NCBI GenBank assembly: GCA_964354215.1
Contig: CAYGYT010000002.1
Span: forward strand, 19,595 to 83,594
DNA length: 64,000 nt
Reading direction: 5' to 3'
From: an uncultured Eubacteriales bacterium
Lineage (GTDB): Bacteria > Actinomycetota > Coriobacteriia > Anaerosomatales > CAVRZR01
Shown: piece after piece, positions 1 through 64,000 of the stretch
How the letters are laid out: every line of letters begins with the position of its first letter
How positions within the stretch are numbered: the stretch's first letter is position 1
Notes under the pieces: model-generated
Databases searched by the model: none
Seen by the model: the letters and a program-made list of their open reading frames with translations, nothing else
Told to the model about the DNA's origin: nothing
Program-made: the position numbers and the translations under genes

Positions 1-1
1 C

Positions 2-295
2 ACGCAGGCGGCTCTTGGAGCGGACCTGTCGGCGCGCGGGCTTCTCGAGGCGGCCAAGATCCACGTGCCGGCGGGCGCGCAGTTTGGCGACGTGATCAAG
101 GTCAAAGGGGAGGGCATGCCGAGACTCCGCGGCTCCGGGCGCGGCGATCTTCACGTCCACCTGGCGGTGGAGGTTCCAAAGAAGCTCTCCAAGCGCCAGA
201 AGGAGCTCCTCGCGCAACTCTCCGAGGAGATGGATGATGGCGCGCGCGAGCGTCCGACGCCCCTCCATAGGCTCAGGGACTGGCTCACGGGCTGA
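2..295 (+). CDS. dnaJ: Chaperone DnaJ, C-terminal part (5'-truncated by window edge)
   Basis: PAGAQFGDVIKVKGEGMPRLRGSGRGDLHVHLAVEVPKKLSKRQKELL is the DnaJ C-terminal motif; lies upstream of rsmE-mtaB as usual. Confidence 0.92.
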   Translation, partial: TQAALGADLSARGLLEAAKIHVPAGAQFGDVIKVKGEGMPRLRGSGRGDLHVHLAVEVPKKLSKRQKELLAQLSEEMDDGARERPTPLHRLRDWLTG

Positions 296-1122
296 TGTCG
301 CGTCATCGCTTCTTTCTCGACGCGGCGCTCGACGGGACAGCAGATGTCGTCGCCGTGCCGCTCTCAGAGACCGACCGCCATCATGCGGTGGATGTCCTGC
401 GCGTCGCGCCGGGCGAGGAGATCGTGGTCGTCGAGCCGGGCGGCAGGTCACTCGTGGTGCGCCTCCAGAGCGTTCGCTCGAGCGATCTTGCCGGGAGGGT
501 CGTCGGGGAACTCCCCGGGCCGGACGAGCCGCGGGTGACGCTCCTACAAGGCGTGATCAAGGGCTCGAGGATGGACGAGATCGTCCAGCACGCCGTCGAG
601 CTCGGAGTTGAGCGTGTGGCTCCGGTCGTCACCGCTCACACGGTCGTTCGACTTGATTCGGCGAAGGCGACACATCGAGTCAGCCGCTGGCAGCGCATCG
701 CCGAGGCGGCCGCCTGCCAGTCCCAGCGCACGCGGGTTCCCGTGGTTGAAAGTCCCACCTCTCTCGGGGCCGCGTTGCGGTTCGTCGAAGACGCGGACCT
801 GGCGGTGGTCCTGTGGGAAGAATCGGATGCCGACGGGCTCGCGAGCGTACTGCGTGATGCGGGCGTTTCGCCCGCGCAGCCGGGGGCCCGTGTTGTCGTG
901 GTCGTGGGACCGGAGGGCGGCCTGACCGCCGATGAAGTGGACGACCTCGTCGCCGCGGGAGCACGCGTGGCGTCGCTCGGAGGCGCGATCCTTCGCGCAG
1001 AGACAGCTGCACTCGCCGCACTGACGCTCGTGGCCGACGCGCTCGGCGCACTCGGTTCCCCGACAGACGCCGGCTTTGCGTCGGACGCTCCACGCTTCGA
1101 TTCGGCAGCCGAGCGATCATGA
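295..1122 (+). CDS. rsmE: 16S rRNA m3U1498 methyltransferase RsmE
   Basis: HHAVDVLR, KGSRMDEIVQHAVELGV, VVGPEGGL, LGGAILRAETAA SPOUT motifs; TGATG overlap with dnaJ. Confidence 0.95.
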   Translation: MSRHRFFLDAALDGTADVVAVPLSETDRHHAVDVLRVAPGEEIVVVEPGGRSLVVRLQSVRSSDLAGRVVGELPGPDEPRVTLLQGVIKGSRMDEIVQHAVELGVERVAPVVTAHTVVRLDSAKATHRVSRWQRIAEAAACQSQRTRVPVVESPTSLGAALRFVEDADLAVVLWEESDADGLASVLRDAGVSPAQPGARVVVVVGPEGGLTADEVDDLVAAGARVASLGGAILRAETAALAALTLVADALGALGSPTDAGFASDAPRFDSAAERS

Positions 1123-2477
1123 GCGCGCGAGCTCCGGAATCATCCGCGGTCTTGGCGGCTCCTATCTCCGGACGGGCTCCGCGCGTCGCCGTGCGCACGC
1201 TCGGCTGCAAGGTGAACCAGGTGGAAAGCGAACAGATCGTGGCGGAGCTCCTGGGAGCCGGCTGGGAAGCGGTGAGTGAGGACTCGGCCGACGTGGTCGT
1301 GGTGAACACCTGCACGGTGACCGGCGAGTCGGACTCGAAAGCCCGCAAGACCATTCGCCATGCGCTGCGGCTCCCGGGACGTCCCTCAATCGTTGTGACC
1401 GGATGCCTGGCTGCGCTCGATGCCACGGGACTGCGCGCACTCGACGGTCGCGTCATCGTGGAACACGACGTTGCCAAGGTGGCCGAGCAGGTCTCGCTTG
1501 TAGCGGGCGTTCGATCCGTGCCGCCGGCGACGCCGCCCGTCCGCAGCGGCGAGGCTTTTCACACTCGCGCGATGGTGAAGATCGAAGACGGCTGTGATGC
1601 CTTCTGCACGTACTGCATCGTGCCGTACGCGCGGGGACTCCCGCGGTCGGTGCCGGCCGATAGCGTGCTGAGCGAATGCGAAGCCCTGGTCGAACGCGGC
1701 GTGCGCGAGATCGTTTTGACCGGGATCAACCTCGGCCGCTACGAGGACTCCGTTCTCAACGTATCCGGGCTCATCAGACGAATCGCGAGCATCGGGATTC
1801 CCCGGTTGCGGATATCGAGCATCGAGCCTCTCGAGCTGACGGAGGAGCTCCTCGAAACGCTCGCGACAACACCGGCCGTGTGCGAGCACCTTCACGTGCC
1901 GTTGCAAGCCGGGAACGATGCCGTGTTGCGCGACATGGGACGCTCGTACACGACGGGCGACTTCGCGCGCCGGCTCGATGCCGCGCGCCAGGCGATCCCC
2001 CGGCTCGCGGTGTCGACCGACGTCATCGTGGGCTTCCCGGGTGAGACCGAAATGCAGGCCGAGGAGACGCGCCAGTTCTGTCGCGCCATGGGCTTTGCCC
2101 GTCTGCACGTGTTCCGCTACTCTGTCCGCTCGGGAACCCCCGCGGCCGATCGAGTGGATCATGTGGACCCTCGTGAACGGGCAGATCGCGCGCAACGGAT
2201 GCGAGTGCTCGACGCCGAGCTTCGCGGGCGCCACGGGCGGTCTCGCGTCGGCGAGGTTGCCGAGGTGCTGGTGGAGCGCGTCGTGACTGACGATGGAAGC
2301 GGCCTTCCGTTTGCAGTAGGTACGACGCGCGACTATCTCCGCGTGCGGTTCGCGGCTCCGACAGCGGCGGACACGTGTCCAGTGGGCGCATTGGTGCCCG
2401 TTCGGCTCGAAACCGTGACAGGCGCTACAGTGACCGGGTCGATTGTCGCGGGTACAGACGTTGAAGAAGGCGGCTGA
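1119..2477 (+). CDS. mtaB: tRNA t6A37 methylthiotransferase MtaB
   Basis: TLGCKVNQVES, VNTCTVT, VTGC (UPF0004 Cys) and radical-SAM CDAFCTYC; dnaJ-rsmE-mtaB context. Confidence 0.93.
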   Translation: MSARAPESSAVLAAPISGRAPRVAVRTLGCKVNQVESEQIVAELLGAGWEAVSEDSADVVVVNTCTVTGESDSKARKTIRHALRLPGRPSIVVTGCLAALDATGLRALDGRVIVEHDVAKVAEQVSLVAGVRSVPPATPPVRSGEAFHTRAMVKIEDGCDAFCTYCIVPYARGLPRSVPADSVLSECEALVERGVREIVLTGINLGRYEDSVLNVSGLIRRIASIGIPRLRISSIEPLELTEELLETLATTPAVCEHLHVPLQAGNDAVLRDMGRSYTTGDFARRLDAARQAIPRLAVSTDVIVGFPGETEMQAEETRQFCRAMGFARLHVFRYSVRSGTPAADRVDHVDPRERADRAQRMRVLDAELRGRHGRSRVGEVAEVLVERVVTDDGSGLPFAVGTTRDYLRVRFAAPTAADTCPVGALVPVRLETVTGATVTGSIVAGTDVEEGG

Positions 2478-2524
2478 CGGTGAGCTTGCGGTGCCACCCT
2501 GCAGGCTCAGTCAGGCGCCGACCG

Positions 2525-2533
2525 TGGTAGAAT
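2525..2533 (+). promoter_or_regulatory. Extended -10 promoter (TGgTAGAAT) upstream of phoH
   Basis: TG-n-TAGAAT in the mtaB-phoH intergenic gap. Confidence 0.55.
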
Positions 2534-2588
2534 GGCAGGTAGACGGCAGTGCCCGAGGCACGTGGGGCGGTTGCCGTCAGTCAAGTGA

Positions 2589-3578
2589 ATGAGGGTGTTT
2601 CAGCGAGTGGAACCAACACAGATCCGCCTGGTCGTCCCGCCCGAGCTCGACATGACCGATCTTCTCGGCCAGGAAGACCGTCTCTTGAGGCTCATCGAGG
2701 ACCAGTTCGAGTCCGACATCGCAGTCCGAGGCAACCAGATCACGATTAGCGGCTCGCCATCTGAGGGCCAGGCCGTTTCCGCGCTCTTCGGCGAGATGAT
2801 CCAGCTCGTCGAGAAGGGGGCCGAGCTCACGAGCGAGAACCTCGAGCGCTCCATCGAGCTTCTGAAGACCGGTGAGTGCATGCCGACGACGCTTCATGCC
2901 GACGTCTTGCTCACCCACAAGGGCAAGTCGATCCGACCGAAAACTGCAGGTCAGAAGCGTTACATTGACGCCATTCGCGAGAACACGGTCACCTTCGGAA
3001 TCGGGCCTGCCGGTACCGGCAAGACATACCTGGCGATGGCGATGGCCGTCGACGCGCTCAAACGCAAGGAAGTCGGGCGCATCATCCTCACGCGGCCCGC
3101 TGTAGAAGCGGGGGAGAGCCTCGGCTTCTTGCCGGGCACGCTCTTCGAGAAGGTCGATCCCTACCTGCGTCCACTCTACGACGCGCTTTTCGACATGATG
3201 GACATCGACAAGTCCACCACGCTCACGGAGCGCGGCGTGATCGAGATCGCGCCACTCGCGTACATGCGCGGCCGTACCCTGAATGACAGTTTCATCATCC
3301 TTGACGAGGCGCAGAACACCTCGCCCGAGCAGATGAAGATGTTCCTCACCCGTCTCGGCTTCGGGAGCAAGGTCGTCATCACGGGAGATGTCACGCAGAT
3401 CGACCTGCCAAAAGGGGTCTCCGGACTGAAGCTCGTGCGAGATATCCTCGTCGATGTACAGGATATCGAGTTCATCGAGCTCACGAGCAAGGACGTCGTG
3501 CGGCACAAGCTCGTGCAGCGTATCGTGACGGCCTATCACGAGTACGAGGAGAACAAGGCGGCGTCGCACGATGGTTAG
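2589..3578 (+). CDS. phoH: PhoH-family ATPase (PhoH/YbeZ)
   Basis: [49 protein letters not shown]; alternative GTG start at 2607. Confidence 0.95.
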
Positions 3579-4578
3579 AAGGCACGAGGTGGCGTCGCGC
3601 GTCATGCGCGAGACGACCGCCTTCAGACACCCGGCGATGCGCAGGCTCGTCCGTGCGTCGTTCATCGGACTGACCGCATCCTGTTTCGCCGTGATCGTGA
3701 TGGTGCTGAGCGGCAGCGCCACGTACGCACCGCTCGCGATAGTGGCTGGCGTGGCAGGCGCGATCCTCGGCTCGCTCGGGGCACGCGCGATGCGACCGGT
3801 GGGGGAGCGACTGTTCGGCGTGACGACGAACGCACGCCTGCTCGAGCTCGCGAATCCCGCGCACCCACTCATGCGCAAGCTCATGACGACCGCCCCGGGC
3901 ACATATACGCACTCGGTCGTGGCGGCGAACCTCGCGGAGGCGGGTGCCGAGGCGATCGGCGCGAATCCTCTCGTGGCGCGAGTGGGCGCCTACTACCACG
4001 ACATCGGCAAGCTCGAGCGCCCGGAGTTCTTCTTCGAGAACCTCGGCGGCGGCGCGAACCCCCACGACGGATCAACGCCCGATCGTTCGACGCAGATCAT
4101 CATTTCGCACGTCCACGACGGTCTCGAACTCGCCGAGGCCTACCATCTTCCTCGGGAGATCAAGGACATCATCGGCGAACACCACGGAACGTCGGTCGTC
4201 TCATGCTTCTACCGCAAGGCTGCCGAAGCGGATGCGTCGGTGTTCGAATCGGCGTACCGGTATCCGGCAGCAGCGCCTCACACGCGTGAAGCGGCGCTTG
4301 TGATGTTGGCGGATTCCTGCGAGGCGGCGGTCCGCGCGCTTCGGACTCCTTCAGACGAGCAGACCGCACGCACGGTGAGGCGTGTCATCGCGGACCGGGA
4401 GTCGGACGGCCAGCTCACGCAGAGCGGTCTGACACCGGCCGATATCGAGACCATCGCTGAGACCTACATTCGCACGCTGGTGAGCATGTATCACCCGCGT
4501 ATGGAGTACCCGGACACCGCTCCGAGGAGGGAACATGCAGATATCCATCACGAGCCATCGCGACCCCGAACCGCTTGA
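3571..4578 (+). CDS. Membrane-anchored HDIG phosphohydrolase, short PgpH/YqfF-like
   Basis: APGTYTHS...AYYHDIGK, HVHDG, EHHGT, MLADSCEAA; sits between phoH and ybeY like pgpH/yqfF; only about 2 predicted TM helices. Confidence 0.85.
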   Translation: MVRRHEVASRVMRETTAFRHPAMRRLVRASFIGLTASCFAVIVMVLSGSATYAPLAIVAGVAGAILGSLGARAMRPVGERLFGVTTNARLLELANPAHPLMRKLMTTAPGTYTHSVVAANLAEAGAEAIGANPLVARVGAYYHDIGKLERPEFFFENLGGGANPHDGSTPDRSTQIIISHVHDGLELAEAYHLPREIKDIIGEHHGTSVVSCFYRKAAEADASVFESAYRYPAAAPHTREAALVMLADSCEAAVRALRTPSDEQTARTVRRVIADRESDGQLTQSGLTPADIETIAETYIRTLVSMYHPRMEYPDTAPRREHADIHHEPSRPRTA

Positions 4579-4981
4579 TCTGGCCGCGTTCGAGCGTCTC
4601 GCCGCGTTCGTCTTGGAGCGAGAAGACGTTCCCGAACTGGCGGAGCTGTCCATCGGTGTCGTCGATCTGGACGAGATGACCGCGCTGAACGAGCGCTATC
4701 GGGGGGTCGAGGGTCCCACGGATGTCCTCTCGTTCGGCTGCGACGATCCGTGTGCGGTCGAGAGCGACGAGCCCATCACCCTCGGTGACGTCATCGTGGC
4801 GCCCCAGGTCGCCGAGCGCCAAGCCGCGGACTACGGCCATACTGTCGAGGATGAGCTGAACCTCCTGCTTGTCCACGGCATCCTGCACCTGCTCGGCTAC
4901 GAGCACGAAGCCGACGAGGATGCTCGGGTCATGCAGGAACGTGAGCGCGTGCTGCTCACCGCATACGCCGATAGCATCTAG
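4535..4981 (+). CDS. ybeY: rRNA maturation endoribonuclease YbeY
   Basis: LNERYRGVEGPTDVLSF, LGDVIVA, HGILHLLGYEH. Confidence 0.95.
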   Translation: MQISITSHRDPEPLDLAAFERLAAFVLEREDVPELAELSIGVVDLDEMTALNERYRGVEGPTDVLSFGCDDPCAVESDEPITLGDVIVAPQVAERQAADYGHTVEDELNLLLVHGILHLLGYEHEADEDARVMQERERVLLTAYADSI

Positions 4982-5012
4982 CCGTCTTCGTCGAAGGAGC
5001 CACGAACCGAGC

Positions 5013-5714
5013 GTGCGCAGCAGGTCGCTCTTCTGGAGCTTCAACTACGCCATCGAAGGCATCGTCTACGCGCTGAGGACACAGCGCAACATGCGGCTCC
5101 ATATGCTGGCCGCCACTGTTGTTCTCGTGGCCGCGGTCGTCTTTCGCGTCACCCGGTTCGAGCTCATTGCGCTGCTGCTCGCTATCTGCCTCGTGCTGAT
5201 CGCCGAACTCGCCAACACGGCGCTCGAGGCCGCCGTCGACATCACTGTGGAGCGATACGATCCGATGGCCAAGATCGCCAAGGACGTGGCGGCGGGTGCT
5301 GTCCTCATCGCCTCCTTGAACGCGCTTGCAATCGGCTACCTTGTGTTCTTCTCTCGCCTGCGAGTGGTCGCCGAATCCGGCTTGCTTCTCGTGCGGGCGT
5401 CTTCGGCGAATCTGACGGTGCTCGCTCTCGCGCTCACAGGCGTGGGTGTGCTCGTCCTCAAGGCGCTCACCAAGGGAGGAACGTACCTGCGCGGAGGCTG
5501 GCCATCGGGACACGTCGCGCTCTCCACCGCTGCTGCCGCGGCGGTCGGGTACGCGACGAGCAGCGCCGCCGCGTTCGTGCTGGCGCTCTTCATCGCCGCG
5601 CTCGTGGCACAGAGCAGGGTTGAGAGCAACGTCCACACGATTCCCCAGGTCATTCTCGGGGGCCTGCTCGGCTTCCTGATTGCCACCGCGGTCTTTCAGC
5701 TATTCTTTCTCTGA
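5013..5714 (+). CDS. dgkA: DgkA-family (diacylglycerol/undecaprenol) kinase fused to a PAP2-like phosphatase domain
   Basis: SFNYAIEGI..QRNMRLH, AELANTALEAAVD, AKIAKDVAAGAVL; C-terminal GWPSGH and QSRVESNVH; GTG start chosen after AAGGAG. Confidence 0.85.
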   Translation: MRSRSLFWSFNYAIEGIVYALRTQRNMRLHMLAATVVLVAAVVFRVTRFELIALLLAICLVLIAELANTALEAAVDITVERYDPMAKIAKDVAAGAVLIASLNALAIGYLVFFSRLRVVAESGLLLVRASSANLTVLALALTGVGVLVLKALTKGGTYLRGGWPSGHVALSTAAAAAVGYATSSAAAFVLALFIAALVAQSRVESNVHTIPQVILGGLLGFLIATAVFQLFFL

Positions 5715-5735
5715 CCGTCGACCACCGGAGCGCTT

Positions 5736-7013
5736 GTGGAGTTCGTCGTTTGGATAGTGGTGCCGGTCCTGCTCCTCGCGGCCGCCGCGGTACTGACCGC
5801 CGAAGAAGCCTCGGCGTCGCTCCTCGCTCGTTCGCGCGTGCGCCGCTTGCTCGACTCCGACCGTCGGGGTGCGGCGGCACTCGAAGCCTTCGCCGAGCAG
5901 CCAAGCCGGCTTCATGCGGCCGCTGCCGCCAGTCGCGCCGCCGCGTTCGCCTCGTTCGGCCTTGCCGGATGGTCGCTTGCCAGTCTCGCCTCCGGGACCT
6001 CCGGCGTGTGGCTTCCGGTCGCCGGGGGGCTGCTCGGCGTCGCGGTCGGGTTCTCGTTCGCCGATGCGTTGCCGCGCACGCTCGCCGTGCAGAACCCCGA
6101 GGATGTCGCACTCTCCTTCGCCACGGTCGCACGTCCGCTTGTAGCGGTCGGCTACCCCTTCGCCCGCGTATGCGCGATCCCCTGGCAGTGGGCCATGCGC
6201 CTGACGGGCGTCGAGCGCGCGGGGCTCTCTCCTTGGGCAAGCGAGGACGAGTTTCGCAGCGGCTCGCCCGACGACGAGGAGGCCTCGCGAGAGGAGACGG
6301 AAGAAGCGCTCCTGGATGCGGTCTCCGAGTTCACCGAGAAGGTCGTCCGCGAGGTGATGGTGCCACGGACGGACATGGCCGCACTCCCCGACACTGCGAC
6401 TCCCGCCGACGCGATAGCCATGATCGAAAGCCTCGGCTATTCCCGCCTGCCGGTGTATCACGAGACCGTCGATGACGTCCGTGGCGTGCTCTACGCGAAG
6501 GACCTCCTGTCGGCACTCGGCCGGGGGAGAGATGTGGGGAGTTTGACCGCGATCTCGAGGCCGCCGTACTTCGTCCCTGCGACGAAACCGGTAGACGAGC
6601 TGCTCGTCGAGATGCGCGCTCGCACGCATATCGCCATCGTGGCTGACGAGTACGGTGGTACCGCGGGACTCGTGACGATCGAAGACCTGCTCGAGGAGCT
6701 CGTCGGCGAGATCTTCGACGAGTATGACCGGGAGGAGCCCCTCGTCGTCGATCTTGGCAAGGGACGCTATCGGGTCGACGCACGGCTCCCCATCGACGAC
6801 GCAAATGAGCTTTTTGGCATGGATATCGACGTTGACGCTGATACCATCGGCGGTGTGGTCTCCGTCATCGCCGGTCACATCCCCGAAGTCGGAGAGAGCG
6901 TCGAGGTCGAGGGGTTGCGAATGACCGTACTTGCTCGCGAAGGCACGAGAGTGCGACAGCTCGAGATCGAATCCACCGGTTCACCCGACAACGAGGAGTC
7001 AGAAGATGCGTGA
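5736..7013 (+). CDS. HlyC/CorC (CNNM-CBS-CBS-CorC) membrane protein
   Basis: N-terminal TM region, VREVMVPRTDM, GYSRLPVY, ADEYGGTAGLVTIEDLLEELVGEIFDEYD, C-terminal CorC domain. Confidence 0.92.
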   Translation: MEFVVWIVVPVLLLAAAAVLTAEEASASLLARSRVRRLLDSDRRGAAALEAFAEQPSRLHAAAAASRAAAFASFGLAGWSLASLASGTSGVWLPVAGGLLGVAVGFSFADALPRTLAVQNPEDVALSFATVARPLVAVGYPFARVCAIPWQWAMRLTGVERAGLSPWASEDEFRSGSPDDEEASREETEEALLDAVSEFTEKVVREVMVPRTDMAALPDTATPADAIAMIESLGYSRLPVYHETVDDVRGVLYAKDLLSALGRGRDVGSLTAISRPPYFVPATKPVDELLVEMRARTHIAIVADEYGGTAGLVTIEDLLEELVGEIFDEYDREEPLVVDLGKGRYRVDARLPIDDANELFGMDIDVDADTIGGVVSVIAGHIPEVGESVEVEGLRMTVLAREGTRVRQLEIESTGSPDNEESEDA

Positions 7014-7425
7014 ACTCACCCCGCCGGATCTCGCCCTGCTGGCGTTCGCCCGTGAGATTCAGGAACGGGCGTACGCTCCCTATTCGATGTTCCGGGTGGG
7101 TGCGGCGGTGTTCGCCGGAGGCGAGATCTTCCAAGGTGTCAACGTGGAGAACGCCGCGTATCCCACGACCATGTGTGCCGAACGCGCCGCGCTCTCGGCC
7201 GCGGTGACGGCCGGCTTCACTGAGATCGATGCGGTGGCGGTCGTGGGCGACTCGGAGGCACCCACGGTCCCCTGCGGCTGCTGCCGACAGGCTCTTGCTG
7301 AGTTCAACCCCGAGATGCGGGTCATCATGGGCGGCCGCACGGACGAGGTACTCGTCATGACCCTCGAGGAGCTCCTTCCCGAGGCGTTCGTCCGCGGCTA
7401 CCTCGACCAGGACGACACCAAGTGA
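7006..7425 (+). CDS. cdd: Cytidine deaminase
   Basis: AYAPYSMFRVGAA, NVENAAYPTTMCAERAAL, PCGCCRQ; ATG 7006 after GAGGAG. Confidence 0.95.
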   Translation: MRELTPPDLALLAFAREIQERAYAPYSMFRVGAAVFAGGEIFQGVNVENAAYPTTMCAERAALSAAVTAGFTEIDAVAVVGDSEAPTVPCGCCRQALAEFNPEMRVIMGGRTDEVLVMTLEELLPEAFVRGYLDQDDTK

Positions 7426-7455
7426 GGACGCCCTTCGAGCGGGCGATCGTTCTTC

Positions 7456-8358
7456 GTGCCTGACCAGGTTCGAAGCGGCTTCGTTGCCCTCGTGGGCAGG
7501 CCGAACGCCGGCAAGTCCACGCTCGTGAACGCTGTGGTAGGCAGCAAGGTGGCAATCACGTCGGACACCCCGCAGACCACGCGGCACCGGCTGCGGGCCA
7601 TCCTCGACCGCGAGGATGCGCAGGTCGTCTTCGTGGACACCCCCGGCCTACACAAGCCGCACGATGCGCTCGGCGAGGAGCTCAACCGCTCGGCCCTTCT
7701 CGCAATCGCGGATGTGGACGTTGCGTGCCTTGTTATCGACGCGACGAAGCCGGTGGGCCGAGGGGACCAATGGGTGGCACAGCACGTCGCCGCTACGAAG
7801 GGTGCGCGCGTGCTCGTCTTGACCAAGGCCGATGCGGCCTCAGCCGAGCAGGTGCGAAGGCAGCTGGAAACCGCGCGCACCTTGGCGGAGTTCCACGACG
7901 AGGTAGTCGTCTCGGCGGTTGAGGGATTCAACGTCGACGGATTCGTCGAAGTCGTGGTCCGGCTCCTTCCCGATGGCCCGCGGTACTTCCCGCGGGACAT
8001 GCGGACCGACCAGTCGTTCGAGGTCATGATCGCCGAGTTCGTTCGCGAGAAGGTCCTGCGGTCGACCTTCGATGAGGTCCCGCACGCGGTGGGAGTTGTG
8101 CTCGACGACCTGCAGTGGGACGACAAGGCCGATCTCGTGCGGGTCTACGCGGTGGTCTACGTGGAGCGGGATTCGCAGAAGGGCATCATCATCGGAGCGG
8201 GTGGCGAGATGATCAAGCGCATCGGCGTCGAGGCTCGCGGCGACCTCGAGCGGCTCCTCGGCAGGCACGTATTCCTCGATCTCAGGGTGAAGGTCAAGAA
8301 GGACTGGCGGCGTGATGCGTCTCAGATACGTCGCTTCGGATACGGGGAGGGACTGTGA
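7456..8358 (+). CDS. era: GTPase Era
   Basis: GRPNAGKSTL, PQTTR, DTPG, TKAD, KH domain with ERDSQKGIIIG. Confidence 0.97.
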   Translation: MPDQVRSGFVALVGRPNAGKSTLVNAVVGSKVAITSDTPQTTRHRLRAILDREDAQVVFVDTPGLHKPHDALGEELNRSALLAIADVDVACLVIDATKPVGRGDQWVAQHVAATKGARVLVLTKADAASAEQVRRQLETARTLAEFHDEVVVSAVEGFNVDGFVEVVVRLLPDGPRYFPRDMRTDQSFEVMIAEFVREKVLRSTFDEVPHAVGVVLDDLQWDDKADLVRVYAVVYVERDSQKGIIIGAGGEMIKRIGVEARGDLERLLGRHVFLDLRVKVKKDWRRDASQIRRFGYGEGL

Positions 8359-9050
8359 ATCCCGAGCTGGACGCCACCGCCTTCGCGGCGTACGTCGACC
8401 AGACGCTCCTCTCGCCGAAGGCGGGCCTGTCAGAAGCGCGCCCATGGCTCGTGGAGAACGCCGAGCATGGCTTCGCGGCCCTCTGCGTGACGCCCCTGCT
8501 CGTGCCCGCGGCCACGCTCGCCCTCGCGACGTCGACCACGCGCGTCTGCTCAGTGTGCGGGTTCCCCCTCGGCTACTCGCTCACGCGAACGAAGGCGGAA
8601 GAGGCGCGTCGGCTCGTGTCCGAAGGGTGCTTCGAGGTCGACATGGTGATCGCGATCGGAGAGCTGCTCGACGGGAACCAGGACTACGTGCGAGGCGATA
8701 TCGCTGAGGTCGTCGCGGCCGTCCGTGACGAGTCCGGCGGCGAAGCGCTCGTCAAGGTGATCCTCGAGACGGGATACCTCTCCGAGGAGCAGGTCACGGC
8801 GGCGTGCGAGATCGCCGAAGATGCCGGCGCCGATTTCGTGAAGACCTCCACGGGTTTCGGCCCCCGCGGCGCGTCGGTTCGAGATGTCGAACTCATGCGC
8901 GCGGCGGTTGGCGACCGGCTGGGAGTCAAGGCGGCGGGCGGGATTCGAGACCTGGAGAGCGCGCTTGCGCTCATCGACGCCGGCGCGACGCGCCTCGGGA
9001 CGTCGTCGGGTTTGCCGCTGCTCGACGAACTCGCGCGTCGGTCGGTCTAG
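8355..9050 (+). CDS. deoC: Deoxyribose-phosphate aldolase
   Basis: VDQTLL, GFPLG, EVDMVI, KVILETGYL, FVKTSTGF, VKAAGGIR, RLGTS. Confidence 0.95.
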   Translation: MNPELDATAFAAYVDQTLLSPKAGLSEARPWLVENAEHGFAALCVTPLLVPAATLALATSTTRVCSVCGFPLGYSLTRTKAEEARRLVSEGCFEVDMVIAIGELLDGNQDYVRGDIAEVVAAVRDESGGEALVKVILETGYLSEEQVTAACEIAEDAGADFVKTSTGFGPRGASVRDVELMRAAVGDRLGVKAAGGIRDLESALALIDAGATRLGTSSGLPLLDELARRSV

Positions 9051-9057
9051 ACGCGCC

Positions 9058-9852
9058 ATGCCTGCATACCCAGCTCGCGCGATCGTACTCAGGCGCACGC
9101 GGCTCGGCGAAGCCGACATGATCATCACCCTGCTCGCCGAGGACGGGCGCCAGATCCGAGGAGTGGCGAAAGGGCTGCGCAAGCCCACGTCGAAGTTCGG
9201 TGGCCGTTTGGAGCCCGGTGCTGAGATCGATCTTCTGCTCCACACGGGCAAGAACCTCGACGTTATCAGCGAGGCACAGAGTGTCGATGGCCACGCCCGC
9301 CTCCGCGAGGACTTCGACCGCCAGATGGCCGCCGCGGTCGTCGAAGACCTGCTCGAGTGCGTGACGAGAGACGCCGAGCCCGACGCACGCCTGTTTGGTC
9401 TTGCTCGCGCCACCCTGAGCGCCCTCGAGAGCGCCCCGGTCGAGCGCCTCCACCAGGTGGTGCTCGCGTTTCTCGTCAAGGCCATGGCCATGCACGGGTA
9501 CCGTCCCGAGCTGGAGGCGTGCGTGGCGTGTGCAGGAGACGTGGACGCAAGCGACCTCTTCTCTTTGGCGGCGGGAGGCGCGCTCTGCGTCGGCTGCGGA
9601 GCCGATGCAGCGACCATCCAGCGGCTCGCACCGGCCGGTCGCGCGTGGCTCGGACGCCTGCTCGGCGCCACGATGGCCGAGGTGGCAGACATGGACATGC
9701 CGCGCCAGGCGGCACTCGACTGTTTCGACCTCGTGCGGTCGTTCGTTGCCTACCACCTCCCGACTCGCTTGAAAGCGCTCGACTTCTACGCGGCGAGCGT
9801 CCACACGCTGCCCGAGCCGGGTCCCTCGCGCGAGGGGTCGGACCGTGCTTGA
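9058..9852 (+). CDS. recO: DNA repair protein RecO
   Basis: AIVLRRTRLGEADMIITLL, VAKGLRKPTSKFGGRLEP, Zn finger CVAC...CVGC. Confidence 0.95.
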   Translation: MPAYPARAIVLRRTRLGEADMIITLLAEDGRQIRGVAKGLRKPTSKFGGRLEPGAEIDLLLHTGKNLDVISEAQSVDGHARLREDFDRQMAAAVVEDLLECVTRDAEPDARLFGLARATLSALESAPVERLHQVVLAFLVKAMAMHGYRPELEACVACAGDVDASDLFSLAAGGALCVGCGADAATIQRLAPAGRAWLGRLLGATMAEVADMDMPRQAALDCFDLVRSFVAYHLPTRLKALDFYAASVHTLPEPGPSREGSDRA

Positions 9853-9957
9853 GTCCCGAGGCGGTCGTGTAAGATAGCGAGGCATCTGCGCCCCCGTAGG
9901 CCATGCGGCGGAACCGCAGAACGTCAGGCATGCGAACCTTCGGGAGATGCCGTTTCC

Positions 9958-10892
<935 letters not shown>

Positions 10893-10896
<4 letters not shown>

Positions 10897-12968
10897 GCCG
10901 CGACCTCATTCTCGAGATCGGCACCGAGGAGATCCCGTCGACGCCGCTCTACGCCGCCCTCGAGCAGCTCAAGGCCGAAGCGACCCGCGGGCTTGACGAC
11001 GCGCGTCTCTCGTACGCCGAGCTCGAAACGTTCGGTTCTCCTCGGCGCCTCGTGCTCTTCGTCCGCGGGCTTTCCGAGCAACAGGGCGACCGAATCCTCC
11101 GGCACAAAGGCCCCGCGCTCAAGGCGGCCTTCGACGGCGAAGGCGCGCCCACCAAGGCTGCCGAAGGATTCGCGCGAGGCAAGGGCGTGCCGGTGGAGTC
11201 GCTCGAGACGGTCGAGGACGACGCCGGTGCTTACGTCTACGCCATCGTCGAAGAGAAGGGCGGCCCGGCCGTCGACGTGCTTCCGGAACTCCTCTCGCGT
11301 CTGATCGAGGGCCTCGACTGGCCCAAGTCGATGCGGTGGGGAGACGGGGAGACACGCTTCTCGCGTCCGGTCCGATGGCTGCTCGCGCTTCTCGGCGAAG
11401 AGGTTATCCCCGTTCGGTTCGCAGGCCTGACCGCCGGTCGGGTCACGCGAGGGCACCGGTTCCTCGCACCCGGGACGATCGAGGTCGGATCGGCTGCCGA
11501 GTACGAAGGCGTTCTCGCCGCGGCGTTCGTTGAACCGCGCCAGAGCCGCAGGGGCGCGATCATCGAGCGCGGCATTCATCTCGCCATGCAGGCAGAGGGC
11601 ACCGAGGCGGTCGTGCCCGAGAAGACGCTTGCCGAGGTTGTGAACCTCGTGGAGTGGCCGACAGTCGCTGTGGGGACCTTCGACGCCGACTTCCTCGCGG
11701 TGCCTCGTGAGGTCCTCGAGAACGCCATGGAGGGCCACCAGCGCTACTTCCCGGTCCAGCGCGCCGGAGGCGAGCTTGCGAACAAGTTCGTCGTCGTGCA
11801 CAACGGAGCGCCCTCTCGCACCGAAGAGGTCGTTCGCGGACACGAGCGGGTGATCCGCGCGAGGCTCGCCGACGCCGCGTTCTTCTACCGCGAGGACCTG
11901 TCGCGCCCGCTTGAGTCACTCGTGGGCGAACTCGAAGCGATCGTCTTTCAGGACAGACTCGGCTCGCTCGGTGACAAGGTCGGGCGCATGGAACGCCTCG
12001 CCCAGGCTCTCGCCGATCTTGCGGGAGCACCTTCGGATGAGGCCGCGTTTGCCGCGCGTGCGGCTCATCTGGCCAAGGCCGACCTCGTGTCGAGTGTCGT
12101 TGTCGAGTTCCCGACACTCCAGGGTGTCATGGGTGGCTACTACGCTCTGGAAGCCGGAGAAGAACGTGCGGTCGCCCATGCCGTGCTCGAGCACTACCAG
12201 CCGAGGTTCGCAGGCGACGACCTCCCCTCAACACTCGCGGGTCGGCTCGTGGCGATCGCCGACAAGCTCGACACGATCGTCGGCATCTTCGCCGTCGGCA
12301 TGGTTCCGACCGGCTCTGCCGACCCCTACGCGTTGCGCCGTGGTGCGATCGGCGTGCTGCAGATGCTTCTGGACGGCGTGCCGCTCACGCTCGACGCGAT
12401 CGTCTCAGCGGCGATCGACGGCTACCTCGACACTCTCGACGGGATCGACCGCGACACGCTCCAGAGCGACGTCACCGAATTCATCCGAGGCCGGCTCGAG
12501 GTGCTTCTCCGCGACCGAGGCATGGCCTACGACACCGTGGCAGCCATCCTTGCCGTTGCGGGAGACGATCCTGCAGACGCGTTCGCGCGCGGATCCGCTC
12601 TTCAGGCAGCCCGTGACGAGAATCCCGAGGCGTTCGAGGATCTCTCCGTTGCATTCACTCGTGCGAAGAACCTCGCGGACCGGGCGCTCGGTACCGAGAC
12701 AGTTCGCGCCCTCATGGGGGCCGAGGAGACCGGGCTTCTCGACGCGCTCGAGTCTGCGGAGTCGAACGCCGAGGGACTCATGCGTGTCCGGTCGTACCCG
12801 CTGATGCTCGAGCAGTTCGCGTCGCTCAGGGTGCCGGTCGACGAGTTCTTCGAGAAGGTCCTTGTCATGGATCCAGACGACACACTCCGGGCGAATCGTC
12901 TGAAGCTCCTCAACAGGTTCGTCGACGTGTTCGAGCGCTACGCCGACTTCGAACGCATAGCTGGGTAG
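10893..12968 (+). CDS. glyS: Glycine--tRNA ligase beta subunit
   Basis: [62 protein letters not shown]. Confidence 0.97.
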
Positions 12969-12981
12969 GGGAGGGCGATGC

Positions 12982-13896
12982 ATGGCCGACCGTGAACGTC
13001 CAGCGGTCTACATCCTCTCCGACTCGCTCGGTGAGACTGCCGACGCGGTAGCCAAGGCGGCGCTCTCGCAGTTCGGCGAGGAGGCGTTCCACGTCGTTCG
13101 GCTGCCACGCATTACTTCTCGCGGTCAGCTGCAGGGCGTGGTGCACGGCGCCGCGCACGAGCGGTGTGTCTTCCTCTACACGCTCGCCGAGCGCCGGCTT
13201 CGCGACGAGATGGCCGCGATGTCGCGAGAACTGGACATCTTGGCCATCGACATACTCGGGCCTGCAGTGACCACGTTGGAACTGCTTTCGGGCTTCCAGC
13301 CCGAATGGGAGCCCGGTCTCGTACTCCGGATCGATCGTGGCTACTTCGATCGCATCGAAGCCCTCGAGTTCTCGGTTAAACATGATGACGGACGAGCCGC
13401 CGAGGAGCTCGCGCAGGCCGAGATCGTGCTCATCGGGGTCTCGCGGTCGAGCAAGACACCGATAGCGATGTACCTTGCCTTTAAGGGCTACAAGGCGGCG
13501 AACGTGCCGCTCGTGCCGGGCGTGGCGCCCCCGCCGGAGCTCTACGGCCTTGATCGGCGCCGAATCTTCGGGCTGACGACGTCTGCAGACCTGCTCGTGG
13601 ACATCCGCGGTAAGCGGTTTGCCGACATCGGCAGCTACGCTCAGGACTATTTCGACCGTGAACACATCGAGCAGGAACTCGACGAGTCGCGCTCAGTGAT
13701 GCGCCAACTCGGCTGCATTGTGGTGTCCACCGAGGGACGTGCGGTCGAGGAGACCGCGCAGGAGATCCTCCAGTACTACTCGGAGGCCTTCGTGGGTCCG
13801 GATCTCCGGGGAGCCGAGGCTGAAGGACGCGCCGCCATCCTGCCCCCCGGGCCGCACTACCGCGGGCGGCGCCATGTTCCCAGGCAAGGGGACTGA
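12982..13896 (+). CDS. ppsR: PPDK/PEP-synthase regulatory kinase-pyrophosphorylase (DUF299)
   Basis: SDSLGETA, YFDRIEALEFSVKHDDG, LIGVSRSSKTP, RAVEETA; immediately upstream of ppdK. Confidence 0.93.
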   Translation: MADRERPAVYILSDSLGETADAVAKAALSQFGEEAFHVVRLPRITSRGQLQGVVHGAAHERCVFLYTLAERRLRDEMAAMSRELDILAIDILGPAVTTLELLSGFQPEWEPGLVLRIDRGYFDRIEALEFSVKHDDGRAAEELAQAEIVLIGVSRSSKTPIAMYLAFKGYKAANVPLVPGVAPPPELYGLDRRRIFGLTTSADLLVDIRGKRFADIGSYAQDYFDREHIEQELDESRSVMRQLGCIVVSTEGRAVEETAQEILQYYSEAFVGPDLRGAEAEGRAAILPPGPHYRGRRHVPRQGD

Positions 13897-13913
13897 GCGG
13901 CAAGAGGGACCCA

Positions 13914-13942
13914 CTGACGCCTCGACCGTCGTCATGTAGGAT
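13914..13942 (+). promoter_or_regulatory. SigA-type promoter for ppdK (CTGACG-N17-TAGGAT)
   Basis: -35/-10 hexamers with 17-nt spacer in the ppsR-ppdK gap. Confidence 0.5.
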
Positions 13943-14047
13943 ATGGCGTACTCGCACGCCCGCGCGCCAGCCCGCACGGCCTCGGCGCGCCGCTTCAGGG
14001 GAGTCCCATCGCGCCTCGACGGCGCACCAGATCGAAGGAGTGGGGAG

Positions 14048-16750
14048 TTGGCTGACGTCAAGCGCGTGTATGCCTTCGAGGAAGGCGACGCTTCCATGAA
14101 GTCCGTTCTCGGCGGCAAGGGCGCGAACCTCGCCGAGATGACCAAGCTCGGACTGCCGGTCCCGCACGGGTTCACGATCACCTGCCAGGCGTGCATGGAG
14201 TACTACAACGCCGACCCTCCGGGCTTCCCTCCCGGGCTCACCGAAGAGATTGCGCGCTATGTCCGCGAACTCGAGGACAAGATGGGCAAGCGCCTCGGGG
14301 ACCCCGCTGACCCGCTGCTCGTGTCCGTGCGTTCCGGCTCGCCCTTCTCCATGCCAGGCATGATGGACACCGTCTTGAACCTCGGTCTGAACGACCGTTC
14401 CGTGCAGGGACTGATTGCGCAGACGAGCAACCCTCGGTTCGCGTGGGACAGCTATCGCCGGTTCGTCCAGATGTTCGCGAAGGTCGTGCTCGACGTTGAA
14501 GGGCTCGAGTTCGAGAACGCTCTCACCACCGTGAAGAACGCCTGCGGCGTGAAGAACGACACGGACTTGGGCCCGGAAGACATGCAGCGACTCGTGGAGA
14601 CGTTCAAGGAGATCGTCGCCGAGCGTGTCAGTCCAGACGAGCATCCCGAGCTTGTCGGTGCCGACGGCCACGTCGTGTTCCCGCAGGACCCCGCGGTCCA
14701 GCTGCAGCTCGCGATCGAGGCCGTCTTCAGAAGCTGGATGAACGACCGCGCAGTGCTCTACCGCAAGATGGAAAAGATACGTGACGATCTGGGCACGGCC
14801 GTCAACGTGCAGTCGATGGTCTTCGGCAACAAGGGCGAGACCTCTGCGACCGGCGTTGCGTTCACTCGCAACCCGGCTGACGGAACGAACGAGTACTACG
14901 GCGACTTCCTCACGAACGCGCAGGGTGAGGACGTGGTCGCGGGGATCCGCAACACGAGCCCACTTGCCGAGCTGCCTCAGGTGTTTCCAGAGGCCGGCGC
15001 CGAACTCTGGAGCGTCTTCGAGACACTCCAGAACCACTACCGCGACATGTGTGACATCGAGTTCACTATCGAGCAAGGCCGGCTCTGGATGCTCCAGACG
15101 AGGGTAGGCAAGCGCACGGCGCGCGCTGCGCTCAGGATCGCGGTCGACATGGTGGACGAGGGACTCATTACGCGTGAAGAAGCTGTGCAGCGCGTAGACG
15201 CGATGCAGCTCGACCAGCTGCTCCACCCGCAGTTCGACGCCAAGGCGACCTACGACGTGCTGGCCCGGGGCCTGAACGCCTCGCCGGGAGCGGCCGTGGG
15301 CGAGATCGTGTTCTCGGCCGACGCGGCCGTAGAAGCCGTCGACGCGGGACACAAGGTCATTCTGGTCCGCTGGGAGACGACCCCCGACGATTTGCACGGC
15401 ATGGTTGCCGCGCAAGGCATCCTGACGAGCCATGGCGGGAAGACGAGCCACGCGGCGGTGGTAGCCCGTGGCATGGGCAAGCCGTGCGTGTGCGGCGCCG
15501 AGGCGCTCAAGATCGACGCCCAGAACAAGGTCGTGCGCGTCGGCGGCATGGAGCTGCACGAAGGCGACGTCATCTCGCTCGACGGCACCCAGGGCATCGT
15601 CGTCGTCGGAGCGGTCGAGCTCGTCAAGCCCGAGGTCTTTGGCGAGTTCGACACGATTCTGCACTGGGCAGACGGATTCCGGACCATGGGCGTTCGTGCC
15701 AACGCCGACACGCCTGATGACGCGACGCTTTCGCGTCAGTTCGGCGCCGAGGGAATCGGCCTGACCCGCACGGAGCATATGTTCCTCGGCGACCGGAAAC
15801 AGATCGTCCAGGACATGATCATCGCCGAGACTCCCGCGGGACGCGAAGCGCCCCTCGCGGAGCTCCTGAAGGTGCAGACCGACGACTTCGTCGGAATCCT
15901 CGAGGCGATGGACGGACTGCCTGTCACCATCCGCCTCCTCGACCCACCGCTTCACGAGTTCCTCGACGACCCGCGCGAGCTTGCGGTCGAACTCACCCGC
16001 CTCGAGTGTGGCGGCGCCGATCCTGCCGAGCTTGCCCCCAAGCGGCGACTGCTTGCGCTCATCGACTCCATGCACGAGATGAACCCGATGCTCGGACTGC
16101 GCGGGTGCCGGCTCGGGATCATGTTCCCGGAGATCTACGGCATGCAGGTGCAGGCGATTGCCACCGCAGCCTGCACCCTTAAGAAGCAGGGCAAGGATCC
16201 TCGCCCCGAGATCATGATCCCGCTCGTGTCCGTCGTGGCCGAGCTCGAGACGCTGCGCGCCGAGTCCGAGAAGATCGTCGCCCACGTCCAGACCAAGCAG
16301 GGCTGCGTCTTCAACATCCCGATCGGCACGATGATCGAGCTTCCGCGGGCCGCCATCACCGCCGATGAGATCGGCAAGGTCGCCGACTTCTTCAGCTACG
16401 GCACCAACGACCTCACGCAGACGGCGTTCGGCTTTTCCCGCGACGACATCGAATCGAAGTTCCTTCCGCGGTACCTGGAGCGCAAGATCCTCGCGCGCAA
16501 CCCGTTCGAGACGATCGATTCCGGTGTGGCTGAGCTCGTGCGTATCGGCTGCGAGAAGGGCCGCTCCGTGAACCCCACGATCAAGCTCGGTGTGTGCGGC
16601 GAGCACGGCGGCGACCCCGATTCCGTGAAGATCTTCCATTCCATCGGCCTGGACTATGTGTCCTGCTCGCCCTACCGGGTCCCGCTTGCTCGCCTTGCGG
16701 CGGCGCAGGCGAGCCTTGCCGAGCAGGCGGCCGGATCGGACAACCGCTAG
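14048..16750 (+). CDS. ppdK: Pyruvate, phosphate dikinase
   Basis: LGGKGANLAEM, LLVSVRSG, MPGMMDT, GGKTSHAAVVARG (phospho-His), EMNPMLGLRGCR, GVCGEHGGDP; TTG start at 14048 after GGGGAG. Confidence 0.97.
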   Translation: MADVKRVYAFEEGDASMKSVLGGKGANLAEMTKLGLPVPHGFTITCQACMEYYNADPPGFPPGLTEEIARYVRELEDKMGKRLGDPADPLLVSVRSGSPFSMPGMMDTVLNLGLNDRSVQGLIAQTSNPRFAWDSYRRFVQMFAKVVLDVEGLEFENALTTVKNACGVKNDTDLGPEDMQRLVETFKEIVAERVSPDEHPELVGADGHVVFPQDPAVQLQLAIEAVFRSWMNDRAVLYRKMEKIRDDLGTAVNVQSMVFGNKGETSATGVAFTRNPADGTNEYYGDFLTNAQGEDVVAGIRNTSPLAELPQVFPEAGAELWSVFETLQNHYRDMCDIEFTIEQGRLWMLQTRVGKRTARAALRIAVDMVDEGLITREEAVQRVDAMQLDQLLHPQFDAKATYDVLARGLNASPGAAVGEIVFSADAAVEAVDAGHKVILVRWETTPDDLHGMVAAQGILTSHGGKTSHAAVVARGMGKPCVCGAEALKIDAQNKVVRVGGMELHEGDVISLDGTQGIVVVGAVELVKPEVFGEFDTILHWADGFRTMGVRANADTPDDATLSRQFGAEGIGLTRTEHMFLGDRKQIVQDMIIAETPAGREAPLAELLKVQTDDFVGILEAMDGLPVTIRLLDPPLHEFLDDPRELAVELTRLECGGADPAELAPKRRLLALIDSMHEMNPMLGLRGCRLGIMFPEIYGMQVQAIATAACTLKKQGKDPRPEIMIPLVSVVAELETLRAESEKIVAHVQTKQGCVFNIPIGTMIELPRAAITADEIGKVADFFSYGTNDLTQTAFGFSRDDIESKFLPRYLERKILARNPFETIDSGVAELVRIGCEKGRSVNPTIKLGVCGEHGGDPDSVKIFHSIGLDYVSCSPYRVPLARLAAAQASLAEQAAGSDNR

Positions 16751-16812
16751 CTGATGCGTCACGACCGGACCGGCCACCTCGTGCGGCCGGTGCTCGCTCG
16801 GCAGGAGGGTGC

Positions 16813-17163
16813 GTGAGCGGACGCACGAGGCTTTTCCAGGCGGCGGGATCGCCGCTCATCCAGGGCCACTCGCGCTACGAGCGACGCTTCTGGACGCAGT
16901 GGCTGCTGGCGTGTCTCGTTGCGGTTCCGGGCGTGTATCTCGTGCACGGTCTCATGACCGTCCTGCGCTCTCCGCAGACACCCTTCGATTCGTTCGACTC
17001 GATCGCCACCTGGCTCGCGGATCCGGCGATTCCGCTGGCCGCCACCCTCGGTGCGTCGGCTGTCGCGGTGTGGCTGGCGAGGTTCATGGGCTGGCCTAGG
17101 CCGTGGCTGTACGGCGGTCTCATCGCGTGGGCGATCGGGGCCGCGGTGCTCGTCTTTGCGTAG
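16813..17163 (+). CDS. Hypothetical membrane protein (about 3 TM)
   Basis: GTG after AGGAGGG; three hydrophobic segments; no family recognised. Confidence 0.6.
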   Translation: MSGRTRLFQAAGSPLIQGHSRYERRFWTQWLLACLVAVPGVYLVHGLMTVLRSPQTPFDSFDSIATWLADPAIPLAATLGASAVAVWLARFMGWPRPWLYGGLIAWAIGAAVLVFA

Positions 17164-17217
17164 CGGACTTGATGGTGGACGTCGGGCGCTGTTCGGCCCG
17201 TGCGTGAGAGGGCATCG

Positions 17218-18255
17218 ATGACTCAACTCATGACGCGCGAGCGCTACGAAGCCGAGGAGCATGCAAGGCTCTCGGCGCGTGCCGCATTCGCTGACCAGTC
17301 ACGCGGTCGCGTGGTGCCGCTGCCCGCGGATCCGTACCGCACGGACTTCCAACGCGATCGTGACCGGATCATCCACAGCAAGTCGTTTCGCCGGCTGTCT
17401 CACAAGACCCAGGTCTTTCTTGCCCCGGAAGGCGACCACTACCGCACGCGCCTCACCCACACGCTCGAGGTCGCCCAGATCGCGCGCTCGTGTGCGAGGG
17501 CCCTGCGCTTGAACGAGGACCTCACCGAGGCGATCGCTCTCGGGCACGACCTCGGACACACGCCCTTCGGTCACATCGGCGAAGACGCGCTCACTGCCTG
17601 CTACGAACGCATCCGAGGCGACTACGAAGGTGTTCCCACCCGCTACCGGCACAACATTCAGTCGCTCAGGGTCGTAGAGGTCCTCGAATACGAGGGGAAG
17701 GGCCTGAACCTCACGTGGGAGGTGCGTGACGGGATTCTCGGCCACACCGGAGAACACAGTCCGGCGACCCTCGAGGGCCAGATCGTGAGGATCGCCGATC
17801 GCATTGCCTACGTGAACCACGACATCGACGACGCCATGCGCGGGGGAGTGCTCTCCGAAGACAGCCTTCCCAGCGCATCGACAGAGGTGCTCGGCCATAA
17901 CCACGGCGCTCGCATCCGCACGATGGTCGAAGACCTCGTGCGTGAGAGCGAGAAGTCCCCGGAGGTGCGCATGAGCCCGCGTGTCTGGGACGCGATGATG
18001 GGGCTCAGGGCGTTCCTCTTCGACAACGTGTATCTGAGCCCGCAGGCGAAGATCGAGGAGCCGAAGGCGTTCGGCGTGGTTGAGCGACTGTTCGACCACT
18101 ACCTGGAGCACCCGGAGAGCCTGCCAGAGGAGTTCACACCCTCGTCGCCGAGCGAGCTCGTGCAACGCGTTTCGGACTACATCGCGGGCATGACGGACCG
18201 GTATGCGACGCGGGTGTATGAGGGGCTGTTCGTTCCCGCATCCTGGCGCATGTGA
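17218..18255 (+). CDS. dgt: Deoxyguanosinetriphosphate triphosphohydrolase (short dGTPase-like HD protein)
   Basis: RTDFQRDRDRIIHSKSFRRLSHKTQVF, RTRLTHTLEV, GHDLGHTPFGH, DYIAGMTDRYA. Confidence 0.95.
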   Translation: MTQLMTRERYEAEEHARLSARAAFADQSRGRVVPLPADPYRTDFQRDRDRIIHSKSFRRLSHKTQVFLAPEGDHYRTRLTHTLEVAQIARSCARALRLNEDLTEAIALGHDLGHTPFGHIGEDALTACYERIRGDYEGVPTRYRHNIQSLRVVEVLEYEGKGLNLTWEVRDGILGHTGEHSPATLEGQIVRIADRIAYVNHDIDDAMRGGVLSEDSLPSASTEVLGHNHGARIRTMVEDLVRESEKSPEVRMSPRVWDAMMGLRAFLFDNVYLSPQAKIEEPKAFGVVERLFDHYLEHPESLPEEFTPSSPSELVQRVSDYIAGMTDRYATRVYEGLFVPASWRM

Positions 18256-18397
18256 GTTCTCCCTGAGTCTTTGCGCTGGGGATGGGTTCCGCTATTGTGT
18301 GGCGAAACCGTGCACGATCGCGTGTGCGGCCGTGCAGGGAAGTTTTCGCGCGCGGGGGATCGTCGGTGGCGCAATCGTCGAACGAGGAGTGTGGTGT

Positions 18398-20521
18398 ATG
18401 CAGTATGTCCTGCTAGCCATGGTCTGTGCATTCGTCGGGCTTGGTACCGCGATGTACTACGCCTTCTGGGTCCTCAAGCAGGACCCGGGCAACGAGAAGA
18501 TGCGCAGGATCTCCAAGCACATCCAAGAAGGCGCGCTGGCGTTCCTGACGCGTGAGTACCGCGTTGTCGCGATCGTCCTTGTCGTCGTCGCTATCGCGAT
18601 GGGCCTCTTTCTACAGGCGAGCGGTGGCGCAGTCATGTCGATCGCCTACCTCGTCGGCGCGGTGTTCTCGGGCACAGCGGGCTTCATAGGCCTTTCGATC
18701 GCCACCCGCGCCAACTCCCGTACCACGCAGGCCGCGACGAAGAGCATGCCCAAGGCACTCGAGGTGGCATTCCGCGGCGGCGCCGTCATGGGACTCACGG
18801 TCGCCGGCCTCGGTCTCTTGGGCGTCTGCCTGTGCTTCCTCATCTTCTTGTACGCAACCGGCCTTGTAGCGAATCTCGAGATCGTCAAGGGCGCGAACTG
18901 GACGATCCTCGGCCTGACTATCTCGGCCACGATGGTCTTCTCGGACATCATTCCGGCATTCGGTCTCGGCGCGTCCACGATCGCGCTGTTCGCGCGCGTC
19001 GGCGGCGGGATCTACACGAAGGCGGCCGATGTCGGCGCCGACCTCGTGGGCAAAGTCGAAGCGGGTATCCCCGAGGACGACCCGCGCAACCCCGCGGTCA
19101 TCGCCGACAACGTGGGCGACAACGTTGGTGACGTCGCCGGGATGGGCGCGGATCTCTACGAGTCGTACGTGGGCGCAATCGTCGCGCCGCTCGCTCTCGG
19201 AGCGCTCTACCTGGGCTTCCGCGGCGCCTTGCTGCCGGTGCTCATCGCTGCCGTCGGCATGGTCTGTTCGGCCGTGGCGACGCTCTTCGTGCGTGGCAAG
19301 GAAGGCGGCCACCCCGGACGCGCTCTGTCGACGGGCACATACGCGGCGGCCATCCTGACGCTTGTCGCGTGCTACTTCCTCGTGATGTGGCTCGTACCTG
19401 CGGGCACCGTGTACGGCGCGAGGACGGTGGAGAATCCGCTCGGCTTCTTCATCGCCATCTTCGTCGGGCTTGCCGCCGGCATGGCTATCGGCCAAGCCTC
19501 GGAGATCTACACCTCCGATGCCTACGGTGCGGTCAAGAAGATCGCGGAGTCGTCGACCACCGGCCCGGCAACCGTCATCCTTTCTGGACTTGCCACAGGC
19601 ATGCAGTCGACTGCCTTCTCGATCATCTTCCTGGTCATCGCTATGGGCGTCAGCTTCGTCGCCGGCGACTGGGCGCTGCCGAACGGCGGCGGCATCTTCG
19701 CGATAGGCCTGTCGGCCATCGGCATGCTCGCCACCACCGGTATCGTGGTTGCGGTGGACGCGTACGGGCCGATCGCCGACAACGCAGGCGGCATCTCAGA
19801 GATGAGCGGCCAAGGGCCCGCGGTCCGCGAGATCACCGACTCGCTCGACTCCGTGGGCAATACGACGGCAGCAATCGCAAAGGGCTTCGCGATCGCGTCA
19901 GCGGCCGTGACCGCCCTCGCGTACTTCCAGCTCTACGCCGAGAAAGTCGGTTTGAGGAGTATCGACATCCTCAGCAACCAGGTCATCATCGGCCTGTTCC
20001 TCGGCGGCATGTTCCCGTTCCTCTTCTCGTCGATGGCCATCAACGCCGTTGGCCGCGCAGCTCAGGCCATGATCGAGGAGGTCCGCCGCCAGTTCCGCGA
20101 GATTCCCGGACTGCGTGAGGGACGCGAGGGTGTCGAGGGTGAGTACGCGAAGTGCGTCGATATAGCCACCGGCGCCGCGCTCAGAGAGATGATCATCCCC
20201 GCATCGCTCGCCACGGCGCTGCCTATCGTAGTGGGGCTCTGGAGCGTCCAGGCGCTCGGTGGCTTCCTCGCCGGGGCACTGGTCGTCGGGTTCCTCATGG
20301 CTATCTTCATGGCCAACGCGGGCGGGGCCTGGGACAACGCGAAGAAGTACATCGAAGGCGGGGAGTTCGGCGGCAAGGGATCCGACGCCCACAAGGCCGC
20401 GGTTGTCGGCGACACCGTCGGCGACCCATTCAAGGACACTGCTGGCCCGTCGATGAACATCCTCATCAAGGTCATGTCGGTCATCGCAGTCGTATTCGCT
20501 CCGCTATTCATCAGAGGCTGA
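18398..20521 (+). CDS. hppA: Membrane-bound pyrophosphatase, K+-dependent and probably Na+-translocating
   Basis: GGGIYTKAADVGADLVGKVEAGIPEDDPRNP, DNVGDNVGDVAG, GNTTAA (K+-dependent Ala), ADLYESY, GDPFKDTAGPS. Confidence 0.95.
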   Translation: MQYVLLAMVCAFVGLGTAMYYAFWVLKQDPGNEKMRRISKHIQEGALAFLTREYRVVAIVLVVVAIAMGLFLQASGGAVMSIAYLVGAVFSGTAGFIGLSIATRANSRTTQAATKSMPKALEVAFRGGAVMGLTVAGLGLLGVCLCFLIFLYATGLVANLEIVKGANWTILGLTISATMVFSDIIPAFGLGASTIALFARVGGGIYTKAADVGADLVGKVEAGIPEDDPRNPAVIADNVGDNVGDVAGMGADLYESYVGAIVAPLALGALYLGFRGALLPVLIAAVGMVCSAVATLFVRGKEGGHPGRALSTGTYAAAILTLVACYFLVMWLVPAGTVYGARTVENPLGFFIAIFVGLAAGMAIGQASEIYTSDAYGAVKKIAESSTTGPATVILSGLATGMQSTAFSIIFLVIAMGVSFVAGDWALPNGGGIFAIGLSAIGMLATTGIVVAVDAYGPIADNAGGISEMSGQGPAVREITDSLDSVGNTTAAIAKGFAIASAAVTALAYFQLYAEKVGLRSIDILSNQVIIGLFLGGMFPFLFSSMAINAVGRAAQAMIEEVRRQFREIPGLREGREGVEGEYAKCVDIATGAALREMIIPASLATALPIVVGLWSVQALGGFLAGALVVGFLMAIFMANAGGAWDNAKKYIEGGEFGGKGSDAHKAAVVGDTVGDPFKDTAGPSMNILIKVMSVIAVVFAPLFIRG

Positions 20522-20558
20522 GGTGAGGCCGGCGCGCGCCGGCACGAGAGCGTGATCC

Positions 20559-20593
20559 GGATGCTCCTGGCGTTCATGGCGCCGGGAGCATCC
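20559..20593 (+). terminator. GC-rich hairpin after hppA, likely terminator
   Basis: GGATGCTCCTGGCG / CGCCGGGAGCATCC 14-bp stem (one G-U), 7-nt loop. Confidence 0.6.
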
Positions 20594-20648
20594 TCTACTG
20601 TCGGGACGAATGGGTACCCTCTTTCAGGAGAGGCGAACGAGGGGTTTC

Positions 20649-22481
20649 GTGGGCCGAATCACCGACGAGGACATCCAGAGGGTCCGTGACGCCACGGATC
20701 TGGTCGATCTCGTCTCCGAGACGGTCGTGCTCAAGCGCAAGAGCCGCCTCTACTGGGGCCGCTGCCCCTTCCACGGCGAGAAGACGCCGTCCTTCAAGAT
20801 CGACCCAGGCACTCAGTTGTGGCACTGCTTCGGGTGCGGCTTGGGCGGAGACGCATTCGGCTTTCTGATGCGCACCGAGGGTCTTGAGTTCCCTGACGCC
20901 GTCCGCATGCTCGCGGACCGGGCTCACATCGAGATCGTCGAAGTCGGGGGTGGGCTCGGAACCGGGAGGCGCGAGCGGCTGCATGCCGCGCTCGCGGCCG
21001 CTGCGGCCTACTACCACAAGCAGCTCGTCGCGGGGCAGGACGCTGGCGCCGCTCGCGCACGCGAGTATCTCGCGGGCAGGGCGTTCGGCATCGACGTCGC
21101 CAAGCGGTTCGAGCTCGGCTACGCTCCCGGGCGCGGACTACTCGCCCGCGCGCTGAGCGCCGACGGCTTCACCGAAGACGAGCTCATCGAGGCGAACCTC
21201 GCCCTCCGCGCAGAGAACGGCGCAGTCCGCGATCGCTTCTACGAGCGCCTGATGTTCCCGATCCGCGATGTGCAAGGGCGGTGCGTGGGCTTTGGCGGTC
21301 GGATCATCGGGGCGGGCGAGCCGAAGTACTTGAACACTCAGGAAACGCCGGTCTTTCACAAGTCGCGGAACCTCTACGGCATCGAGCGCGCGAGGAACGA
21401 TATCGTTCGGGAGCGCACGGCGATCGTTGTAGAGGGCTACACCGACGTGATCGCGCTCCATGAGGCCGGGGTGCGGAACGTCGTGGCCACACTCGGCACA
21501 GCACTCACACGAGACCACACTCGGCTCCTCGGCCGGTTCGCCCAACGTGTCGTGTATCTCTTCGACGGCGACGAGGCGGGTCTTCGAGCGGCCGACCGGG
21601 CAGCCGAGTTCATCGGCTTCGAGATGACTCCGGAGGCGGGGAGCGATCGCGTCGACTTGCAGGTGGCGGTGCTACCCCGGGGCGAGGATCCCGCGGACCT
21701 GGCATCGTCGGGCGGGGAGGAGGCGGTGCGCTCGCTCGTCTCGAATGCGACGCCACTCCTCAAGTTCGCGCTCGACCGCAGGCTCTCGCGCTATGACCTC
21801 TCGGCGCCGGAGAACCGCACCCGGGCTCTTGCCGATGCCGCCTCCGTGCTCGCATCGGTCAGGGGGTCGCTGCTCGTGCACGACTACACCAACTACCTGG
21901 CCGATTACCTCCGTGTGGACTTCGCAACCGTTCAAGCTGCAGTCTCGAAGGCTAGGCCGCTCGCCACCCCGGCAGACGGGGCCCGCGACGACGAGGACGC
22001 CTTGGTACCGGCCCAGCCGCTGGCTGCCGCTTCATCCCCGGAGTCGCGCGCCGAGCTGGAGCTTCTTGGCGTTCTCGGCGGAGCGCCACGCTTGCGGGCC
22101 GAGGCACGTTTCTTGCTTGAGGAGGACCTGCTAACGGTGCCAGTCCATCGGCGCGCGCTGGTCTTGATGCTGGAAGACCCGAGCGCGTCGCTTGAGGATC
22201 TCGTCTCTCGCGCGGAGCGGACGGACGCGGAACTTGCATCCGTCTTGGCCGGCTGTGCAGCGGCGGACGATGCACAGGCCGAGGCCATTGCGAACGAGTT
22301 GTTCAGGAAACTCAAGGAGTTTGGGCTCGACCGTCTAATCCTAGAGAAGAAGAGCCAGCTGAAGTCTCTCGACCCCGGGGCCGAGGCTCAGAGGTACGAC
22401 GACTTGTTCCGAGAAGTCTCGGAGCTGCAGCGGGAGAGAAGCCTCCTGCGCACCAGTCACGACGGCATGAACACGGCATAG
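20649..22481 (+). CDS. dnaG: DNA primase
   Basis: CPFHGEKTPSF..HCFGC Zn finger, RLMFPI, KYLNT, VVEGYTDV, ATLGTALT, FDGDEAG. Confidence 0.97.
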   Translation: MGRITDEDIQRVRDATDLVDLVSETVVLKRKSRLYWGRCPFHGEKTPSFKIDPGTQLWHCFGCGLGGDAFGFLMRTEGLEFPDAVRMLADRAHIEIVEVGGGLGTGRRERLHAALAAAAAYYHKQLVAGQDAGAARAREYLAGRAFGIDVAKRFELGYAPGRGLLARALSADGFTEDELIEANLALRAENGAVRDRFYERLMFPIRDVQGRCVGFGGRIIGAGEPKYLNTQETPVFHKSRNLYGIERARNDIVRERTAIVVEGYTDVIALHEAGVRNVVATLGTALTRDHTRLLGRFAQRVVYLFDGDEAGLRAADRAAEFIGFEMTPEAGSDRVDLQVAVLPRGEDPADLASSGGEEAVRSLVSNATPLLKFALDRRLSRYDLSAPENRTRALADAASVLASVRGSLLVHDYTNYLADYLRVDFATVQAAVSKARPLATPADGARDDEDALVPAQPLAAASSPESRAELELLGVLGGAPRLRAEARFLLEEDLLTVPVHRRALVLMLEDPSASLEDLVSRAERTDAELASVLAGCAAADDAQAEAIANELFRKLKEFGLDRLILEKKSQLKSLDPGAEAQRYDDLFREVSELQRERSLLRTSHDGMNTA

Positions 22482-22502
22482 ACACGGAGTAGTAGGAGTA
22501 GC

Positions 22503-24296
22503 GTGGCAGACAACCCCAGAAGCACGAGGGCGAAGAGTACTCCGGCCCAAGCGGCCGAGAAGCCGAAGACCAAGCCAGCGCCGAGCACGGCGGATGCACC
22601 GGCAGGCGCGGCAAAGAGCGCCGCACCTGCCTCGAAGAAGGCTGCCGTGAAGGCAGCCGACGTGGCACCGCCGAAGAAGACCGTTCCGGCCAAGAGCGCG
22701 GGCGCGGCGGCGGCACCGGCTGGTGAGACCCCGAAGCGGGCCACAGGCCGCGCCGCGCGTCCGAAACCAGAGACAGACGTGGTCGCCCCGGTACGGAAGG
22801 GGCCCGCAACCGCGAAGACACCTGCCGCTCCGGAAGCGCCGACGCCGCGTGGGTCGGCGTCCGCGAAGCAGGCCAAGTCTGCCCCCGAGGCGAGCGCGTC
22901 GGCTCCGCCTAAGGCCGCCGCCTCATCGGCGAGCGCCCCTGCCACACCTCGGAAGAGGACGCCGGTCGCGAAGCCCGCAAAGATCCCGCCCGAGCTTGAG
23001 CTTTCGGCGGTAAAGACGCTCGCGAAGATGGGGACGGGCAAGGGCAACCTCACCGACGAGGAGATCCAGAGCGCGCTTTCCGACATCGATCTTTCGGAGC
23101 AGCAGTTCGACAACATCTACGGCTTCTTCCGTGAGAGTGGCATCGAGATCTTCGAGGAGCCCGCGGCCTCCGAAGCCGTTGTGGACGTAGTCGTCACGGC
23201 CGCCGGCGTAGAGATCGTGCCGATGACCGACGCGACCGAACCCGACCTCGCGGACCTCGCTGACGACATCCCGCCCGAGGAAAAGGGCGAGATTGAGATT
23301 ACGATCCCCAAGGTCGCCCCCAAGGCGGGCAAGAAGAAGCCGAAGAAGCGCACCGACGCGAGCACCGTCGCGCCTCTCACGGGTGATCCCGTTCGCATGT
23401 ACCTCAAGGAGATAGGTAAGGTCCCACTGCTCACAGCGCGCCAGGAAGTCGATCTCGCCATGAAGATCGAAGCCGGTCTCGAGGCGACGGCGCGGTTCGA
23501 GGATGCAGACGAACGCGGCATCGTCCTCGATCGCCCCGAGCGCAGACGACTGGAACGTATCGAACAGGTGGGCCTGGACGCCAAGCAGCAGCTCGTCGAG
23601 GCGAATCTCCGTCTCGTCGTCTCGATCGCCAAGCGCTACGTCGGGCGCGGCATGCTCTTCCTCGACCTCATCCAGGAGGGCAACCTCGGATTGATTCGAG
23701 CGGTGGAGAAGTTCGAGTACACGAAGGGGTTCAAGTTCTCGACCTACGCGACGTGGTGGATTCGACAAGCCATCACGCGCGCGATCGCCGATCAGGCGCG
23801 TACGATCCGCATCCCCGTGCACATGGTCGAGACGATAAACAAGCTCATCCGCGTACAGCGGCAGCTCCTGCAGGAACTCGGCCGCGAGCCGACTCCGGAG
23901 GAGATCGGCGAGAAGATGGAGATGTCTGCCGAGCGCGTACGCGAGATCCTGAAGATCTCGCAGGAGCCCGTGTCTCTCGAAACGCCCATAGGCGAGGAAG
24001 AGGATTCCCAGCTCGGCGACTTCATCGAAGACGCCGAGGCGGTCGTGCCACCTGAAGCGGCGAGCTTCTCGATGCTGCAGGAGCAGCTGTCCAAGGTGCT
24101 CGACGGGCTCTCCGAGCGCGAGCGCAAGGTCATCGAACTGCGCTTCGGGCTCACTGACGGGCACCCGCGTACGCTCGAAGAGGTCGGACGCGAGTTTGGC
24201 GTGACACGCGAGCGGATCCGGCAGATCGAGAGCAAGACGCTCTGCAAGCTGCGCCACCCCTCGCGCTCGAGCAAGCTTCGGGACTATCTCGAGTAG
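22503..24296 (+). CDS. rpoD: Primary sigma factor SigA/RpoD with long Ala/Pro/Lys-rich N-terminus
   Basis: [81 protein letters not shown]. Confidence 0.97.
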
Positions 24297-24370
24297 CACG
24301 ACACGGTGCCGGCCGTCCCCGCCTCGCCGTCCGGAGGGTCCGCGACCGCGTCGTACGGGAATCCGCGACT

Positions 24371-24409
24371 GAGAGAGAAGAACGGCCTCCCGGAGACGGG
24401 AGGCCGTTC
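24371..24409 (-). terminator. Intrinsic terminator of tRNA-Asn, possibly bidirectional with rpoD
   Basis: 13-bp stem GAACGGCCTCCCG/CGGGAGGCCGTTC with 4-nt loop; pyrimidine tail TTCTCTCTC on the minus strand. Confidence 0.75.
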
Positions 24410-24417
24410 GTGTCTGC

Positions 24418-24493
24418 TGGCTCCTGAGGTAGGACTCGAACCTACAACCCTCCGGTTAACAGCCGGATGCTCTGCCAATTGAGCTACTCAGGA
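24418..24493 (-). tRNA. tRNA-Asn(GTT)
   Basis: Reverse complement TCCTGAGTAGCTCAATTGGCAGAGC..CT-GTT-AA..GGTTCGAGTCC..AGGAGCCA; full cloverleaf with encoded CCA. Confidence 0.97.
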
Positions 24494-24523
24494 ATCTCGC
24501 GCCTTCGGCAGGCGCGACACGAC

Positions 24524-24552
24524 AGTATACGGACGGCATGTGAGGTTGGCAA
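24524..24552 (-). promoter_or_regulatory. SigA promoter of tRNA-Asn (TTGCCA-N17-TATACT)
   Basis: Near-consensus hexamers on the minus strand with 17-nt spacer. Confidence 0.75.
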
Positions 24553-24649
24553 CACGACCTGAGCGGCGCTCTCGCTCGTCCGGATGCGCCGCAAACCAGC
24601 CCGCGGAGCAACCGCTAGAATGTAGTCGTTGAGTCAGCCAAGCCACCGC

Positions 24650-24724
24650 GGGCCCGTAGCTCAATGGCGGAGCAGGGGACTCATAATCCCTTGGTTGCAG
24701 GTTCGAATCCTGCCGGGCCCACCA
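24650..24724 (+). tRNA. tRNA with CAT anticodon, most likely tRNA-Ile2 (lysidine) rather than Met
   Basis: GGGCCCGTAGCTCAA..GGGGA-CTCATAA-TCCC..GGTTCGAATCC..GGGCCCACCA; C4-G69 and A73; resembles recalled ileX-type tRNAs; TAGAAT -10 at 24616-24621. Confidence 0.9.
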
Positions 24725-24770
24725 GCGGGTTATCCGGTTGACGCCGGCTTGAGTGATTGCGCCTCAACAG

Positions 24771-24803
24771 AACGACCCGTCTGAGTGGTGCAGACGGGTC
24801 GTT
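24771..24803 (+). terminator. Hairpin terminator after tRNA-Ile
   Basis: AACGACCCGTCTG/CAGACGGGTCGTT 13-bp stem followed by TCGCGTT. Confidence 0.7.
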
Positions 24804-25122
24804 TCGCGTTGCGGCTCAGTTGCGTCGATCTCCTGGAGCGACGGCGCGGCCTCGGCCCCCTCGAACACTCCTGCCGGGATCAGCGAAGGCCGGCGCCCGT
24901 CTGCAGCGGCCTTCTGCTTGTCTCTTCCGTCACCCCGTGACGCCCCACTGGCGCCCTCTTTCCGTCGCCATTCAGTCGCCTTGTACGCAAGAATCGCTCA
25001 GAACCGCCCGATCCCGTAGAGCCGCACTGAATCTCGGCAGGTAAACGCAGTACCGCCTCTGAGCTGCGACGAAAGGCGCTATTCCGCGCCTCTGCTAGAC
25101 TGCCAAAGACCGCGATTCTGGC

Positions 25123-25168
25123 ACTCACAATCCCTTGGTTGCAGGTTCGAGTGCTGCCGGGCCCACCA
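25123..25168 (+). repeat. Degenerate direct repeat of the tRNA-Ile 3' half (att-like)
   Basis: 46-nt copy of 24679-24724 with 3 mismatches, running from the anticodon loop to CCA. Confidence 0.9.
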
Positions 25169-25179
25169 ATGAGGAGCGT

Positions 25180-26370
25180 ATGCCGCCATCACGAGTGGCA
25201 CGAAGGGAGAGGGCCCGCGCCCAGCGCAGGAAGGCCCTTCGCCTCGGCATCGCCGTGTTCGCGGTCGTTGCAGTCGCGGCATCGATAGCCATCATCGCTC
25301 GCTCTGTCTCCGACGCGACTGACGGTGCCCGGCTCACTGTGCGAGCGCGGTCGGCGCCAACCGCTCCTGCCCCCTCGTCCGCTGCGCAATCTGTCGACGG
25401 TCCGAGCGCCCACGACACCACCACGTCGCCCGACGGCGAGTCGTTCCTCGCCTACTCGCCCACCCCCGCGTCCGCCGACACGACGCTCGTCGAGGTCCCG
25501 AGTGTTGTAGGCCGCACGCTCCCAGATGCACGGACACTGCTCGCTGCAGCCGACCTGAAGGCCGACGTGGACTCCGGGGCGGGCTCGCTCGGGTCGACCA
25601 AAGGAGTGCGGCCACGTACCCCTCCAGGCGGCCTTCGAGTGCGCTCCCAGCAGCCCGAAGCAGGCAGCATTTCGGTTGCCGGAGCGACGGTGGCGCTCTC
25701 ACTGGGCGGTCAGCGTGCCGTTCCGACGAAAGCTGCGGCACTCCCCACCGTGGTCGTCTGCATCGACCCGGGCCACCAGTCCCACTCGAACACGGCGAAA
25801 GAGCCCATAGGACCCGGTTCGAGGACTCTCAAACCGAAGGTCACCGGCGGTGCTACCGGGGTGAGCACGCGAGTCCCCGAATACGAGGTTGCGCTCCAGA
25901 TCTCTATGAACGTCCGCGCCCGCCTGAGGCGCGCAGGTGTGAAGGTTGTCATGACGAGGACGACGAACGACGTGAACCTCTCGAACTCCCAACGAGCGCA
26001 AGTGGCGAACCGAGCGCGGGCGGCGCTCTTCTTGCGCATCCACGCGAACGGCAGCTCCGATGCTCGCCAGGCGGGGATCAGCACGCTGTACCCGGCTGTG
26101 ACGCGGTGGACCAAGGCGACGTCCGGTCCGAGCAGACGCGCGGCCCTCTCGGTGGAACGCGCCGTCCTCGCTTCCACGTCTGCGCCGAGCGACGGGGTCC
26201 ATGCTCGGTCGGATCTCGCCGGCTTCAACTGGTGTACCCGTCCCTCGATACTTGTTGAATGCGGCTACCTCTCGAACCCCGTCGAAGACAAGCTCCTCAC
26301 GAGCCCCAAGTACCAGGACAAGGTTGCTGCGGGGATTGCTGCGGGGGTCCTTCGGTATCTCGGACGCTAG
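25180..26370 (+). CDS. N-acetylmuramoyl-L-alanine amidase (Amidase_3) with N-terminal TM anchor and PASTA-like domain
   Basis: VCIDPGH, EYEVALQ, FLRIHAN, ILVECGYLSN; VEVPSVVGRTL...VRSQQPEAG PASTA pattern; ATG after GAGGAG. Confidence 0.9.
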   Translation: MPPSRVARRERARAQRRKALRLGIAVFAVVAVAASIAIIARSVSDATDGARLTVRARSAPTAPAPSSAAQSVDGPSAHDTTTSPDGESFLAYSPTPASADTTLVEVPSVVGRTLPDARTLLAAADLKADVDSGAGSLGSTKGVRPRTPPGGLRVRSQQPEAGSISVAGATVALSLGGQRAVPTKAAALPTVVVCIDPGHQSHSNTAKEPIGPGSRTLKPKVTGGATGVSTRVPEYEVALQISMNVRARLRRAGVKVVMTRTTNDVNLSNSQRAQVANRARAALFLRIHANGSSDARQAGISTLYPAVTRWTKATSGPSRRAALSVERAVLASTSAPSDGVHARSDLAGFNWCTRPSILVECGYLSNPVEDKLLTSPKYQDKVAAGIAAGVLRYLGR

Positions 26371-26411
26371 CTCAGCCGACGCTGATTCCCTAGAACTACG
26401 GAGGTCGACGC

Positions 26412-27446
26412 GTGAGAGTCCTCGTGACCGGAGGCGCGGGCTACATCGGCTCGGTGAGTGTGCGCGAGCTCCTCGACTCGGGCCACGACGCGGTCGTGCT
26501 GGACACGCTCGAGCGAGGGCATCGCGCGGCCGTTGACGAGAGGGCTGAGTTCCTCGAGGGCTCGGTCGCTGATTCGGCAGTCCTGGATCAGGCGCTCCGC
26601 GGATGCGACGCCGTGTTGCACCTCGCGGGCTACATCGAGGTGGCGGAGTCGCAGCGCGATCCGGCGAAGTACTTTCGCGGCAACGTCTCCGCGCCTCTTG
26701 TCATGCTCGATGCGATGCTTCGCCACCGCGTCCCCAGACTCGTCTTCTCATCCACCGCAGCGGTGTACGGGGAACCTGCGACGATTCCTATCGACGAGGC
26801 GTCCGAGCTCCGACCACTCAACGCCTACGGCGCAAGCAAGCTCATGTTCGAGGAGTGCCTTGGGTGGTACGAGCGGGCCTACGGTCTGCGATCGATCCGG
26901 CTGCGATACTTCAACGTCGCCGGTGCCTGGCCGGATGGGTCGCTCGGCGAGGCACACGACCCGGAGACGCATATCATCCCGAGGATCCTCGACTCGATCG
27001 CCTCCGGCACACGCACGTTCGAGGTCTTCGGCAACGACTACCCGACCCCCGATGGAACGTGCATACGCGACTACATCCACGTGAGCGACCTAGCCCTCGC
27101 GCACCGCCTGGCTCTCGAGACGCTCGCAGGCTCCGTCGGCGAGTCCGCCGGTGCCGACTCTGGCGGCGTGTTCAACCTCGGCAACGGCAACGGCTACAGC
27201 AATCTCGAGGTCGTGCGCGCATGCGCCGAAGCGACCGGCGAGGACGTCGAGATAGTGTTCGGGCCTCGCCGAGAAGGAGACCCGGCCGTCCTTGTCGCGT
27301 CCTCCATGCGCGCTCGGACCGTCCTCGGCTGGACCCCGGCTCGGCCGGACCTCCCCGAGATCGTCGCAGATGCCTGGCGCTGGCATCGCACGCACCCCGG
27401 CGGGTACCGTCCCGCGGGGGTTACGCCGGCAGAGGCGTCACGCTAG
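26412..27446 (+). CDS. galE: UDP-glucose 4-epimerase
   Basis: VTGGAGYIGS, FSSTAAVYG, YGASK, LRYFNVAGA, RDYIHV, RREGDP. Confidence 0.95.
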   Translation: MRVLVTGGAGYIGSVSVRELLDSGHDAVVLDTLERGHRAAVDERAEFLEGSVADSAVLDQALRGCDAVLHLAGYIEVAESQRDPAKYFRGNVSAPLVMLDAMLRHRVPRLVFSSTAAVYGEPATIPIDEASELRPLNAYGASKLMFEECLGWYERAYGLRSIRLRYFNVAGAWPDGSLGEAHDPETHIIPRILDSIASGTRTFEVFGNDYPTPDGTCIRDYIHVSDLALAHRLALETLAGSVGESAGADSGGVFNLGNGNGYSNLEVVRACAEATGEDVEIVFGPRREGDPAVLVASSMRARTVLGWTPARPDLPEIVADAWRWHRTHPGGYRPAGVTPAEASR

Positions 27447-27475
27447 AATATCCCTCGCCGTTCTTGCGGCCACAC

Positions 27476-27550
27476 GGGCGATTGGCTCAGGGGGAGAGCG
27501 CTTCCTTCACACGGAAGAGGTCGTTGGTTCAAATCCAACATCGCCCACCA
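27476..27550 (+). tRNA. tRNA-Val(CAC)
   Basis: GGGCGATTGGCTCAG..CTTCC-TTCACAC-GGAAG..GGTTCAAATCC..TCGCCCACCA; TAGAAT -10 at 27444-27449. Confidence 0.95.
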
Positions 27551-27558
27551 GCATACGC

Positions 27559-27588
27559 AGGGCCCCGGCACACGCCGGGGCCCTTTCG
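27559..27588 (+). terminator. Intrinsic terminator after tRNA-Val
   Basis: AGGGCCCCGGC/GCCGGGGCCCT 11-bp stem, ACAC loop, then TTCG. Confidence 0.75.
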
Positions 27589-27597
27589 CTCGACGGA

Positions 27598-27918
27598 ATG
27601 GCCGGCGGCTCCCACATCGCCGCCGAGAAGGCACGCCTCGATTTCGCCTGGGACGGGATCATCTCCGCGGCCTTTCCCACGCTTCGCGGTGAGCCGGAGA
27701 GGCTCGTGCGAGACGACCTTCTCATCGCGAGCTACTACCTCGACGAGGCGACCGAACGTCGCGCATGGTGCATCGACGGGTTCGCGGAGGTCCCGTGCGG
27801 GGGAACGCGCCTGCGTCGCACATCGGAGGTGGGCGAGGTCGAACTCAAGCGCGAGGACCCGGGGCGAAGTCGGGAGCGCATCGAGATACGCTTGGCCGAC
27901 CCGTGGCTGGGCCTGTAG
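27598..27918 (+). pseudogene. C-terminal fragment of an AlaX-type alanyl-tRNA editing protein
   Basis: SHIAAEKARLDF...ERRAWCIDGFAEVPCGGTRLRRTSEVG...RERIEI matches the AlaX/tRNA_SAD C-terminus; HxxxH half missing and CGGTH reads CGGTR. Confidence 0.7.
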
Positions 27919-27936
27919 GCCGCGGCGGCAGAGCGT

Positions 27937-29292
27937 CTATCCGGCCGCCCACGCAAGCGCTTCGCAGAAGGCCGGGTGAATGCCGACCGTTTGCCCGAGC
28001 TGCTCCTGCGTCACCCCCGCACGCAGGCCTACTTCCAAGGCGTAGATCAGATCGCTCGCCGAAGGCGCCGCGATGGCCCCGCCGATGAGGCGTCCTGAGG
28101 CCTCGTCAAAGACGAGCTTCGCGAACCCGTCCCGCTCCTCTTCGATGATCGCGGCTGCCACGTACTCGAACGGCTGCTTCGACACGCGGGCCGTGATGCC
28201 CGCACGCTCCGCGGCCTCGGCAGTGAGGCCCACCTGGGCGAGCTGGGGGGCGGCGAACGTCGTCGTCGGCACGGTGCTCGTGTCGATTGCGCCAGGCTCG
28301 CCGGAGACTATCGAGCGAGCGATCGCGTGGCCCTCGAGGTTCGCCACCGGTGTCTGCATCATCCCGCCCGCCGCATCCCCACAGGCCCATACACGCGGAT
28401 TGCTGGTGCGCAGATACTGGTCCAGCACGAGACGACCGCGAGCGTCCGTGTCGACACCGCCCGCGGCGAGATCCAGCCCATCGAGAGCGGGAGCGCGGCC
28501 AACGGCCACGAGCACGCGCTCGAACACCTCCGCGAGAGGGCTTCCGGCATGCGACCGGATCGTAGCTGAGATGCCGTTGTCGCCCTGTTCCAATGCGGTG
28601 ACGGTCGTCTCCGAAAGGATTGTGGCACCGAGGTGCGTCAGCCGACCCTCGGCAACCGTCGAGAGGTCCGAGTCGAGCATGTCGAGGAGCCGGGGCCCGT
28701 GCGTCACGAAGGTGACCCGCGAACCAAGCGAAGCGAAGATCGTCCCCAGCTCCACTCCCACGAAGCCGCCCCCCACGACGAGCAGCGACGAAGGGACTAC
28801 CTGGTAGCGCAGAGCTGCCTCGCTCGTGTCCGCGAGTTCGGCGCCGGGTAGACGGGGCACGACGGGAACCGAGCCTGTCGCGATGACGATGTGGTCGGGT
28901 TTGTAGCGCCGACCTCCCGATTCGATCTCGTCTGCAGCGACGAAACGGGTGTCGTTCGATTTCACGAGCGCGACCCCGCGCGCTGTGAGCAACGCCTCCT
29001 GGTCGCCCGCGTACGTTTCCTGCGCGTGCCATTTCCAGGCGAGCGCGCCTTGCCAGTCAGCTTGCGTGTCTCCCTCGACCGTGCCGCGTGCGCGCGCCGC
29101 GCCGATCTCGCGTATGGTGCGGGCCGTCGCATAGAGTGCCTTCTTGGGAACGCACCCGCGCCACAGGCACGTTCCGCCGACACGGTCGCGTTCGGCGACG
29201 GTCACGTCCCATCCCGCCGACGAAAGGCTGCGCGCGCATGCGGTACCCGCGGTACCCGAGCCGACTATGAAGACGCTCCCTGTCGTCGCCAT
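27937..29292 (-). CDS. Class I pyridine nucleotide-disulfide oxidoreductase (LpdA/glutathione reductase family)
   Basis: GSGTAG, GGTCLWRGCVPKK, GGGFVGVE, VWACGDA, IHPAFCE (HxxxxE). Confidence 0.9.
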   Translation of the reverse strand: MATTGSVFIVGSGTAGTACARSLSSAGWDVTVAERDRVGGTCLWRGCVPKKALYATARTIREIGAARARGTVEGDTQADWQGALAWKWHAQETYAGDQEALLTARGVALVKSNDTRFVAADEIESGGRRYKPDHIVIATGSVPVVPRLPGAELADTSEAALRYQVVPSSLLVVGGGFVGVELGTIFASLGSRVTFVTHGPRLLDMLDSDLSTVAEGRLTHLGATILSETTVTALEQGDNGISATIRSHAGSPLAEVFERVLVAVGRAPALDGLDLAAGGVDTDARGRLVLDQYLRTSNPRVWACGDAAGGMMQTPVANLEGHAIARSIVSGEPGAIDTSTVPTTTFAAPQLAQVGLTAEAAERAGITARVSKQPFEYVAAAIIEEERDGFAKLVFDEASGRLIGGAIAAPSASDLIYALEVGLRAGVTQEQLGQTVGIHPAFCEALAWAAG

Positions 29293-29320
29293 TCCGCACC
29301 CCTCTGCAGATGGACCCCTC

Positions 29321-29329
29321 TGGTAGACT
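29321..29329 (+). promoter_or_regulatory. Extended -10 placing the ABC-F GTG at the transcription start (leaderless)
   Basis: TGgTAGACT 6 nt before GTG 29336; no SD upstream. Confidence 0.55.
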
Positions 29330-29335
29330 GTCGCG

Positions 29336-31339
29336 GTGATTATCTCCCTCGACAAGGTCACGAAAACCTTCGGTGACCGAGTCCTCTTTGCCGAGGCAAG
29401 CTTGAGGGTGAGCGCCCGCGGACGCGTCGCGCTCGTCGGGCCGAACGGCGCGGGCAAGACCACGCTCCTCGAAATCGCAGCCGGTGAGCAGGAGCCCGAC
29501 TCCGGAACCGTGACCCTGGTCAAAGACGCGGTCATCGGGTACCTCAAGCAAGAAGCCATCGAGATGGCCGGCCGCTCGGTACTCGCAGAGGCGCTCACGG
29601 CAGCAGAGCATGTGACCTCTCTGGAGCACCGTCTCAAGGTCCTCGAGGAGGACATCTCCTCGGCAGACTCCGGCCCCGATCAGGAGCGCCTCCTATCGGA
29701 ATACGGCCGCTTGCGAGAACGGTTCGAGACGCTGGGGGGCTACACGATCGAAGCGGAGGCTCGGGCGGTACTGACCGGGCTCGGCTTCTCCGAGAGCGAC
29801 TTGAGACGTGACTCCTCCGAGTTCTCGGGCGGGTGGCTCATGCGCCTTGCGCTCGCGAAGCTGCTCCTGCAGCAGCCTGACGTGCTCCTGCTCGACGAGC
29901 CGACGAACCATCTCGACCTCGAGTCCGTCACCTGGCTCGAGGGGTTCTTGCGCTCCTACGAGGGTGCCGTGATCCTCGTCAGCCACGACCGGGCGTTCAT
30001 GGACGGCCTCGTGGACCACGTGGCCGAGATCGACCTCCACCGAGTGACGGTCTATGCCGGTTCGTACGGCGACTACGAACAACAGCGCGCCCTCGCACTC
30101 GAGCAGCTACAGGCCGCCTACGACGCGCAGCAGCGCGAGATAGCGCACATGCAGAAGTTCATCGACCGTTTTCGCTACAAGGACACCAAAGCGCGGCAGG
30201 TCCAGGACCGCGTGAAGAAACTCGAGAAGATCGAACGCATCGAGCTTCCGGAAGGCCGCAAGAAGGTGAAGTTCCGCTTCCCGCAGCCTCCTCGCACGGG
30301 AGAGCTCGTCATGGATCTTCGGGACGTTCGCAAGGCGTACGGCGACAATGTTGTATACGAGGGGATCGACCTAGCGTTGTACCGCGGTGACAAGGTAGCG
30401 CTCGTTGGTCCCAACGGGGCCGGGAAGTCGACGCTTCTCAAGCTGCTCGCCGGAGCGATCGAGCCTGACGGCGGAGCTCGGATTCTCGGCGTGCACGTAG
30501 ACGTGGCGTACTTCGCCCAGCACCAACTCCAGTCCCTCGATATGCGCGCCACCGTGTTCGGCGAGATCGACAACGTCGCTCCCGGGTGGACGCAGGCGGA
30601 GGTACGGAGCCTTGCAGGCGCGTTCCTCTTCACGGGAAACGATGTCGACAAGAAGGTGAGCGTGCTGTCGGGAGGGGAGCGAGGACGGCTCGCTTTGGCA
30701 AAGATGCTCGTCAAACCGGCCCCGTTCCTCTGTCTTGACGAGCCCACCAACCACTTGGATATCGCGTCGAGCGATGTGCTCGAACAGGCACTGCTCGCCT
30801 TCCGGGGCACACTCGCCCTTATCACCCACGACCGGCACCTCATCAGAGCGGTCGCGAACAAGGTGATCGAAGTGCGAGACGGTCGGCTGGTGGTGTTCGA
30901 CGGTGACTACGACTACTACCTCTTCAAGCGTGCTGAACGAGAGAAGGCCGACGCAGATTCAGCGCCTTCGACTCCTCCTCGCGGCACACGTCCCACCGCA
31001 GCTCCCGGTCAGGCACGTCCGGAATCCGATAGTGCGGTCAGCGGACCGAAGACCCGCGAGCAGAAGCGGGCTGAGGCCGAAGCGCGGAACCGTGCGTACC
31101 AAGCGACGCGAGAACGCAAAGAACGCCTCGCTTCGCTCGACGTCCGCCTCCAGGAGGCGCAGGCGCATCACGCGAAACTCTTGGAGCGCATGGCAGATCC
31201 GGCCTTCTATGAGAACCGCGCCGCGTTCTCAGCGGCCATGGAGGAGTACTCAGAGCTCAGAGGGGAGCTTCCTCGGCTTGAGGAGGAGTGGCTCTCCCTC
31301 ACGCAGGAGATCGAGGACCTTGAGTCGAATGAACTCTAG
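29336..31339 (+). CDS. ABC-F family ribosome-associated ATPase
   Basis: Two ABC cassettes ([27 protein letters not shown]; [18 protein letters not shown]), linker, C-terminal coiled coil, no TM. Confidence 0.95.
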
Positions 31340-31353
31340 AGTTCACCGGGGGT

Positions 31354-31394
31354 TTGTAACAATGTTTACAATCGGGGAGCGTTCTCGCTAGAAT
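31354..31394 (+). promoter_or_regulatory. nuo operon promoter (TTTACA-N18-TAGAAT) overlapped by palindrome TTGTAACAATGTTTACAA
   Basis: AT-rich dyad 31354-31371 overlapping the -35; -10 at 31389-31394. Confidence 0.65.
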
Positions 31395-31462
31395 GCGACA
31401 ACCCCACGGGGAGAGGGCGGGGCGGAAACCTTCTTCACCTGCAAGATGCTCTGACCGGCACG

Positions 31463-31485
31463 GTTTGTAACAGCTAGTTACAAAC
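31463..31485. promoter_or_regulatory. Second operator-like palindrome in the nuoA leader
   Basis: Perfect GTTTGTAAC-N5-GTTACAAAC; shares GGTTTGTAACA with the upstream site. Confidence 0.7.
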
Positions 31486-31513
31486 TATCGGACATCGGCC
31501 GCGGGAGGATGCG

Positions 31514-31882
31514 GTGCAGGCGACGGGTTCGTCGGGTTTGCTTTTCGTACTCGGGGCGGCTCTCGCCGCCGCGGGGTTCATCGGCGTGGTCTTCCTCGCG
31601 AACGCCGCGCTCTCGCCCCGCAAGCCGACTCCACTCAAGGTCGAGCCGTACGAGTGCGGCATGGAGCCGCAAGGCTACCCGTGGGGGGTCGTGCGCCTTC
31701 GTTTCGCGGCTATCGCCATGGTGTTCGTCCTCTTTGACGCCGAGAGCGCGCTGCTCCTCTCCGTCGCAAGCGCGCTGCGTGGCTCTTGGGTGGCGGCGGT
31801 TGAGATCGGCGCCTTTGCTGCATTCCTGGCGTTCGGCCTCTTCTACGCGTGGCGAAAGGGAGCGCTCGAGTGGCGCTCGTAG
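31514..31882 (+). CDS. nuoA: NADH-quinone oxidoreductase subunit A
   Basis: [30 protein letters not shown]. Confidence 0.95.
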   Translation: MQATGSSGLLFVLGAALAAAGFIGVVFLANAALSPRKPTPLKVEPYECGMEPQGYPWGVVRLRFAAIAMVFVLFDAESALLLSVASALRGSWVAAVEIGAFAAFLAFGLFYAWRKGALEWRS

Positions 31883-32469
31883 ACCGCCTCGGCGAAGCCC
31901 TGGGCCGCAACCAAGGGGGGCTGATCCTCACCTCCGTGGACGCACTCGTGGGCTGGTCGCGAGGCCAGTCGTTGTGGGCGATGCCCATGGGTACGGCGTG
32001 CTGTGCGATGGAGCTCATTGCCGCTTCATTCAACAAGTTCGACTTCGATCGCTTCGGCACGTTCCCGCGCCCTGATCCGCGGCACACAGACGTTATGGTC
32101 GTCGCAGGAACGATCACGCGGAAGATGGCGCCGGCCGTCAAGCGGCTCTACGAGCAGATGCCCGACCCGAAGTGGGTGGTCGCGATGGGCAACTGCGCGG
32201 TGTCGGGCGGCATCTTCTACTACGACACGTACTCGGTGGTACGCGGGGTCGACGAGTTTCTGCCGGTGGATGTGTACATCGCTGGCTGTCCTCCGCGGCC
32301 CGAGTCTCTCCAGGACGGGATCCTGCGCCTGCGCGAGCTCGTCCGGACTGAGTCGCTTGCCCCGGGAGTCCGTCATGAGCGCACGCTCGTTTTGCCGTTC
32401 GAACCCGACCGCGCCGAGTCCCCATCGGCGATCGAGACAGCGAAGCCGGGGTCGGGTGACAGAACGTGA
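31870..32469 (+). CDS. nuoB: NADH-quinone oxidoreductase subunit B (cluster N2)
   Basis: [43 protein letters not shown]. Confidence 0.96.
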
Positions 32470-32927
32470 AGCTCGATGACCTGCGCGCACACATATGCGA
32501 CCTGCACCCCGATCTGTGCCCGCTCTTCTCGGTGGAGTTCGAGGACGGCACACTCCAGGTCGTGCCGGAGGGTCTTCATGCGGCCGCCGATGATCTGAAG
32601 TCGCTCGGGTTCGACCGCCTCGGCATGGTGACGGCGGTGGACCGGGGGGATGTCTTCACGCTCGTCTACCGCCTCCAGTCCCGTTCGCTCGAGGCGGCGA
32701 TCTTCCTCAAGGCAGACGTTTCGCGACTGGAGGCCCGGATCGATTCGCTGTGTGACCTGTGGCCCGCTGCCAACTGGCAGGAGCGTGAGGTCTACGACCT
32801 GTTCGGCATCGTGTTCGAGGGGCACCCCGATCTGCGGCGGATCATGCTTCCTGACGACTGGGAGGGACACCCGCTTCGCAAGGACTACCACGACGCCCGC
32901 GTGATACCGCGGCCCGACTACATCTGA
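32466..32927 (+). CDS. nuoC: NADH-quinone oxidoreductase subunit C
   Basis: [43 protein letters not shown]. Confidence 0.96.
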
Positions 32928-33003
32928 TCGCCCGCACCGACACACGGAGCGGCGAAGCAGCCGCACAGTCCCCGAGGGTGGCGCACACGAGAGGAGGGAT
33001 GAG

Positions 33004-34149
33004 ATGGCACTCGACATCGAGACGAGAACGACGGCTGTCGACCAGGACGGTCGCAACGTCGAGGAGCTCGTAGTCAACGTCGGGCCGTCGCATCCGTCCA
33101 CGCACGGGGTCTGTCGCGTCATCGTCCATTTGGACGGCGAGATCGTCACGAAAGCGATCCCGGTCGTCGGCTACCTGCACCGCGGTATCGAGAAGATGGC
33201 GGAGAACCGAACCTACCTTCAGGTCGTGCCGCTGACTGACCGACTCGACTACGTCGGCTCCATGTACGCCAACTGGGCGTACTGTCGCGCCGTCGAGCGC
33301 CTTGCGGACATTCGTATCCCGGAGCGTGCCGAGTACCTCCGCGTCATCACGTGCGAGATGCAACGCATCGCTAGCCACATGATGGCGCTCGGCTCTTCGG
33401 CGGCCGACACGGGCGCCTTCACGATGTTCATCTACGCCTTCGACGTGCGCGAGCGGATCATCGAGCTCTTTGAGGAGCTGTGTGGCGCGCGGCTCACCTA
33501 CAACTACGTGCGTCCGGGTGGTGTGTCCTTCGACGTGCCCGACGGATGGACCGAGCGGCTTCTCGACTTTGCGAGCAACGCTCCGGCGCAGTTCGCCGAG
33601 ATGGACAGACTCTTCTTCGGCAACGTGATCGCTCGCGGGCGACTCAAGGACGTCGGCGTTCTGTCAGCCGAAGACGCCGTCGCCTGGGGTGCGTCGGGCC
33701 CTGTCGCGCGCGGCAGCGGCGTGAACTGGGACTTGAGGAAGAACGACACGTACTCGGTGTATCCGCGATTCGACTTCGACGTCCCGCTCGGCGAGAACGG
33801 GGACTCGTACGACCGGGCGCGCGTTCGCCTGTTTGAGTGCTACGAGAGCTGCAAGATCCTCACTCAGGCCGTCGAGCAGATGGAGCCCGGCCGCGTCATG
33901 GTCGAGGGCCTCCCGCGACTGCTCGCTCCTCGCCCGGGAGACGCGTACGACCACATCGAGTCCGCTCGTGGGTCGCTCGGCGTCTACCTCGTGTCCGATG
34001 GCAGCGTGAGGCCGTATCGCATGAAGGTCCGCTCGCCCGCGTTCTGCAACCTGGCGTTGCTCGGACACCTCGCCCCCGGTCACACGCTTTCCGACCTCGT
34101 CGTGATCCTCGGCTCTCTCGACCCTGTGTTCGGCGAGGTGGACCGATGA
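33004..34149 (+). CDS. nuoD: NADH-quinone oxidoreductase subunit D (quinone-binding; not a [NiFe] large subunit)
   Basis: GPSHPSTHGV, GYLHRGIEK, DRLDY, ESARG, KVRSPAF, GSLDPVFGEVDR; no CxxC Ni ligands. Confidence 0.96.
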   Translation: MALDIETRTTAVDQDGRNVEELVVNVGPSHPSTHGVCRVIVHLDGEIVTKAIPVVGYLHRGIEKMAENRTYLQVVPLTDRLDYVGSMYANWAYCRAVERLADIRIPERAEYLRVITCEMQRIASHMMALGSSAADTGAFTMFIYAFDVRERIIELFEELCGARLTYNYVRPGGVSFDVPDGWTERLLDFASNAPAQFAEMDRLFFGNVIARGRLKDVGVLSAEDAVAWGASGPVARGSGVNWDLRKNDTYSVYPRFDFDVPLGENGDSYDRARVRLFECYESCKILTQAVEQMEPGRVMVEGLPRLLAPRPGDAYDHIESARGSLGVYLVSDGSVRPYRMKVRSPAFCNLALLGHLAPGHTLSDLVVILGSLDPVFGEVDR

Positions 34150-35096
34150 GCTCCCTTCTCTCGGGCGCCTTGTTCGGCCTGCTGGCGGGGCTCGCAATCG
34201 CGCTCGCGGCCCTGATCGGCGTGTGGGCCGAGCGCAAGGTCTCGGCGAAGATCCAGATGCGTATCGGCCCGAACGAGGCGGGTCCGGCGGGCCTGCTCCA
34301 GACGCTCGCGGATACCGTCAAGCTCGTCTTGAAGGAGGACATAACGCCGAGACAGGCGGACGTGCGGACGTTTAGGATCGCGCCGTTCCTCGTGTTCACT
34401 CCTATCGCCGTATCGATGATCGTAATCCCGTACGCCGCTGGGTGGGCTCCCTTCGAGTCCTCCGTGGGCGTGCTCTTCTTCCTGGCCGTGCCGTCGATCT
34501 CGGTGATCGGGGTACTCCTCGCCGGCTGGTCGTCCCGGAACACATACGCAACGCTTGGCGGAATCCGCGGGGCGGCTCAGATGATCTCCTACGAACTGCC
34601 CCGAACCCTCTCAGTCGTCGCCCTGTGCGTGATCGCCGGCTCCATCGCACCGACAACCGTTCTTGGAGAGTGGCGGTGGTGGTGGTTGCCATTGAACCTG
34701 ATCGGCTTTGTCGTGTACTTCATCAGCTCGATAGCCGAGCTCAATCGCGGCCCCTTCGATATCCCTGAGGCCGAGTCCGAACTCGTAGCCGGCTACTTCG
34801 CGGACTACTCGGGCATTCGCTGGGCCATCTTCATGATGGCCGAGTACGGGGGCGTTCTGGCTGCGTCGCTCTTCGGCGCTGCGATGTTCTTCGGCGGCGG
34901 ACTCGGGATCGGCGGGTGGCTCGGCGTCGTGATCATGATCGGCATCGCCGCGGTGATCGCAACGACCATGATTTGGGTCAAGTGGACCTTCCCCCGCATG
35001 CGGGCAGACCAGCTCATGTCACTCGCGTGGAAGGTCCTCACGCCTCTTGCCCTGCTCCAACTCGTGCTGGTGGGGGTGGTGGCGCCGTGGCTCTAG
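34146..35096 (+). CDS. nuoH: NADH-quinone oxidoreductase subunit H
   Basis: ERKVSAKIQMRIGP, GLLQTLADTVKL, RGAAQMISYE, ELNRGPFDIPEAESELVAGY, TFPRMRADQLM. Confidence 0.96.
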   Translation: MSSLLSGALFGLLAGLAIALAALIGVWAERKVSAKIQMRIGPNEAGPAGLLQTLADTVKLVLKEDITPRQADVRTFRIAPFLVFTPIAVSMIVIPYAAGWAPFESSVGVLFFLAVPSISVIGVLLAGWSSRNTYATLGGIRGAAQMISYELPRTLSVVALCVIAGSIAPTTVLGEWRWWWLPLNLIGFVVYFISSIAELNRGPFDIPEAESELVAGYFADYSGIRWAIFMMAEYGGVLAASLFGAAMFFGGGLGIGGWLGVVIMIGIAAVIATTMIWVKWTFPRMRADQLMSLAWKVLTPLALLQLVLVGVVAPWL

Positions 35097-37144
35097 AAGA
35101 GCATGACGAGGTGCGCGTCACCCGCACGATTACCGTTTCCGACGACTACGCTCCCGGAGTGCGCGGTTTCGGACAGAAGTGGCGCTCGCTTCTCACCGGA
35201 ATGGCCATTACCGGACGAAAGTCGGTCGGCAGGCCGACTACGTTGAAGTACCCCTTCGAGAAGTTCGCCGTGTCGCCGAGGTGGCGCGGGGCACTGCGGC
35301 TTCAGGGTGTGCTCGGTCGCGACGACGTACCGCTCCTGCAGGCATCGCCGCCTGAGTACAACGCATCGATCGACGAGGCGTGGCGCGCAGAGCGCCTAGC
35401 GCCGTGTGTGGGGAACTGCCCCGCGAACGTGGACGCACGCGGTCAGAACTTCCTTATGGCGGAAGACCGCACGACCGAGGCCTACGAGCTCGTGCGCAGG
35501 CGCAATGTCCTGCCGGGCGTCTTGGGCAGGATCTGTCACCACCCGTGCGAGACGGCGTGCCGCCGGAACTACTACGACGAGCCCTTGGCCATCCGGCCGC
35601 TTCACCGGCAGGCGTACGAGCGATTCCAGGAGGAACGGCCGGGCGCATTGCAGCCGCTGCCCCGCACGCGAGATCAAGAGATCGCCGTCATCGGCGCCGG
35701 ACCATCGGGCCTCGCAGCAGCCCTGGACCTTCGGACGCTCGGGTATGGCGTTACGGTCTTTGAGAAGGAGAACACGTCGGGCGGCGCTCTATACTCCGGC
35801 GTGCCCTCGTATCGGCTACCCCGGGACGTGCTCCAACGCGAGATCGACGACCTCGTCGAACTGGGAGTGGACATCCGCCACGGTCTTGAGATCGGCCGAG
35901 ACGTTCCGCTCGAGCATCTTCACGGCGAGTACGACGCGGTGCTCATCGCCGTCGGCCTGCAGGAGAGTCGCATCCTTCCCATTCCGGGCCACGAGGCCGA
36001 CGGAGTAGTCGGCGCTCTCGACTTCCTTCGAGCCGCGAACTGGAAGGGCGAAGCCGGCGTGCGCGGCAAGCGCGTACTGGTGATCGGAGGCGGCAACGTG
36101 GCGGTCGACTGCGCGCGATGCGCGCTTCGTGTCGGCGCGTCCGAAGTCCGCCTCGCGTCTCTCGAGTCCGAAGACGAGATGCCTGCCCATCCGTGGGAGA
36201 TCGAAGAAGCGCTCGACGAAGGCGTCATCGCCACGTGCTCCGTGGGACCCGAGGAAGTGCTCGTCGAAGACGGGCACGTCGTCGGTATGCGAATGCGTGA
36301 GTGCCTCTCCGTGTTCGACGAGGTCGGGCGATTTTCGCCCAAGTTTGGCGAGAACCTCACGGACTTTCCGTGCGATGTGCTCGTCTTCTCGATCGGTCAG
36401 GCCGCTACGCTCAAGAACATCGTGGCAGGCTCTGACATCCTGCTTTCGGAACGCGGGCTTCTGCCGGTCGACGGCGCGATCATGACGACCGATGTTGATG
36501 GCTTCTTCGCCTGCGGAGAGGTCGTGACGGGACCCGGCAGCTGTATCGGCTCCATCGCGACCGGCCACGAAGCCGCTACCTCGATCCACCGATACCTCAA
36601 CGCTTCGAGCACCACCGAGGATCGCGTCTATCGACCGGTACCGGTATACGACAGATACGAGCCGGCAACGCTCGACGGCGTCGACGCGAGTCGCCGGCGT
36701 GTCGAGATGCCGATGGCCCGACCCGAAGAGCGCCGCGCGGACTTCCGGCCGGTCGAGCTCGGCTTCACCCGCCTCGAAGCGCTCTCGGAAGCGGCACGCT
36801 GCCTGCGCTGCCAGTCTGAGGTCTGTGTCGGCTGCACGTTCTGCGCCCGGACGTGCCCCGACTACGCGATCCAGGTCGAGCGCGTCGACGATCCCGGCGA
36901 TCGACGCGTCACGCGCTACGACCTCGACTTGACGAAGTGTTGCTTCTGCGGCCTGTGCGCGGAGCAGTGTCCCACCGACGCGCTGCGGCATACCGCCCAG
37001 TACGAACTCAGCTTCTACCACAGAGATCTGGCTGTATTCGATCGCGAGGAGATGCTCCGCAGCGGTGAGGGGACGCGCGCCACCGGTCGTGACGTCGAAC
37101 GAGAGGACGCGGCCGCGCCTGTCGCCGAGAGGAACAGCGAATGA
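35087..37144 (+). CDS. nuoI: NuoI-like subunit with an inserted GltD/DsrL-like FAD/NAD(P)H/2x[4Fe-4S] oxidoreductase module (685 aa)
   Basis: NuoI N-part TTLKYPFEK..PRWRG; insert APCVGNCP, GRICHHPCETAC, GAGPSG, GGGNVAVD, EAARCLRC; NuoI C-part CVGCTFCARTCP..YDLDLTKCCFCGLCAEQCP..YELS..R...FDREEML; occupies the nuoI position between nuoH and nuoJ. Confidence 0.9.
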   Translation: MALEEHDEVRVTRTITVSDDYAPGVRGFGQKWRSLLTGMAITGRKSVGRPTTLKYPFEKFAVSPRWRGALRLQGVLGRDDVPLLQASPPEYNASIDEAWRAERLAPCVGNCPANVDARGQNFLMAEDRTTEAYELVRRRNVLPGVLGRICHHPCETACRRNYYDEPLAIRPLHRQAYERFQEERPGALQPLPRTRDQEIAVIGAGPSGLAAALDLRTLGYGVTVFEKENTSGGALYSGVPSYRLPRDVLQREIDDLVELGVDIRHGLEIGRDVPLEHLHGEYDAVLIAVGLQESRILPIPGHEADGVVGALDFLRAANWKGEAGVRGKRVLVIGGGNVAVDCARCALRVGASEVRLASLESEDEMPAHPWEIEEALDEGVIATCSVGPEEVLVEDGHVVGMRMRECLSVFDEVGRFSPKFGENLTDFPCDVLVFSIGQAATLKNIVAGSDILLSERGLLPVDGAIMTTDVDGFFACGEVVTGPGSCIGSIATGHEAATSIHRYLNASSTTEDRVYRPVPVYDRYEPATLDGVDASRRRVEMPMARPEERRADFRPVELGFTRLEALSEAARCLRCQSEVCVGCTFCARTCPDYAIQVERVDDPGDRRVTRYDLDLTKCCFCGLCAEQCPTDALRHTAQYELSFYHRDLAVFDREEMLRSGEGTRATGRDVEREDAAAPVAERNSE

Positions 37145-37641
37145 GCCTCCCACCCGCCGGCATCCTCGCTCTGGCGATCGCCGCGATCGCGCTTGTCGGC
37201 GCTCTCGTCGTCGTGATGACTCGCGACGTCATGCGGCTCATGCTCGGGCTGGGGGCGGTGCTACTGAGCGTCGCCGGGCTCTTCGCCGTGGCCGGCGCGA
37301 GCTTCCTTGCGGTGGCCGAAGTGTTCGTGTACGTGGGTGGCGTGCTCGTCCTCTTCCTCTTTGCGATCATGCTCGTCCACCGTTCGGATGGCGACGTCCC
37401 GGTTCTCGAGTCCCGCCACGACCTGCTCTCCGTAGTCGTCGCCCTCGGCGCGTTCTTCATGCTCGTGGCGACGCTCGGTCCCGCCGCACGAGCCCTTGAC
37501 CTCGCCGCCATCAAGGGCGGGACAAAGGCGCTTGCAGACGTCCTGCTCGGATCGATGTTGGTGCAGTTCGAAGCGGCCGGCGTGCTGCTCCTTGCCGCCC
37601 TCGTGGCCGTCGTCTCGATTCTGGGGGGAGAACGCCGATGA
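37141..37641 (+). CDS. nuoJ: NADH-quinone oxidoreductase subunit J
   Basis: FLAVAEVFVYVGGVLVLFLFAIML, FEAAGVLLLAALV. Confidence 0.93.
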   Translation: MSLPPAGILALAIAAIALVGALVVVMTRDVMRLMLGLGAVLLSVAGLFAVAGASFLAVAEVFVYVGGVLVLFLFAIMLVHRSDGDVPVLESRHDLLSVVVALGAFFMLVATLGPAARALDLAAIKGGTKALADVLLGSMLVQFEAAGVLLLAALVAVVSILGGERR

Positions 37642-37949
37642 GCATCCTCGTCCTCTCGGCGGCGCTCTTCTGCGTGGGCCTGTACGGCGTATTGGTTCGC
37701 CGAGACATCATCGCCGTGCTCGCTTCCATCGAAGTCATGCTCGCCGGCCCACTCGTTCTTCTCGTGAGCGTCGCCGCTTCGATTGCCGCGGGTGCGGGAC
37801 AACGCGCCCAGGGCGCGGTGCAAGCCGTCGGGCTCATCGTGCTCGTCATCGCCGCTGCCGAGGCGGCCGTCGGCCTGGCCCTTCTCGTTGCCGTCTCGCG
37901 TTCTCGCCGGGTGACCCGGTTCGACGAGCTCACGGAGGTGCGTGGCTGA
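37638..37949 (+). CDS. nuoK: NADH-quinone oxidoreductase subunit K
   Basis: GLYGVLVRR, SIEVML, IAAAEAAVGLAL. Confidence 0.93.
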   Translation: MSILVLSAALFCVGLYGVLVRRDIIAVLASIEVMLAGPLVLLVSVAASIAAGAGQRAQGAVQAVGLIVLVIAAAEAAVGLALLVAVSRSRRVTRFDELTEVRG

Positions 37950-39829
37950 TGGGATGGCTGCACCTCGCTCCACCGCTGGCCGTTGCGGGATCGTTCGCGC
38001 TTGCGCTCCTGGTCGCCATCGTGGGAAGACGAGCACGGCCGCTCGCACCGCTCCTCGCGCTTCTGGCTCCGCTGTCGGTGCTGGCCGTCGGCGTGGCGTC
38101 CCTCGCGCGCCAGCCGGTGGGTCAAGCGCTCGCCGAAACCACCGGTACGCCGGCCCCGTGGCTCGGGCGCATCGTGTCGAGCGGCGTGTTGCCGTGGTAC
38201 ACGACGGAATCCATGCGCCTGACCGTCGGTTGGACTGTGGACTCCCTCGCCGCCATCATGTTGGTCGTCGTCGGGGTCGTCGCGAGCATGGTCGTGCTCT
38301 TCTCGATCGGCTACATGGCTGGCGACAGAGGCTGGGCCCGCTACTTCGCGCTCCTCGCTCTGTTCACGGGGTCGATGACGCTCCTCGTGATCGCGAGTGA
38401 CTTCACGGGCCTGTTCATCGGCTGGGAACTCGTTGGTGCGTGCTCGTTCCTCCTGATCGGGTTCTGGTTCGAGAAGCCCTCGGCAATGCACGCTGCCACC
38501 AAGGCGTTCCTCACAACACGGGTGGGAGACGCGGGCATGCTGCTTGGTCTCGCTCTCCTGTGGCGGGCGACCGGCTCGCTCGCGTACCGCGAAGTCTTCG
38601 GCGCCCTCGGCGCTCTGCCTGTGGCCGTGCTCACGGCGACAGCGCTGCTACTCTTCGTCGGCGCCGCAGGTAAGTCCGCTCAGTTCCCGCTGCACATCTG
38701 GCTACCGGATGCCATGGAAGGCCCGACGCCCGTCTCCGCCCTCATCCACGCCGCGACCATGGTTGCCGCGGGGGTGTTCCTTGTCGCGCGCACGTGGCCG
38801 CTCTTCGAGGCCGCTGAGACGGCTCGTGCGGTGATCCTCGGCATTGGCGTCATCACGGCGTTTGGTGCGGCGACCATCGCCGTCGCACAGCGCGACATCA
38901 AGAAGGTTCTCGCGTACTCCACGATCAGCCAGCTCGGGTACATGATGAGCGCTCTGGGCGCGGGCGCCCTCGTCGCCGGTATGTTCCACCTGGTAACCCA
39001 CGCAGCGTTCAAGGCGCTCCTCTTCCTCGCCGCCGGGAGTGTTATCCACGGCGCGGGAACACAGGACCTTCGCGACATGGGCGGGCTGAGGCGGTTCATG
39101 CCGTGGACGGCGCTCACGTGGGTCATCGGGGCCGCAGCGCTCGCCGGCGTGCCTCCGCTGGCCGGGTTCTTCAGCAAGGACGCGGTCGTGGCGTCCGTGT
39201 GGGTCGCCAACCCGTTGGCGGGACTCACCCTCACGGCGTCGAGTGCTCTCACGGCGTTCTACGTGGCCCGCGCAACCCGGCTTGCCTTCTTCGGCGACTA
39301 CCGAGGCGACGGACACGCGCACGAGAGTCCGTGGAGCATGCGCGGTCCACTCCTGCTACTCGCGATTCCCGCGGCCGGGCTCGGGTTCGTTGCCACCCGG
39401 TTTGCCGAAGTGCTCGGTCACGAAGCAGAGACCTTCAACGTTCCGCTCCTCGTGGCATCCGTGGTGGTGGCGCTTGTAGGCATCGCTGCCGGTTGGCTCG
39501 TCGAAAGCAGGGGAGCCGCGAGCGATGAGGCGCTCGAGAGCACGCTCGGCGGCGTCTGGAGAGGTGCCGCGCGCGGTTGGGGCGTGGACGCGTTCGTGAA
39601 CCGGTTCGTGGTCCGGCCGTCGGTGGCGACGGCCCGCGTGGCGTACGCGTTCGTCGACAGGTTGCTCATCGACGGTGTCGTCGAAGGAACGGGTGCGCTT
39701 GCGGGCCGGCTCGGGCAGATGTTTGCAGAGCTCCAGAATGGCGACGGCCAGTGGTACGCGACACTCATCGCCGTCGGGGTCGTGCTCATGCTCGTGGCAA
39801 CGATGTGGATGGGGAGGGCGGGGATATGA
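37949..39829 (+). CDS. nuoL: NADH-quinone oxidoreductase subunit L
   Basis: FIGWELVG, GKSAQFPLHIWLPDAMEGPTPVSALIHAATMV, KKVLAYSTISQLG, THAAFKALLFL; long C-terminal helix. Confidence 0.96.
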   Translation: MGWLHLAPPLAVAGSFALALLVAIVGRRARPLAPLLALLAPLSVLAVGVASLARQPVGQALAETTGTPAPWLGRIVSSGVLPWYTTESMRLTVGWTVDSLAAIMLVVVGVVASMVVLFSIGYMAGDRGWARYFALLALFTGSMTLLVIASDFTGLFIGWELVGACSFLLIGFWFEKPSAMHAATKAFLTTRVGDAGMLLGLALLWRATGSLAYREVFGALGALPVAVLTATALLLFVGAAGKSAQFPLHIWLPDAMEGPTPVSALIHAATMVAAGVFLVARTWPLFEAAETARAVILGIGVITAFGAATIAVAQRDIKKVLAYSTISQLGYMMSALGAGALVAGMFHLVTHAAFKALLFLAAGSVIHGAGTQDLRDMGGLRRFMPWTALTWVIGAAALAGVPPLAGFFSKDAVVASVWVANPLAGLTLTASSALTAFYVARATRLAFFGDYRGDGHAHESPWSMRGPLLLLAIPAAGLGFVATRFAEVLGHEAETFNVPLLVASVVVALVGIAAGWLVESRGAASDEALESTLGGVWRGAARGWGVDAFVNRFVVRPSVATARVAYAFVDRLLIDGVVEGTGALAGRLGQMFAELQNGDGQWYATLIAVGVVLMLVATMWMGRAGI

Positions 39830-41265
39830 TCGCCGTCGACCTCCTCGTCCTCGTGCCCTTGGCCGGCGCCGCGATCGCGCTCGTCGGCGGGCGGGCGCGC
39901 CCCACGGTCTGCCGATGGGTGGCGCTCGCTACCTCCGTGGCAACACTGGGCCTTGCTGTCGTCGTTGGCCTTGCCGGAGCGTTCGCAGGGGAGCGTGTTG
40001 CCGGAACGCACGTCGTGACCCTCGGCTTCTGGCGCCTTACCGCCGACGGACTCTCGATGCCACTCGTGGCGCTGACCGCTCTGCTCGGTGTCGCCGCGGT
40101 AAGCGCGTCCTGGCGCATCGACAAGCGACCGAGTACCTACTTCGCGCTGCTGCTGTTCCTGCAAGCGGCAGTGACGGGGGTATTCCTCGCCGAGGACTTG
40201 ATCCTTTTCTACGTCTTCTGGGAACTCGTGCTCATCCCGATGTACTTCCTGATCGGCGGTTGGGGTCACGAGCGACGCAAGCACGCAGCTGCGAAGTTCT
40301 TCATCTACACGTTCCTCGGCAGCGCCCTCATGCTCGTGGGCATTCTCGTAGCCATCTACGCGGCGCGCGCGTGGACGATTCCCGATCTCGTCTACCTCGC
40401 CGCGCGCCAGCCGCAAAGCGCACTCGTGTTCTGGTTGCTCATGGCGGGTTTTCTGGTGAAGGTCCCCGCGTTTCCGTTCCACACGTGGCTGCCCGACGCG
40501 CACGTGGAGGCGCCCACGGCAGGGTCGATCATGCTCGCAGGGGTTCTGCTCAAGATGGGCGGGTACGGCATACTACGCATCGCCATCCCGCTCGCTCCGC
40601 CCGCGTTCGAATCCGCCCGCGGGATACTCTTCGCCATCGGCCTGGTTGGCATCGTCTTCGGCGCCTTCACCGCGCTCGTGCAGACCGATTTGAAGCGTCT
40701 GGTGGCGTACTCGTCGGTCTCGCACATGGGCTTCGTCCTCGTGGCGATCGCAGCAGCGAGCAGCGGCGCCTTCGGCGCTGCCATGCTCGGCATGGTGAGC
40801 CACGGCTTTGTCGCGGGACTCCTCTTCCTGCTCGTCGGCCTCCTGTACGACCGCACGCACACACGCGAACTCCGCCGATTCGGCGGCCTCGGCTCTGTGA
40901 TACCGGCGTGGTCGGTCGCCTTCGTGTTCGCGTCGCTCGCGAGCCTGGGCCTCCCAGGTCTCTCGGGCTTCCCGGGTGAGTTCGCGAGCGTGCTCGAAGG
41001 GTTCCGATCGTTCGGCTGGTGGATTGTCGTCGCCACCTTCGGCGTCGTCTTCGCAGCGGCGTACACGCTCCGCGCAGTCCGAGGATCGGTCCAGGGGCCG
41101 GTCGGCGAGTTCGATGCGCTTTCCGATCTTGCCACTCGTGAAGCCGTGACCGTCGGCGCCTTCGGCCTGGCCATCCTGGCGCTCGGCGTTTGGCCCAACA
41201 GCGTGCTTCTGATGGTGGACCCGGCTCTCCGCTCCCTTGCCGCGCTCGTAGGGACGGGGAGCTAG
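39826..41265 (+). CDS. nuoM: NADH-quinone oxidoreductase subunit M
   Basis: FYVFWEL, VKVPAFPFHTWLPDAHVEAPT, LLKMGGYG, KRLVAYSSVSHMG, LGLPGLSGFPGE. Confidence 0.96.
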   Translation: MIAVDLLVLVPLAGAAIALVGGRARPTVCRWVALATSVATLGLAVVVGLAGAFAGERVAGTHVVTLGFWRLTADGLSMPLVALTALLGVAAVSASWRIDKRPSTYFALLLFLQAAVTGVFLAEDLILFYVFWELVLIPMYFLIGGWGHERRKHAAAKFFIYTFLGSALMLVGILVAIYAARAWTIPDLVYLAARQPQSALVFWLLMAGFLVKVPAFPFHTWLPDAHVEAPTAGSIMLAGVLLKMGGYGILRIAIPLAPPAFESARGILFAIGLVGIVFGAFTALVQTDLKRLVAYSSVSHMGFVLVAIAAASSGAFGAAMLGMVSHGFVAGLLFLLVGLLYDRTHTRELRRFGGLGSVIPAWSVAFVFASLASLGLPGLSGFPGEFASVLEGFRSFGWWIVVATFGVVFAAAYTLRAVRGSVQGPVGEFDALSDLATREAVTVGAFGLAILALGVWPNSVLLMVDPALRSLAALVGTGS

Positions 41266-41268
41266 CCG

Positions 41269-42765
41269 ATGACGCCCGAGATCGCCTTTGCGACCCCTCT
41301 CGCGCTCGCGCTTGTCGGCGCGGTCCTGGCGCTTGCTGCCGACGCCCTCGACAGGGAGCGCATGGCGGCTCTGACCTCCACGGCGCTTCTTCTCGTGGCT
41401 GCCGCGGTCGCTGTGGTCGCATCTGCCACCGTGACTCCCGAGACCGTCTGGACGGTCTTTGCCGTCGGCGCCGGCTTCTCAATGGCCACGGGCGTCGTGA
41501 TGTTGTTCGGAGCCCTCGGTGTGCTAGCGAGTCTGTCAGCGCCTCGAGAAGGCAGCACGGCTCTCGCCGGGCTCGTCGCACTGTCGGCTGCCGCACTCGC
41601 AACACTCGCTTCCTCGACGGACATCGTCGTCATGCTCCTGGCGCTCGAGACCGCCGCCCTGAGCGCGTATGCGCTCATAGCGCTCGCGCGCACGCCACGT
41701 GCTCATGAGGCGGCGATGAAGTACTTTGTCCAGGGCTCGATCGCGACCGCGCTCTTCGTGTTGGGGCTCGCCGCCGCCCTCCTCGCCGGGGTGTTCGTGC
41801 TCGCCGACGGGAGATTCGGTGTTGCTGATAGTGGAGTCAACCTGTCGGCTGCCACCACAGCAGTGGCGCTGCTGCTGGCCGCGTTCGCGTTCAAGCTCGG
41901 CGCGTTTCCCTTCCACGCATGGGCGCCTGACGCCTACGAGACGGCACCCCCCGAAGTCGCCGCCTTCCTTGCTTCGGCAGTCAAGGTAGGGGCGCTCGTA
42001 GCCACCTACACGCTGTTAACGTCCGTGATCGCCAACCCCGACCTGATCGCTCGCACGCAGTGGCTCGTCGCCGGCATCGCTGCGGCCTCCGTCGTGTTCG
42101 GCAATCTCGCCGCCCTCGCTCAGCGTTCGTACGCTCGGCTCCTCGCATACTCGGGTATCGCCCAAGTGGGCTACGGCCTGACCGCCATCGTGACCGGGAA
42201 CGGGAACGCGGCACTGCTCTTCGCGACCGCCTACGGCTGTGCCGCGGCCGGCGCGTTCGCGGCAGCTCGTGCCTACGAGCGCGTCCGGCCGGAGTGGGAT
42301 GGATCCATCGCCGGCATGGCGGGCCTTAGCCGTCGCGCGCCCGTCGTCTCGGCCGCTCTGGCCGTGCTCCTCTTCTCGCTTACCGGCATCCCGCCGCTGC
42401 TCGGCTTCTGGGGGAAGTTCCTCGTTTTCCTTTCGGCCGCCGCCAGTCCGGAGTGGCTCTGGCTGGTCGTCGTCGGCTTGCTCGGGTCGGTCGTCTCGTT
42501 TGGCTACTACGGGCGCATTCTCAGGACGCTCTACTTCGATGAACCGTCCGAGGCTGCGATCGAAGATCTCGAGGAGCAAACGGGCTTCCCAGTTGCCGAT
42601 GAAGCAGCATCGGCGCCACGGGGGCTGGACCCGGCCGGGTGGGTGGTGGTCGCGCTTGCGCTCATCGTCATCCTCTTGGGATTGGCGCCACTCGCGGCAG
42701 GACTCGCGCGATACGTGGGGATCGACCCGGTCGGGCTCTTCACTCTCGGCCCCTTCGGCGGATAG
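41269..42765 (+). CDS. nuoN: NADH-quinone oxidoreductase subunit N
   Basis: EAAMKYF, FKLGAFPFHAWAPDAYE, RLLAYSGIAQVGY, GIPPLLGFWGK, YYGRI. Confidence 0.95.
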   Translation: MTPEIAFATPLALALVGAVLALAADALDRERMAALTSTALLLVAAAVAVVASATVTPETVWTVFAVGAGFSMATGVVMLFGALGVLASLSAPREGSTALAGLVALSAAALATLASSTDIVVMLLALETAALSAYALIALARTPRAHEAAMKYFVQGSIATALFVLGLAAALLAGVFVLADGRFGVADSGVNLSAATTAVALLLAAFAFKLGAFPFHAWAPDAYETAPPEVAAFLASAVKVGALVATYTLLTSVIANPDLIARTQWLVAGIAAASVVFGNLAALAQRSYARLLAYSGIAQVGYGLTAIVTGNGNAALLFATAYGCAAAGAFAAARAYERVRPEWDGSIAGMAGLSRRAPVVSAALAVLLFSLTGIPPLLGFWGKFLVFLSAAASPEWLWLVVVGLLGSVVSFGYYGRILRTLYFDEPSEAAIEDLEEQTGFPVADEAASAPRGLDPAGWVVVALALIVILLGLAPLAAGLARYVGIDPVGLFTLGPFGG

Positions 42766-43052
42766 GGCGCCCCGCCTCCTCAGTTGCAGCTTGCTCACGA
42801 ACCATTGACGGCTCATGAACACCCTCAGCCACCCTTGCGTCTGCTATCGGGCAGCGCTATGCTCCCGACAGGAAGTTGCATGCAAATGCAACCCCTTACC
42901 CCTGAGCCTCAAGGTGCCGGCCTTGGGGCTCCCCCTTTTCCCAGGCCCCTTCTCGGGCGCCTCCTCAGACACACCCAGGACTTGTCCCTCCCACTCTCCT
43001 GTCCCGTGTGAGCGCGGACACACTGCCTGCGCAGTGCTTCCGGGGAGCTCCG

Positions 43053-43080
43053 TAAAGAGGCCGGAGCGCACTGCCGATAC
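43053..43080 (+). promoter_or_regulatory. Sigma-28 (FliA/SigD/WhiG)-type promoter TAAA-N16-GCCGATAC
   Basis: TAAA 43053-43056 and GCCGATAC 43073-43080; ATG follows 7 nt later with no SD. Confidence 0.75.
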
Positions 43081-43087
43081 GTCTCAC

Positions 43088-43348
43088 ATGAAGCTCTCCG
43101 CCGAGCAGGCGCAACGCGCACTCGACTACCTGCAACGGAAAGGCCCGCCCACGGTGGAACCTACTACCTTGTCTCGCGAAGTCTCTGACGAGCTCATGAA
43201 GCGCGTTCTCACTCGCATCGCACACAGTCCAGACCCTCGTCCCGGACGGGTAGCCGACGCGATCGGTTCCCTCGACGGTCGACTCCCCAGTTCCGACGAC
43301 GTCGCCGAGCGCATACTCTGGCGCGAGCTAGCAGACTCGATTCGCTAG
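43088..43348 (+). CDS. Small protein resembling FlgM anti-sigma-28 factor (86 aa)
   Basis: C-terminal PDPRPGRVADAIGSL..PSSDDVAERIL resembles the FlgM pattern D-x-R-xx-(K/R)V...(I/V)AE(K/R)(I/M); lacks the GxY of proteobacterial FlgM; preceded by a sigma-28 promoter. Confidence 0.55.
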   Translation: MKLSAEQAQRALDYLQRKGPPTVEPTTLSREVSDELMKRVLTRIAHSPDPRPGRVADAIGSLDGRLPSSDDVAERILWRELADSIR

Positions 43349-43482
43349 GACCGGATGCCACCCGTCACGCGACCGGTGGCAGTAACTCGCTCGTCAACGG
43401 ATAATGCGGCCAGTGCCGCACGCGAGATGAGCGAGAGGGGTCGATCCGCCTGAGCCAGCTGCGCCCGCTCATCACCATCGGC

Positions 43483-43728
43483 ATGAATGTGCTCGTCATC
43501 ATCGCCGTGCTGCTGACCCTACGCATCGTTGCTCGCTACTTCGGGATGCTCTCGAGTTCCGGCCCGGGCGAGCTGCTCGTCTCAGCCTCAAGCGTCTTCG
43601 TGCTTCCGCTCGCATTGACCGACATCCGCTCGCTGTATGGCGGCGTCTTCGACGTCAATGCATCAGTGACCGTGATGATCGTGCTGCTCGCCGAGTGGCT
43701 GCTGAGCGCCCTGCGCGCACGAGTCTGA
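43483..43728 (+). CDS. Small YggT-like membrane protein
   Basis: Two to three hydrophobic helices; LLTLRIV and GGVFD..ASVTV patterns; start may lie further upstream. Confidence 0.55.
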   Translation: MNVLVIIAVLLTLRIVARYFGMLSSSGPGELLVSASSVFVLPLALTDIRSLYGGVFDVNASVTVMIVLLAEWLLSALRARV

Positions 43729-43739
43729 GAGGGGATGGC

Positions 43740-45422
43740 ATGTCGATACCAGATGGCAGTATTTGGCAGAAGCGACTAGGTGAGGTCCTCGTTGCCTCTG
43801 GCGTCATCTCCGATGAACAGCTGACAAGAGCCTTGGACCACCAGGTGGCTCGGGGAGGCAAGCTCGGCGAGATCCTCGTTCGGGATCTCGTCCTCACCGA
43901 GGACGAGATCGCCCAAGCCCTTGCCCAGCAGAAGGGTCTGCAGCTGGTGAATCTTGCAGTGTTCCCTGTCGACAGGACCGCTGCGAGCCTGATCCCGGAA
44001 CGACTGGCGCGCCGACGGCTGGTCATCGGCATCGGATTCGAGGACACGGGCCTACTGCTCGCGATGGCAGATCCGCTTGACATAGAAACCGTCGACGACG
44101 TGAGACTCACGACCGGCATGAAGGTGATCCCCGTCGTGGGAACGCCGAGCCAGATCGTCTATGCGATAGACAAGTTCATAACGTCGGCGGATGCCTTCCA
44201 GGAGCTCGCTTCCGAGACGTCCGATCTTGAACTCGAGTCGATTCCCGATGACATCCGGGGCGAGGACGTGCCGGTCGTCAGGATTGTCAACCAGATCATC
44301 CGGGAAGCGATCGCCGAGGGCGCGAGCGACATCCATCTCGAACCCGACGAAGATGGCGTCCGCGTGCGCTACCGGATCGACGGCGTACTCACCGACTTCG
44401 CGAGACTCCCGCGCTCGGCCAAGGCCGGCTCGCTCTCGCGGCTCAAGATCATGGCCGATATGGACATCGCTGAGCGGCGGCGCCCACAAGACGGGCGCCT
44501 CGCCATCGGCATCGAAAACCGCCAGGTGGATCTGCGCGTCGCAACGTTGCCGACTCCCTACGGCGAGAGCATCGTCATCCGAATTCTCGATTCCGAGCTC
44601 TCGTTCAGGTCCCTCACGGAGCTCGGCCTGGGGGAGCGTCAGCTCGACATGTTCAGACGATTCATCGCTCGGCCCTACGGCGCGATTCTGATCGCGGGCC
44701 CAACGGGAGCCGGCAAGACGACGACACTGTATGCAGCACTCATGGAAGTGAACTCGCCATCGCGGAAGATCATCACCGTCGAAGATCCCATCGAGTATCG
44801 GATGGACGGCGTTACGCAGGTAGCGGTGAACCCGAAGATCGGCCTCACGTTCGCATCGGGCCTACGTACGATCCTCAGATCCGATCCGGATGTCGTCATG
44901 ATCGGGGAGATGCGCGACCCAGAGACAGCCGAGATCGCCATCCGAGGCGCACTCACCGGACACCTTGTCCTTACGTCGCTTCACACGAACAACGCTCCAG
45001 CGTCTCTCACGCGCCTCTCCGACATGGGGGTGCCGCCCTACATCACGTCCTCGTCCGTGATAGGGGTGGTCGCTCAGCGCCTCGTGCGCAAGCTGTGTCC
45101 GGCGTGCAAGGAGCCCGTCAACGCAGCGCCGGAGACGCTCCTGTCCATCGGATTCCCGCCAGATGAACTTGACGGACTCACGATCTTCGGCCCGGTGGGA
45201 TGCGACCGCTGTTCGAAGACCGGGTACCGTGGTCGCATCGGCGTATTCGAGGTGATGGAGGTCACCGATTCGGTGGTGCGCGCCTACCTCGCCTGCGCGC
45301 CGGTGCACGAGCTGCGCGCGCTCGCAGTTGAAGCGGGCATGCTCACCATGGGACGCGACGCGCTCGACAAGGTAGCTGCTGGCGAAACGAGCCTCGAAGA
45401 GACGGCGAGGGCGGTCGTCTGA
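43740..45422 (+). CDS. pilB: PilB/GspE/MshE-family assembly ATPase with N-terminal MshEN domain
   Basis: RLGEVLVASGVISDEQLTRALDHQ; ASDIHLEP; MDIAERRRPQDGR; GPTGAGKTTT; TVEDPIEY; LRSDPDVVMIGEMRD; TGHLVLTSLH; CPAC/CDRC Zn motif. Confidence 0.9.
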   Translation: MSIPDGSIWQKRLGEVLVASGVISDEQLTRALDHQVARGGKLGEILVRDLVLTEDEIAQALAQQKGLQLVNLAVFPVDRTAASLIPERLARRRLVIGIGFEDTGLLLAMADPLDIETVDDVRLTTGMKVIPVVGTPSQIVYAIDKFITSADAFQELASETSDLELESIPDDIRGEDVPVVRIVNQIIREAIAEGASDIHLEPDEDGVRVRYRIDGVLTDFARLPRSAKAGSLSRLKIMADMDIAERRRPQDGRLAIGIENRQVDLRVATLPTPYGESIVIRILDSELSFRSLTELGLGERQLDMFRRFIARPYGAILIAGPTGAGKTTTLYAALMEVNSPSRKIITVEDPIEYRMDGVTQVAVNPKIGLTFASGLRTILRSDPDVVMIGEMRDPETAEIAIRGALTGHLVLTSLHTNNAPASLTRLSDMGVPPYITSSSVIGVVAQRLVRKLCPACKEPVNAAPETLLSIGFPPDELDGLTIFGPVGCDRCSKTGYRGRIGVFEVMEVTDSVVRAYLACAPVHELRALAVEAGMLTMGRDALDKVAAGETSLEETARAVV

Positions 45423-46621
45423 TGACGCGCACGGAGCCCAGAGCCGTCGTCCTCGTCCTTGACAGCGTTGGGGCAGGCGCACTTCCTGATGCGGCTGACT
45501 ACGGGGATGAGGGGTCGAACACGCTTTCCAACACCGCGGCTGCGGTGAGTGGTCTCGACATGCCGAACCTCGGATCGATGGGGCTGGGAAACGTCACGGA
45601 CATCCTCGGGGTGCCGCCCTCCGAGACACCCACCGCCAGCTGGGGCCGGTGCGCTGAGGCGTCGGCCGGCAAGGACACGACGACCGGTCACTGGGAGATG
45701 ATGGGCCTGCACCTCACGCGGGCGTTTCCGACGTATCCGAACGGTTTTCCGTCCGTGGTCATGGCCGCATTCGAGCGCGAGACAGGGTTTGGGTGGCTCG
45801 GCAACTACGCGGCGAGCGGCACCGCCATCATCCAGGAACTCGGCGACGAGCACGTGGCGACGGGCAAACCCATCGTCTACACGAGTGCGGACTCGGTCTT
45901 TCAGGTGGCCGCTCACGAAGACGTGATTCCCGTGGAGGAGCTGTATCGCATCTGCGCCATCGCCCGGGAGCGCGTCATGGTGGACGAACACGCCGTGGGG
46001 CGGATCATCGCTCGGCCATTCGTCGGTCCCGACGACGAGGGGCTCTACGTGCGCACGCACAGGCGTCGGGATTTCGCGCTCTGCCCCTCGGAACCCACAG
46101 TGCTCGATCGCCTCGGCGAGGCGGGTATTCTGTCGTACGGCATAGGCAAGATCGGCGAGATCTTCGCCTGGCAAGGCATCTGTGAATCGCCCCACGTGAC
46201 GGACAACATGGACGGGTTCGACAAGCTCGTGACTCGCGTCGCAGGCGCTGAACCCGGATTCGTCTTCGCGAACCTCGTCGACTTCGACATGATCTGGGGA
46301 CATCGCAATGACGCGGAGGGCTACGCCAAAGGGCTTGAGGCCGTTGACCGGCGCATACCGGAGCTGCTCGACGCCATGCTCGACGGCGATCTGCTTGTGA
46401 TAACGGCCGACCACGGGTGTGACCCCACGACGGCGTCCACCGACCACTCCCGCGAGCATACGCCTCTCATCGCGAAGCTGAAGGGCGTCGATGCCGGTGT
46501 GGCGCTTGGTACGCGAGCCACGTTCTCGGACATCGGCGAGACGGTTCTCGACTTCTACGGCATCGCAGGACGCTGCGAACGGGGTACGAGCTTCCTGGCG
46601 GAGGTTCGAGACGCCGGTTGA
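45422..46621 (+). CDS. deoB: Phosphopentomutase
   Basis: LVLDSVGAG, SAGKDTTTGHWEM, YTSADSVFQ, RIIARPF, NLVDFDMIWGHRND, TADHGCDP, TDHSRE. Confidence 0.97.
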   Translation: MTRTEPRAVVLVLDSVGAGALPDAADYGDEGSNTLSNTAAAVSGLDMPNLGSMGLGNVTDILGVPPSETPTASWGRCAEASAGKDTTTGHWEMMGLHLTRAFPTYPNGFPSVVMAAFERETGFGWLGNYAASGTAIIQELGDEHVATGKPIVYTSADSVFQVAAHEDVIPVEELYRICAIARERVMVDEHAVGRIIARPFVGPDDEGLYVRTHRRRDFALCPSEPTVLDRLGEAGILSYGIGKIGEIFAWQGICESPHVTDNMDGFDKLVTRVAGAEPGFVFANLVDFDMIWGHRNDAEGYAKGLEAVDRRIPELLDAMLDGDLLVITADHGCDPTTASTDHSREHTPLIAKLKGVDAGVALGTRATFSDIGETVLDFYGIAGRCERGTSFLAEVRDAG

Positions 46622-46673
46622 ACCTCCTGACCGATCGATGTCTCGGCGGGACCGGGCCAGACAGGGGGCGAGC

Positions 46674-47987
46674 GTGAGTGACCTCTCCTTTGAGGAGCTG
46701 ATCGAGATCAAGCGGGATGGCGGGACTCACACCGCTGATCAGGTATGGCGGATCGTTCTCGACTACGCACGCGGGGGCGTTCCGGACTATCAGATGGCCG
46801 CATGGCTCATGGCTGCCTACATCAACGGGCTCGATGCCGATGAGACCGTCTGGCTCACGGATGCGATGGTCCGGTCGGGTAGGGTTCTCGATCTCTCGGC
46901 GATCCCGGGTGTGAAGGTGGACAAGCACTCGACGGGGGGCGTGGCCGACACCACCACTCTCGTTCTCGCCCCCTTGGTCGCCGCCTGTGGCGTGCCCGTT
47001 GCCAAGATGAGCGGGCGGGGTCTTGGCCACACGGGCGGCACGCTCGACAAGCTGGAGTCGATCCCCGGGTTCTCGATCGAGCTCACGCCAGAGGCCTTTG
47101 TCGAACAAGTTCGCCGTGTGGGCGTTGCCGTGATCGCCCAGAGCCCCGATATCGATCCGGCCGACAAGAAGATGTACGCGCTGCGCGACGTCACCGCAAC
47201 GGTTCCCTCAATCCCGCTGATCGTCGGCTCCATCATCTCGAAGAAGATCGCCGGCGGGGCCGACGCCATCGTACTCGACGTTAAAGTCGGCTCAGGGGCC
47301 TTCATGAAGACCGAGGCCGATGCGCGCGCGCTCGCGTCGGAACTCACGCGCGTCGGCCACGCGCTCGGCCGCGACGTGGTCTGCTTCATGACCGACATGG
47401 ACCAACCGCTCGGCATGGCTGTCGGAAACGCTCTCGAGGTCGCCGAGGCGGTCCAGACCCTGCGCTCTGAGGGGCCAGGGGCCCTTACAGAACTCTGCCT
47501 GGTTCTCGGCGCCCGGATGCTGGTTCTCGGCCGGGTCGCGGCAAACGACGGGGCCGCCCGACGGATGCTCGAAGACGCGCTCTCGAGCGGGCGCGCACTC
47601 GCGAAGTTCGCTGAGTGGGTCGAGGCACAGGGTGGCGACCCTGGTGTCGCGCGAGACACGAGCCTGCTGCCCCGCGCCCCGCGCTCACGCGACGTCGGAT
47701 TGGCCGACGCCGGTTTCGTCACCGGGTTCGACGCCGAGGGGATCGGGCGGGCAGCGCTGCTCCTCGGAGCCGGCCGGGTCTCGAAGGACGACTCGATCGA
47801 CCCCGGTGCGGGACTCCTCCTCGACGTGCGGAGGGGCGACCGGGTCGCCTGTGGAGATCGTCTGGCGACGCTCTACGCCGCCTCGGAAGAGCAACTTGAC
47901 GCTGCCGAGGAGCGCCTTCTCGCGTCGGTAGTGGTCGGCGACACGCCGCCCGGGCATCGTCCGCTTGCGCGCGAACTGGGGCTCTGA
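46674..47987 (+). CDS. pdp: Pyrimidine-nucleoside/thymidine phosphorylase
   Basis: IKRDG, DYQMAAWLMA, VDKHSTGGV, KMSGRGLGHTGGTLDKLESIPG, YALRDVTATV, VLDVKVGSGAFMK. Confidence 0.96.
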   Translation: MSDLSFEELIEIKRDGGTHTADQVWRIVLDYARGGVPDYQMAAWLMAAYINGLDADETVWLTDAMVRSGRVLDLSAIPGVKVDKHSTGGVADTTTLVLAPLVAACGVPVAKMSGRGLGHTGGTLDKLESIPGFSIELTPEAFVEQVRRVGVAVIAQSPDIDPADKKMYALRDVTATVPSIPLIVGSIISKKIAGGADAIVLDVKVGSGAFMKTEADARALASELTRVGHALGRDVVCFMTDMDQPLGMAVGNALEVAEAVQTLRSEGPGALTELCLVLGARMLVLGRVAANDGAARRMLEDALSSGRALAKFAEWVEAQGGDPGVARDTSLLPRAPRSRDVGLADAGFVTGFDAEGIGRAALLLGAGRVSKDDSIDPGAGLLLDVRRGDRVACGDRLATLYAASEEQLDAAEERLLASVVVGDTPPGHRPLARELGL

Positions 47988-47992
47988 GCGCT

Positions 47993-50620
47993 GTGCAGCT
48001 CGCAGTCGGACACGCGAACCCCGACTTCGACGCGTACGCCGCGACCGTGGCAGCGACCAAGCTGTTCCCGGGGATGCGCGGTGTCTTCCTCGGCACGCAG
48101 AACCCGAACGTGCGGTCGTTCCACAATCTGCATGAGGACTTCCTCGACTTCGTGGACCTCAAGGGCCTCGAGCTCGACGACGTCGAGCGCCTCGTGATGG
48201 TGGACACGCGCGACGCCGGGCGCATCGGCGAGCTCGGTGAGGTGGCGCTCCGTGCCGGCGTCGAGGTGATCGTCTACGACCATCACCCGCCAGCTGAGGG
48301 TGACCTTGCCGGCATCGACGACCGCAGCCTCGATGTAGGCGCCACGACATCGATCCTTGTCCACGAGCTTCACCGCCGAGGTATCCCGCTCACCCCCCTC
48401 GAGGCGAGCGTCATGCTCTTGGGTATCCACGAAGACACCGGATCGCTCACATATCCGGGCTCGACGGCGTACGACGCGCAGGCGGCTTCGTACCTGATGG
48501 CGGCGGGCGCTGACATCGAGGTCGTGAACCAGTTTCTGACCCGCACCCTCGACCCCACGCAGCGTATGCTCCTCGACGCACTCACCGAGCACCTGGAGGT
48601 GTGGGACGTCAACGGCCAGCAAGTCGCAGTGGGCTGGGCGCAAGCCGACGACTACGTCGATTCGGCGAGCGTGCTTACGCACTACGTGGTCGAAGACATG
48701 GGCTATCGGGTCGCCATCGGCATCGTCTCCATGCCTGAGCGGACGCAGGTGGTCGCGCGAAGCCGCCTCGCCGAGGTAGATGTCGGAGCGGTGATGACCC
48801 GGATCGGCGGGGGAGGCCACGCTCAAGCCGCTTCTGCGGCGTTTCGGAGCATCACAATCGAGGAGGCGCGCGACAAGATCAGGGCAGCGCTCGAGGCGGA
48901 AGTGCGCCCGCCTTTGCGCGCGGGAGACATCGCGTCGCGGCCCGTTCGCACGGTCTCGCCGGACGAGAGCATGCGCGAAGCCGGAGAGCTTATGGCGACG
49001 TGGGGGCACGGAGGCCTGCCCGTCCTCGAGAAGGGACGCCTCGCGGGCCTCGTGACGCGGAAGGACGTCGACAAGGCGGTGCGACATGGGCTCGCGCACG
49101 CACCTGTGAAGGGCTTCATGACTCGGGATCCCGTCACCGTTGCGCCGGACCTCGATCTGTTTGCCCTCGAGCGCTTGCTCGCCAAGGCCGGAATCGGGCG
49201 TGTGCCGGTGGTTGAGGGAGACACACTCGTGGGCATCGTGACACGCAAGGACCTCCTGCGTGCCGAACACGGAGACGACTATCTCGATCGGCGACTCCCA
49301 CACGCTCGGATCGAATCGACCACGCGCTTCCTGTCGTCGGTGGATTCACTGCTCCCACCCGAGGCGGTCGGCGCGCTGCGGCGCCTGGGAGCGCTTGCGG
49401 ACGAGCACGGTCTTCGTGCCCATGTTGTAGGCGGGTTCGTGCGTGACATGCTGCTCGGTCGCCGCAACCTCGACATGGATGTCGTTGTCGAGGGCGATGG
49501 AGTCCGGTTCGCCGAGGCTGCAGCCGCTACGCTGGCGGGACGCGTGAAGGTACATCGACGGTTCGGTACCGCGGTGCTCGTGCTCTCTCGCACGCTGCAC
49601 GTCGACATCACGAGCGCCCGCACCGAATACTACACGCGGCCCGGTGCTCTCCCGACCGTCGAGCGGTCCTCGCTCAGACAGGACCTCTTCCGGCGGGACT
49701 TCACGCTCAACGCCATGGCCGCGTGCATCAACCCCGAGTGCTTCGGCGCGATCGCGGATCCCTTCGGCGGTCTACGGGATCTTGAGCGCGGTACGCTGCG
49801 AGTACTCCACTCTCTCTCGTTCGTCGAAGACCCGACGCGGGTACTTCGCGCCGCCCGATTCGAGCGGCGCTACGGCTTCACCCTCGATTCGGCTTCCGAG
49901 GACCTCGCTCGGCGGGCGGTCGAGATGGAGATGCTCGACGAGGTGTCGGGCGCGCGGATCCGCGAGGAGATGCTCGACATCCTCGATGAGGATTCGCCGT
50001 CATTGGTCTTCGAGCGCCTGGCTGAACTCGGCGCCCTCGACGTGCTGCTGCCGGAAAGCGTGAGCGCCTCGGGGGCGGTGCGACGGCTCTCGGCAACTGA
50101 GAGCGCGTATCGCAAGCTGGCTCCGCTGTTCTCGCGGACTCCCCGCCGCCGCGTGGTGCTCGTCGCAGCGGTCGCATCGGCTGCACACCGTGCCGATGCA
50201 GAACGCTGGCTTAGGCACTTTCGTTTCGGCCGCGAGTACGGCGAGCCCGCGCTTGCCACCTCGTCTCGTGCCGAGGCCACGCTCGTCGCTCTCAAGAGCC
50301 GGCGCAAGATGCGGGATAGCCGACTCTACAGTCTGCTCGAACACCTGCCCGACGAAGCCGTCCTCGTCGTCTGGGCGCTCGGCACCCCGACGGCTCGGGA
50401 TCGGATCGAGCGCTTCGTGACCGAGCTTGCCAAGATCAAGCCGGCGGTGACCGGCGCGGACCTCATCGAGATGGGCTACGAACCGTCCGAGGCGTTCTCG
50501 ACTATACTGGCCCGAGCCCGGTACGACCGATTGGACGGACGGGTGATCGGCCGAGAGGCTGAGCTCGCGAACCTTCGCCGACTCGCGAAGGTGGCGCACC
50601 TCGAGCCCAACGCAAGCTAG
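47993..50620 (+). CDS. cca: DHH-CBS-CBS-tRNA nucleotidyltransferase (A-adding/CCA-type fusion)
   Basis: HANPDFD, YDHH, GIHEDTG, GGGH; two CBS repeats; VGGFVRD..DMD, RRDFTLNAMA, FVEDPTRVLRAARF. Confidence 0.9.
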   Translation: MQLAVGHANPDFDAYAATVAATKLFPGMRGVFLGTQNPNVRSFHNLHEDFLDFVDLKGLELDDVERLVMVDTRDAGRIGELGEVALRAGVEVIVYDHHPPAEGDLAGIDDRSLDVGATTSILVHELHRRGIPLTPLEASVMLLGIHEDTGSLTYPGSTAYDAQAASYLMAAGADIEVVNQFLTRTLDPTQRMLLDALTEHLEVWDVNGQQVAVGWAQADDYVDSASVLTHYVVEDMGYRVAIGIVSMPERTQVVARSRLAEVDVGAVMTRIGGGGHAQAASAAFRSITIEEARDKIRAALEAEVRPPLRAGDIASRPVRTVSPDESMREAGELMATWGHGGLPVLEKGRLAGLVTRKDVDKAVRHGLAHAPVKGFMTRDPVTVAPDLDLFALERLLAKAGIGRVPVVEGDTLVGIVTRKDLLRAEHGDDYLDRRLPHARIESTTRFLSSVDSLLPPEAVGALRRLGALADEHGLRAHVVGGFVRDMLLGRRNLDMDVVVEGDGVRFAEAAAATLAGRVKVHRRFGTAVLVLSRTLHVDITSARTEYYTRPGALPTVERSSLRQDLFRRDFTLNAMAACINPECFGAIADPFGGLRDLERGTLRVLHSLSFVEDPTRVLRAARFERRYGFTLDSASEDLARRAVEMEMLDEVSGARIREEMLDILDEDSPSLVFERLAELGALDVLLPESVSASGAVRRLSATESAYRKLAPLFSRTPRRRVVLVAAVASAAHRADAERWLRHFRFGREYGEPALATSSRAEATLVALKSRRKMRDSRLYSLLEHLPDEAVLVVWALGTPTARDRIERFVTELAKIKPAVTGADLIEMGYEPSEAFSTILARARYDRLDGRVIGREAELANLRRLAKVAHLEPNAS

Positions 50621-50669
50621 AGAACTCCCTTCGACGCCACCTGCGCCGCTTCTCACTGAAAGGCCGCTC

Positions 50670-51308
50670 GTGAACTACACCCTCATGGCCATCCAGTTCG
50701 CGTTGCTCCTGCCCGCGATCGTCATACACGAGGTGTCACACGGCTGGGTGGCCTACCTGCTCGGCGATCCCACGGCCAAGGATCGCGGGCGCCTGTCGGC
50801 GAACCCTCTCCGCCACATCGACCCGTGGGGTACGCTCCTGCTCCCTGCGTTACTCCTTGCGTTCTCTGGAGGAAGGGCGGCGTTCGGGTACGCAAAGCCG
50901 GTTCCCATCAATCCGCATAACTTCAAGGACTACCGCCGAGGGATGTTCCTCACGGGAATCGCCGGACCGACATCGAACCTACTCCTTGCGCTCGTCGCAG
51001 GTCTGGCGGTGCGCATGTTCGGCCTCACGAGCTGGGTGATGCTTGGCATCTACTACTTCACACTCGTGAATCTCACGCTGCTCTTCTTCAACCTCATCCC
51101 GATCCCGCCACTGGACGGGTCGCGCGTGTTGCCCCTGTTCCTGTCCGACCGCGCGATGCAGACGTATCACCAGGCCGAACAGTACGGGTTCGTCATTTTG
51201 CTCGCCGTGCTCTGGATTGTGCCGAGTGTCTTTCACGTCGACCCGATCGGCGTGTATCTCGGAGCCACCGTCGAACGGCTTATGCCGCTTCTCACGGGAG
51301 TGAGCTGA
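50670..51308 (+). CDS. Site-2 protease family (M50) protein
   Basis: HEVSHG, NPLRHIDP, GYAKPVPINP, AGPTSN, FNLIPIPPLDG. Confidence 0.93.
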   Translation: MNYTLMAIQFALLLPAIVIHEVSHGWVAYLLGDPTAKDRGRLSANPLRHIDPWGTLLLPALLLAFSGGRAAFGYAKPVPINPHNFKDYRRGMFLTGIAGPTSNLLLALVAGLAVRMFGLTSWVMLGIYYFTLVNLTLLFFNLIPIPPLDGSRVLPLFLSDRAMQTYHQAEQYGFVILLAVLWIVPSVFHVDPIGVYLGATVERLMPLLTGVS

Positions 51309-51355
51309 CGAGCGCAACTCCCCCGTGCTGCTGTCGTCCTCCCGCCCGTTCGCCT

Positions 51356-51384
51356 GTGACGAACCGCCCGCGGAAGGGTATCTT
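51356..51384 (+). promoter_or_regulatory. SigA-like promoter GTGACG-N17-TATCTT for the 51412 gene
   Basis: Hexamer spacing of 17 nt in the intergenic gap. Confidence 0.45.
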
Positions 51385-51411
51385 CATTGGCAGCAGCTGG
51401 AAGGGGGAGCC

Positions 51412-52218
51412 ATGCGCCGGTCCGTGAGATTCGCGTTGTGCGGTTTCGTCGTCCTCATGGTCATCGCAACGGTGGTGGTGCCGTCCGTCGGTGTGGCCCA
51501 AGAGACCACCGCTACCACGACGGCCAGTACCGGCGGCACAGACGTGGGAGGTGTCTACGGATACACGGGAGTCACCGGTAGCGGCAAGAAGAGGGGCGGT
51601 ACGGCGACGATCATCGACTACGGAGACTACATCTCCATCAGCACGACGGTCCGCAACATAGCGGCAGTGGGAAACGTGCCGGTCAACGTACGCGGCGACA
51701 AGGTGGTAATCGAGCCGGGCCGCGTGACAGTGCACATTTCAGATGACATTTCCATCGGCAGTGGCGTCGGCGAACTGACGTTCAGGAAGAAGGGCAACCG
51801 GTGGGCCGTGAGAGGGGCAGGCCAAGGAGAGGCACTGGGCGCGAAGGGAACCGTCACCGTGACGGGTTTCAGTCACAGCGGCTCCTGGAAGCCCACGGAC
51901 CCGCCACCGGAAGCCTCGCCGCTCGTCAAGATCTTCAACCGGGTGCTGAGCGCAGTGACTCCGTCGAAGCCGCAGCCGAGCCCCGACGCCGTCAAGATGA
52001 TGGCCACGGTGTTCGCCATCATGTTCGCGATGGCGATGATGGCCGTGGAGACGGCTGTGTTCGGTTCAGCTGCAACAGGTGCCTCTGCGTCCGGCACGTC
52101 CGGCGCACCTCCGGGGCCCGGGTCGGCACCTCCTGCCAGCCCGAAGCAGCCGATGTCACCATCACCGGCTCAGGCGGCGCAGCCCGAAGAGGGCAGCCCC
52201 GCAGGATCGCCGGACTAG
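51412..52218 (+). CDS. Hypothetical exported, membrane-anchored protein
   Basis: Signal peptide (MRRSVRF...VGVA|QE), Thr-rich linker, Gly/beta-rich domain, one TM segment, Pro-rich tail; ATG after GGGGGAG. Confidence 0.75.
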   Translation: MRRSVRFALCGFVVLMVIATVVVPSVGVAQETTATTTASTGGTDVGGVYGYTGVTGSGKKRGGTATIIDYGDYISISTTVRNIAAVGNVPVNVRGDKVVIEPGRVTVHISDDISIGSGVGELTFRKKGNRWAVRGAGQGEALGAKGTVTVTGFSHSGSWKPTDPPPEASPLVKIFNRVLSAVTPSKPQPSPDAVKMMATVFAIMFAMAMMAVETAVFGSAATGASASGTSGAPPGPGSAPPASPKQPMSPSPAQAAQPEEGSPAGSPD

Positions 52219-52228
52219 GAGGTGTGAG

Positions 52229-52696
52229 GTGGACGTCTTCACGTGGATGAAGGTCGGCGCTCTGGTACTCGTCGTCCTGCTGGAACTGGTGTTCCTTCTG
52301 GTGCAGTCTCGCGCACGGCGGTACTCGAAGGGCGCGGAGATTGCGCGGGCCGTAGTGGCAGTCCTGGCATTCGCCGGCGTCCTCTGGGTGACCGGCGCGC
52401 GCATCTCCATCGTCTGGTCGGTCACGGCCGCCGTCATAGGACTCGCACTCGGATACCTGAGCGGGTCGACCTCGAAGTACTTCGACTCGGCCAAAGGCAA
52501 AGCCATCAAGGCCTCCATGTGGCCGGCGGTCGTGACCGTTCTCGGCTACACGCTGGTCATGGCCGCCACGCTGTTCGGGACCAACGTCATCGTGTCGGCC
52601 TTCATGCTCGTAGCGCTGCTCGGGACTTGCATGACGGTCGGCGCCTCGATCGCCGAGGCAATGCGCGGGGGTTCGGCGGTAGCGGCAGCCGCCTAG
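52229..52696 (+). CDS. Hypothetical membrane protein (about 5 TM)
   Basis: GTG after AGGAGG; five hydrophobic segments; no family recognised. Confidence 0.7.
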   Translation: MDVFTWMKVGALVLVVLLELVFLLVQSRARRYSKGAEIARAVVAVLAFAGVLWVTGARISIVWSVTAAVIGLALGYLSGSTSKYFDSAKGKAIKASMWPAVVTVLGYTLVMAATLFGTNVIVSAFMLVALLGTCMTVGASIAEAMRGGSAVAAAA

Positions 52697-52817
52697 GAGC
52701 GCGGTATCCGGAACTCTCGCCGTGCGCGCGCCTCGGGATGCGCGCCGCCGTGCGGTGCTCGAGCTATCCTGCGCTATCATGAACCGCACCTCGCCACCGA
52801 CCTCGGAGCGTCCTCGC

Positions 52818-53813
52818 ATGCCCAAGAAGCGCACCCTCACCGGCTACCGCCCGACCGGAAAGCTCCATCTCGGCCACTGGTTCGGCAACCTGCAGAACAT
52901 GCTCGAGCTTCAGCATGACTACGACGCCTACTACTTCATCGCCGACTGGCACGCCCTCACGAGCGACTGGGCAGACACGTCGCTCATTCGGCAGTACACC
53001 GAAGAGATGGTGCTCGACTGGGTGGCCGCAGGACTCGATCCGAAGGTCTGTACGATCTATCGCCAGTCGGATGTACCCGAGGTCGCCGAGCTCGCACTGT
53101 ACTTCTCGATGGTGACGCCGATGCCCTGGCTCGAGCGCGTGCCGTCGTACAAGGAGCAGCGTGACCAGATTACCGACAAGGACCTCGGGAACGTCGGCTT
53201 CTTCCTCTACCCGCTCCTTCAGGCGGCCGACATCGCGATCGTGCTCGCCGATGCGGTGCCGGTGGGCGAGGACCAACTTCCACACCTCGAGCTCACTCGC
53301 GAGATCGTGAGACGCTTCAACAACACGTTCGGGGACTACCTCGTGGAGCCCCAGGCGATCGTGCCCAAGGAAGGCTCCCGAGTGCCGGGCACCGACGGCC
53401 GCAAGATGAGCAAGTCGTACGGGAACGCGATCTTCATCTCCGACCCGCCGGAAGAGATCCGCGCCAAGGTATCGGCCATGCTCACCGACCCGGCACGCAA
53501 GCTCAAGACCGATCCGGGCGACCCCGACATCTGCCCCCTCCACCAGATCCACAGGCTCATCGGCGATCCTGCCGATGTCGCGGAGTTCGACCGCTGCTGC
53601 CGTGTTGCGGAATGCGGCTGCGTTGCGCACAAGAAGAAGCTCGCCGAGGACCTCGTCGCGTATCTGGCAGTCTTCCAGGCCCGTCGCGCGGAGCTTGCGG
53701 CACGGCCCGGCTTCGCATGGGAGGTGCTCGCCGGAGGCGCCGAGAAGGCGCGGCCGGTGACCACCGAGGTTGCAGAGACCTGCCGCAGACTCGTCCGGAT
53801 CGACGAGGCGTAG
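52818..53813 (+). CDS. trpS: Tryptophan--tRNA ligase
   Basis: TGYRPTGKLHLGH (HIGH), YPLLQAADI, VPVGEDQLPHLE, KMSKS. Confidence 0.97.
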   Translation: MPKKRTLTGYRPTGKLHLGHWFGNLQNMLELQHDYDAYYFIADWHALTSDWADTSLIRQYTEEMVLDWVAAGLDPKVCTIYRQSDVPEVAELALYFSMVTPMPWLERVPSYKEQRDQITDKDLGNVGFFLYPLLQAADIAIVLADAVPVGEDQLPHLELTREIVRRFNNTFGDYLVEPQAIVPKEGSRVPGTDGRKMSKSYGNAIFISDPPEEIRAKVSAMLTDPARKLKTDPGDPDICPLHQIHRLIGDPADVAEFDRCCRVAECGCVAHKKKLAEDLVAYLAVFQARRAELAARPGFAWEVLAGGAEKARPVTTEVAETCRRLVRIDEA

Positions 53814-53826
53814 GCGACCGCTCGCC

Positions 53827-54579
53827 GTGCCCACCTACACGGTCAAGACCGAGGTCTTCGAGGGACCGTTCGACCTGCTTCTTCACTTGGTTTCCAAGCA
53901 GAAGCTCGACATCGGCTCGATCTCGATATCCGAGATCGCCGACCAGTACCTCGAGCACCTCGACCGGATGCACGAGCTCGACCTCGACGTCGCGAGCGAC
54001 TTTCTGGTGCTCGCTGCAACCTTGCTCGAGATCAAGGCGGCGCGGCTCCTGCCCACGGAGGAAGCGTATATCGGGGACGAGCTCGACGACCTGTCGCCCG
54101 AGGAAGCGCGGGCGCTCCTCGTGGCGCGCTTGCTCGCCTACAAGCAGTTCAAGAACGTGGCGGGGGAGTTCTCAGCACGTCTCGAAGCGGAATCACACAT
54201 GCACCACCGGCAAGCAGGCTTGGAAGAGCCGTTCTTGAAGCTCATGCCGGACTATCTCGAAGGCCTGACCCTGCGGGGCCTTGCGGTGATCTGCGCCGAT
54301 CTACTGCATCGCCGCGAGAGGTTCCTGCTCGAGGCAGAACACGTGGCGAGCGTTCCCATTTCGCTGGAGCTGCACGCCGAGACCGTCACGAATGCGCTCA
54401 GGCGTACGAAGCGCACGACGTTTCGCGAGCTCGTAGGGAAGGAACCTACGCCCGAGCTCGTCGTCGTGACTCTCCTCGCAGTTCTCGACTTGTATCGACG
54501 AGCCGAGGCGGACCTCGAGCAGGAGGAACTCTTCGGCGACATCATCGTGACCCGATGCGACAAGGAGCGGTCAGCGTGA
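53827..54579 (+). CDS. scpA: Segregation and condensation protein A
   Basis: FEGPFDLLLHLV, ISISEIADQYL, ASDFLVLAATLLEIKAARLLP, VVTLLAVLDL. Confidence 0.95.
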   Translation: MPTYTVKTEVFEGPFDLLLHLVSKQKLDIGSISISEIADQYLEHLDRMHELDLDVASDFLVLAATLLEIKAARLLPTEEAYIGDELDDLSPEEARALLVARLLAYKQFKNVAGEFSARLEAESHMHHRQAGLEEPFLKLMPDYLEGLTLRGLAVICADLLHRRERFLLEAEHVASVPISLELHAETVTNALRRTKRTTFRELVGKEPTPELVVVTLLAVLDLYRRAEADLEQEELFGDIIVTRCDKERSA

Positions 54580-55202
54580 CCAAGGCAGCCCCATCATCCG
54601 CCCTTCGCGGCGCCATCGAGGCGCTCCTCTTCGTCTCCGACGAGCCCATCTCGGCCAGCCGCATCGCCAAGGTGCTCGATGCCAACGCATCCGATGTCGC
54701 AGCGCAGCTTGCCGCCCTCGCAGAGGAGTACCGGCAGGGCGAACGCGGCTTCCAGCTCAGGGAAGTCGCGGGCGGGTGGCGTTTCTACACCCATCCCGCC
54801 TATCACGACCAGATCGAGACGTTCGTGCTCTCCTGGGACACCCGCCGTCTGTCCCAGGCGGCACTTGAAGCGCTGGCGGTGATCGCCTACCACCAGCCCG
54901 TGACTCGCGCGGGCGTGAACGCGGTGCGTGGCGTGAACAGCGAGGCTGTTCTCGCCTCCCTCGTTGAGAAGGGCCTCGTGCGCGAGGCGGGCCGAGACAC
55001 GGAGCAAGCGAACGCCATCATCTACGGGACGACCAAGGCCTTCCTCGAGAAGTTCGGCTTGACGGACCTGAGCGACCTCCCGCCTTTGGAGGAGTTCGCA
55101 CCGGACGCAGAAACCGAGAATGCGATCCGCGACCGGCTCTCCGCCATTGAAGGCCCCTCGCTCTCCGACGGCGACGAGGACGACGTGGCCGAGGTCGACT
55201 AG
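54576..55202 (+). CDS. scpB: SMC-Scp complex subunit ScpB
   Basis: IEALLFVSDEP, LREVAGGWRFYT, LSQAALEALAVIAYHQPVTR, YGTTKAFLEKFGL. Confidence 0.96.
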   Translation: MTKAAPSSALRGAIEALLFVSDEPISASRIAKVLDANASDVAAQLAALAEEYRQGERGFQLREVAGGWRFYTHPAYHDQIETFVLSWDTRRLSQAALEALAVIAYHQPVTRAGVNAVRGVNSEAVLASLVEKGLVREAGRDTEQANAIIYGTTKAFLEKFGLTDLSDLPPLEEFAPDAETENAIRDRLSAIEGPSLSDGDEDDVAEVD

Positions 55203-55211
55203 GCGAGTACG

Positions 55212-55976
55212 ATGACCGCCGAACCAGATGCACCGGACCCTGACGTCGTGCCCATGCGACTCCAGAAGTTCCTCGCCCGCGCGGGCGTGGCCTCTCGGCG
55301 AGGAAGCGAGGACCTCATGACCGCGGGGCGTGTTGCGGTGAATGGCGTCGTGGTGTCGGAGCTCGGCGCGCGCGTGGATCCCACGCGCGATCGCGTCGAG
55401 GTCGACGGGGCCGCGGTCACACTCTCCTATGCTCCCGCGTACCTGGCGCTCAACAAACCCGCAGGCTACGTGACGACCATGAGCGACCCTCACGGCCGCT
55501 CGACCGTCGCTGAACTCGTGCCCACGGACGACTACCCCGGACTGTTTCCTATCGGGCGTCTCGATCTGGATACGACCGGCCTCTTGCTGTTCACAACCGA
55601 CGGCGAGCTCGGATTCCGGCTTCTGCACCCTCGGTTCCACGTCGAGAAGACGTACGACGTCGAGGCCGACGGCTGCATTGACGATCGATCGCTCATGGCG
55701 CTCCAGCACGGAGTTGAGCTCGAAGACGGCCTCACTGCACCGGCAAGGGTGCGACTGCTGGATTCGGCGGGGACATCCCACGTCGAGATCGCTATCCGCG
55801 AAGGGCGGAAACGGCAGGTGCGCAGGATGTTCTCGGCGGTCGGACACCCGGTAATCGCCCTTCACAGGGTCAAGTTCGGTCCGATCGACCTTGGGTCGCT
55901 TCAGGCGGGCAACGTGCGCCACCTCTCGGATGCAGAAGTTGCCGCGCTCAAGCATGCGGCGGGGACGGAGGGGTAG
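55212..55976 (+). CDS. rluB: 23S rRNA pseudouridine synthase (RluB/RsuA family)
   Basis: RLQKFLARAGVASRR S4 domain, LNKPAGY, GRLDLDTTGLLL, EGRKRQVRRM. Confidence 0.93.
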   Translation: MTAEPDAPDPDVVPMRLQKFLARAGVASRRGSEDLMTAGRVAVNGVVVSELGARVDPTRDRVEVDGAAVTLSYAPAYLALNKPAGYVTTMSDPHGRSTVAELVPTDDYPGLFPIGRLDLDTTGLLLFTTDGELGFRLLHPRFHVEKTYDVEADGCIDDRSLMALQHGVELEDGLTAPARVRLLDSAGTSHVEIAIREGRKRQVRRMFSAVGHPVIALHRVKFGPIDLGSLQAGNVRHLSDAEVAALKHAAGTEG

Positions 55977-56611
55977 TGGCACTCGTCGTCTTCACGGGCG
56001 GAGCGCGCAGCGGCAAGTCCGCGCTCGCCCAGGACCTCGCTCGTGTTCGCCGGCTCGACGGCGCACGAGTCGTCGTGGTCGTTTTCGGCGACGGGTCCCG
56101 CGACCGCGAGATGGCGCGCCGCATCGAGCGACACCGCAACGACCGTCCAGCTGATCTGCACGTCGTGGAGGCTTCCGACAGCCAGTCCTGGCTCGAGTCG
56201 ATCGCAGACGGCACAGTGGTGCTGGTGGACTGTCTGGGCACGCTCGTGACGCGTGCGCTTGACGAGGCGATGAGCGCCGGTGGTATCGACGTCGCGACTT
56301 CGGGGCCTTCTGACGCTGACGAGCTCTCCGAGAGCCTGGAGACCGACGTCGAGACCCGCGTTCGGAGCGTCGTTGACGTGCTCATCGCGCGGCTGGGCGA
56401 CACGATCGTCGTCACGAACGAGGTCGGCGACGGCGTCGTTCCTGCGTTCGCCTCCGGCCGGCTCTTTCGTGACGTGCTCGGCCGAGCGAATCGTCGCCTC
56501 GTGCAAGCGGCCGACGCGGCCTATCTGGTCGTCTGCGGCCGCGCCATCGAGCTCAGCGCGCTTCCCGTTGCGGCCAGCTGGCCCGAAGACGAGCTGTCAG
56601 GAGACGCATGA
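55976..56611 (+). CDS. cobU: Adenosylcobinamide kinase / cobinamide-phosphate guanylyltransferase
   Basis: GGARSGKS, DREMARRIERHR, LVDCL, VTNEVGDGVVP, RLFRDVLGRAN. Confidence 0.93.
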   Translation: MALVVFTGGARSGKSALAQDLARVRRLDGARVVVVVFGDGSRDREMARRIERHRNDRPADLHVVEASDSQSWLESIADGTVVLVDCLGTLVTRALDEAMSAGGIDVATSGPSDADELSESLETDVETRVRSVVDVLIARLGDTIVVTNEVGDGVVPAFASGRLFRDVLGRANRRLVQAADAAYLVVCGRAIELSALPVAASWPEDELSGDA

Positions 56612-57717
56612 CCGCCGCAGCCGAGACAAGTAGGACGGGTAACATCGCTGAACTCATGCGTCTCGTCGGCGACATCGTGCCTCCGGATCCGGCGTGGGAG
56701 TCTGCGGCGTGGGAGAGGCTCGATGCCCTCACGAAGCCGCCACGAAGCCTCGGACGGCTCGAAGAGCTCGCGGCGCGAGTAGCGTGCGTTCAGAGAACGA
56801 CGCGCCCCGACGTTAGCAGAAAGCGCATCGTGCTCATGGCGGGAGACCACGGTGTGGTCGCCGAGGGAGTATCACCGTATCCCCAGGACGTGACGTGGCA
56901 GATGGTCGCGAACTTCGTTCGCGGTGGAGCTGCCATCAACCAACTGGCTGCCTCTGTTCGTGCCGAGCTCACGCTCGTCGACATCGGCGTCGCATCCGAC
57001 GTCTCGGCTCTCGACTGTGTCGTCCACGCCAAAGTCGCCCCGGGCACCGCCAACATCGCGATGGGGCCGGCGATGTCTGCCGAGCACGCCGTCGAAGCGC
57101 TCCTCACCGGCATCCGCCTCGCGCGCGAGGCCGCAGCTGAAGGTGTCTCCCTTCTCGGCACGGGGGAGATGGGCATCGGCAACACGACCGCAGCGACCGC
57201 GCTCACGTGCGCCTTCACCGGCGCGGACCCCGATGAAGCGACCGGTCGCGGCACCGGGCTGGACGACGCGGGGGTGCGGCACAAGTCCTCAGTGGTTCGC
57301 CGCGCGCTCAAGGCGAACGCCGGCGCGCTCGCCGACCCCTTTCACACCCTCGCGGCACTCGGCGGGTTTGAGATCGCGGGGCTTGCCGGCGTCATTCTCG
57401 GCGCGGCGTCCTCCGAGACCTGCGTCGTGGTCGATGGCTTCATCTCCGGGGCGGCCGCACTTGCGGCGGTGGCCCTGTGCCCCGCGTGCCTCGGCTACGT
57501 CTTTCCGTCCCATCGCTCTGCCGAGCGCGGGCACGCTCTCGTCCTCGAGCACCTCGGCCTCAACCCTGTTCTGGATCTCGACATGCGCTTGGGAGAGGGA
57601 ACGGGCGCAGCACTCGCCTTCGGCATCATCGATGCCGCGTGTCGAATGATGTCTGGAATGGCAACGTTTGCGGAGGCAGGCGTTTCCGATGCTCCCACCG
57701 ACCGGGCCGACGCGTGA
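56608..57717 (+). CDS. cobT: Nicotinate-nucleotide--dimethylbenzimidazole phosphoribosyltransferase
   Basis: LTKPPRSLGRLE, AGDHGV, GGAAIN, GEMGIGNTT, GRGTG, LGGFEI, DMRLGEGTGA. Confidence 0.96.
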   Translation: MTAAAETSRTGNIAELMRLVGDIVPPDPAWESAAWERLDALTKPPRSLGRLEELAARVACVQRTTRPDVSRKRIVLMAGDHGVVAEGVSPYPQDVTWQMVANFVRGGAAINQLAASVRAELTLVDIGVASDVSALDCVVHAKVAPGTANIAMGPAMSAEHAVEALLTGIRLAREAAAEGVSLLGTGEMGIGNTTAATALTCAFTGADPDEATGRGTGLDDAGVRHKSSVVRRALKANAGALADPFHTLAALGGFEIAGLAGVILGAASSETCVVVDGFISGAAALAAVALCPACLGYVFPSHRSAERGHALVLEHLGLNPVLDLDMRLGEGTGAALAFGIIDAACRMMSGMATFAEAGVSDAPTDRADA

Positions 57718-58484
57718 GCTCGACGCGTCCGCATCCGCTCCGCGACGTCGCGCTTGCGCTCTCGACGCTCACCGTAGTGCCGATGGGGGTGGCGTGGCCG
57801 GAAGGGGAGCGCACTGACGTTCCGGGCTACTACCCCTTTGTCGGCCTTCTCGTGGGCGCGTTCGCGTATGCGGTTCAGATGCTCTTCGCGATCCCCGGGT
57901 GGAACGTACGCGCTCCCCTGGTGGTCGCCGCCTGCATCGTCGCGCTTCTGGCTCTCTCGACACGAATGCTCCACTGGGACGGTCTTGGTGACGTCGCCGA
58001 CGCGTTCGGCGCTCACGACCGCGCACGGCGTCTCGAGATCATGGGCGACAGTTCGATCGGCGCCTTCGGCGTGACGGCTATCGCACTGTGCGTGGTGCTC
58101 CAGACCGCGTCGCTCGCTCAGCTGGTCGCTCCTGGCCGTGCCTGGGGGCTCGTGGCCGTACCCGTGTTCTCTCGGCTCGCGGCGACGTTCGCCGCCTGGT
58201 TCGGGAAGCCGGCACGAACGACCGGGCTCGGGGCGTCCGTCATCGGGGCGCCGAGGCCGGGTGCGCTGGTCCCCGTCGTGCTGACGCTTGCGCTCGTTGC
58301 TGTGCTGAACGTACTCGCGTGGAGCGTACCCGGGGTCGTGCTGACCGTTGTTGGGGTGGTGACGGCGCTCGTCGTGCCTCACCTGCTCGCGCTTCGATTC
58401 GGTGGTGTGACCGGGGACGTGATGGGCGCAAGCGTGGTCCTGGTGGAGACAGTACTGTTCGCCTTTCTCGCGCTCTGGTTGTGA
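57714..58484 (+). CDS. cobS: Adenosylcobinamide-GDP ribazoletransferase (cobalamin synthase)
   Basis: LHWDGLGDVAD, RRLEIMGDSSIGAFG, FGGVTGDVMGA; multi-TM. Confidence 0.93.
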   Translation: MSSTRPHPLRDVALALSTLTVVPMGVAWPEGERTDVPGYYPFVGLLVGAFAYAVQMLFAIPGWNVRAPLVVAACIVALLALSTRMLHWDGLGDVADAFGAHDRARRLEIMGDSSIGAFGVTAIALCVVLQTASLAQLVAPGRAWGLVAVPVFSRLAATFAAWFGKPARTTGLGASVIGAPRPGALVPVVLTLALVAVLNVLAWSVPGVVLTVVGVVTALVVPHLLALRFGGVTGDVMGASVVLVETVLFAFLALWL

Positions 58485-58487
58485 GCC

Positions 58488-59111
58488 ATGGAGACCCGCT
58501 TCCTCATCGTGCGCCACCCGGAGACCCTGGCCAACGCGACCGGTCGCTACGTCGGCCGGGGTGACGCGCCCTACACCGCGTTGGGTACGCAGCAGGCTGA
58601 GCTCCTCGTCTCGGAGGTAGTCAGCTGGAGACCGGAGCGGATCGCCTCAAGCCCGCTCAGGCGCACGCGCGAGGTGGCAGACGCCGCCGCGCGACAACTC
58701 GGCGTGTGCGCCGTGATCGACGAGCGTCTTACCGAGCTGGACTTCGGCCGGGCGGAAGGGATGACGCTTGCCGAAGTCACCGCGGCAGGACTCGAATTCG
58801 ACTTCGAGTGCGCCGAGGCCCCCGTCGCGCCGGGAGGTGAGTCTCGGCAGGACATCTACCTCCGCTCGGTGGCCTTCGCGCTCGAACAGGCACAGGTCGG
58901 CGGGACGCTTGCGGTCGTCACCCACGGCGGAGTGTTCCGTTCGCTTCTCGTCCACCTCCTCGGGCTGTCACTCGATTCAATCTGGTGCTTCGACATCCGT
59001 CCCGGACAGATCGCCGAGGTGCAACTGTCCGACGGTCACGGCACCCTGGTTGCCTTCCGCCGACCAGATGCCGAGGATCTGGCCACCGCCGAGGGCGAGC
59101 CGAACAGATAG
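58488..59111 (+). CDS. cobC: Histidine phosphatase, probably alpha-ribazole-5'-phosphate phosphatase
   Basis: VRHPET, SSPLRR, LTELDFG..EG, PGGES, VVTHGG; directly after cobS. Confidence 0.8.
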   Translation: METRFLIVRHPETLANATGRYVGRGDAPYTALGTQQAELLVSEVVSWRPERIASSPLRRTREVADAAARQLGVCAVIDERLTELDFGRAEGMTLAEVTAAGLEFDFECAEAPVAPGGESRQDIYLRSVAFALEQAQVGGTLAVVTHGGVFRSLLVHLLGLSLDSIWCFDIRPGQIAEVQLSDGHGTLVAFRRPDAEDLATAEGEPNR

Positions 59112-59259
59112 CCGTTCCGTCCGCCGAACGACCGCGCTTCCTCCCCGAGGCGCGCTTGCCGCTGCTAGTGCGACCTGCGACAATCCTCGGCAACCCTTCG
59201 CCCCTGGGAATTCCCGCACCCAGGAGCGCGAGGACCCAGCGAGGAACTGGACTCGTGCC

Positions 59260-60363
59260 GTGGAGCCTTGGGACACGCTCATACGCACCGAACTCGAGCC
59301 GATGGTTCCCTACGCTCCCGGCTTGAGGGGCAGCGAGGTGCGCGAACGGTGCGGTCGCGAGCTCATCTGCAAACTCTCGAGCAACGAGCACCCTGCGGGA
59401 CCGTTTTCCTCAGCCATCAGGGCCATGGAGGCCGTGCTTCCGCAACTCAACCGCTACCCCGACGGATCCTGCCGCGCAGTCAGGCGCGCGCTGTCTGAGC
59501 GGCTCCAGTTCCCGTTCGACAACATCGTGGTCGGCAGCGGGAGCAACGAGATCCTGAGGCTGATCGCGCAGGCGCTGCTTCGGCCGGGCGACGAGGTCGT
59601 CTTCGCATGGCCCTCCTTCATCGTCTATCCGATGGTTACCCAGATGTTCGGCGCCACCGCCGTGCGCGTGCCGCTCAAGGAAGGCGAGGTCCACGATTTG
59701 GAGGCGATGCGCGCCGCGATCACCGACAAGACACGCATCGTCTTCCTCTGCAATCCGAACAACCCGACCGGCACGATCTATCATCGCGACGAGTTCGAGC
59801 GCTTCCTCGAGCGCGTGCCGGAACACGTGCTGGTCGTCGCCGACGAGGCGTACTTCGAGTTCGTGACCGACCCTGACTACCCGGACACCCTCCGCTACCT
59901 CGACCTCGAGCGGCCGCTCGTCGCTTTGCGTACCTTCAGCAAGATCTACTCGCTCGCCGGCCTCCGTATCGGCTACGGGGTGATCCCGACGCCGCTCGCC
60001 CGCGCGATCGACAAGATCCGTGAACCCTTCAACGTGAGCACGGTCGCGCAGGTCGCCGCCTACTACTCGCTCGACGACGACGCCGAAGTCCGTCGTCGGC
60101 GCGACGAGAACCAGGAGCAGAAGACCTACCTGTATTCCTGCTTCGACCGGCTCGGCCTTGACTACATCCCGTCTCAGACGAACTTTGTCTACCTGAAGAC
60201 GGAACGGCCGGTGGAAGTGTTCGAGGCCCTCCTCTCAGAGGGCATCATCGCCCGCGATTTCGGGACCGCACCAGCCCTTCGTCTGGGCGTCGGTACACCT
60301 GAGGACACGCGGGCGACGATAGCCGCCTTCGACGTTGTCGCGGCCAAGCTGGGTACGCTCTAG
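59260..60363 (+). CDS. hisC: Histidinol-phosphate/aromatic aminotransferase
   Basis: KLSSNEHP, NRYPDG, GSNE, CNPNNPTG, DEAY, RTFSKIYSLAGLRIGY. Confidence 0.93.
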   Translation: MEPWDTLIRTELEPMVPYAPGLRGSEVRERCGRELICKLSSNEHPAGPFSSAIRAMEAVLPQLNRYPDGSCRAVRRALSERLQFPFDNIVVGSGSNEILRLIAQALLRPGDEVVFAWPSFIVYPMVTQMFGATAVRVPLKEGEVHDLEAMRAAITDKTRIVFLCNPNNPTGTIYHRDEFERFLERVPEHVLVVADEAYFEFVTDPDYPDTLRYLDLERPLVALRTFSKIYSLAGLRIGYGVIPTPLARAIDKIREPFNVSTVAQVAAYYSLDDDAEVRRRRDENQEQKTYLYSCFDRLGLDYIPSQTNFVYLKTERPVEVFEALLSEGIIARDFGTAPALRLGVGTPEDTRATIAAFDVVAAKLGTL

Positions 60364-60423
60364 TCGTCACCCCGCGCGGCCGACGACACCGACCGCGCAT
60401 ATGACGATGAGGAGTGACCGCAC

Positions 60424-61452
60424 ATGCTGGTAGTCATGAGGGACCACGCGTCCCAGTCCGAGATCGACCACGTCGTCGATCTGCTCACCGAGGCCGGCGC
60501 CCAGGCTCACCTCTCCCAGGGTGAGGTCAAGACCATCATCGGCGTCATCGGCGAGCGAGAGCTCATCTACTCGCTCGAACTCGAGGGACTCGCCGGCGTC
60601 GAGGAAGTCATCCGCGTTCTCAAGCCCTACAAGCTCGTGGGCCGGGACTTCCAACCGGAGGACACGGTGGTGCGCATCGGCGCCCATTCCGTCGTCGGCG
60701 GGGGAGCCCTCGCCGTGATCGCCGGTCCCTGCTCGGTGGAGTCGGAAGAGCAGATGGTGACCGTGGCGCGCGCAGTGGCCGCAGCGGGCGCGACGATGCT
60801 TCGAGGAGGCGCATACAAGCCGAGAACAAGCCCGTACGCCTTCCAGGGAATGGGCGAGGAGGGCCTCAAGCTGCTCCGTGGGGCCGCCAACGAGGCGGGA
60901 CTCCCCGTGGTGACCGAGGTGCTCGACGTCCGCGACGCCGAGAAGGTCGCCGAGTGGGCCGACGTGCTCCAGGTTGGCGCTCGTAACATGCAGAACTTCA
61001 TGATGCTCGAGGAGCTCGGCTCAATGGACAAACCGGTACTCATCAAGCGGGGCCTGTCGGCCACGATCGAAGAGGTGCTCTCCGCGGCCGAGTACGTGCT
61101 CAAGGGCGGGAACCGCGACGTCATGCTCTGCGAGCGCGGGATCCGCACGTTCGAGACGTACACGCGCAACACGCTCGATCTCGCGGCCGTCGCGGCGCTC
61201 AAGCAACTCACGCATCTGCCGGTCATCGTCGATCCCTCGCACGCCACGGGTCGACGAGACCTCGTGGCCGTCATGTCGCGGGCCGGCATCGTGGCTGGAG
61301 CGGACGGCATCATGGTCGAGGTCCACCAGGATCCCGAGCACGCGAAGTGCGATGGACCCCAGTCCTTGACCCCATCGGATTTCGAGGAGCTCATGCGGGG
61401 CGTTCGGCCACTCGTGGAGCTGTCCGGCAAGCACCTCGGCTGGGAGGAGTAG
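60424..61452 (+). CDS. aroF: DAHP synthase type I-beta with N-terminal regulatory domain
   Basis: IAGPCSVES, RGGAYKPRTSPYAFQG, QVGARNMQN, LCERGIRTFE, DPSHATG. Confidence 0.96.
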   Translation: MLVVMRDHASQSEIDHVVDLLTEAGAQAHLSQGEVKTIIGVIGERELIYSLELEGLAGVEEVIRVLKPYKLVGRDFQPEDTVVRIGAHSVVGGGALAVIAGPCSVESEEQMVTVARAVAAAGATMLRGGAYKPRTSPYAFQGMGEEGLKLLRGAANEAGLPVVTEVLDVRDAEKVAEWADVLQVGARNMQNFMMLEELGSMDKPVLIKRGLSATIEEVLSAAEYVLKGGNRDVMLCERGIRTFETYTRNTLDLAAVAALKQLTHLPVIVDPSHATGRRDLVAVMSRAGIVAGADGIMVEVHQDPEHAKCDGPQSLTPSDFEELMRGVRPLVELSGKHLGWEE

Positions 61453-61453
61453 C

Positions 61454-62644
61454 GTGCCTTCGATTCGCGGGGACATACCCCCGTCGCCAAACGAGAACCC
61501 GCCGCCATTCGGCACGATCATCGTCGTGGGGATAGGGCTCATCGGAGGGTCGTTTGCCGCGGCTGCGCGAACGCTCGAACCTCAGCCGCGCGTGTTCGGC
61601 GTGGACATCGACGCCGGTTCGCTCGCATATGCACTAGAACACGGCATCGTCGAGGAGGCCGCGCTTCCCGACGACGCGATCGATCGAGGCTGGTTCGCCG
61701 ATGGGAACGCGGACCTTGTCGTCCTCGCTACGCCCGCCGCGGTCGCCGTGGACTGGCTGGCCGTTCTCGCGGATGAGGGGTACTCGGGAGTTGTGACCGA
61801 CGTTGCATCAACCAAGAGCCGGGTCATCTCGGCTGCGAGCCGTCTGCTCGGGACCGGTGCGGCGTTCGTGGGCGGTCATCCTATGGCAGGCTCCGAGCGC
61901 AGCGGCGTGCAGGCCGCTGCCCCCGACCTGTTCGCCGGGGCGTACTACGTGCTCACGCCCACCGAGCGAACCGATGTGGACGCATACCAGCGACTTCACT
62001 CGTTCCTCACCGCTCTCAAGGCACGCGTCGTCTCGGTGGACGCGGCATCGCATGATGAGGCGGTGGCAATTGTGAGTCACGTCCCGCACGTAACCGCGGC
62101 TGCCCTGGTCGATCTCGCCAAGGCTCACGCGGGGAGCGGTGACGAGTTGCTGCGCCTCGCCGCCGGCGGATTCAAAGACACCACCCGCATCGCCGCAGGG
62201 AGCCCCGATCTGTGGACCGGCATATGCCTCGACAACGCTGAGGCATTGTCGCAGGGCATCGAGGAGCTTCGCCGCGTGCTGGGTGAATTCGAGCAGATGG
62301 TGCGCAGCGGCGATGCCGCTCGCGTGCGCGCATGGCTCGAACACGCCGCAGATGTCCGACGTTCGCTTCCCGCGAAGTGGGTGCCCGCCACCGAAGCCCT
62401 CACAGAACTGCTCGTGCCCATCCTCGACCGACCCGGTGTGGTGAGTGAGGTCACGACGGCCGTGAGCCGTGCAGGCTGCAACATCGAAAGCATCGAGATC
62501 GACCACCAGTCCGAGGACAGCGCGGTTCTCGTACTCGTGCTCACCGACGAGGGGGACATGACGTCGGTAGTCGCGGACCTCGAGGGACGCGGGTACCATC
62601 CCCGGCTCCAGCCGCTAGCAGCCCCGACACGGGAGGGATCCTAG
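61454..62644 (+). CDS. tyrA: Prephenate/arogenate dehydrogenase with C-terminal ACT domain
   Basis: GIGLIGGS, DVASTK, GGHPMAGSE, HDEAVAIVSHVPH, GGFKDTTRIA, DRPGVV ACT. Confidence 0.94.
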   Translation: MPSIRGDIPPSPNENPPPFGTIIVVGIGLIGGSFAAAARTLEPQPRVFGVDIDAGSLAYALEHGIVEEAALPDDAIDRGWFADGNADLVVLATPAAVAVDWLAVLADEGYSGVVTDVASTKSRVISAASRLLGTGAAFVGGHPMAGSERSGVQAAAPDLFAGAYYVLTPTERTDVDAYQRLHSFLTALKARVVSVDAASHDEAVAIVSHVPHVTAAALVDLAKAHAGSGDELLRLAAGGFKDTTRIAAGSPDLWTGICLDNAEALSQGIEELRRVLGEFEQMVRSGDAARVRAWLEHAADVRRSLPAKWVPATEALTELLVPILDRPGVVSEVTTAVSRAGCNIESIEIDHQSEDSAVLVLVLTDEGDMTSVVADLEGRGYHPRLQPLAAPTREGS

Positions 62645-63985
62645 GTGCAATTCGTGGCCACCAGGGCCGCAGGCCCACTCCGCGGTGAGCTGCGCGTCCC
62701 CGGCGACAAGTCGCTCTCGCACCGCGCCGTGCTCTTCTCGGCGCTTGCCGAGGGGACGTCGCGCCTCTCCGGCGTGCTCGACAGCGCCGACGTGCGCTCC
62801 ACGGTCGACGCCGTTCGCGCGCTTGGTGCGATCGTCGCCGAGCGAGACGCGGGTGTTTCGGCGCGTGCCCTCGACGTCGTCGGATGGGGCGAGCGCGGAC
62901 CCCGAGCGCCTCAGCATGCAATCGACTGCGGCAACAGCGGAACCACCGCGCGCCTGCTCCTCGGCGTGCTCGCGGGATGGCCGATCACGACCGTGCTCGA
63001 GGGCGACGCGTCGCTTTCGCGACGCCCCATGGAGCGTGTCACGACGCCCCTCGAGCAGATGGGTGCGAGCTTTCTGACGCGTGACGGGCGCCTGCCCGTC
63101 ACCGTACGGGGCGGGCGCTTGAGGGGCATCGACTACGAGAGCCCCGTCGCGTCCGCGCAGGTCAAGAGCGCCATCCTGCTCGCCGGACTGCGCGCCGACG
63201 GGCGCACGACGGTGCGCGAACCGAGCGCGAGTCGTGACCACACCGAGCGCTTGCTCCCGGCGTTCGGCGTGCACATCGGCCGCGACGAACGCACCCACGC
63301 CGCGTGGGTCGAAGGCCCACGCATCCTGCGCGCCCACGACTTCGTTGTGCCGGCGGACCCTTCCTCGGCTGCGTTCCTGGTCGTCGCAGCGCTCCTCGTA
63401 CCGGGCAGCGAAGTCGCGCTTCCCGAAGTCGCCCTCAACCCGACGCGTTCTGGGTTCCTGCGCGTGCTCGAGCGCATGGGCGCGGACGTCAGCATCATGC
63501 CCGTCGCGCGCTCCGCTGCGGTAGGCGCGGAAGAACCGGTCGGCACGGTCGTGGCGAGGAGCGGAGCCGCTCTCCACGCCACGACCATCTCGCCTGCGGA
63601 GGTGCCCTCCCTTGTCGACGAGGTCCCGATACTGGCTCTCGCGGCTACCCAGGCCGACGGCACAACCCGGTTCGACGGCATCGGCGAGCTCCGGCTCAAG
63701 GAATCGGACCGGCTCTCGGCTATTGCCGAAGGACTTGCGGCGCTCGGGGCGAGCGTCCGATGCGGTGAGGACTGGCTCGAGATCTCCGGTCGAACGCCGC
63801 TGCATGGTGCGAGCCTCGACAGCCTCGGCGACCATCGACTCGCCATGACCTGGGCTGTGGGCGGTCTCATCGCCGAGGGAGCCATCACGATCGAGCGATT
63901 CGACGCAGTCGGTGTGTCGTACCCCGCGTTCGCTGACGACCTAGCGCGCATGTCAGGAGTGAGGCCCGACTACCCGGCGTCGTAG
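62645..63985 (+). CDS. aroA: 3-phosphoshikimate 1-carboxyvinyltransferase
   Basis: PGDKSLSHR, DCGNSGTT, LSRRPM, SAQVKS, RDHTER, LRLKESDR, DHRLAM. Confidence 0.97.
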   Translation: MQFVATRAAGPLRGELRVPGDKSLSHRAVLFSALAEGTSRLSGVLDSADVRSTVDAVRALGAIVAERDAGVSARALDVVGWGERGPRAPQHAIDCGNSGTTARLLLGVLAGWPITTVLEGDASLSRRPMERVTTPLEQMGASFLTRDGRLPVTVRGGRLRGIDYESPVASAQVKSAILLAGLRADGRTTVREPSASRDHTERLLPAFGVHIGRDERTHAAWVEGPRILRAHDFVVPADPSSAAFLVVAALLVPGSEVALPEVALNPTRSGFLRVLERMGADVSIMPVARSAAVGAEEPVGTVVARSGAALHATTISPAEVPSLVDEVPILALAATQADGTTRFDGIGELRLKESDRLSAIAEGLAALGASVRCGEDWLEISGRTPLHGASLDSLGDHRLAMTWAVGGLIAEGAITIERFDAVGVSYPAFADDLARMSGVRPDYPAS

Positions 63986-64000
63986 CTCCGCCTCCACGGA

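Follow-up and report, generated by a model that had tools for sequence, protein, structure and literature searches.

The window analysed here, a stretch of 64,000 nucleotides from an uncultured anaerobic actinobacterium of the Anaerosomatales, contains a complex I operon with the gene order nuoA-B-C-D-H-X-J-K-L-M-N, in which X is a long ORF between nuoH and nuoJ (Table 1). X has a GTG start codon, overlaps the stop of nuoH (position 35096) and is followed directly by nuoJ, at 37141. NuoA, B, C, D, H, J, K, L and M were named by NCBIfam models; the identity of NuoN rests on position, ORF size and synteny, and not on the family scan. As described in a first-pass annotation made from the sequence alone, the operon lacks nuoE, nuoF and nuoG, none of which was found in an NCBIfam scan of its ORFs. 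NuoD keeps the His (GPSHP), Tyr (DRLDYV) and Asp (AADTGA) residues of the quinone site and aligns with the bovine 49-kDa subunit with an E value of 1e-102, its best alignments being to mitochondrial 49-kDa subunits. With these residues, the N2 ligands of NuoB, and NuoH and NuoL/M/N at full length, the sequence criteria of a quinone-reducing NUO11 core are fulfilled; the profiles and the bovine alignment agree with the earlier description of an intact NuoB (with its CC pair), a quinone-type NuoD without Ni ligands and intact NuoL and NuoM.

Table 1. Features of the complex I operon and its upstream region (positions within the window).
Feature	Positions	Strand	Basis
Rex-like operator 1 (TTGTAACAATGTTTACAA), overlapping the -35 of the promoter-like site	31354..31371	+	resemblance and position
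Promoter-like site, TTTACA-18-TAGAAT	31365..31394	+	consensus match only
Rex-like operator 2, perfect palindrome TTGTAAC-AGCTA-GTTACAA, in the leader	31465..31483	+	resemblance and position
nuoA	31514..31882	+	NCBIfam NuoA models
nuoB, four N2 cysteines present (CC, C, C)	31849..32469	+	NF005012, 220 bits, above cut-off
nuoC	32466..32927	+	TIGR01961, 123.8 bits, above cut-off
nuoD, quinone-type, without Ni-Fe ligands	33004..34149	+	NF004739, 465.7 bits, above cut-off
nuoH, ATG start overlapping the nuoD stop	34146..35096	+	NF004741, 308.9 bits, above cut-off
nuoI with inserted flavoprotein cassette (X), 685 aa	35087..37144	+	Pfam/NCBIfam profiles, alignments, AF2 model
NuoI N-terminal part, aa 24-79	35156..35323	+	helix 24-47, motif T52..Y55-P56..R65-W-R67-G68
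Circularly permuted GltD/NfnB/StnC-type cassette, aa 80-577	35324..36817	+	Pfam, alignments, Foldseek
NuoI 2x[4Fe-4S] ferredoxin domain and NuoI-specific C-terminal tail	36818..37096	+	NuoI models over aa 570-665
nuoJ	37141..37641	+	NCBIfam
nuoK	37638..37949	+	NCBIfam
nuoL, full length	37949..39829	+	NF005141, 602 bits, above cut-off
nuoM	39826..41265	+	TIGR01972, 465 bits, above cut-off
nuoN, 498 aa	41269..42765	+	position, size, match to NuoN of all syntenic loci

Both ends of X belong to NuoI. The first 99 residues alone match NuoI/NdhI models only (best E value 4e-6, residues 34-72); the helix in this part is taken from the AlphaFold2 model, and the motif that follows it is invariant in 30 sequences. 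At the other end, complex I TYKY/NuoI chains match residues 575-663 (E value 5e-22), and the two CxxCxxCxxxCP motifs that hold N6a/N6b (C580, C583, C586, C590 and C618, C621, C624, C628, each set followed by Pro) are likewise invariant in 30 sequences. The intact protein matches TIGR01971 in two stretches with 94.9 bits, below the cut-off of 113.05, and in its uncut form it scores under every NuoI cut-off; relatives in public sources are labelled only 'FAD-dependent oxidoreductase' or 'glutamate synthase beta subunit-like'. When residues 80-577 were excised in silico and residues 1-79 joined to 578-685, the product covered TIGR01971 from 1 to 121 of its 121 positions in a single stretch, with 115.9 bits. 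The excised version is thus a full-length NuoI above the NCBI cut-off, and the proposal that both ends are NuoI-like is borne out. Sequence, profile and fold also place the insert where it had been proposed to lie, in the loop following RxRG.

The inserted cassette begins with a linker helix, continues with a Fer4_20 domain carrying C107, C111, C150, C154, C158 and H173, then with an FAD site (G203-x-G205-x-x-G208) and an NAD(P) site (G334-x-G336-x-x-A339, with S358-L-E360 where YRR is expected), and closes with a segment, residues 536-577, containing C572-x2-C575. A Pfam search identified Fer4_20 at 105-183 (56.5 bits), Pyr_redox_2 at 198-491 (86.5 bits) and Fer4_7 at 580-632. The first two are above the gathering score and both GxGxxG/A motifs are conserved, which fulfils the criterion for a GltD/NfnB-type flavoprotein; the complete GltD-type module with its two dinucleotide sites, and the NuoI flanks around Fer4_20 and Pyr_redox_2, were recovered as the first-pass annotation had anticipated. 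Across 30 NuoI-type sequences, with identities as low as 36%, no change is seen in any cluster cysteine, in either dinucleotide motif or in the FAD-side Arg, R243 (corresponding to NfnB R201 and StnC R239). The AlphaFold2 model of the fused protein is confident (pLDDT 90, pTM 0.85), with values of 93-95 at the junction.

Thermotoga maritima NfnB (4ylf_B) aligns with the cassette in two swapped pieces, NfnB 3-48 corresponding to residues 536-581 and NfnB 46-461 to residues 106-506. The EAxRCLxC segment lies behind the flavin domains, so that the GltD/NfnB order, with this segment before CxxxCP, is not fulfilled; the collinear order CxxxCP, FAD, NAD(P), EAxRCLxC is fulfilled, in single alignments of residues 100-629 to 8oh5_C and 9bov_A. 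The permutation noticed at first pass is therefore real, but it is not peculiar to the fused NuoI: StnC, the NfnA of Nfn-ABC, PRK12771 and YgfK are all collinear with residues 100-630. The insert does close with a Cys pair ahead of NuoI, as had been claimed, although the numbering has to be corrected to C572/C575, with the NuoI motif starting at C580. These data support an arrangement in which a single cluster, immediately ahead of the first NuoI cysteine motif, brings both cassette ends together.

Two positions of the cassette vary among the fusions. At the NADPH-type YRR(T/S) site, after the second Rossmann beta-2 strand, the protein has S358-L359-E360-S361, with Glu360 at the second Arg of YRR, whereas YRR is retained in the NuoI fusions L077, L078 and L079. 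Because the motif for the NADPH 2'-phosphate is replaced by SLE, a preference for NADH is suggested, and NADH is most likely the nucleotide in this clade; this prediction is based on one alignment position and a general rule for Rossmann folds. The second position, His173 at the FAD-proximal cluster, is found in at least 90% of the 30 NuoI-type sequences (alignment A1) and, among the 12 rows displayed, in all Coriobacteriia-type rows as well as in L074 and L076. The criterion of a Lys ligand, as in StnC (K170, which is strictly conserved there), is not fulfilled in the fused protein; a Lys is retained at this position in L077, L078 and L079.

The fused gene occupies the same operon in 128 of the 146 genomes of the order, in agreement with the expectation that the fusion would be found between nuoH and nuoJ elsewhere, and it occurs also in more distant lineages. 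A single scan showed synteny in 45 species-level genomes. Of eight divergent metagenome or MAG sequences (34-52% identical), seven are in the same operon and the eighth, on a short contig, directly follows nuoD. Misassembly, which would have refuted the original proposal, is excluded because the operon is the same in these 45 species-level genomes and throughout the 128 genomes of the order.

The region upstream of nuoA contains two Rex-like boxes, conserved in 36 of 38 relatives. At two mismatches or fewer the Rex-like operator has eight matches in the genome, one of them 14 nt upstream of rex, whose product exceeds its family cut-off of 27 with a score of 58 bits. Of the three NUO11 operons of this genome only the fusion operon has such boxes, the palindrome being found twice before nuoA and also before rex. 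The palindrome differs from published Rex consensus sequences, and its assignment as a Rex operator is inferred from resemblance and position only, without binding data.

The other two NUO11-like operons have an ordinary short NuoI; the insert is thus present in one of three. Outside the operon, the genome had been flagged as a possible source of nuoEFG. NuoE- and NuoF-like genes do exist, on contig C4, but they adjoin a selenocysteine formate dehydrogenase and are part of a soluble FDH/HydBC-type unit, not a dedicated N-module; the sole NuoF-like match (485.7 bits) is below the cut-off of 558.65. Apart from these NuoE/F-like genes flanking the Sec-FDH, no NuoE/F/G for a 14-subunit complex I was found in the operon or elsewhere in the genome. 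The genome also encodes Rnf, as well as a Tat-signal molybdoenzyme and a cytochrome-b-like protein.

We consider it likely that the operon encodes an 11-polypeptide complex I with an electron-input head built into NuoI, in which the inserted dehydrogenase probably replaces the missing three-subunit NADH-input head; there are no biochemical data, and activity, cofactor occupancy and acceptor are inferred. A pyridine nucleotide, most likely NADH, would bind the second Rossmann domain of the cassette and reduce the FAD, which would pass single electrons to a proximal [4Fe-4S] cluster (likely ligands C111, C150, C154 and H173) and from there to a distal one (likely ligands C107, C158, C572 and C575), formed where the cassette ends meet. 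These ligands are inferred from the DPD/NfnB pattern. From the distal cluster, electrons would enter the pair of NuoI clusters (C580, the first ligand there, is five residues past C575) and would continue via N2 of NuoB to the quinone site of NuoD/NuoH, where menaquinone from the futalosine pathway would be reduced and NuoL/M/N would pump protons. The case for a quinone acceptor is weakened by the failure to detect quinones in cultured relatives and by the fusion-bearing genomes without MqnC (see below). Rex would probably switch the operon on as NADH/NAD+ rises, and the two NUO11 operons with a plain NuoI would use other donors. The anatomy inferred at first pass is supported wherever sequence, profile or fold allowed a test, and the proposed wire is the most economical reading since in StnC and NfnA, the nearest relatives of solved structure, an identically permuted cassette serves as an input wire without bifurcation, carrying NADPH electrons via FAD from cluster to cluster (PMC10482914).

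The direction of flow is itself inferred, and the same machine could work in reverse, with menaquinol (from a membrane-bound hydrogenase or formate dehydrogenase) and the proton-motive force driving electrons through NuoI and the cassette to NAD(P)+, reduced for biosynthesis. Complex I is reversible, GltD-type modules run both ways in Nfn and Stn, and growth of the order's cultured members is supported by H2 or formate together with sulfur, thiosulfate or Fe(III); the Tat-signal molybdoenzyme and the cytochrome-b-like protein would also fit. We nevertheless regard reversal as unlikely: Rex-type control (if the inferred assignment is correct) usually activates NADH-consuming functions at high NADH, SLE is indicative of NADH although NADPH would be the more natural choice for anabolism, and Rnf and an NAD-linked FDH are already available to provide reduced nucleotides.

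Less probable still is an Rnf- or Mbx-like ion pump that dispenses with quinone, moving electrons from ferredoxin or another partner through NuoI and the cassette to NAD(P)+, or from NAD(P)H to a non-quinone acceptor at NuoB/D. Neither cultured member of the order yielded detectable respiratory quinones (PMC9686372), MqnC is missing from 25 of 89 high-quality fusion-bearing genomes (one of them of the same genus), 24 of which keep a UbiA-family prenyltransferase, ferredoxin was proposed as the complex I donor in the paper describing the order, and a role of this kind was proposed for gltD-like flavoproteins standing at NuoI's place in mbx-like operons (Degli Esposti, 2015; PMC4758237). However, the genome encodes MqnE and MqnC (both above cut-off) and MqnA of the futalosine pathway, along with an MqnP-like prenyltransferase and a UbiD-like gene (MenA was not found in the genome), and across the order the fusion is positively associated with MqnC (odds ratio 10, p 0.002). 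Moreover, NuoD retains all three quinone-site residues and finds its best alignments among mitochondrial 49-kDa subunits, and with Rnf present a second ferredoxin:NAD+ machine is not needed. True NUO-type complexes are not known to have a coupling site besides quinone chemistry.

There is very little to recommend a bifurcating or confurcating complex I, in which an NfnB-like FAD would split electron pairs, with the cluster chain as one recipient and an unidentified acceptor, for example ferredoxin, as the other. In its favour are the homology of the cassette to NfnB, which has a bifurcating FAD, and the invariance of R243; but only a single electron path leads from the flavin, because the operon has no NfnA-like [2Fe-2S]/FAD partner, the nearest relatives by sequence and segment order (StnC-type) were shown to be non-bifurcating, and the proximal cluster has a His where NfnB has a Glu. 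An artefact, be it misassembly, a frameshift fusion of two genes or a decaying gene, can be ruled out, the same uninterrupted ORF and operon being present in more than 100 independent assemblies with all functional residues invariant and a confident fold over both junctions.

The donor of the widespread 11-subunit complex I has been a question for decades, and a 2024 study still reports that none common to all has been identified (PMC11238625). The fused NuoI suggests how headless complexes, or at any rate those of this type, are fed. With the proposed donor module built into the complex itself, a direct test comes within reach for an entire order, with two cultured members (in which the fusion is unconfirmed), and for several other lineages. 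If the NuoI-borne head is real, the published inference of a ferredoxin-run Anaerosomatales complex I would be corrected, a single inserted domain of about 500 residues could supply the function of the N-module, which would be useful for minimal or engineered complex I, and the idea of a 'plug-in' NAD(P)H cassette, known from the NuoG-like StnC and from NfnA, would reach a membrane respiratory enzyme; the NADH- and NADPH-type variants would offer a natural experiment on nucleotide specificity. A wider reading, plausible but not one to which we would commit, is that a mobile permuted GltD cassette has provided complex I with a second, independent FAD-based pyridine-nucleotide head, in NADH-type (His173/Glu360) and NADPH-type (Lys/YRR) forms, entering the same NuoI loop more than once. 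One bacterium would then have three complex I enzymes with different inputs, because the fusion would work beside two plain headless complexes using other donors.

As had been surmised, no published description of a flavoprotein inserted inside the NuoI of complex I was found in the literature searched. The fusion shares with canonical NuoI/Nqo9/NDUFS8 (TYKY) the N-terminal helix, the T..YP..RxRG motif, both CxxCxxCxxxCP motifs, the tail and the position between nuoH and nuoJ, but is longer by about 500 residues, which bring in two further clusters, FAD and an NAD(P) site. Headless 11-subunit complex I, NDH-1 and Fpo (fed by ferredoxin or F420H2) have the same 11 core genes without NuoEFG; they need a separate donor, whereas the fusion complex has its own dehydrogenase. 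The job proposed for the latter, NADH oxidation and delivery of single electrons to N6a/N6b, is that of the NuoEFG N-module, yet fold and cofactors are unrelated: FMN, [2Fe-2S] and several [4Fe-4S] clusters in three subunits, as opposed to FAD and two [4Fe-4S] clusters in one NuoI loop. The NfnB/GltD/DPD N-terminal module also consists of Fer4_20 and two Rossmann domains (29-32% identity, TMt 0.77-0.80); in the fusion, the counterpart of NfnB residues 3-48 has moved behind the flavin domains and the proximal ligand is His, not Glu/Gln.

The closest relatives of the cassette are StnC (StnABC of Sporomusa ovata, 8oh5) and NfnA (Bfu-type Nfn-ABC; 9bov, 9n5u), which have the same permuted cassette, collinear over residues 100-630 (E values of 1e-81 to 1e-90), share the cysteines and the FAD-side Arg and are the best Foldseek matches (TMq 0.63-0.64). 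StnC, too, is an Fe-S wire protein, with a NuoG-like domain that hosts the cassette as an insertion. There the cassette holds two clusters besides FAD and NADPH, and its flavin, which does not bifurcate, supplies electrons to a linear chain. Here, however, the host is the NuoI of a membrane complex I and not a soluble NuoG/FdhF-like subunit, HydBC-type bifurcating partners are absent from the operon, the proximal ligand is His173 instead of Lys170, and in this clade YRR is replaced by SLE. The closest precedent in print is that of the mbx-like operons of Thermotoga and proteobacteria (Degli Esposti, 2015; PMC4758237), where a GltD-type NAD(P) flavoprotein also stands at the place of the NuoI homologue in a complex I-related operon. 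That case, known by prediction only, is a substitution, in Mbx/Mrp-type non-quinone complexes with a hydrogenase-like NuoD and a proposed role in NADP+ reduction; the fusion described here belongs to a true NUO11 operon with a quinone-type NuoD, and NuoI is kept on both sides of the insert.

The genes nuoA-B-C-D-H-X-J-K-L-M-N, in which X designates the fused nuoI ORF and its product, form a compact operon. Ten of the eleven are named by NCBIfam models, mostly above the curated cut-offs, and nuoN, the final ORF, was assigned through its size and its match to NuoN at syntenic loci. The start of nuoJ coincides with the stop of X itself, and none of nuoE, nuoF or nuoG is present among the genes from nuoA to nuoN, in keeping with the first-pass annotation. 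A gene for an ABC-F (EttA/Uup-like) translation ATPase lies directly 5′ of the nuo promoter region. Taken alone, residues 1-99 of X match only NuoI/NdhI models (residues 34-72, E 4e-6), and the C-terminal segment 570-665 matches NuoI models as well as the TYKY/NuoI chains of complex I in the PDB (E 5e-22). Joining residues 1-79 to 578-685 in silico gave a protein that matched TIGR01971 without interruption (1-121/121; 115.9 bits, cut-off 113.05). Thirty homologues, down to 36% identity, all retain the NuoI signature T52..Y55-P56..R65-x-R67-G68 and the two CxxCxxCxxxCP motifs without change; the insert follows the RxRG motif, and its C-terminal end falls five residues ahead of the first cysteine of NuoI. 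Pfam domains in X are Fer4_20 (105-183), Pyr_redox_2 (198-491) and a two-cluster ferredoxin domain (580-632). Judged from these matches, X is a NuoI carrying an insertion (residues 80-577), which upholds the earlier description of the gene, including its expectation of Fer4_20 and Pyr_redox_2 domains with matches to NuoI on both flanks.

Coordinates of the nuo operon, the candidate regulatory sites and other loci discussed in the text (positions without a contig or locus prefix refer to the window; C, contigs of the source genome; L, other loci)
Feature	Location	Strand	Remarks
ABC-F ATPase gene	29336-31339		
Palindrome copy 1 before nuoA	31354-31371		overlaps -35
Palindrome copy 2 before nuoA	31465-31483		perfect match
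nuoA-B-C-D-H-X-J-K-L-M-N operon	31514-42765	+	NCBIfam, ORFs, synteny
X	35087-37144		685 aa; GTG start overlapping nuoH stop
Palindrome before rex	C18:21242-21259		14 nt before rex homologue
Second and third nuo operons	C16:9418-20717; C60:1-5885 + C11:1-3823		L080, L081, L082
Sec-FDH unit (NuoE-like, NuoF-like, FDH alpha)	C4:55674-61273 (L083)		in-frame TGA in FDH alpha
672-aa cassette paralogue	C4:64594-66612 (L083:10595-12613)	-	
424-aa flavoprotein gene	C6:35843-37117		
NuoE-like and StnC-like genes	L077:72-4944		
Set-aside proteins	L073:2016-4100; L062:1134-3170		679-695 aa

Among solved structures the cassette is best matched by NfnA of the Caldicellulosiruptor Nfn-ABC complex (9bov_A, E 2e-90), by StnC from the StnABC transhydrogenase of Sporomusa (8oh5_C, E 3e-85) and by NfnA of Thermococcus NfnABC (9n5u_A); all three are collinear with residues 100-629 of X. 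The circular permutation proposed in the first-pass annotation is real, because classical NfnB (4ylf_B) aligns to X as two segments in exchanged order: NfnB 3-48 matches residues 536-581 of X, and NfnB 46-461 matches 106-506. The permuted order is not peculiar to X, being common to StnC, NfnA, PRK12771 and YgfK; on alignment evidence it is a hallmark of that group. An AlphaFold2 model of X, built from an 82-sequence alignment, is confident (mean pLDDT 90, pTM 0.85; pLDDT 93-95 over the C-terminal junction between cassette and NuoI) and includes an N-terminal helix at residues 24-47. Foldseek searches with this model rank 9bov_A, 8oh5_C and 9n5u_A first (TMq 0.63-0.64), followed by NfnB, GltD and DPD.

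No variation is seen in the NuoI-type family at C107, C111, C150, C154, C158, C572 and C575, at any of the eight NuoI cysteines, or in the FAD (G203/G205/G208) and NAD(P) (G334/G336/A339) motifs; R243, which corresponds to the flavin-side Arg R239 of StnC, is likewise invariant. On the DPD/NfnB pattern, which we assume to apply, the ligands of the proximal cluster would be C111, C150, C154 and residue 173, and those of the distal cluster C107, C158, C572 and C575. This assignment would place the distal cluster at the meeting ends of the cassette, adjoining C580. Comparison of alignment rows distinguished two subtypes: His173 together with S-L-E360-S occurs in the Coriobacteriia clade and at two divergent fusion loci (L074 and L076), and Lys173 together with YRR occurs at three others (L077, L078 and L079), as in StnC and NfnA. 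NfnB also has YRR, but a Glu at the position equivalent to 173. In Rossmann folds, an acidic residue replacing the Arg that binds the 2′-phosphate usually indicates NADH, and the Glu360 subtype points to NADH as the nucleotide, an inference from residue identity.

A scan of species-representative genomes returned 45 loci with a homologue of X (63-82% identity), with labels nearly all Coriobacteriia, Anaerosomatales or unclassified Actinomycetota, and the order nuoABCDH-X-JKLMN was found wherever the locus extends far enough; the fusion noted earlier between nuoH and nuoJ recurs across relatives. A sample of genomes from the class included 146 of the order to which the window belongs, and 128 of these carry the fusion (58-82% identity over residues ~10-675); outside that order the matches are no better than those of soluble paralogues (E 1e-60 to 1e-103). 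Of eight more divergent proteins (34-52% identical), seven are encoded in the same operon, and the gene for the remaining one follows nuoD, on a contig that is short. An Actinomycetota MAG is the source of one of the eight, and the other seven have no taxon label. At L077, from one metagenomic lineage, a NuoE-like gene and a gene for a 1389-aa StnC-like protein ([2Fe-2S], cassette and molybdopterin domains) directly precede the NADPH-type fusion operon, so that two cassette-bearing proteins are encoded at one locus. Two further proteins, at L073 and L062, from unclassified (rumen and other) bacteria, combine an N-terminus resembling that of NuoI (..VTEQYPW..) with the permuted cassette and a ferredoxin domain; they were set aside as distant fusions for want of nuo context, which was not found by a Pfam scan at L073 (four ORFs adjoining the gene had no Pfam match) or, at L062, by tblastn for nuo genes. 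In a quick maximum likelihood tree of the cassette alone, the His/Glu type was grouped (99% SH-aLRT) and the NuoI-embedded cassettes were not united; a single clade, and with it a single origin, was rejected (AU test, p 0.0017). This verdict is tentative, given long branches and possible cassette exchange, and may reflect either repeated insertion in the same NuoI loop or later exchange of the cassette.

The core of the complex is as intact as first described: NuoB has all four N2 ligands, and NuoD, whose best alignments are to mitochondrial 49-kDa subunits (E 1e-102), keeps the quinone-site His, Tyr and Asp. We consider it probable that the cassette serves within NuoI as a dehydrogenase head for NADH (or NAD(P)H) that feeds menaquinone with proton pumping, an activity that is inferred; electrons would pass from NAD(P)H to FAD, the two clusters, N6a/N6b, N2 and menaquinone, coupled to proton pumping. 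The same machine could run in reverse, to which we accord a small chance. The weakest link of the forward reading is the acceptor, because respiratory quinones were not found in either isolate of the order (PMC9686372) and 25 of the 89 high-quality genomes with the fusion have no MqnC. A quinone-independent role, like that of Rnf or Mbx, seems improbable to us beside the conserved quinone site; Rnf is itself encoded in the source genome. Fusion and MqnC are associated (odds ratio 10, p 0.002), and the UbiA-type prenyltransferase kept in 24 of the 25 genomes without MqnC decides nothing on quinone synthesis. Menaquinone synthesis by the futalosine route looks possible in the source genome (97.8% complete), which encodes MqnE (500 bits, cut-off 435), MqnC (476 bits, cut-off 428), MqnA (Pfam match, 255 bits), an MqnP-like prenyltransferase and a UbiD-like protein; MenA was not found there. 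Directly after mqnE-mqnA-mqnC lies a gene for a 424-aa flavoprotein of the pyridine-nucleotide-disulfide type with a hydrophobic C-terminus, a possible quinone reductase (NDH-2 or SQR-like; only weak family matches). That the complex bifurcates electrons is very improbable; the flavin of the StnC cassette is non-bifurcating and heads a linear cluster chain (PMC10482914). An artefact, by misassembly or a frameshift, would have refuted the first-pass annotation and is ruled out for practical purposes by the synteny across the genomes of relatives.

Two more NUO11-like operons are present in the genome, with ordinary NuoI ORFs of ~156 and 186 aa, and no input genes for either were found among the neighbouring ORFs scanned. 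The C16 operon has a fused nuoCD and extra antiporter-like subunits, and three complex I-like operons are a lot for a 2.3-Mb genome. A check for nuoEFG elsewhere did reveal NuoE- and NuoF-like genes, but only beside a selenocysteine formate dehydrogenase, to which they belong, and they were rejected as the true head. This unit is a soluble formate dehydrogenase, possibly bifurcating; its NuoF-like protein has extra [2Fe-2S] and ferredoxin domains, and a CooC-like ATPase gene is nearby. The same contig encodes a paralogue in which the permuted GltD cassette is joined to ferredoxin and MvhD/FlpD domains; it is 39-41% identical to the insert of X and is possibly a relative of the cassette donor.

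The palindrome TTGTAAC-N4/5-GTTACAA occurs eight times genome-wide at up to two mismatches, including two copies before nuoA and one before a gene homologous to rex (58 bits in Pfam against a cut-off of 27); at this threshold none precedes the other two nuo operons. On C19 the palindrome also precedes a radical-SAM gene and an unannotated ORF beside it, and it recurs close to a Tat-signal molybdoenzyme gene on C51 and a cytochrome-b-like gene on C30. Of 38 related loci, 36 have the palindrome no more than 400 nt upstream of nuoA, and by a tally of listed sites 46 of 47 matches in 614 kb are upstream of nuoA. By resemblance and position alone, the palindrome reads most naturally as a putative Rex operator in this order; that would link the fusion operon, but neither of the two plain ones, to the NADH/NAD+ ratio.

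Full-text literature searches for an earlier description of the fusion found nothing closer than two papers (PMC4758237; PMC9686372), and public labels of the relatives of X read only "FAD-dependent oxidoreductase" or "glutamate synthase beta subunit-like". The donor of the 11-subunit complex I was still regarded as unknown in 2024 (PMC11238625). The paper on Anaerosomatales lists nuoNMLKJIHDCBA without NuoEFG and proposes ferredoxin as the donor, with no mention of the fusion (PMC9686372). Degli Esposti described a gltD-related flavoprotein replacing NuoI in the mbx-like operons of Thermotoga (PMC4758237). The same cassette is inserted into a NuoG-like domain in StnC, where it spans residues 102-565 and holds FAD, NADPH and two [4Fe-4S] clusters (PMC10482914).

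Follow-up and report, generated by a model that had tools for sequence, protein, structure and literature searches.

The nearest precedent is a system described in the non-flagellated Legionella oakridgensis (Tlapak et al., 2017; review, PMC5655016). FlgM there is reported to depend on sigma-28, to repress the targets of FliA, and to undergo degradation instead of export. Canonical FlgM (PF04316; Salmonella, Bacillus, and Aquifex; PDB 1RP3, 1SC5, and 9WSF) is a four-helix protein of ~85–100 aa with the C-terminal pattern R-V..A...L......VA.K/R, is expressed from a sigma-28 promoter, and always occurs together with sigma-28. In Streptomyces and Rubrobacter, the sigma factor WhiG is governed by the RsiG-(c-di-GMP)2-WhiG switch (PMC7005675; PMC8325347), and in Rubrobacter WhiG controls pili (PMC8325347). 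FlgM has been described as absent from, or lost early in, the phylum Actinomycetota (PMC4255298; PMC13595943), and owing to this probable early loss the partner of many WhiG-type sigma factors is unknown (PMC13595943). The flagellated basal classes are the only ones in which FlgM had been recorded (PMC10746217), and the lineage studied here was scored as lacking both flagella and FlgM by that study and others.

The locus considered here lies in a stretch of 64,000 nt (the window, meaning the whole of the DNA that was analyzed) and has three core features:

43053..43057, + strand: −35 element TAAA(G) of a predicted sigma-28/WhiG-type promoter, read directly; TAAAG is invariant in six related loci with divergent flanks.
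43072..43080, + strand: −10 element (T)GCCGATAC of the same predicted promoter, read directly; TGCCGATA(C/G) is invariant in six loci.
43088..43348, + strand: divergent FlgM-family gene, 86 aa, stop codon included, delimited by translation, homologue starts, and family profile.

As in L. oakridgensis, sigma-28 and FlgM appear to persist here after flagellar loss, the flgM-like gene has a sigma-28-type promoter, and any release of the sigma factor must be export-independent (as reviewed in PMC5655016). Unlike L. oakridgensis, the present system belongs to another phylum, has a WhiG2-type sigma factor that is also accompanied by a c-di-GMP-dependent RsiG, has an FlgM beyond the reach of Pfam and a predicted leaderless mRNA, and represents a trait that spans whole families. 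The likeness to canonical FlgM covers length, predicted helix number, C-terminal pattern, promoter type, and constant association with sigma-28. Unlike canonical FlgM, there is no flagellar type III export apparatus, flgN, or flagellar cluster, the gene being located between nuoN and deoB, and the G-x-Y signature is replaced and a direct Pfam match is missing. The FlgM of basal flagellated Actinomycetota classes (PMC10746217) is homologous by profile (hhalign probability 97.7%) and has the N-terminal MKIS.EQ and the C-terminal R...D tail in common with the present protein; the flgM genes of those classes are located in flagellar clusters before flgN and have 25–40-nt leaders, neither of which applies here.

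The ORF at 43088–43348 encodes an 86-aa product with the C-terminal end ...PDPRPGRVADAIGSLDGRLPSSDDVAERILWRELADSIR, in agreement with the original prediction, and its homologues all begin MKLSAEQ or MIISDEQ. A longer ORF of 177 aa was rejected as the gene, since its N-terminal part consists of a translated small-RNA element and the promoter, and the homologues start MKLS/MIIS. Neither the 86-aa protein nor the 177-aa ORF matched Pfam or NCBIfam (the protein not even at E <= 10), and a PF04316 scan of the whole genome gave no match anywhere. The FlgM Pfam HMM, proposed originally as a check, therefore fails on the protein directly but succeeds on its family, in which 46 of 107 members match PF04316 individually and no other Pfam family is matched by more than one. 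An exhaustive search with the family profile recovered 164 representatives at 50% identity, nearly all 82–90 aa long and matched end to end; close relatives of the protein are present in metagenomes and MAGs, and the protein itself scores 4.4e-25 against its family profile. At the genome level, PF04316 matches the same loci in 24 of 30 profile-positive genomes; the six without a match comprise this genome, the two others of its order, and three from families f7 and f26. Among PDB sequences, the family profile matches FlgM 9wsf_B best (E 0.011), with an alignment over the two C-terminal helices.

For the profile–profile comparison (hhalign), a profile of the protein's own clade, in which 9 of 11 members have no Pfam match, was aligned with a second profile, built from eight flagellated-genome homologues validated by Pfam; the two matched from first to last residue (97.7%, E 1.6e-12). 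Representatives of the validated genes have flgN immediately downstream (PF05130, 81–84 bits), an arrangement restricted to the flagellated families f29 and f10, and in two genomes (G005 and G135) the validated gene is within ~20 kb of FlhA, in G005 also adjoining flagellin. Six positions are invariant across the protein's own clade and the flagellar FlgMs (S4, P48, R51, A73, R79, and D83), and G-R-L-P stands in place of the canonical G-x-Y signature. An AF2 model contains four helices (5–18, 34–45, 52–62, and 69–85; mean pLDDT 78), the number to be expected of an FlgM. Foldseek comparison of this model with the PDB gave no structural match, which is unsurprising given that an FlgM-type protein folds on its partner; the model thus bears on helix number rather than on identity of fold. 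Judged by these transitive and profile–profile tests, the 86-aa protein is a highly diverged member of the FlgM family; judged by dN/dS values of 0.14–0.33 among related loci, its gene is under purifying selection.

In families f7, f22, and f27, the flgM-like gene is followed by hpf. The order in Bacillus is flgM, then late flagellar genes, then hpf. On the basis of that order, the flgM–hpf neighborhood looks like a remnant left by deletion of the flagellar genes in between.

The original prediction placed the gene outside any flagellar locus, and no flagellar genes are present in the window. This absence extends to the whole genome (97.8% complete), in which neither FlhA nor flagellin was found; G000, G220, and G233 lack both, and the order is without them. 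The hallmarks of the classical FlgM-export checkpoint are thus absent: there is no FlhA, flagellin, or flgN, and the neighboring genes are nuoN and deoB. In a sample of 251 genomes of the phylum, 43 were FlgM-positive, 30 by the family profile and 13 more by PF04316 only. FliA/WhiG was encoded in 43 of these 43 genomes, vs. 189 of 251 overall, as counts that ignore kinship, and the ordinary families of the same class encode neither FlgM nor WhiG. A gene that was merely a WhiG target would co-occur with WhiG as well, a point against reading the association as feedback.

Among the 30 profile-positive genomes, in which FlhA was checked, RsiG was identified in 20 and FlhA in 10: nine have both flagella and RsiG, one has flagella only, 11 (including this genome) have RsiG only, and nine have neither. 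These last nine non-flagellated genomes encode the FlgM-like protein and WhiG without RsiG, and the FlgM-like protein is their only recognizable WhiG anti-sigma factor. Flagellated genomes usually encode two sigma-28 paralogues and non-flagellated genomes usually one; FlgM of the flagellated relatives may pair with the second paralogue, which is missing here, and this is likewise a point against a feedback role. What the distribution adds to published accounts is that the FlgM lineage persists in 43 of the 251 sampled Actinomycetota genomes, with 20 of the 30 profile-positive genomes lacking FlhA (and thus non-flagellated), that one FlgM branch has diverged past Pfam's reach, and that a predicted sigma-28 promoter is retained by the gene throughout.

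The genome encodes a single sigma-28-family sigma factor, WhiG (289.9 bits against TIGR02479, cut-off 189.6), so that the search advised in the original prediction for such a gene had a positive outcome. The whiG gene is on another contig (contig 10, 33210–33884, minus strand), between xerC and rpsB in the conserved actinobacterial context dprA-trmFO-xerC-whiG-rpsB-tsf-pyrH. Compared with S. venezuelae WhiG (PDB 6PFJ), its product reaches 325 bits, with 65% identity over the 247 aligned residues by our own count, and, according to the list of contact residues in PMC13595943, it retains the c-di-GMP contacts K57, G61, and R62 and four of the five RsiG-contact residues. A motif scan of all ORFs identified RsiG as a 109-aa, single-motif protein on contig 13 (PF22802, 72.7 bits; PDB RsiG chains at 1e-10 to 1e-12), in whose motif His replaces Gln, as it does in five relatives from four other families. 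An earlier remark that actinobacterial WhiG is usually held by RsiG was therefore apt for this genome. Since the c-di-GMP and RsiG contacts are kept and RsiG is present, this WhiG belongs, by its residues, to the RsiG-regulated type (WhiG2), on which the FlgM-like protein would act as an additional brake. RsiG is the established anti-sigma factor of WhiG2-type sigma factors and is already present, which counts against the feedback reading; given RsiG and a WhiG that keeps its RsiG and c-di-GMP contact residues, a second anti-sigma factor is not required. Further points against it are the missing Pfam and NCBIfam matches of the 86-aa protein, its loss of G-x-Y, and the negative Foldseek comparison.

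We regard a WhiG-transcribed, leaderless, and export-independent FlgM-type negative feedback on WhiG as the probable function of this locus, with appreciable room for doubt. By this mechanism, RNA polymerase with WhiG, the only sigma-28-family sigma factor of the genome, would recognize TAAA-N16-GCCGATAC, and transcription would start at, or 1–2 bases from, the A of the ATG at 43088 to give a leaderless mRNA. The product, the predicted four-helix protein of 86 aa, which has diverged strongly within the FlgM anti-sigma-28 family, would bind and damp WhiG, such that more active WhiG would yield more brake. Because there is no flagellar export apparatus, the brake could not be removed by secretion; it would presumably be removed by proteolysis or dilution, as has been reported in the non-flagellated L. 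oakridgensis. It would act beside the c-di-GMP-armed anti-sigma factor RsiG, and the output of the circuit would probably be type IV pili and a few regulators. With the RsiG–WhiG switch this arrangement shares the sigma family and a single-motif RsiG, and with Rubrobacter a probable type IV pilus output. Unlike that switch, the 86-aa protein is unrelated to RsiG and would provide a second, c-di-GMP-independent input. Together, these features suggest that WhiG has a second, export-independent brake besides RsiG. The coexistence of FlgM and RsiG with a single WhiG, the extreme divergence, and the predicted leaderless promoter set the locus apart from the L. oakridgensis precedent, and the protein is a concrete candidate for an export-independent anti-sigma factor of WhiG; the 65% identity of this WhiG to that of S. 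venezuelae makes the idea testable in an established laboratory model.

The proposed pilus output is consistent with relaxed promoter searches, which identified WhiG-type sites at three further places in the genome. A type IV pilin gene (product with GFTLIELMVV) is preceded by TAAAG-N14-TCCGATAC; a WhiG-type site is present upstream of pilM, inside a pilB-pilC-pilD-pilM cluster; and a Crp-family gene has TCAA-N16-GCCGATAG-7 nt-ATG upstream. The WhiG-type promoters before pilus genes mirror the Rubrobacter WhiG regulon (PMC8325347).

The genes downstream of the flgM-like gene bear on what else it might do:

43356..43381, + strand: hairpin, 8 nt past the stop codon (TGCCACCCGTC / GACCGGTGGCA), with no U-run, from the inverted-repeat scan.
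43376..43405, + strand: candidate sigma-70-like promoter (GTGGCA-N18-GATAAT) before the 81-aa gene; AACGGATAATGCG is kept in five close loci with divergent flanks.
43483..43728, + strand: predicted membrane protein, 81 aa, a conserved downstream neighbor within this order.
43695..45422, + strand: third PilB/MshE-type ATPase paralogue (pilB3), with a c-di-GMP-binding MshEN motif (T2SSE 430 bits, MshEN 61 bits).

The main rival to feedback on WhiG is that the gene is a flgM descendant that is still a WhiG target and no longer inhibits WhiG, having taken on a new role in the WhiG regulon; one example would be a part in pilus assembly or signaling together with the products of the neighboring genes, the 81-aa membrane protein and the PilB/MshE ATPase that binds c-di-GMP. 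Several features are in keeping with such a change of function: the protein belongs to the most divergent branch of the family, invisible to PF04316; the gene has left its flgM-flgN or flgM...hpf setting for a place between nuoN and deoB; three genera of the order have it in linkage with the 81-aa gene and pilB3; RsiG is present along with a WhiG that has RsiG contact residues; and pili are under WhiG control in Rubrobacter (PMC8325347), as they apparently are in this genome. We nevertheless consider this reading unlikely, though still to be reckoned with, because the six positions invariant in flagellar FlgM are all kept, because pilB3 is dispensable in the closest relatives, whose flgM-like gene stays under the same selection, and because lineages lacking both RsiG and flagella retain the FlgM-like protein and WhiG, which argues for an anti-sigma role.

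The linkage to pilB3 is itself variable. The ATPase has an intact c-di-GMP motif (NF053729, 63 bits vs. a cut-off of 38), and its stop codon overlaps the start of deoB. The gene order flgM-like/81-aa/pilB is common to the sister family (G220 and G233), whereas pilB is absent from the four distinct closest relatives (L006, L009, L010, and L012; five loci in all, of which L006 and L011 are one contig), in which the 81-aa gene is followed by deoB or the contig end. Homologues of the 81-aa protein, which had no match in Pfam or NCBIfam, follow the flgM-like gene in these four relatives and in G220, and not in other families; the 81-aa neighbor was rejected as a family-wide partner because it is conserved in this order only. 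No canonical intrinsic terminator was found after the flgM-like gene by the terminator scan, and the hairpin at 43356–43381 is possibly a 3′-end or stabilizing structure. In the gap that separates the flgM-like gene from the 81-aa gene, a conserved GGATAATGC element (−10-like, with a sigma-70 look) suggests, from its conservation, that the 81-aa gene has a promoter of its own. Thus, of the earlier proposal that the transcription unit continues into a pilus ATPase, the gene order is upheld in the sister family, but it is missing in the four closest relatives and the GGATAATGC element points to a separate promoter; co-transcription of the flgM-like gene into pilB is possible without being required.

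A more elaborate version, in which the FlgM of this order has exchanged the flagellum for a pilus-type machine as the apparatus to which it is coupled, and in which the 81-aa protein and the PilB/MshE ATPase remove or sequester the FlgM-like protein, seems to us improbable. Were it true, one WhiG would have two c-di-GMP-reading brakes (RsiG directly and the FlgM-like protein via MshEN), and the circuit would amount to a checkpoint on pilus assembly, the counterpart of the flagellar one that works through FlgM export.

Feedback on WhiG, as favored above, presupposes that the promoter is genuine. The coordinates given in the original prediction for a sigma-28-type promoter, with an ATG 7 nt on and no Shine-Dalgarno sequence, are exact: TAAA occupies 43053–43056, the 16-nt spacer 43057–43072, and GCCGATAC 43073–43080, and 7 nt (gtctcac) separate GCCGATAC from the ATG at 43088 (region as read: ccgTAAAGaggccggagcgcacTGCCGATACgtctcacATGaag). 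WhiG-dependent promoters have been defined by a −35 element T(A/C)AA, a spacer of ~16 nt, and a −10 element GCCGATAA with a central CGA, at <=200 nt from the start codon (PMC13595943), and TAAA-N16-GCCGATAC, 7 nt 5′ of the ATG, conforms to this definition. Should the motif be a random match, the gene would depend on a different promoter, or on read-through of transcripts begun in the nuo operon or at the small RNA upstream. This is a very improbable reading, even though TAAA-N14-17-GCCGATA occurs once in the 2.34-Mb genome, at 43053, against a chance expectation of ~0.9 per genome by our own calculation from base composition, so that the motif count alone is not significant. Against it, TAAAG-N13/14-TGCCGATA(C/G)-N7-ATG is kept in six loci of different relatives, in which most positions of the 13–14-nt spacer and the 7-nt discriminator differ. 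With dS of the flgM-like gene at 0.75–1.1 among related loci, unconstrained bases should have changed; spacer bases did, and the promoter elements did not. Furthermore, when 30 genomes from 12 taxonomic families were compared, 26 had G[CAT]CGATA <=100 nt upstream of the gene, vs. 2.7% of control windows. Read-through is further opposed by a terminal hairpin with a short U-run (CCCCCUUUU), which ends the small-RNA element at a point 113 nt short of the −35 element and is terminator-like, although not called by the terminator scan. Many N-terminally extended, mis-called family members translate the promoter, with "xK......ADTxxM" corresponding to TAAA...GCCGATA...ATG in frame; in these the −35 element persists as the translated "xK". 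By these comparisons, the promoter is a phylogenetically conserved one of the predicted sigma-28/WhiG type. Together with the presence of WhiG and the profile homology, this conservation bears out the central proposal of a sigma-28-type promoter driving a divergent FlgM-like gene outside a flagellar locus.

A protein of the RsiG type, a c-di-GMP-dependent anti-sigma factor rather than an FlgM relative, would fit a small helical product in an actinobacterium with WhiG, and it has a negligible probability and was rejected here, as the 86-aa protein lacks the motif E(X)3S(X)2R(X)3Q(X)3D and a PF22802 match, and the true RsiG is a different gene, on contig 13 (PDB 7lq2 at 2.4e-10).

Transcription is predicted to start at the A of the ATG (43088), and the mRNA is probably leaderless, as was proposed at the outset: no Shine-Dalgarno sequence can fit in the 7-nt gap, six loci without exception keep 7 nt between the −10 8-mer and the start codon, and the start codon is ATG in all six. 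The promoter of the Crp-like gene elsewhere in the genome has an identical 7-nt geometry. Distances of 8–14 nt from −10 to start are confined to this order (families f1 and f2), whereas other families have 21–64-nt leaders with Shine-Dalgarno sequences; on this comparison, the predicted leaderless layout is a local innovation on an ancient sigma-28-dependent gene.

Two further elements accompany the promoter:

43031..43074, strand not assigned: imperfect inverted repeat over the promoter (GCAGTGCtTCCGG / CCGGAgcGCACTGC), absent from five related loci.
42870..42940, + strand: candidate small RNA comprising two hairpins, a C-rich linker, and a U-tail; it precedes the promoter as a unit of its own.

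The inverted repeat had been reported as spanning the promoter, and it does so, with GCAGTGC.TCCGG (43031–43043) pairing with CCGGA..GCACTGC (43061–74). It is not conserved, being present in none of five related loci; for this reason it was rejected as an operator and is probably incidental. The candidate small RNA had no family match in Rfam. It is invariant over 66 nt or more in five loci, is 98–100% identical over 48–55 nt in G220 and G233 (blastn), and has a minimum free energy of −32.9 kcal/mol (z = −4.24).

The interval between nuoN and the flgM-like gene holds a candidate new small RNA, an element made up of two hairpins and a U-tail along with a C-rich linker (CCCCUUACCCCU), and preceded on its 5' side by a conserved promoter-like pair (CTTGCA...TATCCT). 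It occurs once in this genome, does not vary across 66+ nt among the five loci compared, and retains 98-100% identity across 48-55 nt in genera of the sister family in which the neighboring protein is only 26-35% identical. An Rfam search with the element matched no family. Within this order, the flgM-like gene is always followed immediately by a gene for a predicted membrane protein; because conservation reaches 5' of its annotated ATG, the true start may lie further upstream.

42870-42940, + strand: candidate small RNA in the nuoN/flgM-like interval
43483-43728, + strand: predicted 81-aa membrane protein, no family assignment
47993-50620, + strand: 875-aa DHH-DHHA1-CBS-PolyA_pol fusion

The 875-aa fusion matches the model for A-adding tRNA nucleotidyltransferase at 646 bits, under the 1440-bit cut-off, which hints that this lineage uses separate enzymes for CC addition and A addition.

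Elsewhere in the genome, further WhiG-type promoters are predicted, including a second leaderless one, 5' of a gene for a Crp/FNR-family regulator (cNMP_binding and HTH_Crp_2 domains). Both PilB paralogues of a type IV pilus cluster carry MshEN domains, and the pilin gene and pilM are each preceded by a predicted WhiG-type promoter, a likeness to Rubrobacter. The RsiG motif is shared with five relatives in four other families (L046-L050).

Contig C12:14485-14520 (locus L044, 986-1023): predicted leaderless WhiG-type promoter, TCAA-N16-GCCGATAG-7 nt-ATG
Contig C3:53-66 kb (locus L043): cluster of type IV pilus genes, encoding two PilB paralogues, DUF4388 protein, PilC, pilin, PilD, and PilM
Contig C13:22788-23117, + strand, outside the window: single-motif RsiG, E-x3-S-x2-R-x3-H-x3-D

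In several non-flagellated families (f22, f27, and f7; loci L024, L029, L032, and L039), hpf, encoding the long ribosome hibernation factor, comes after the flgM-like gene. The Bacillus-type gene order is flgM...hpf, which this adjacency matches, and the adjacency looks like a scar left by deletion of a late-flagellar gene block.
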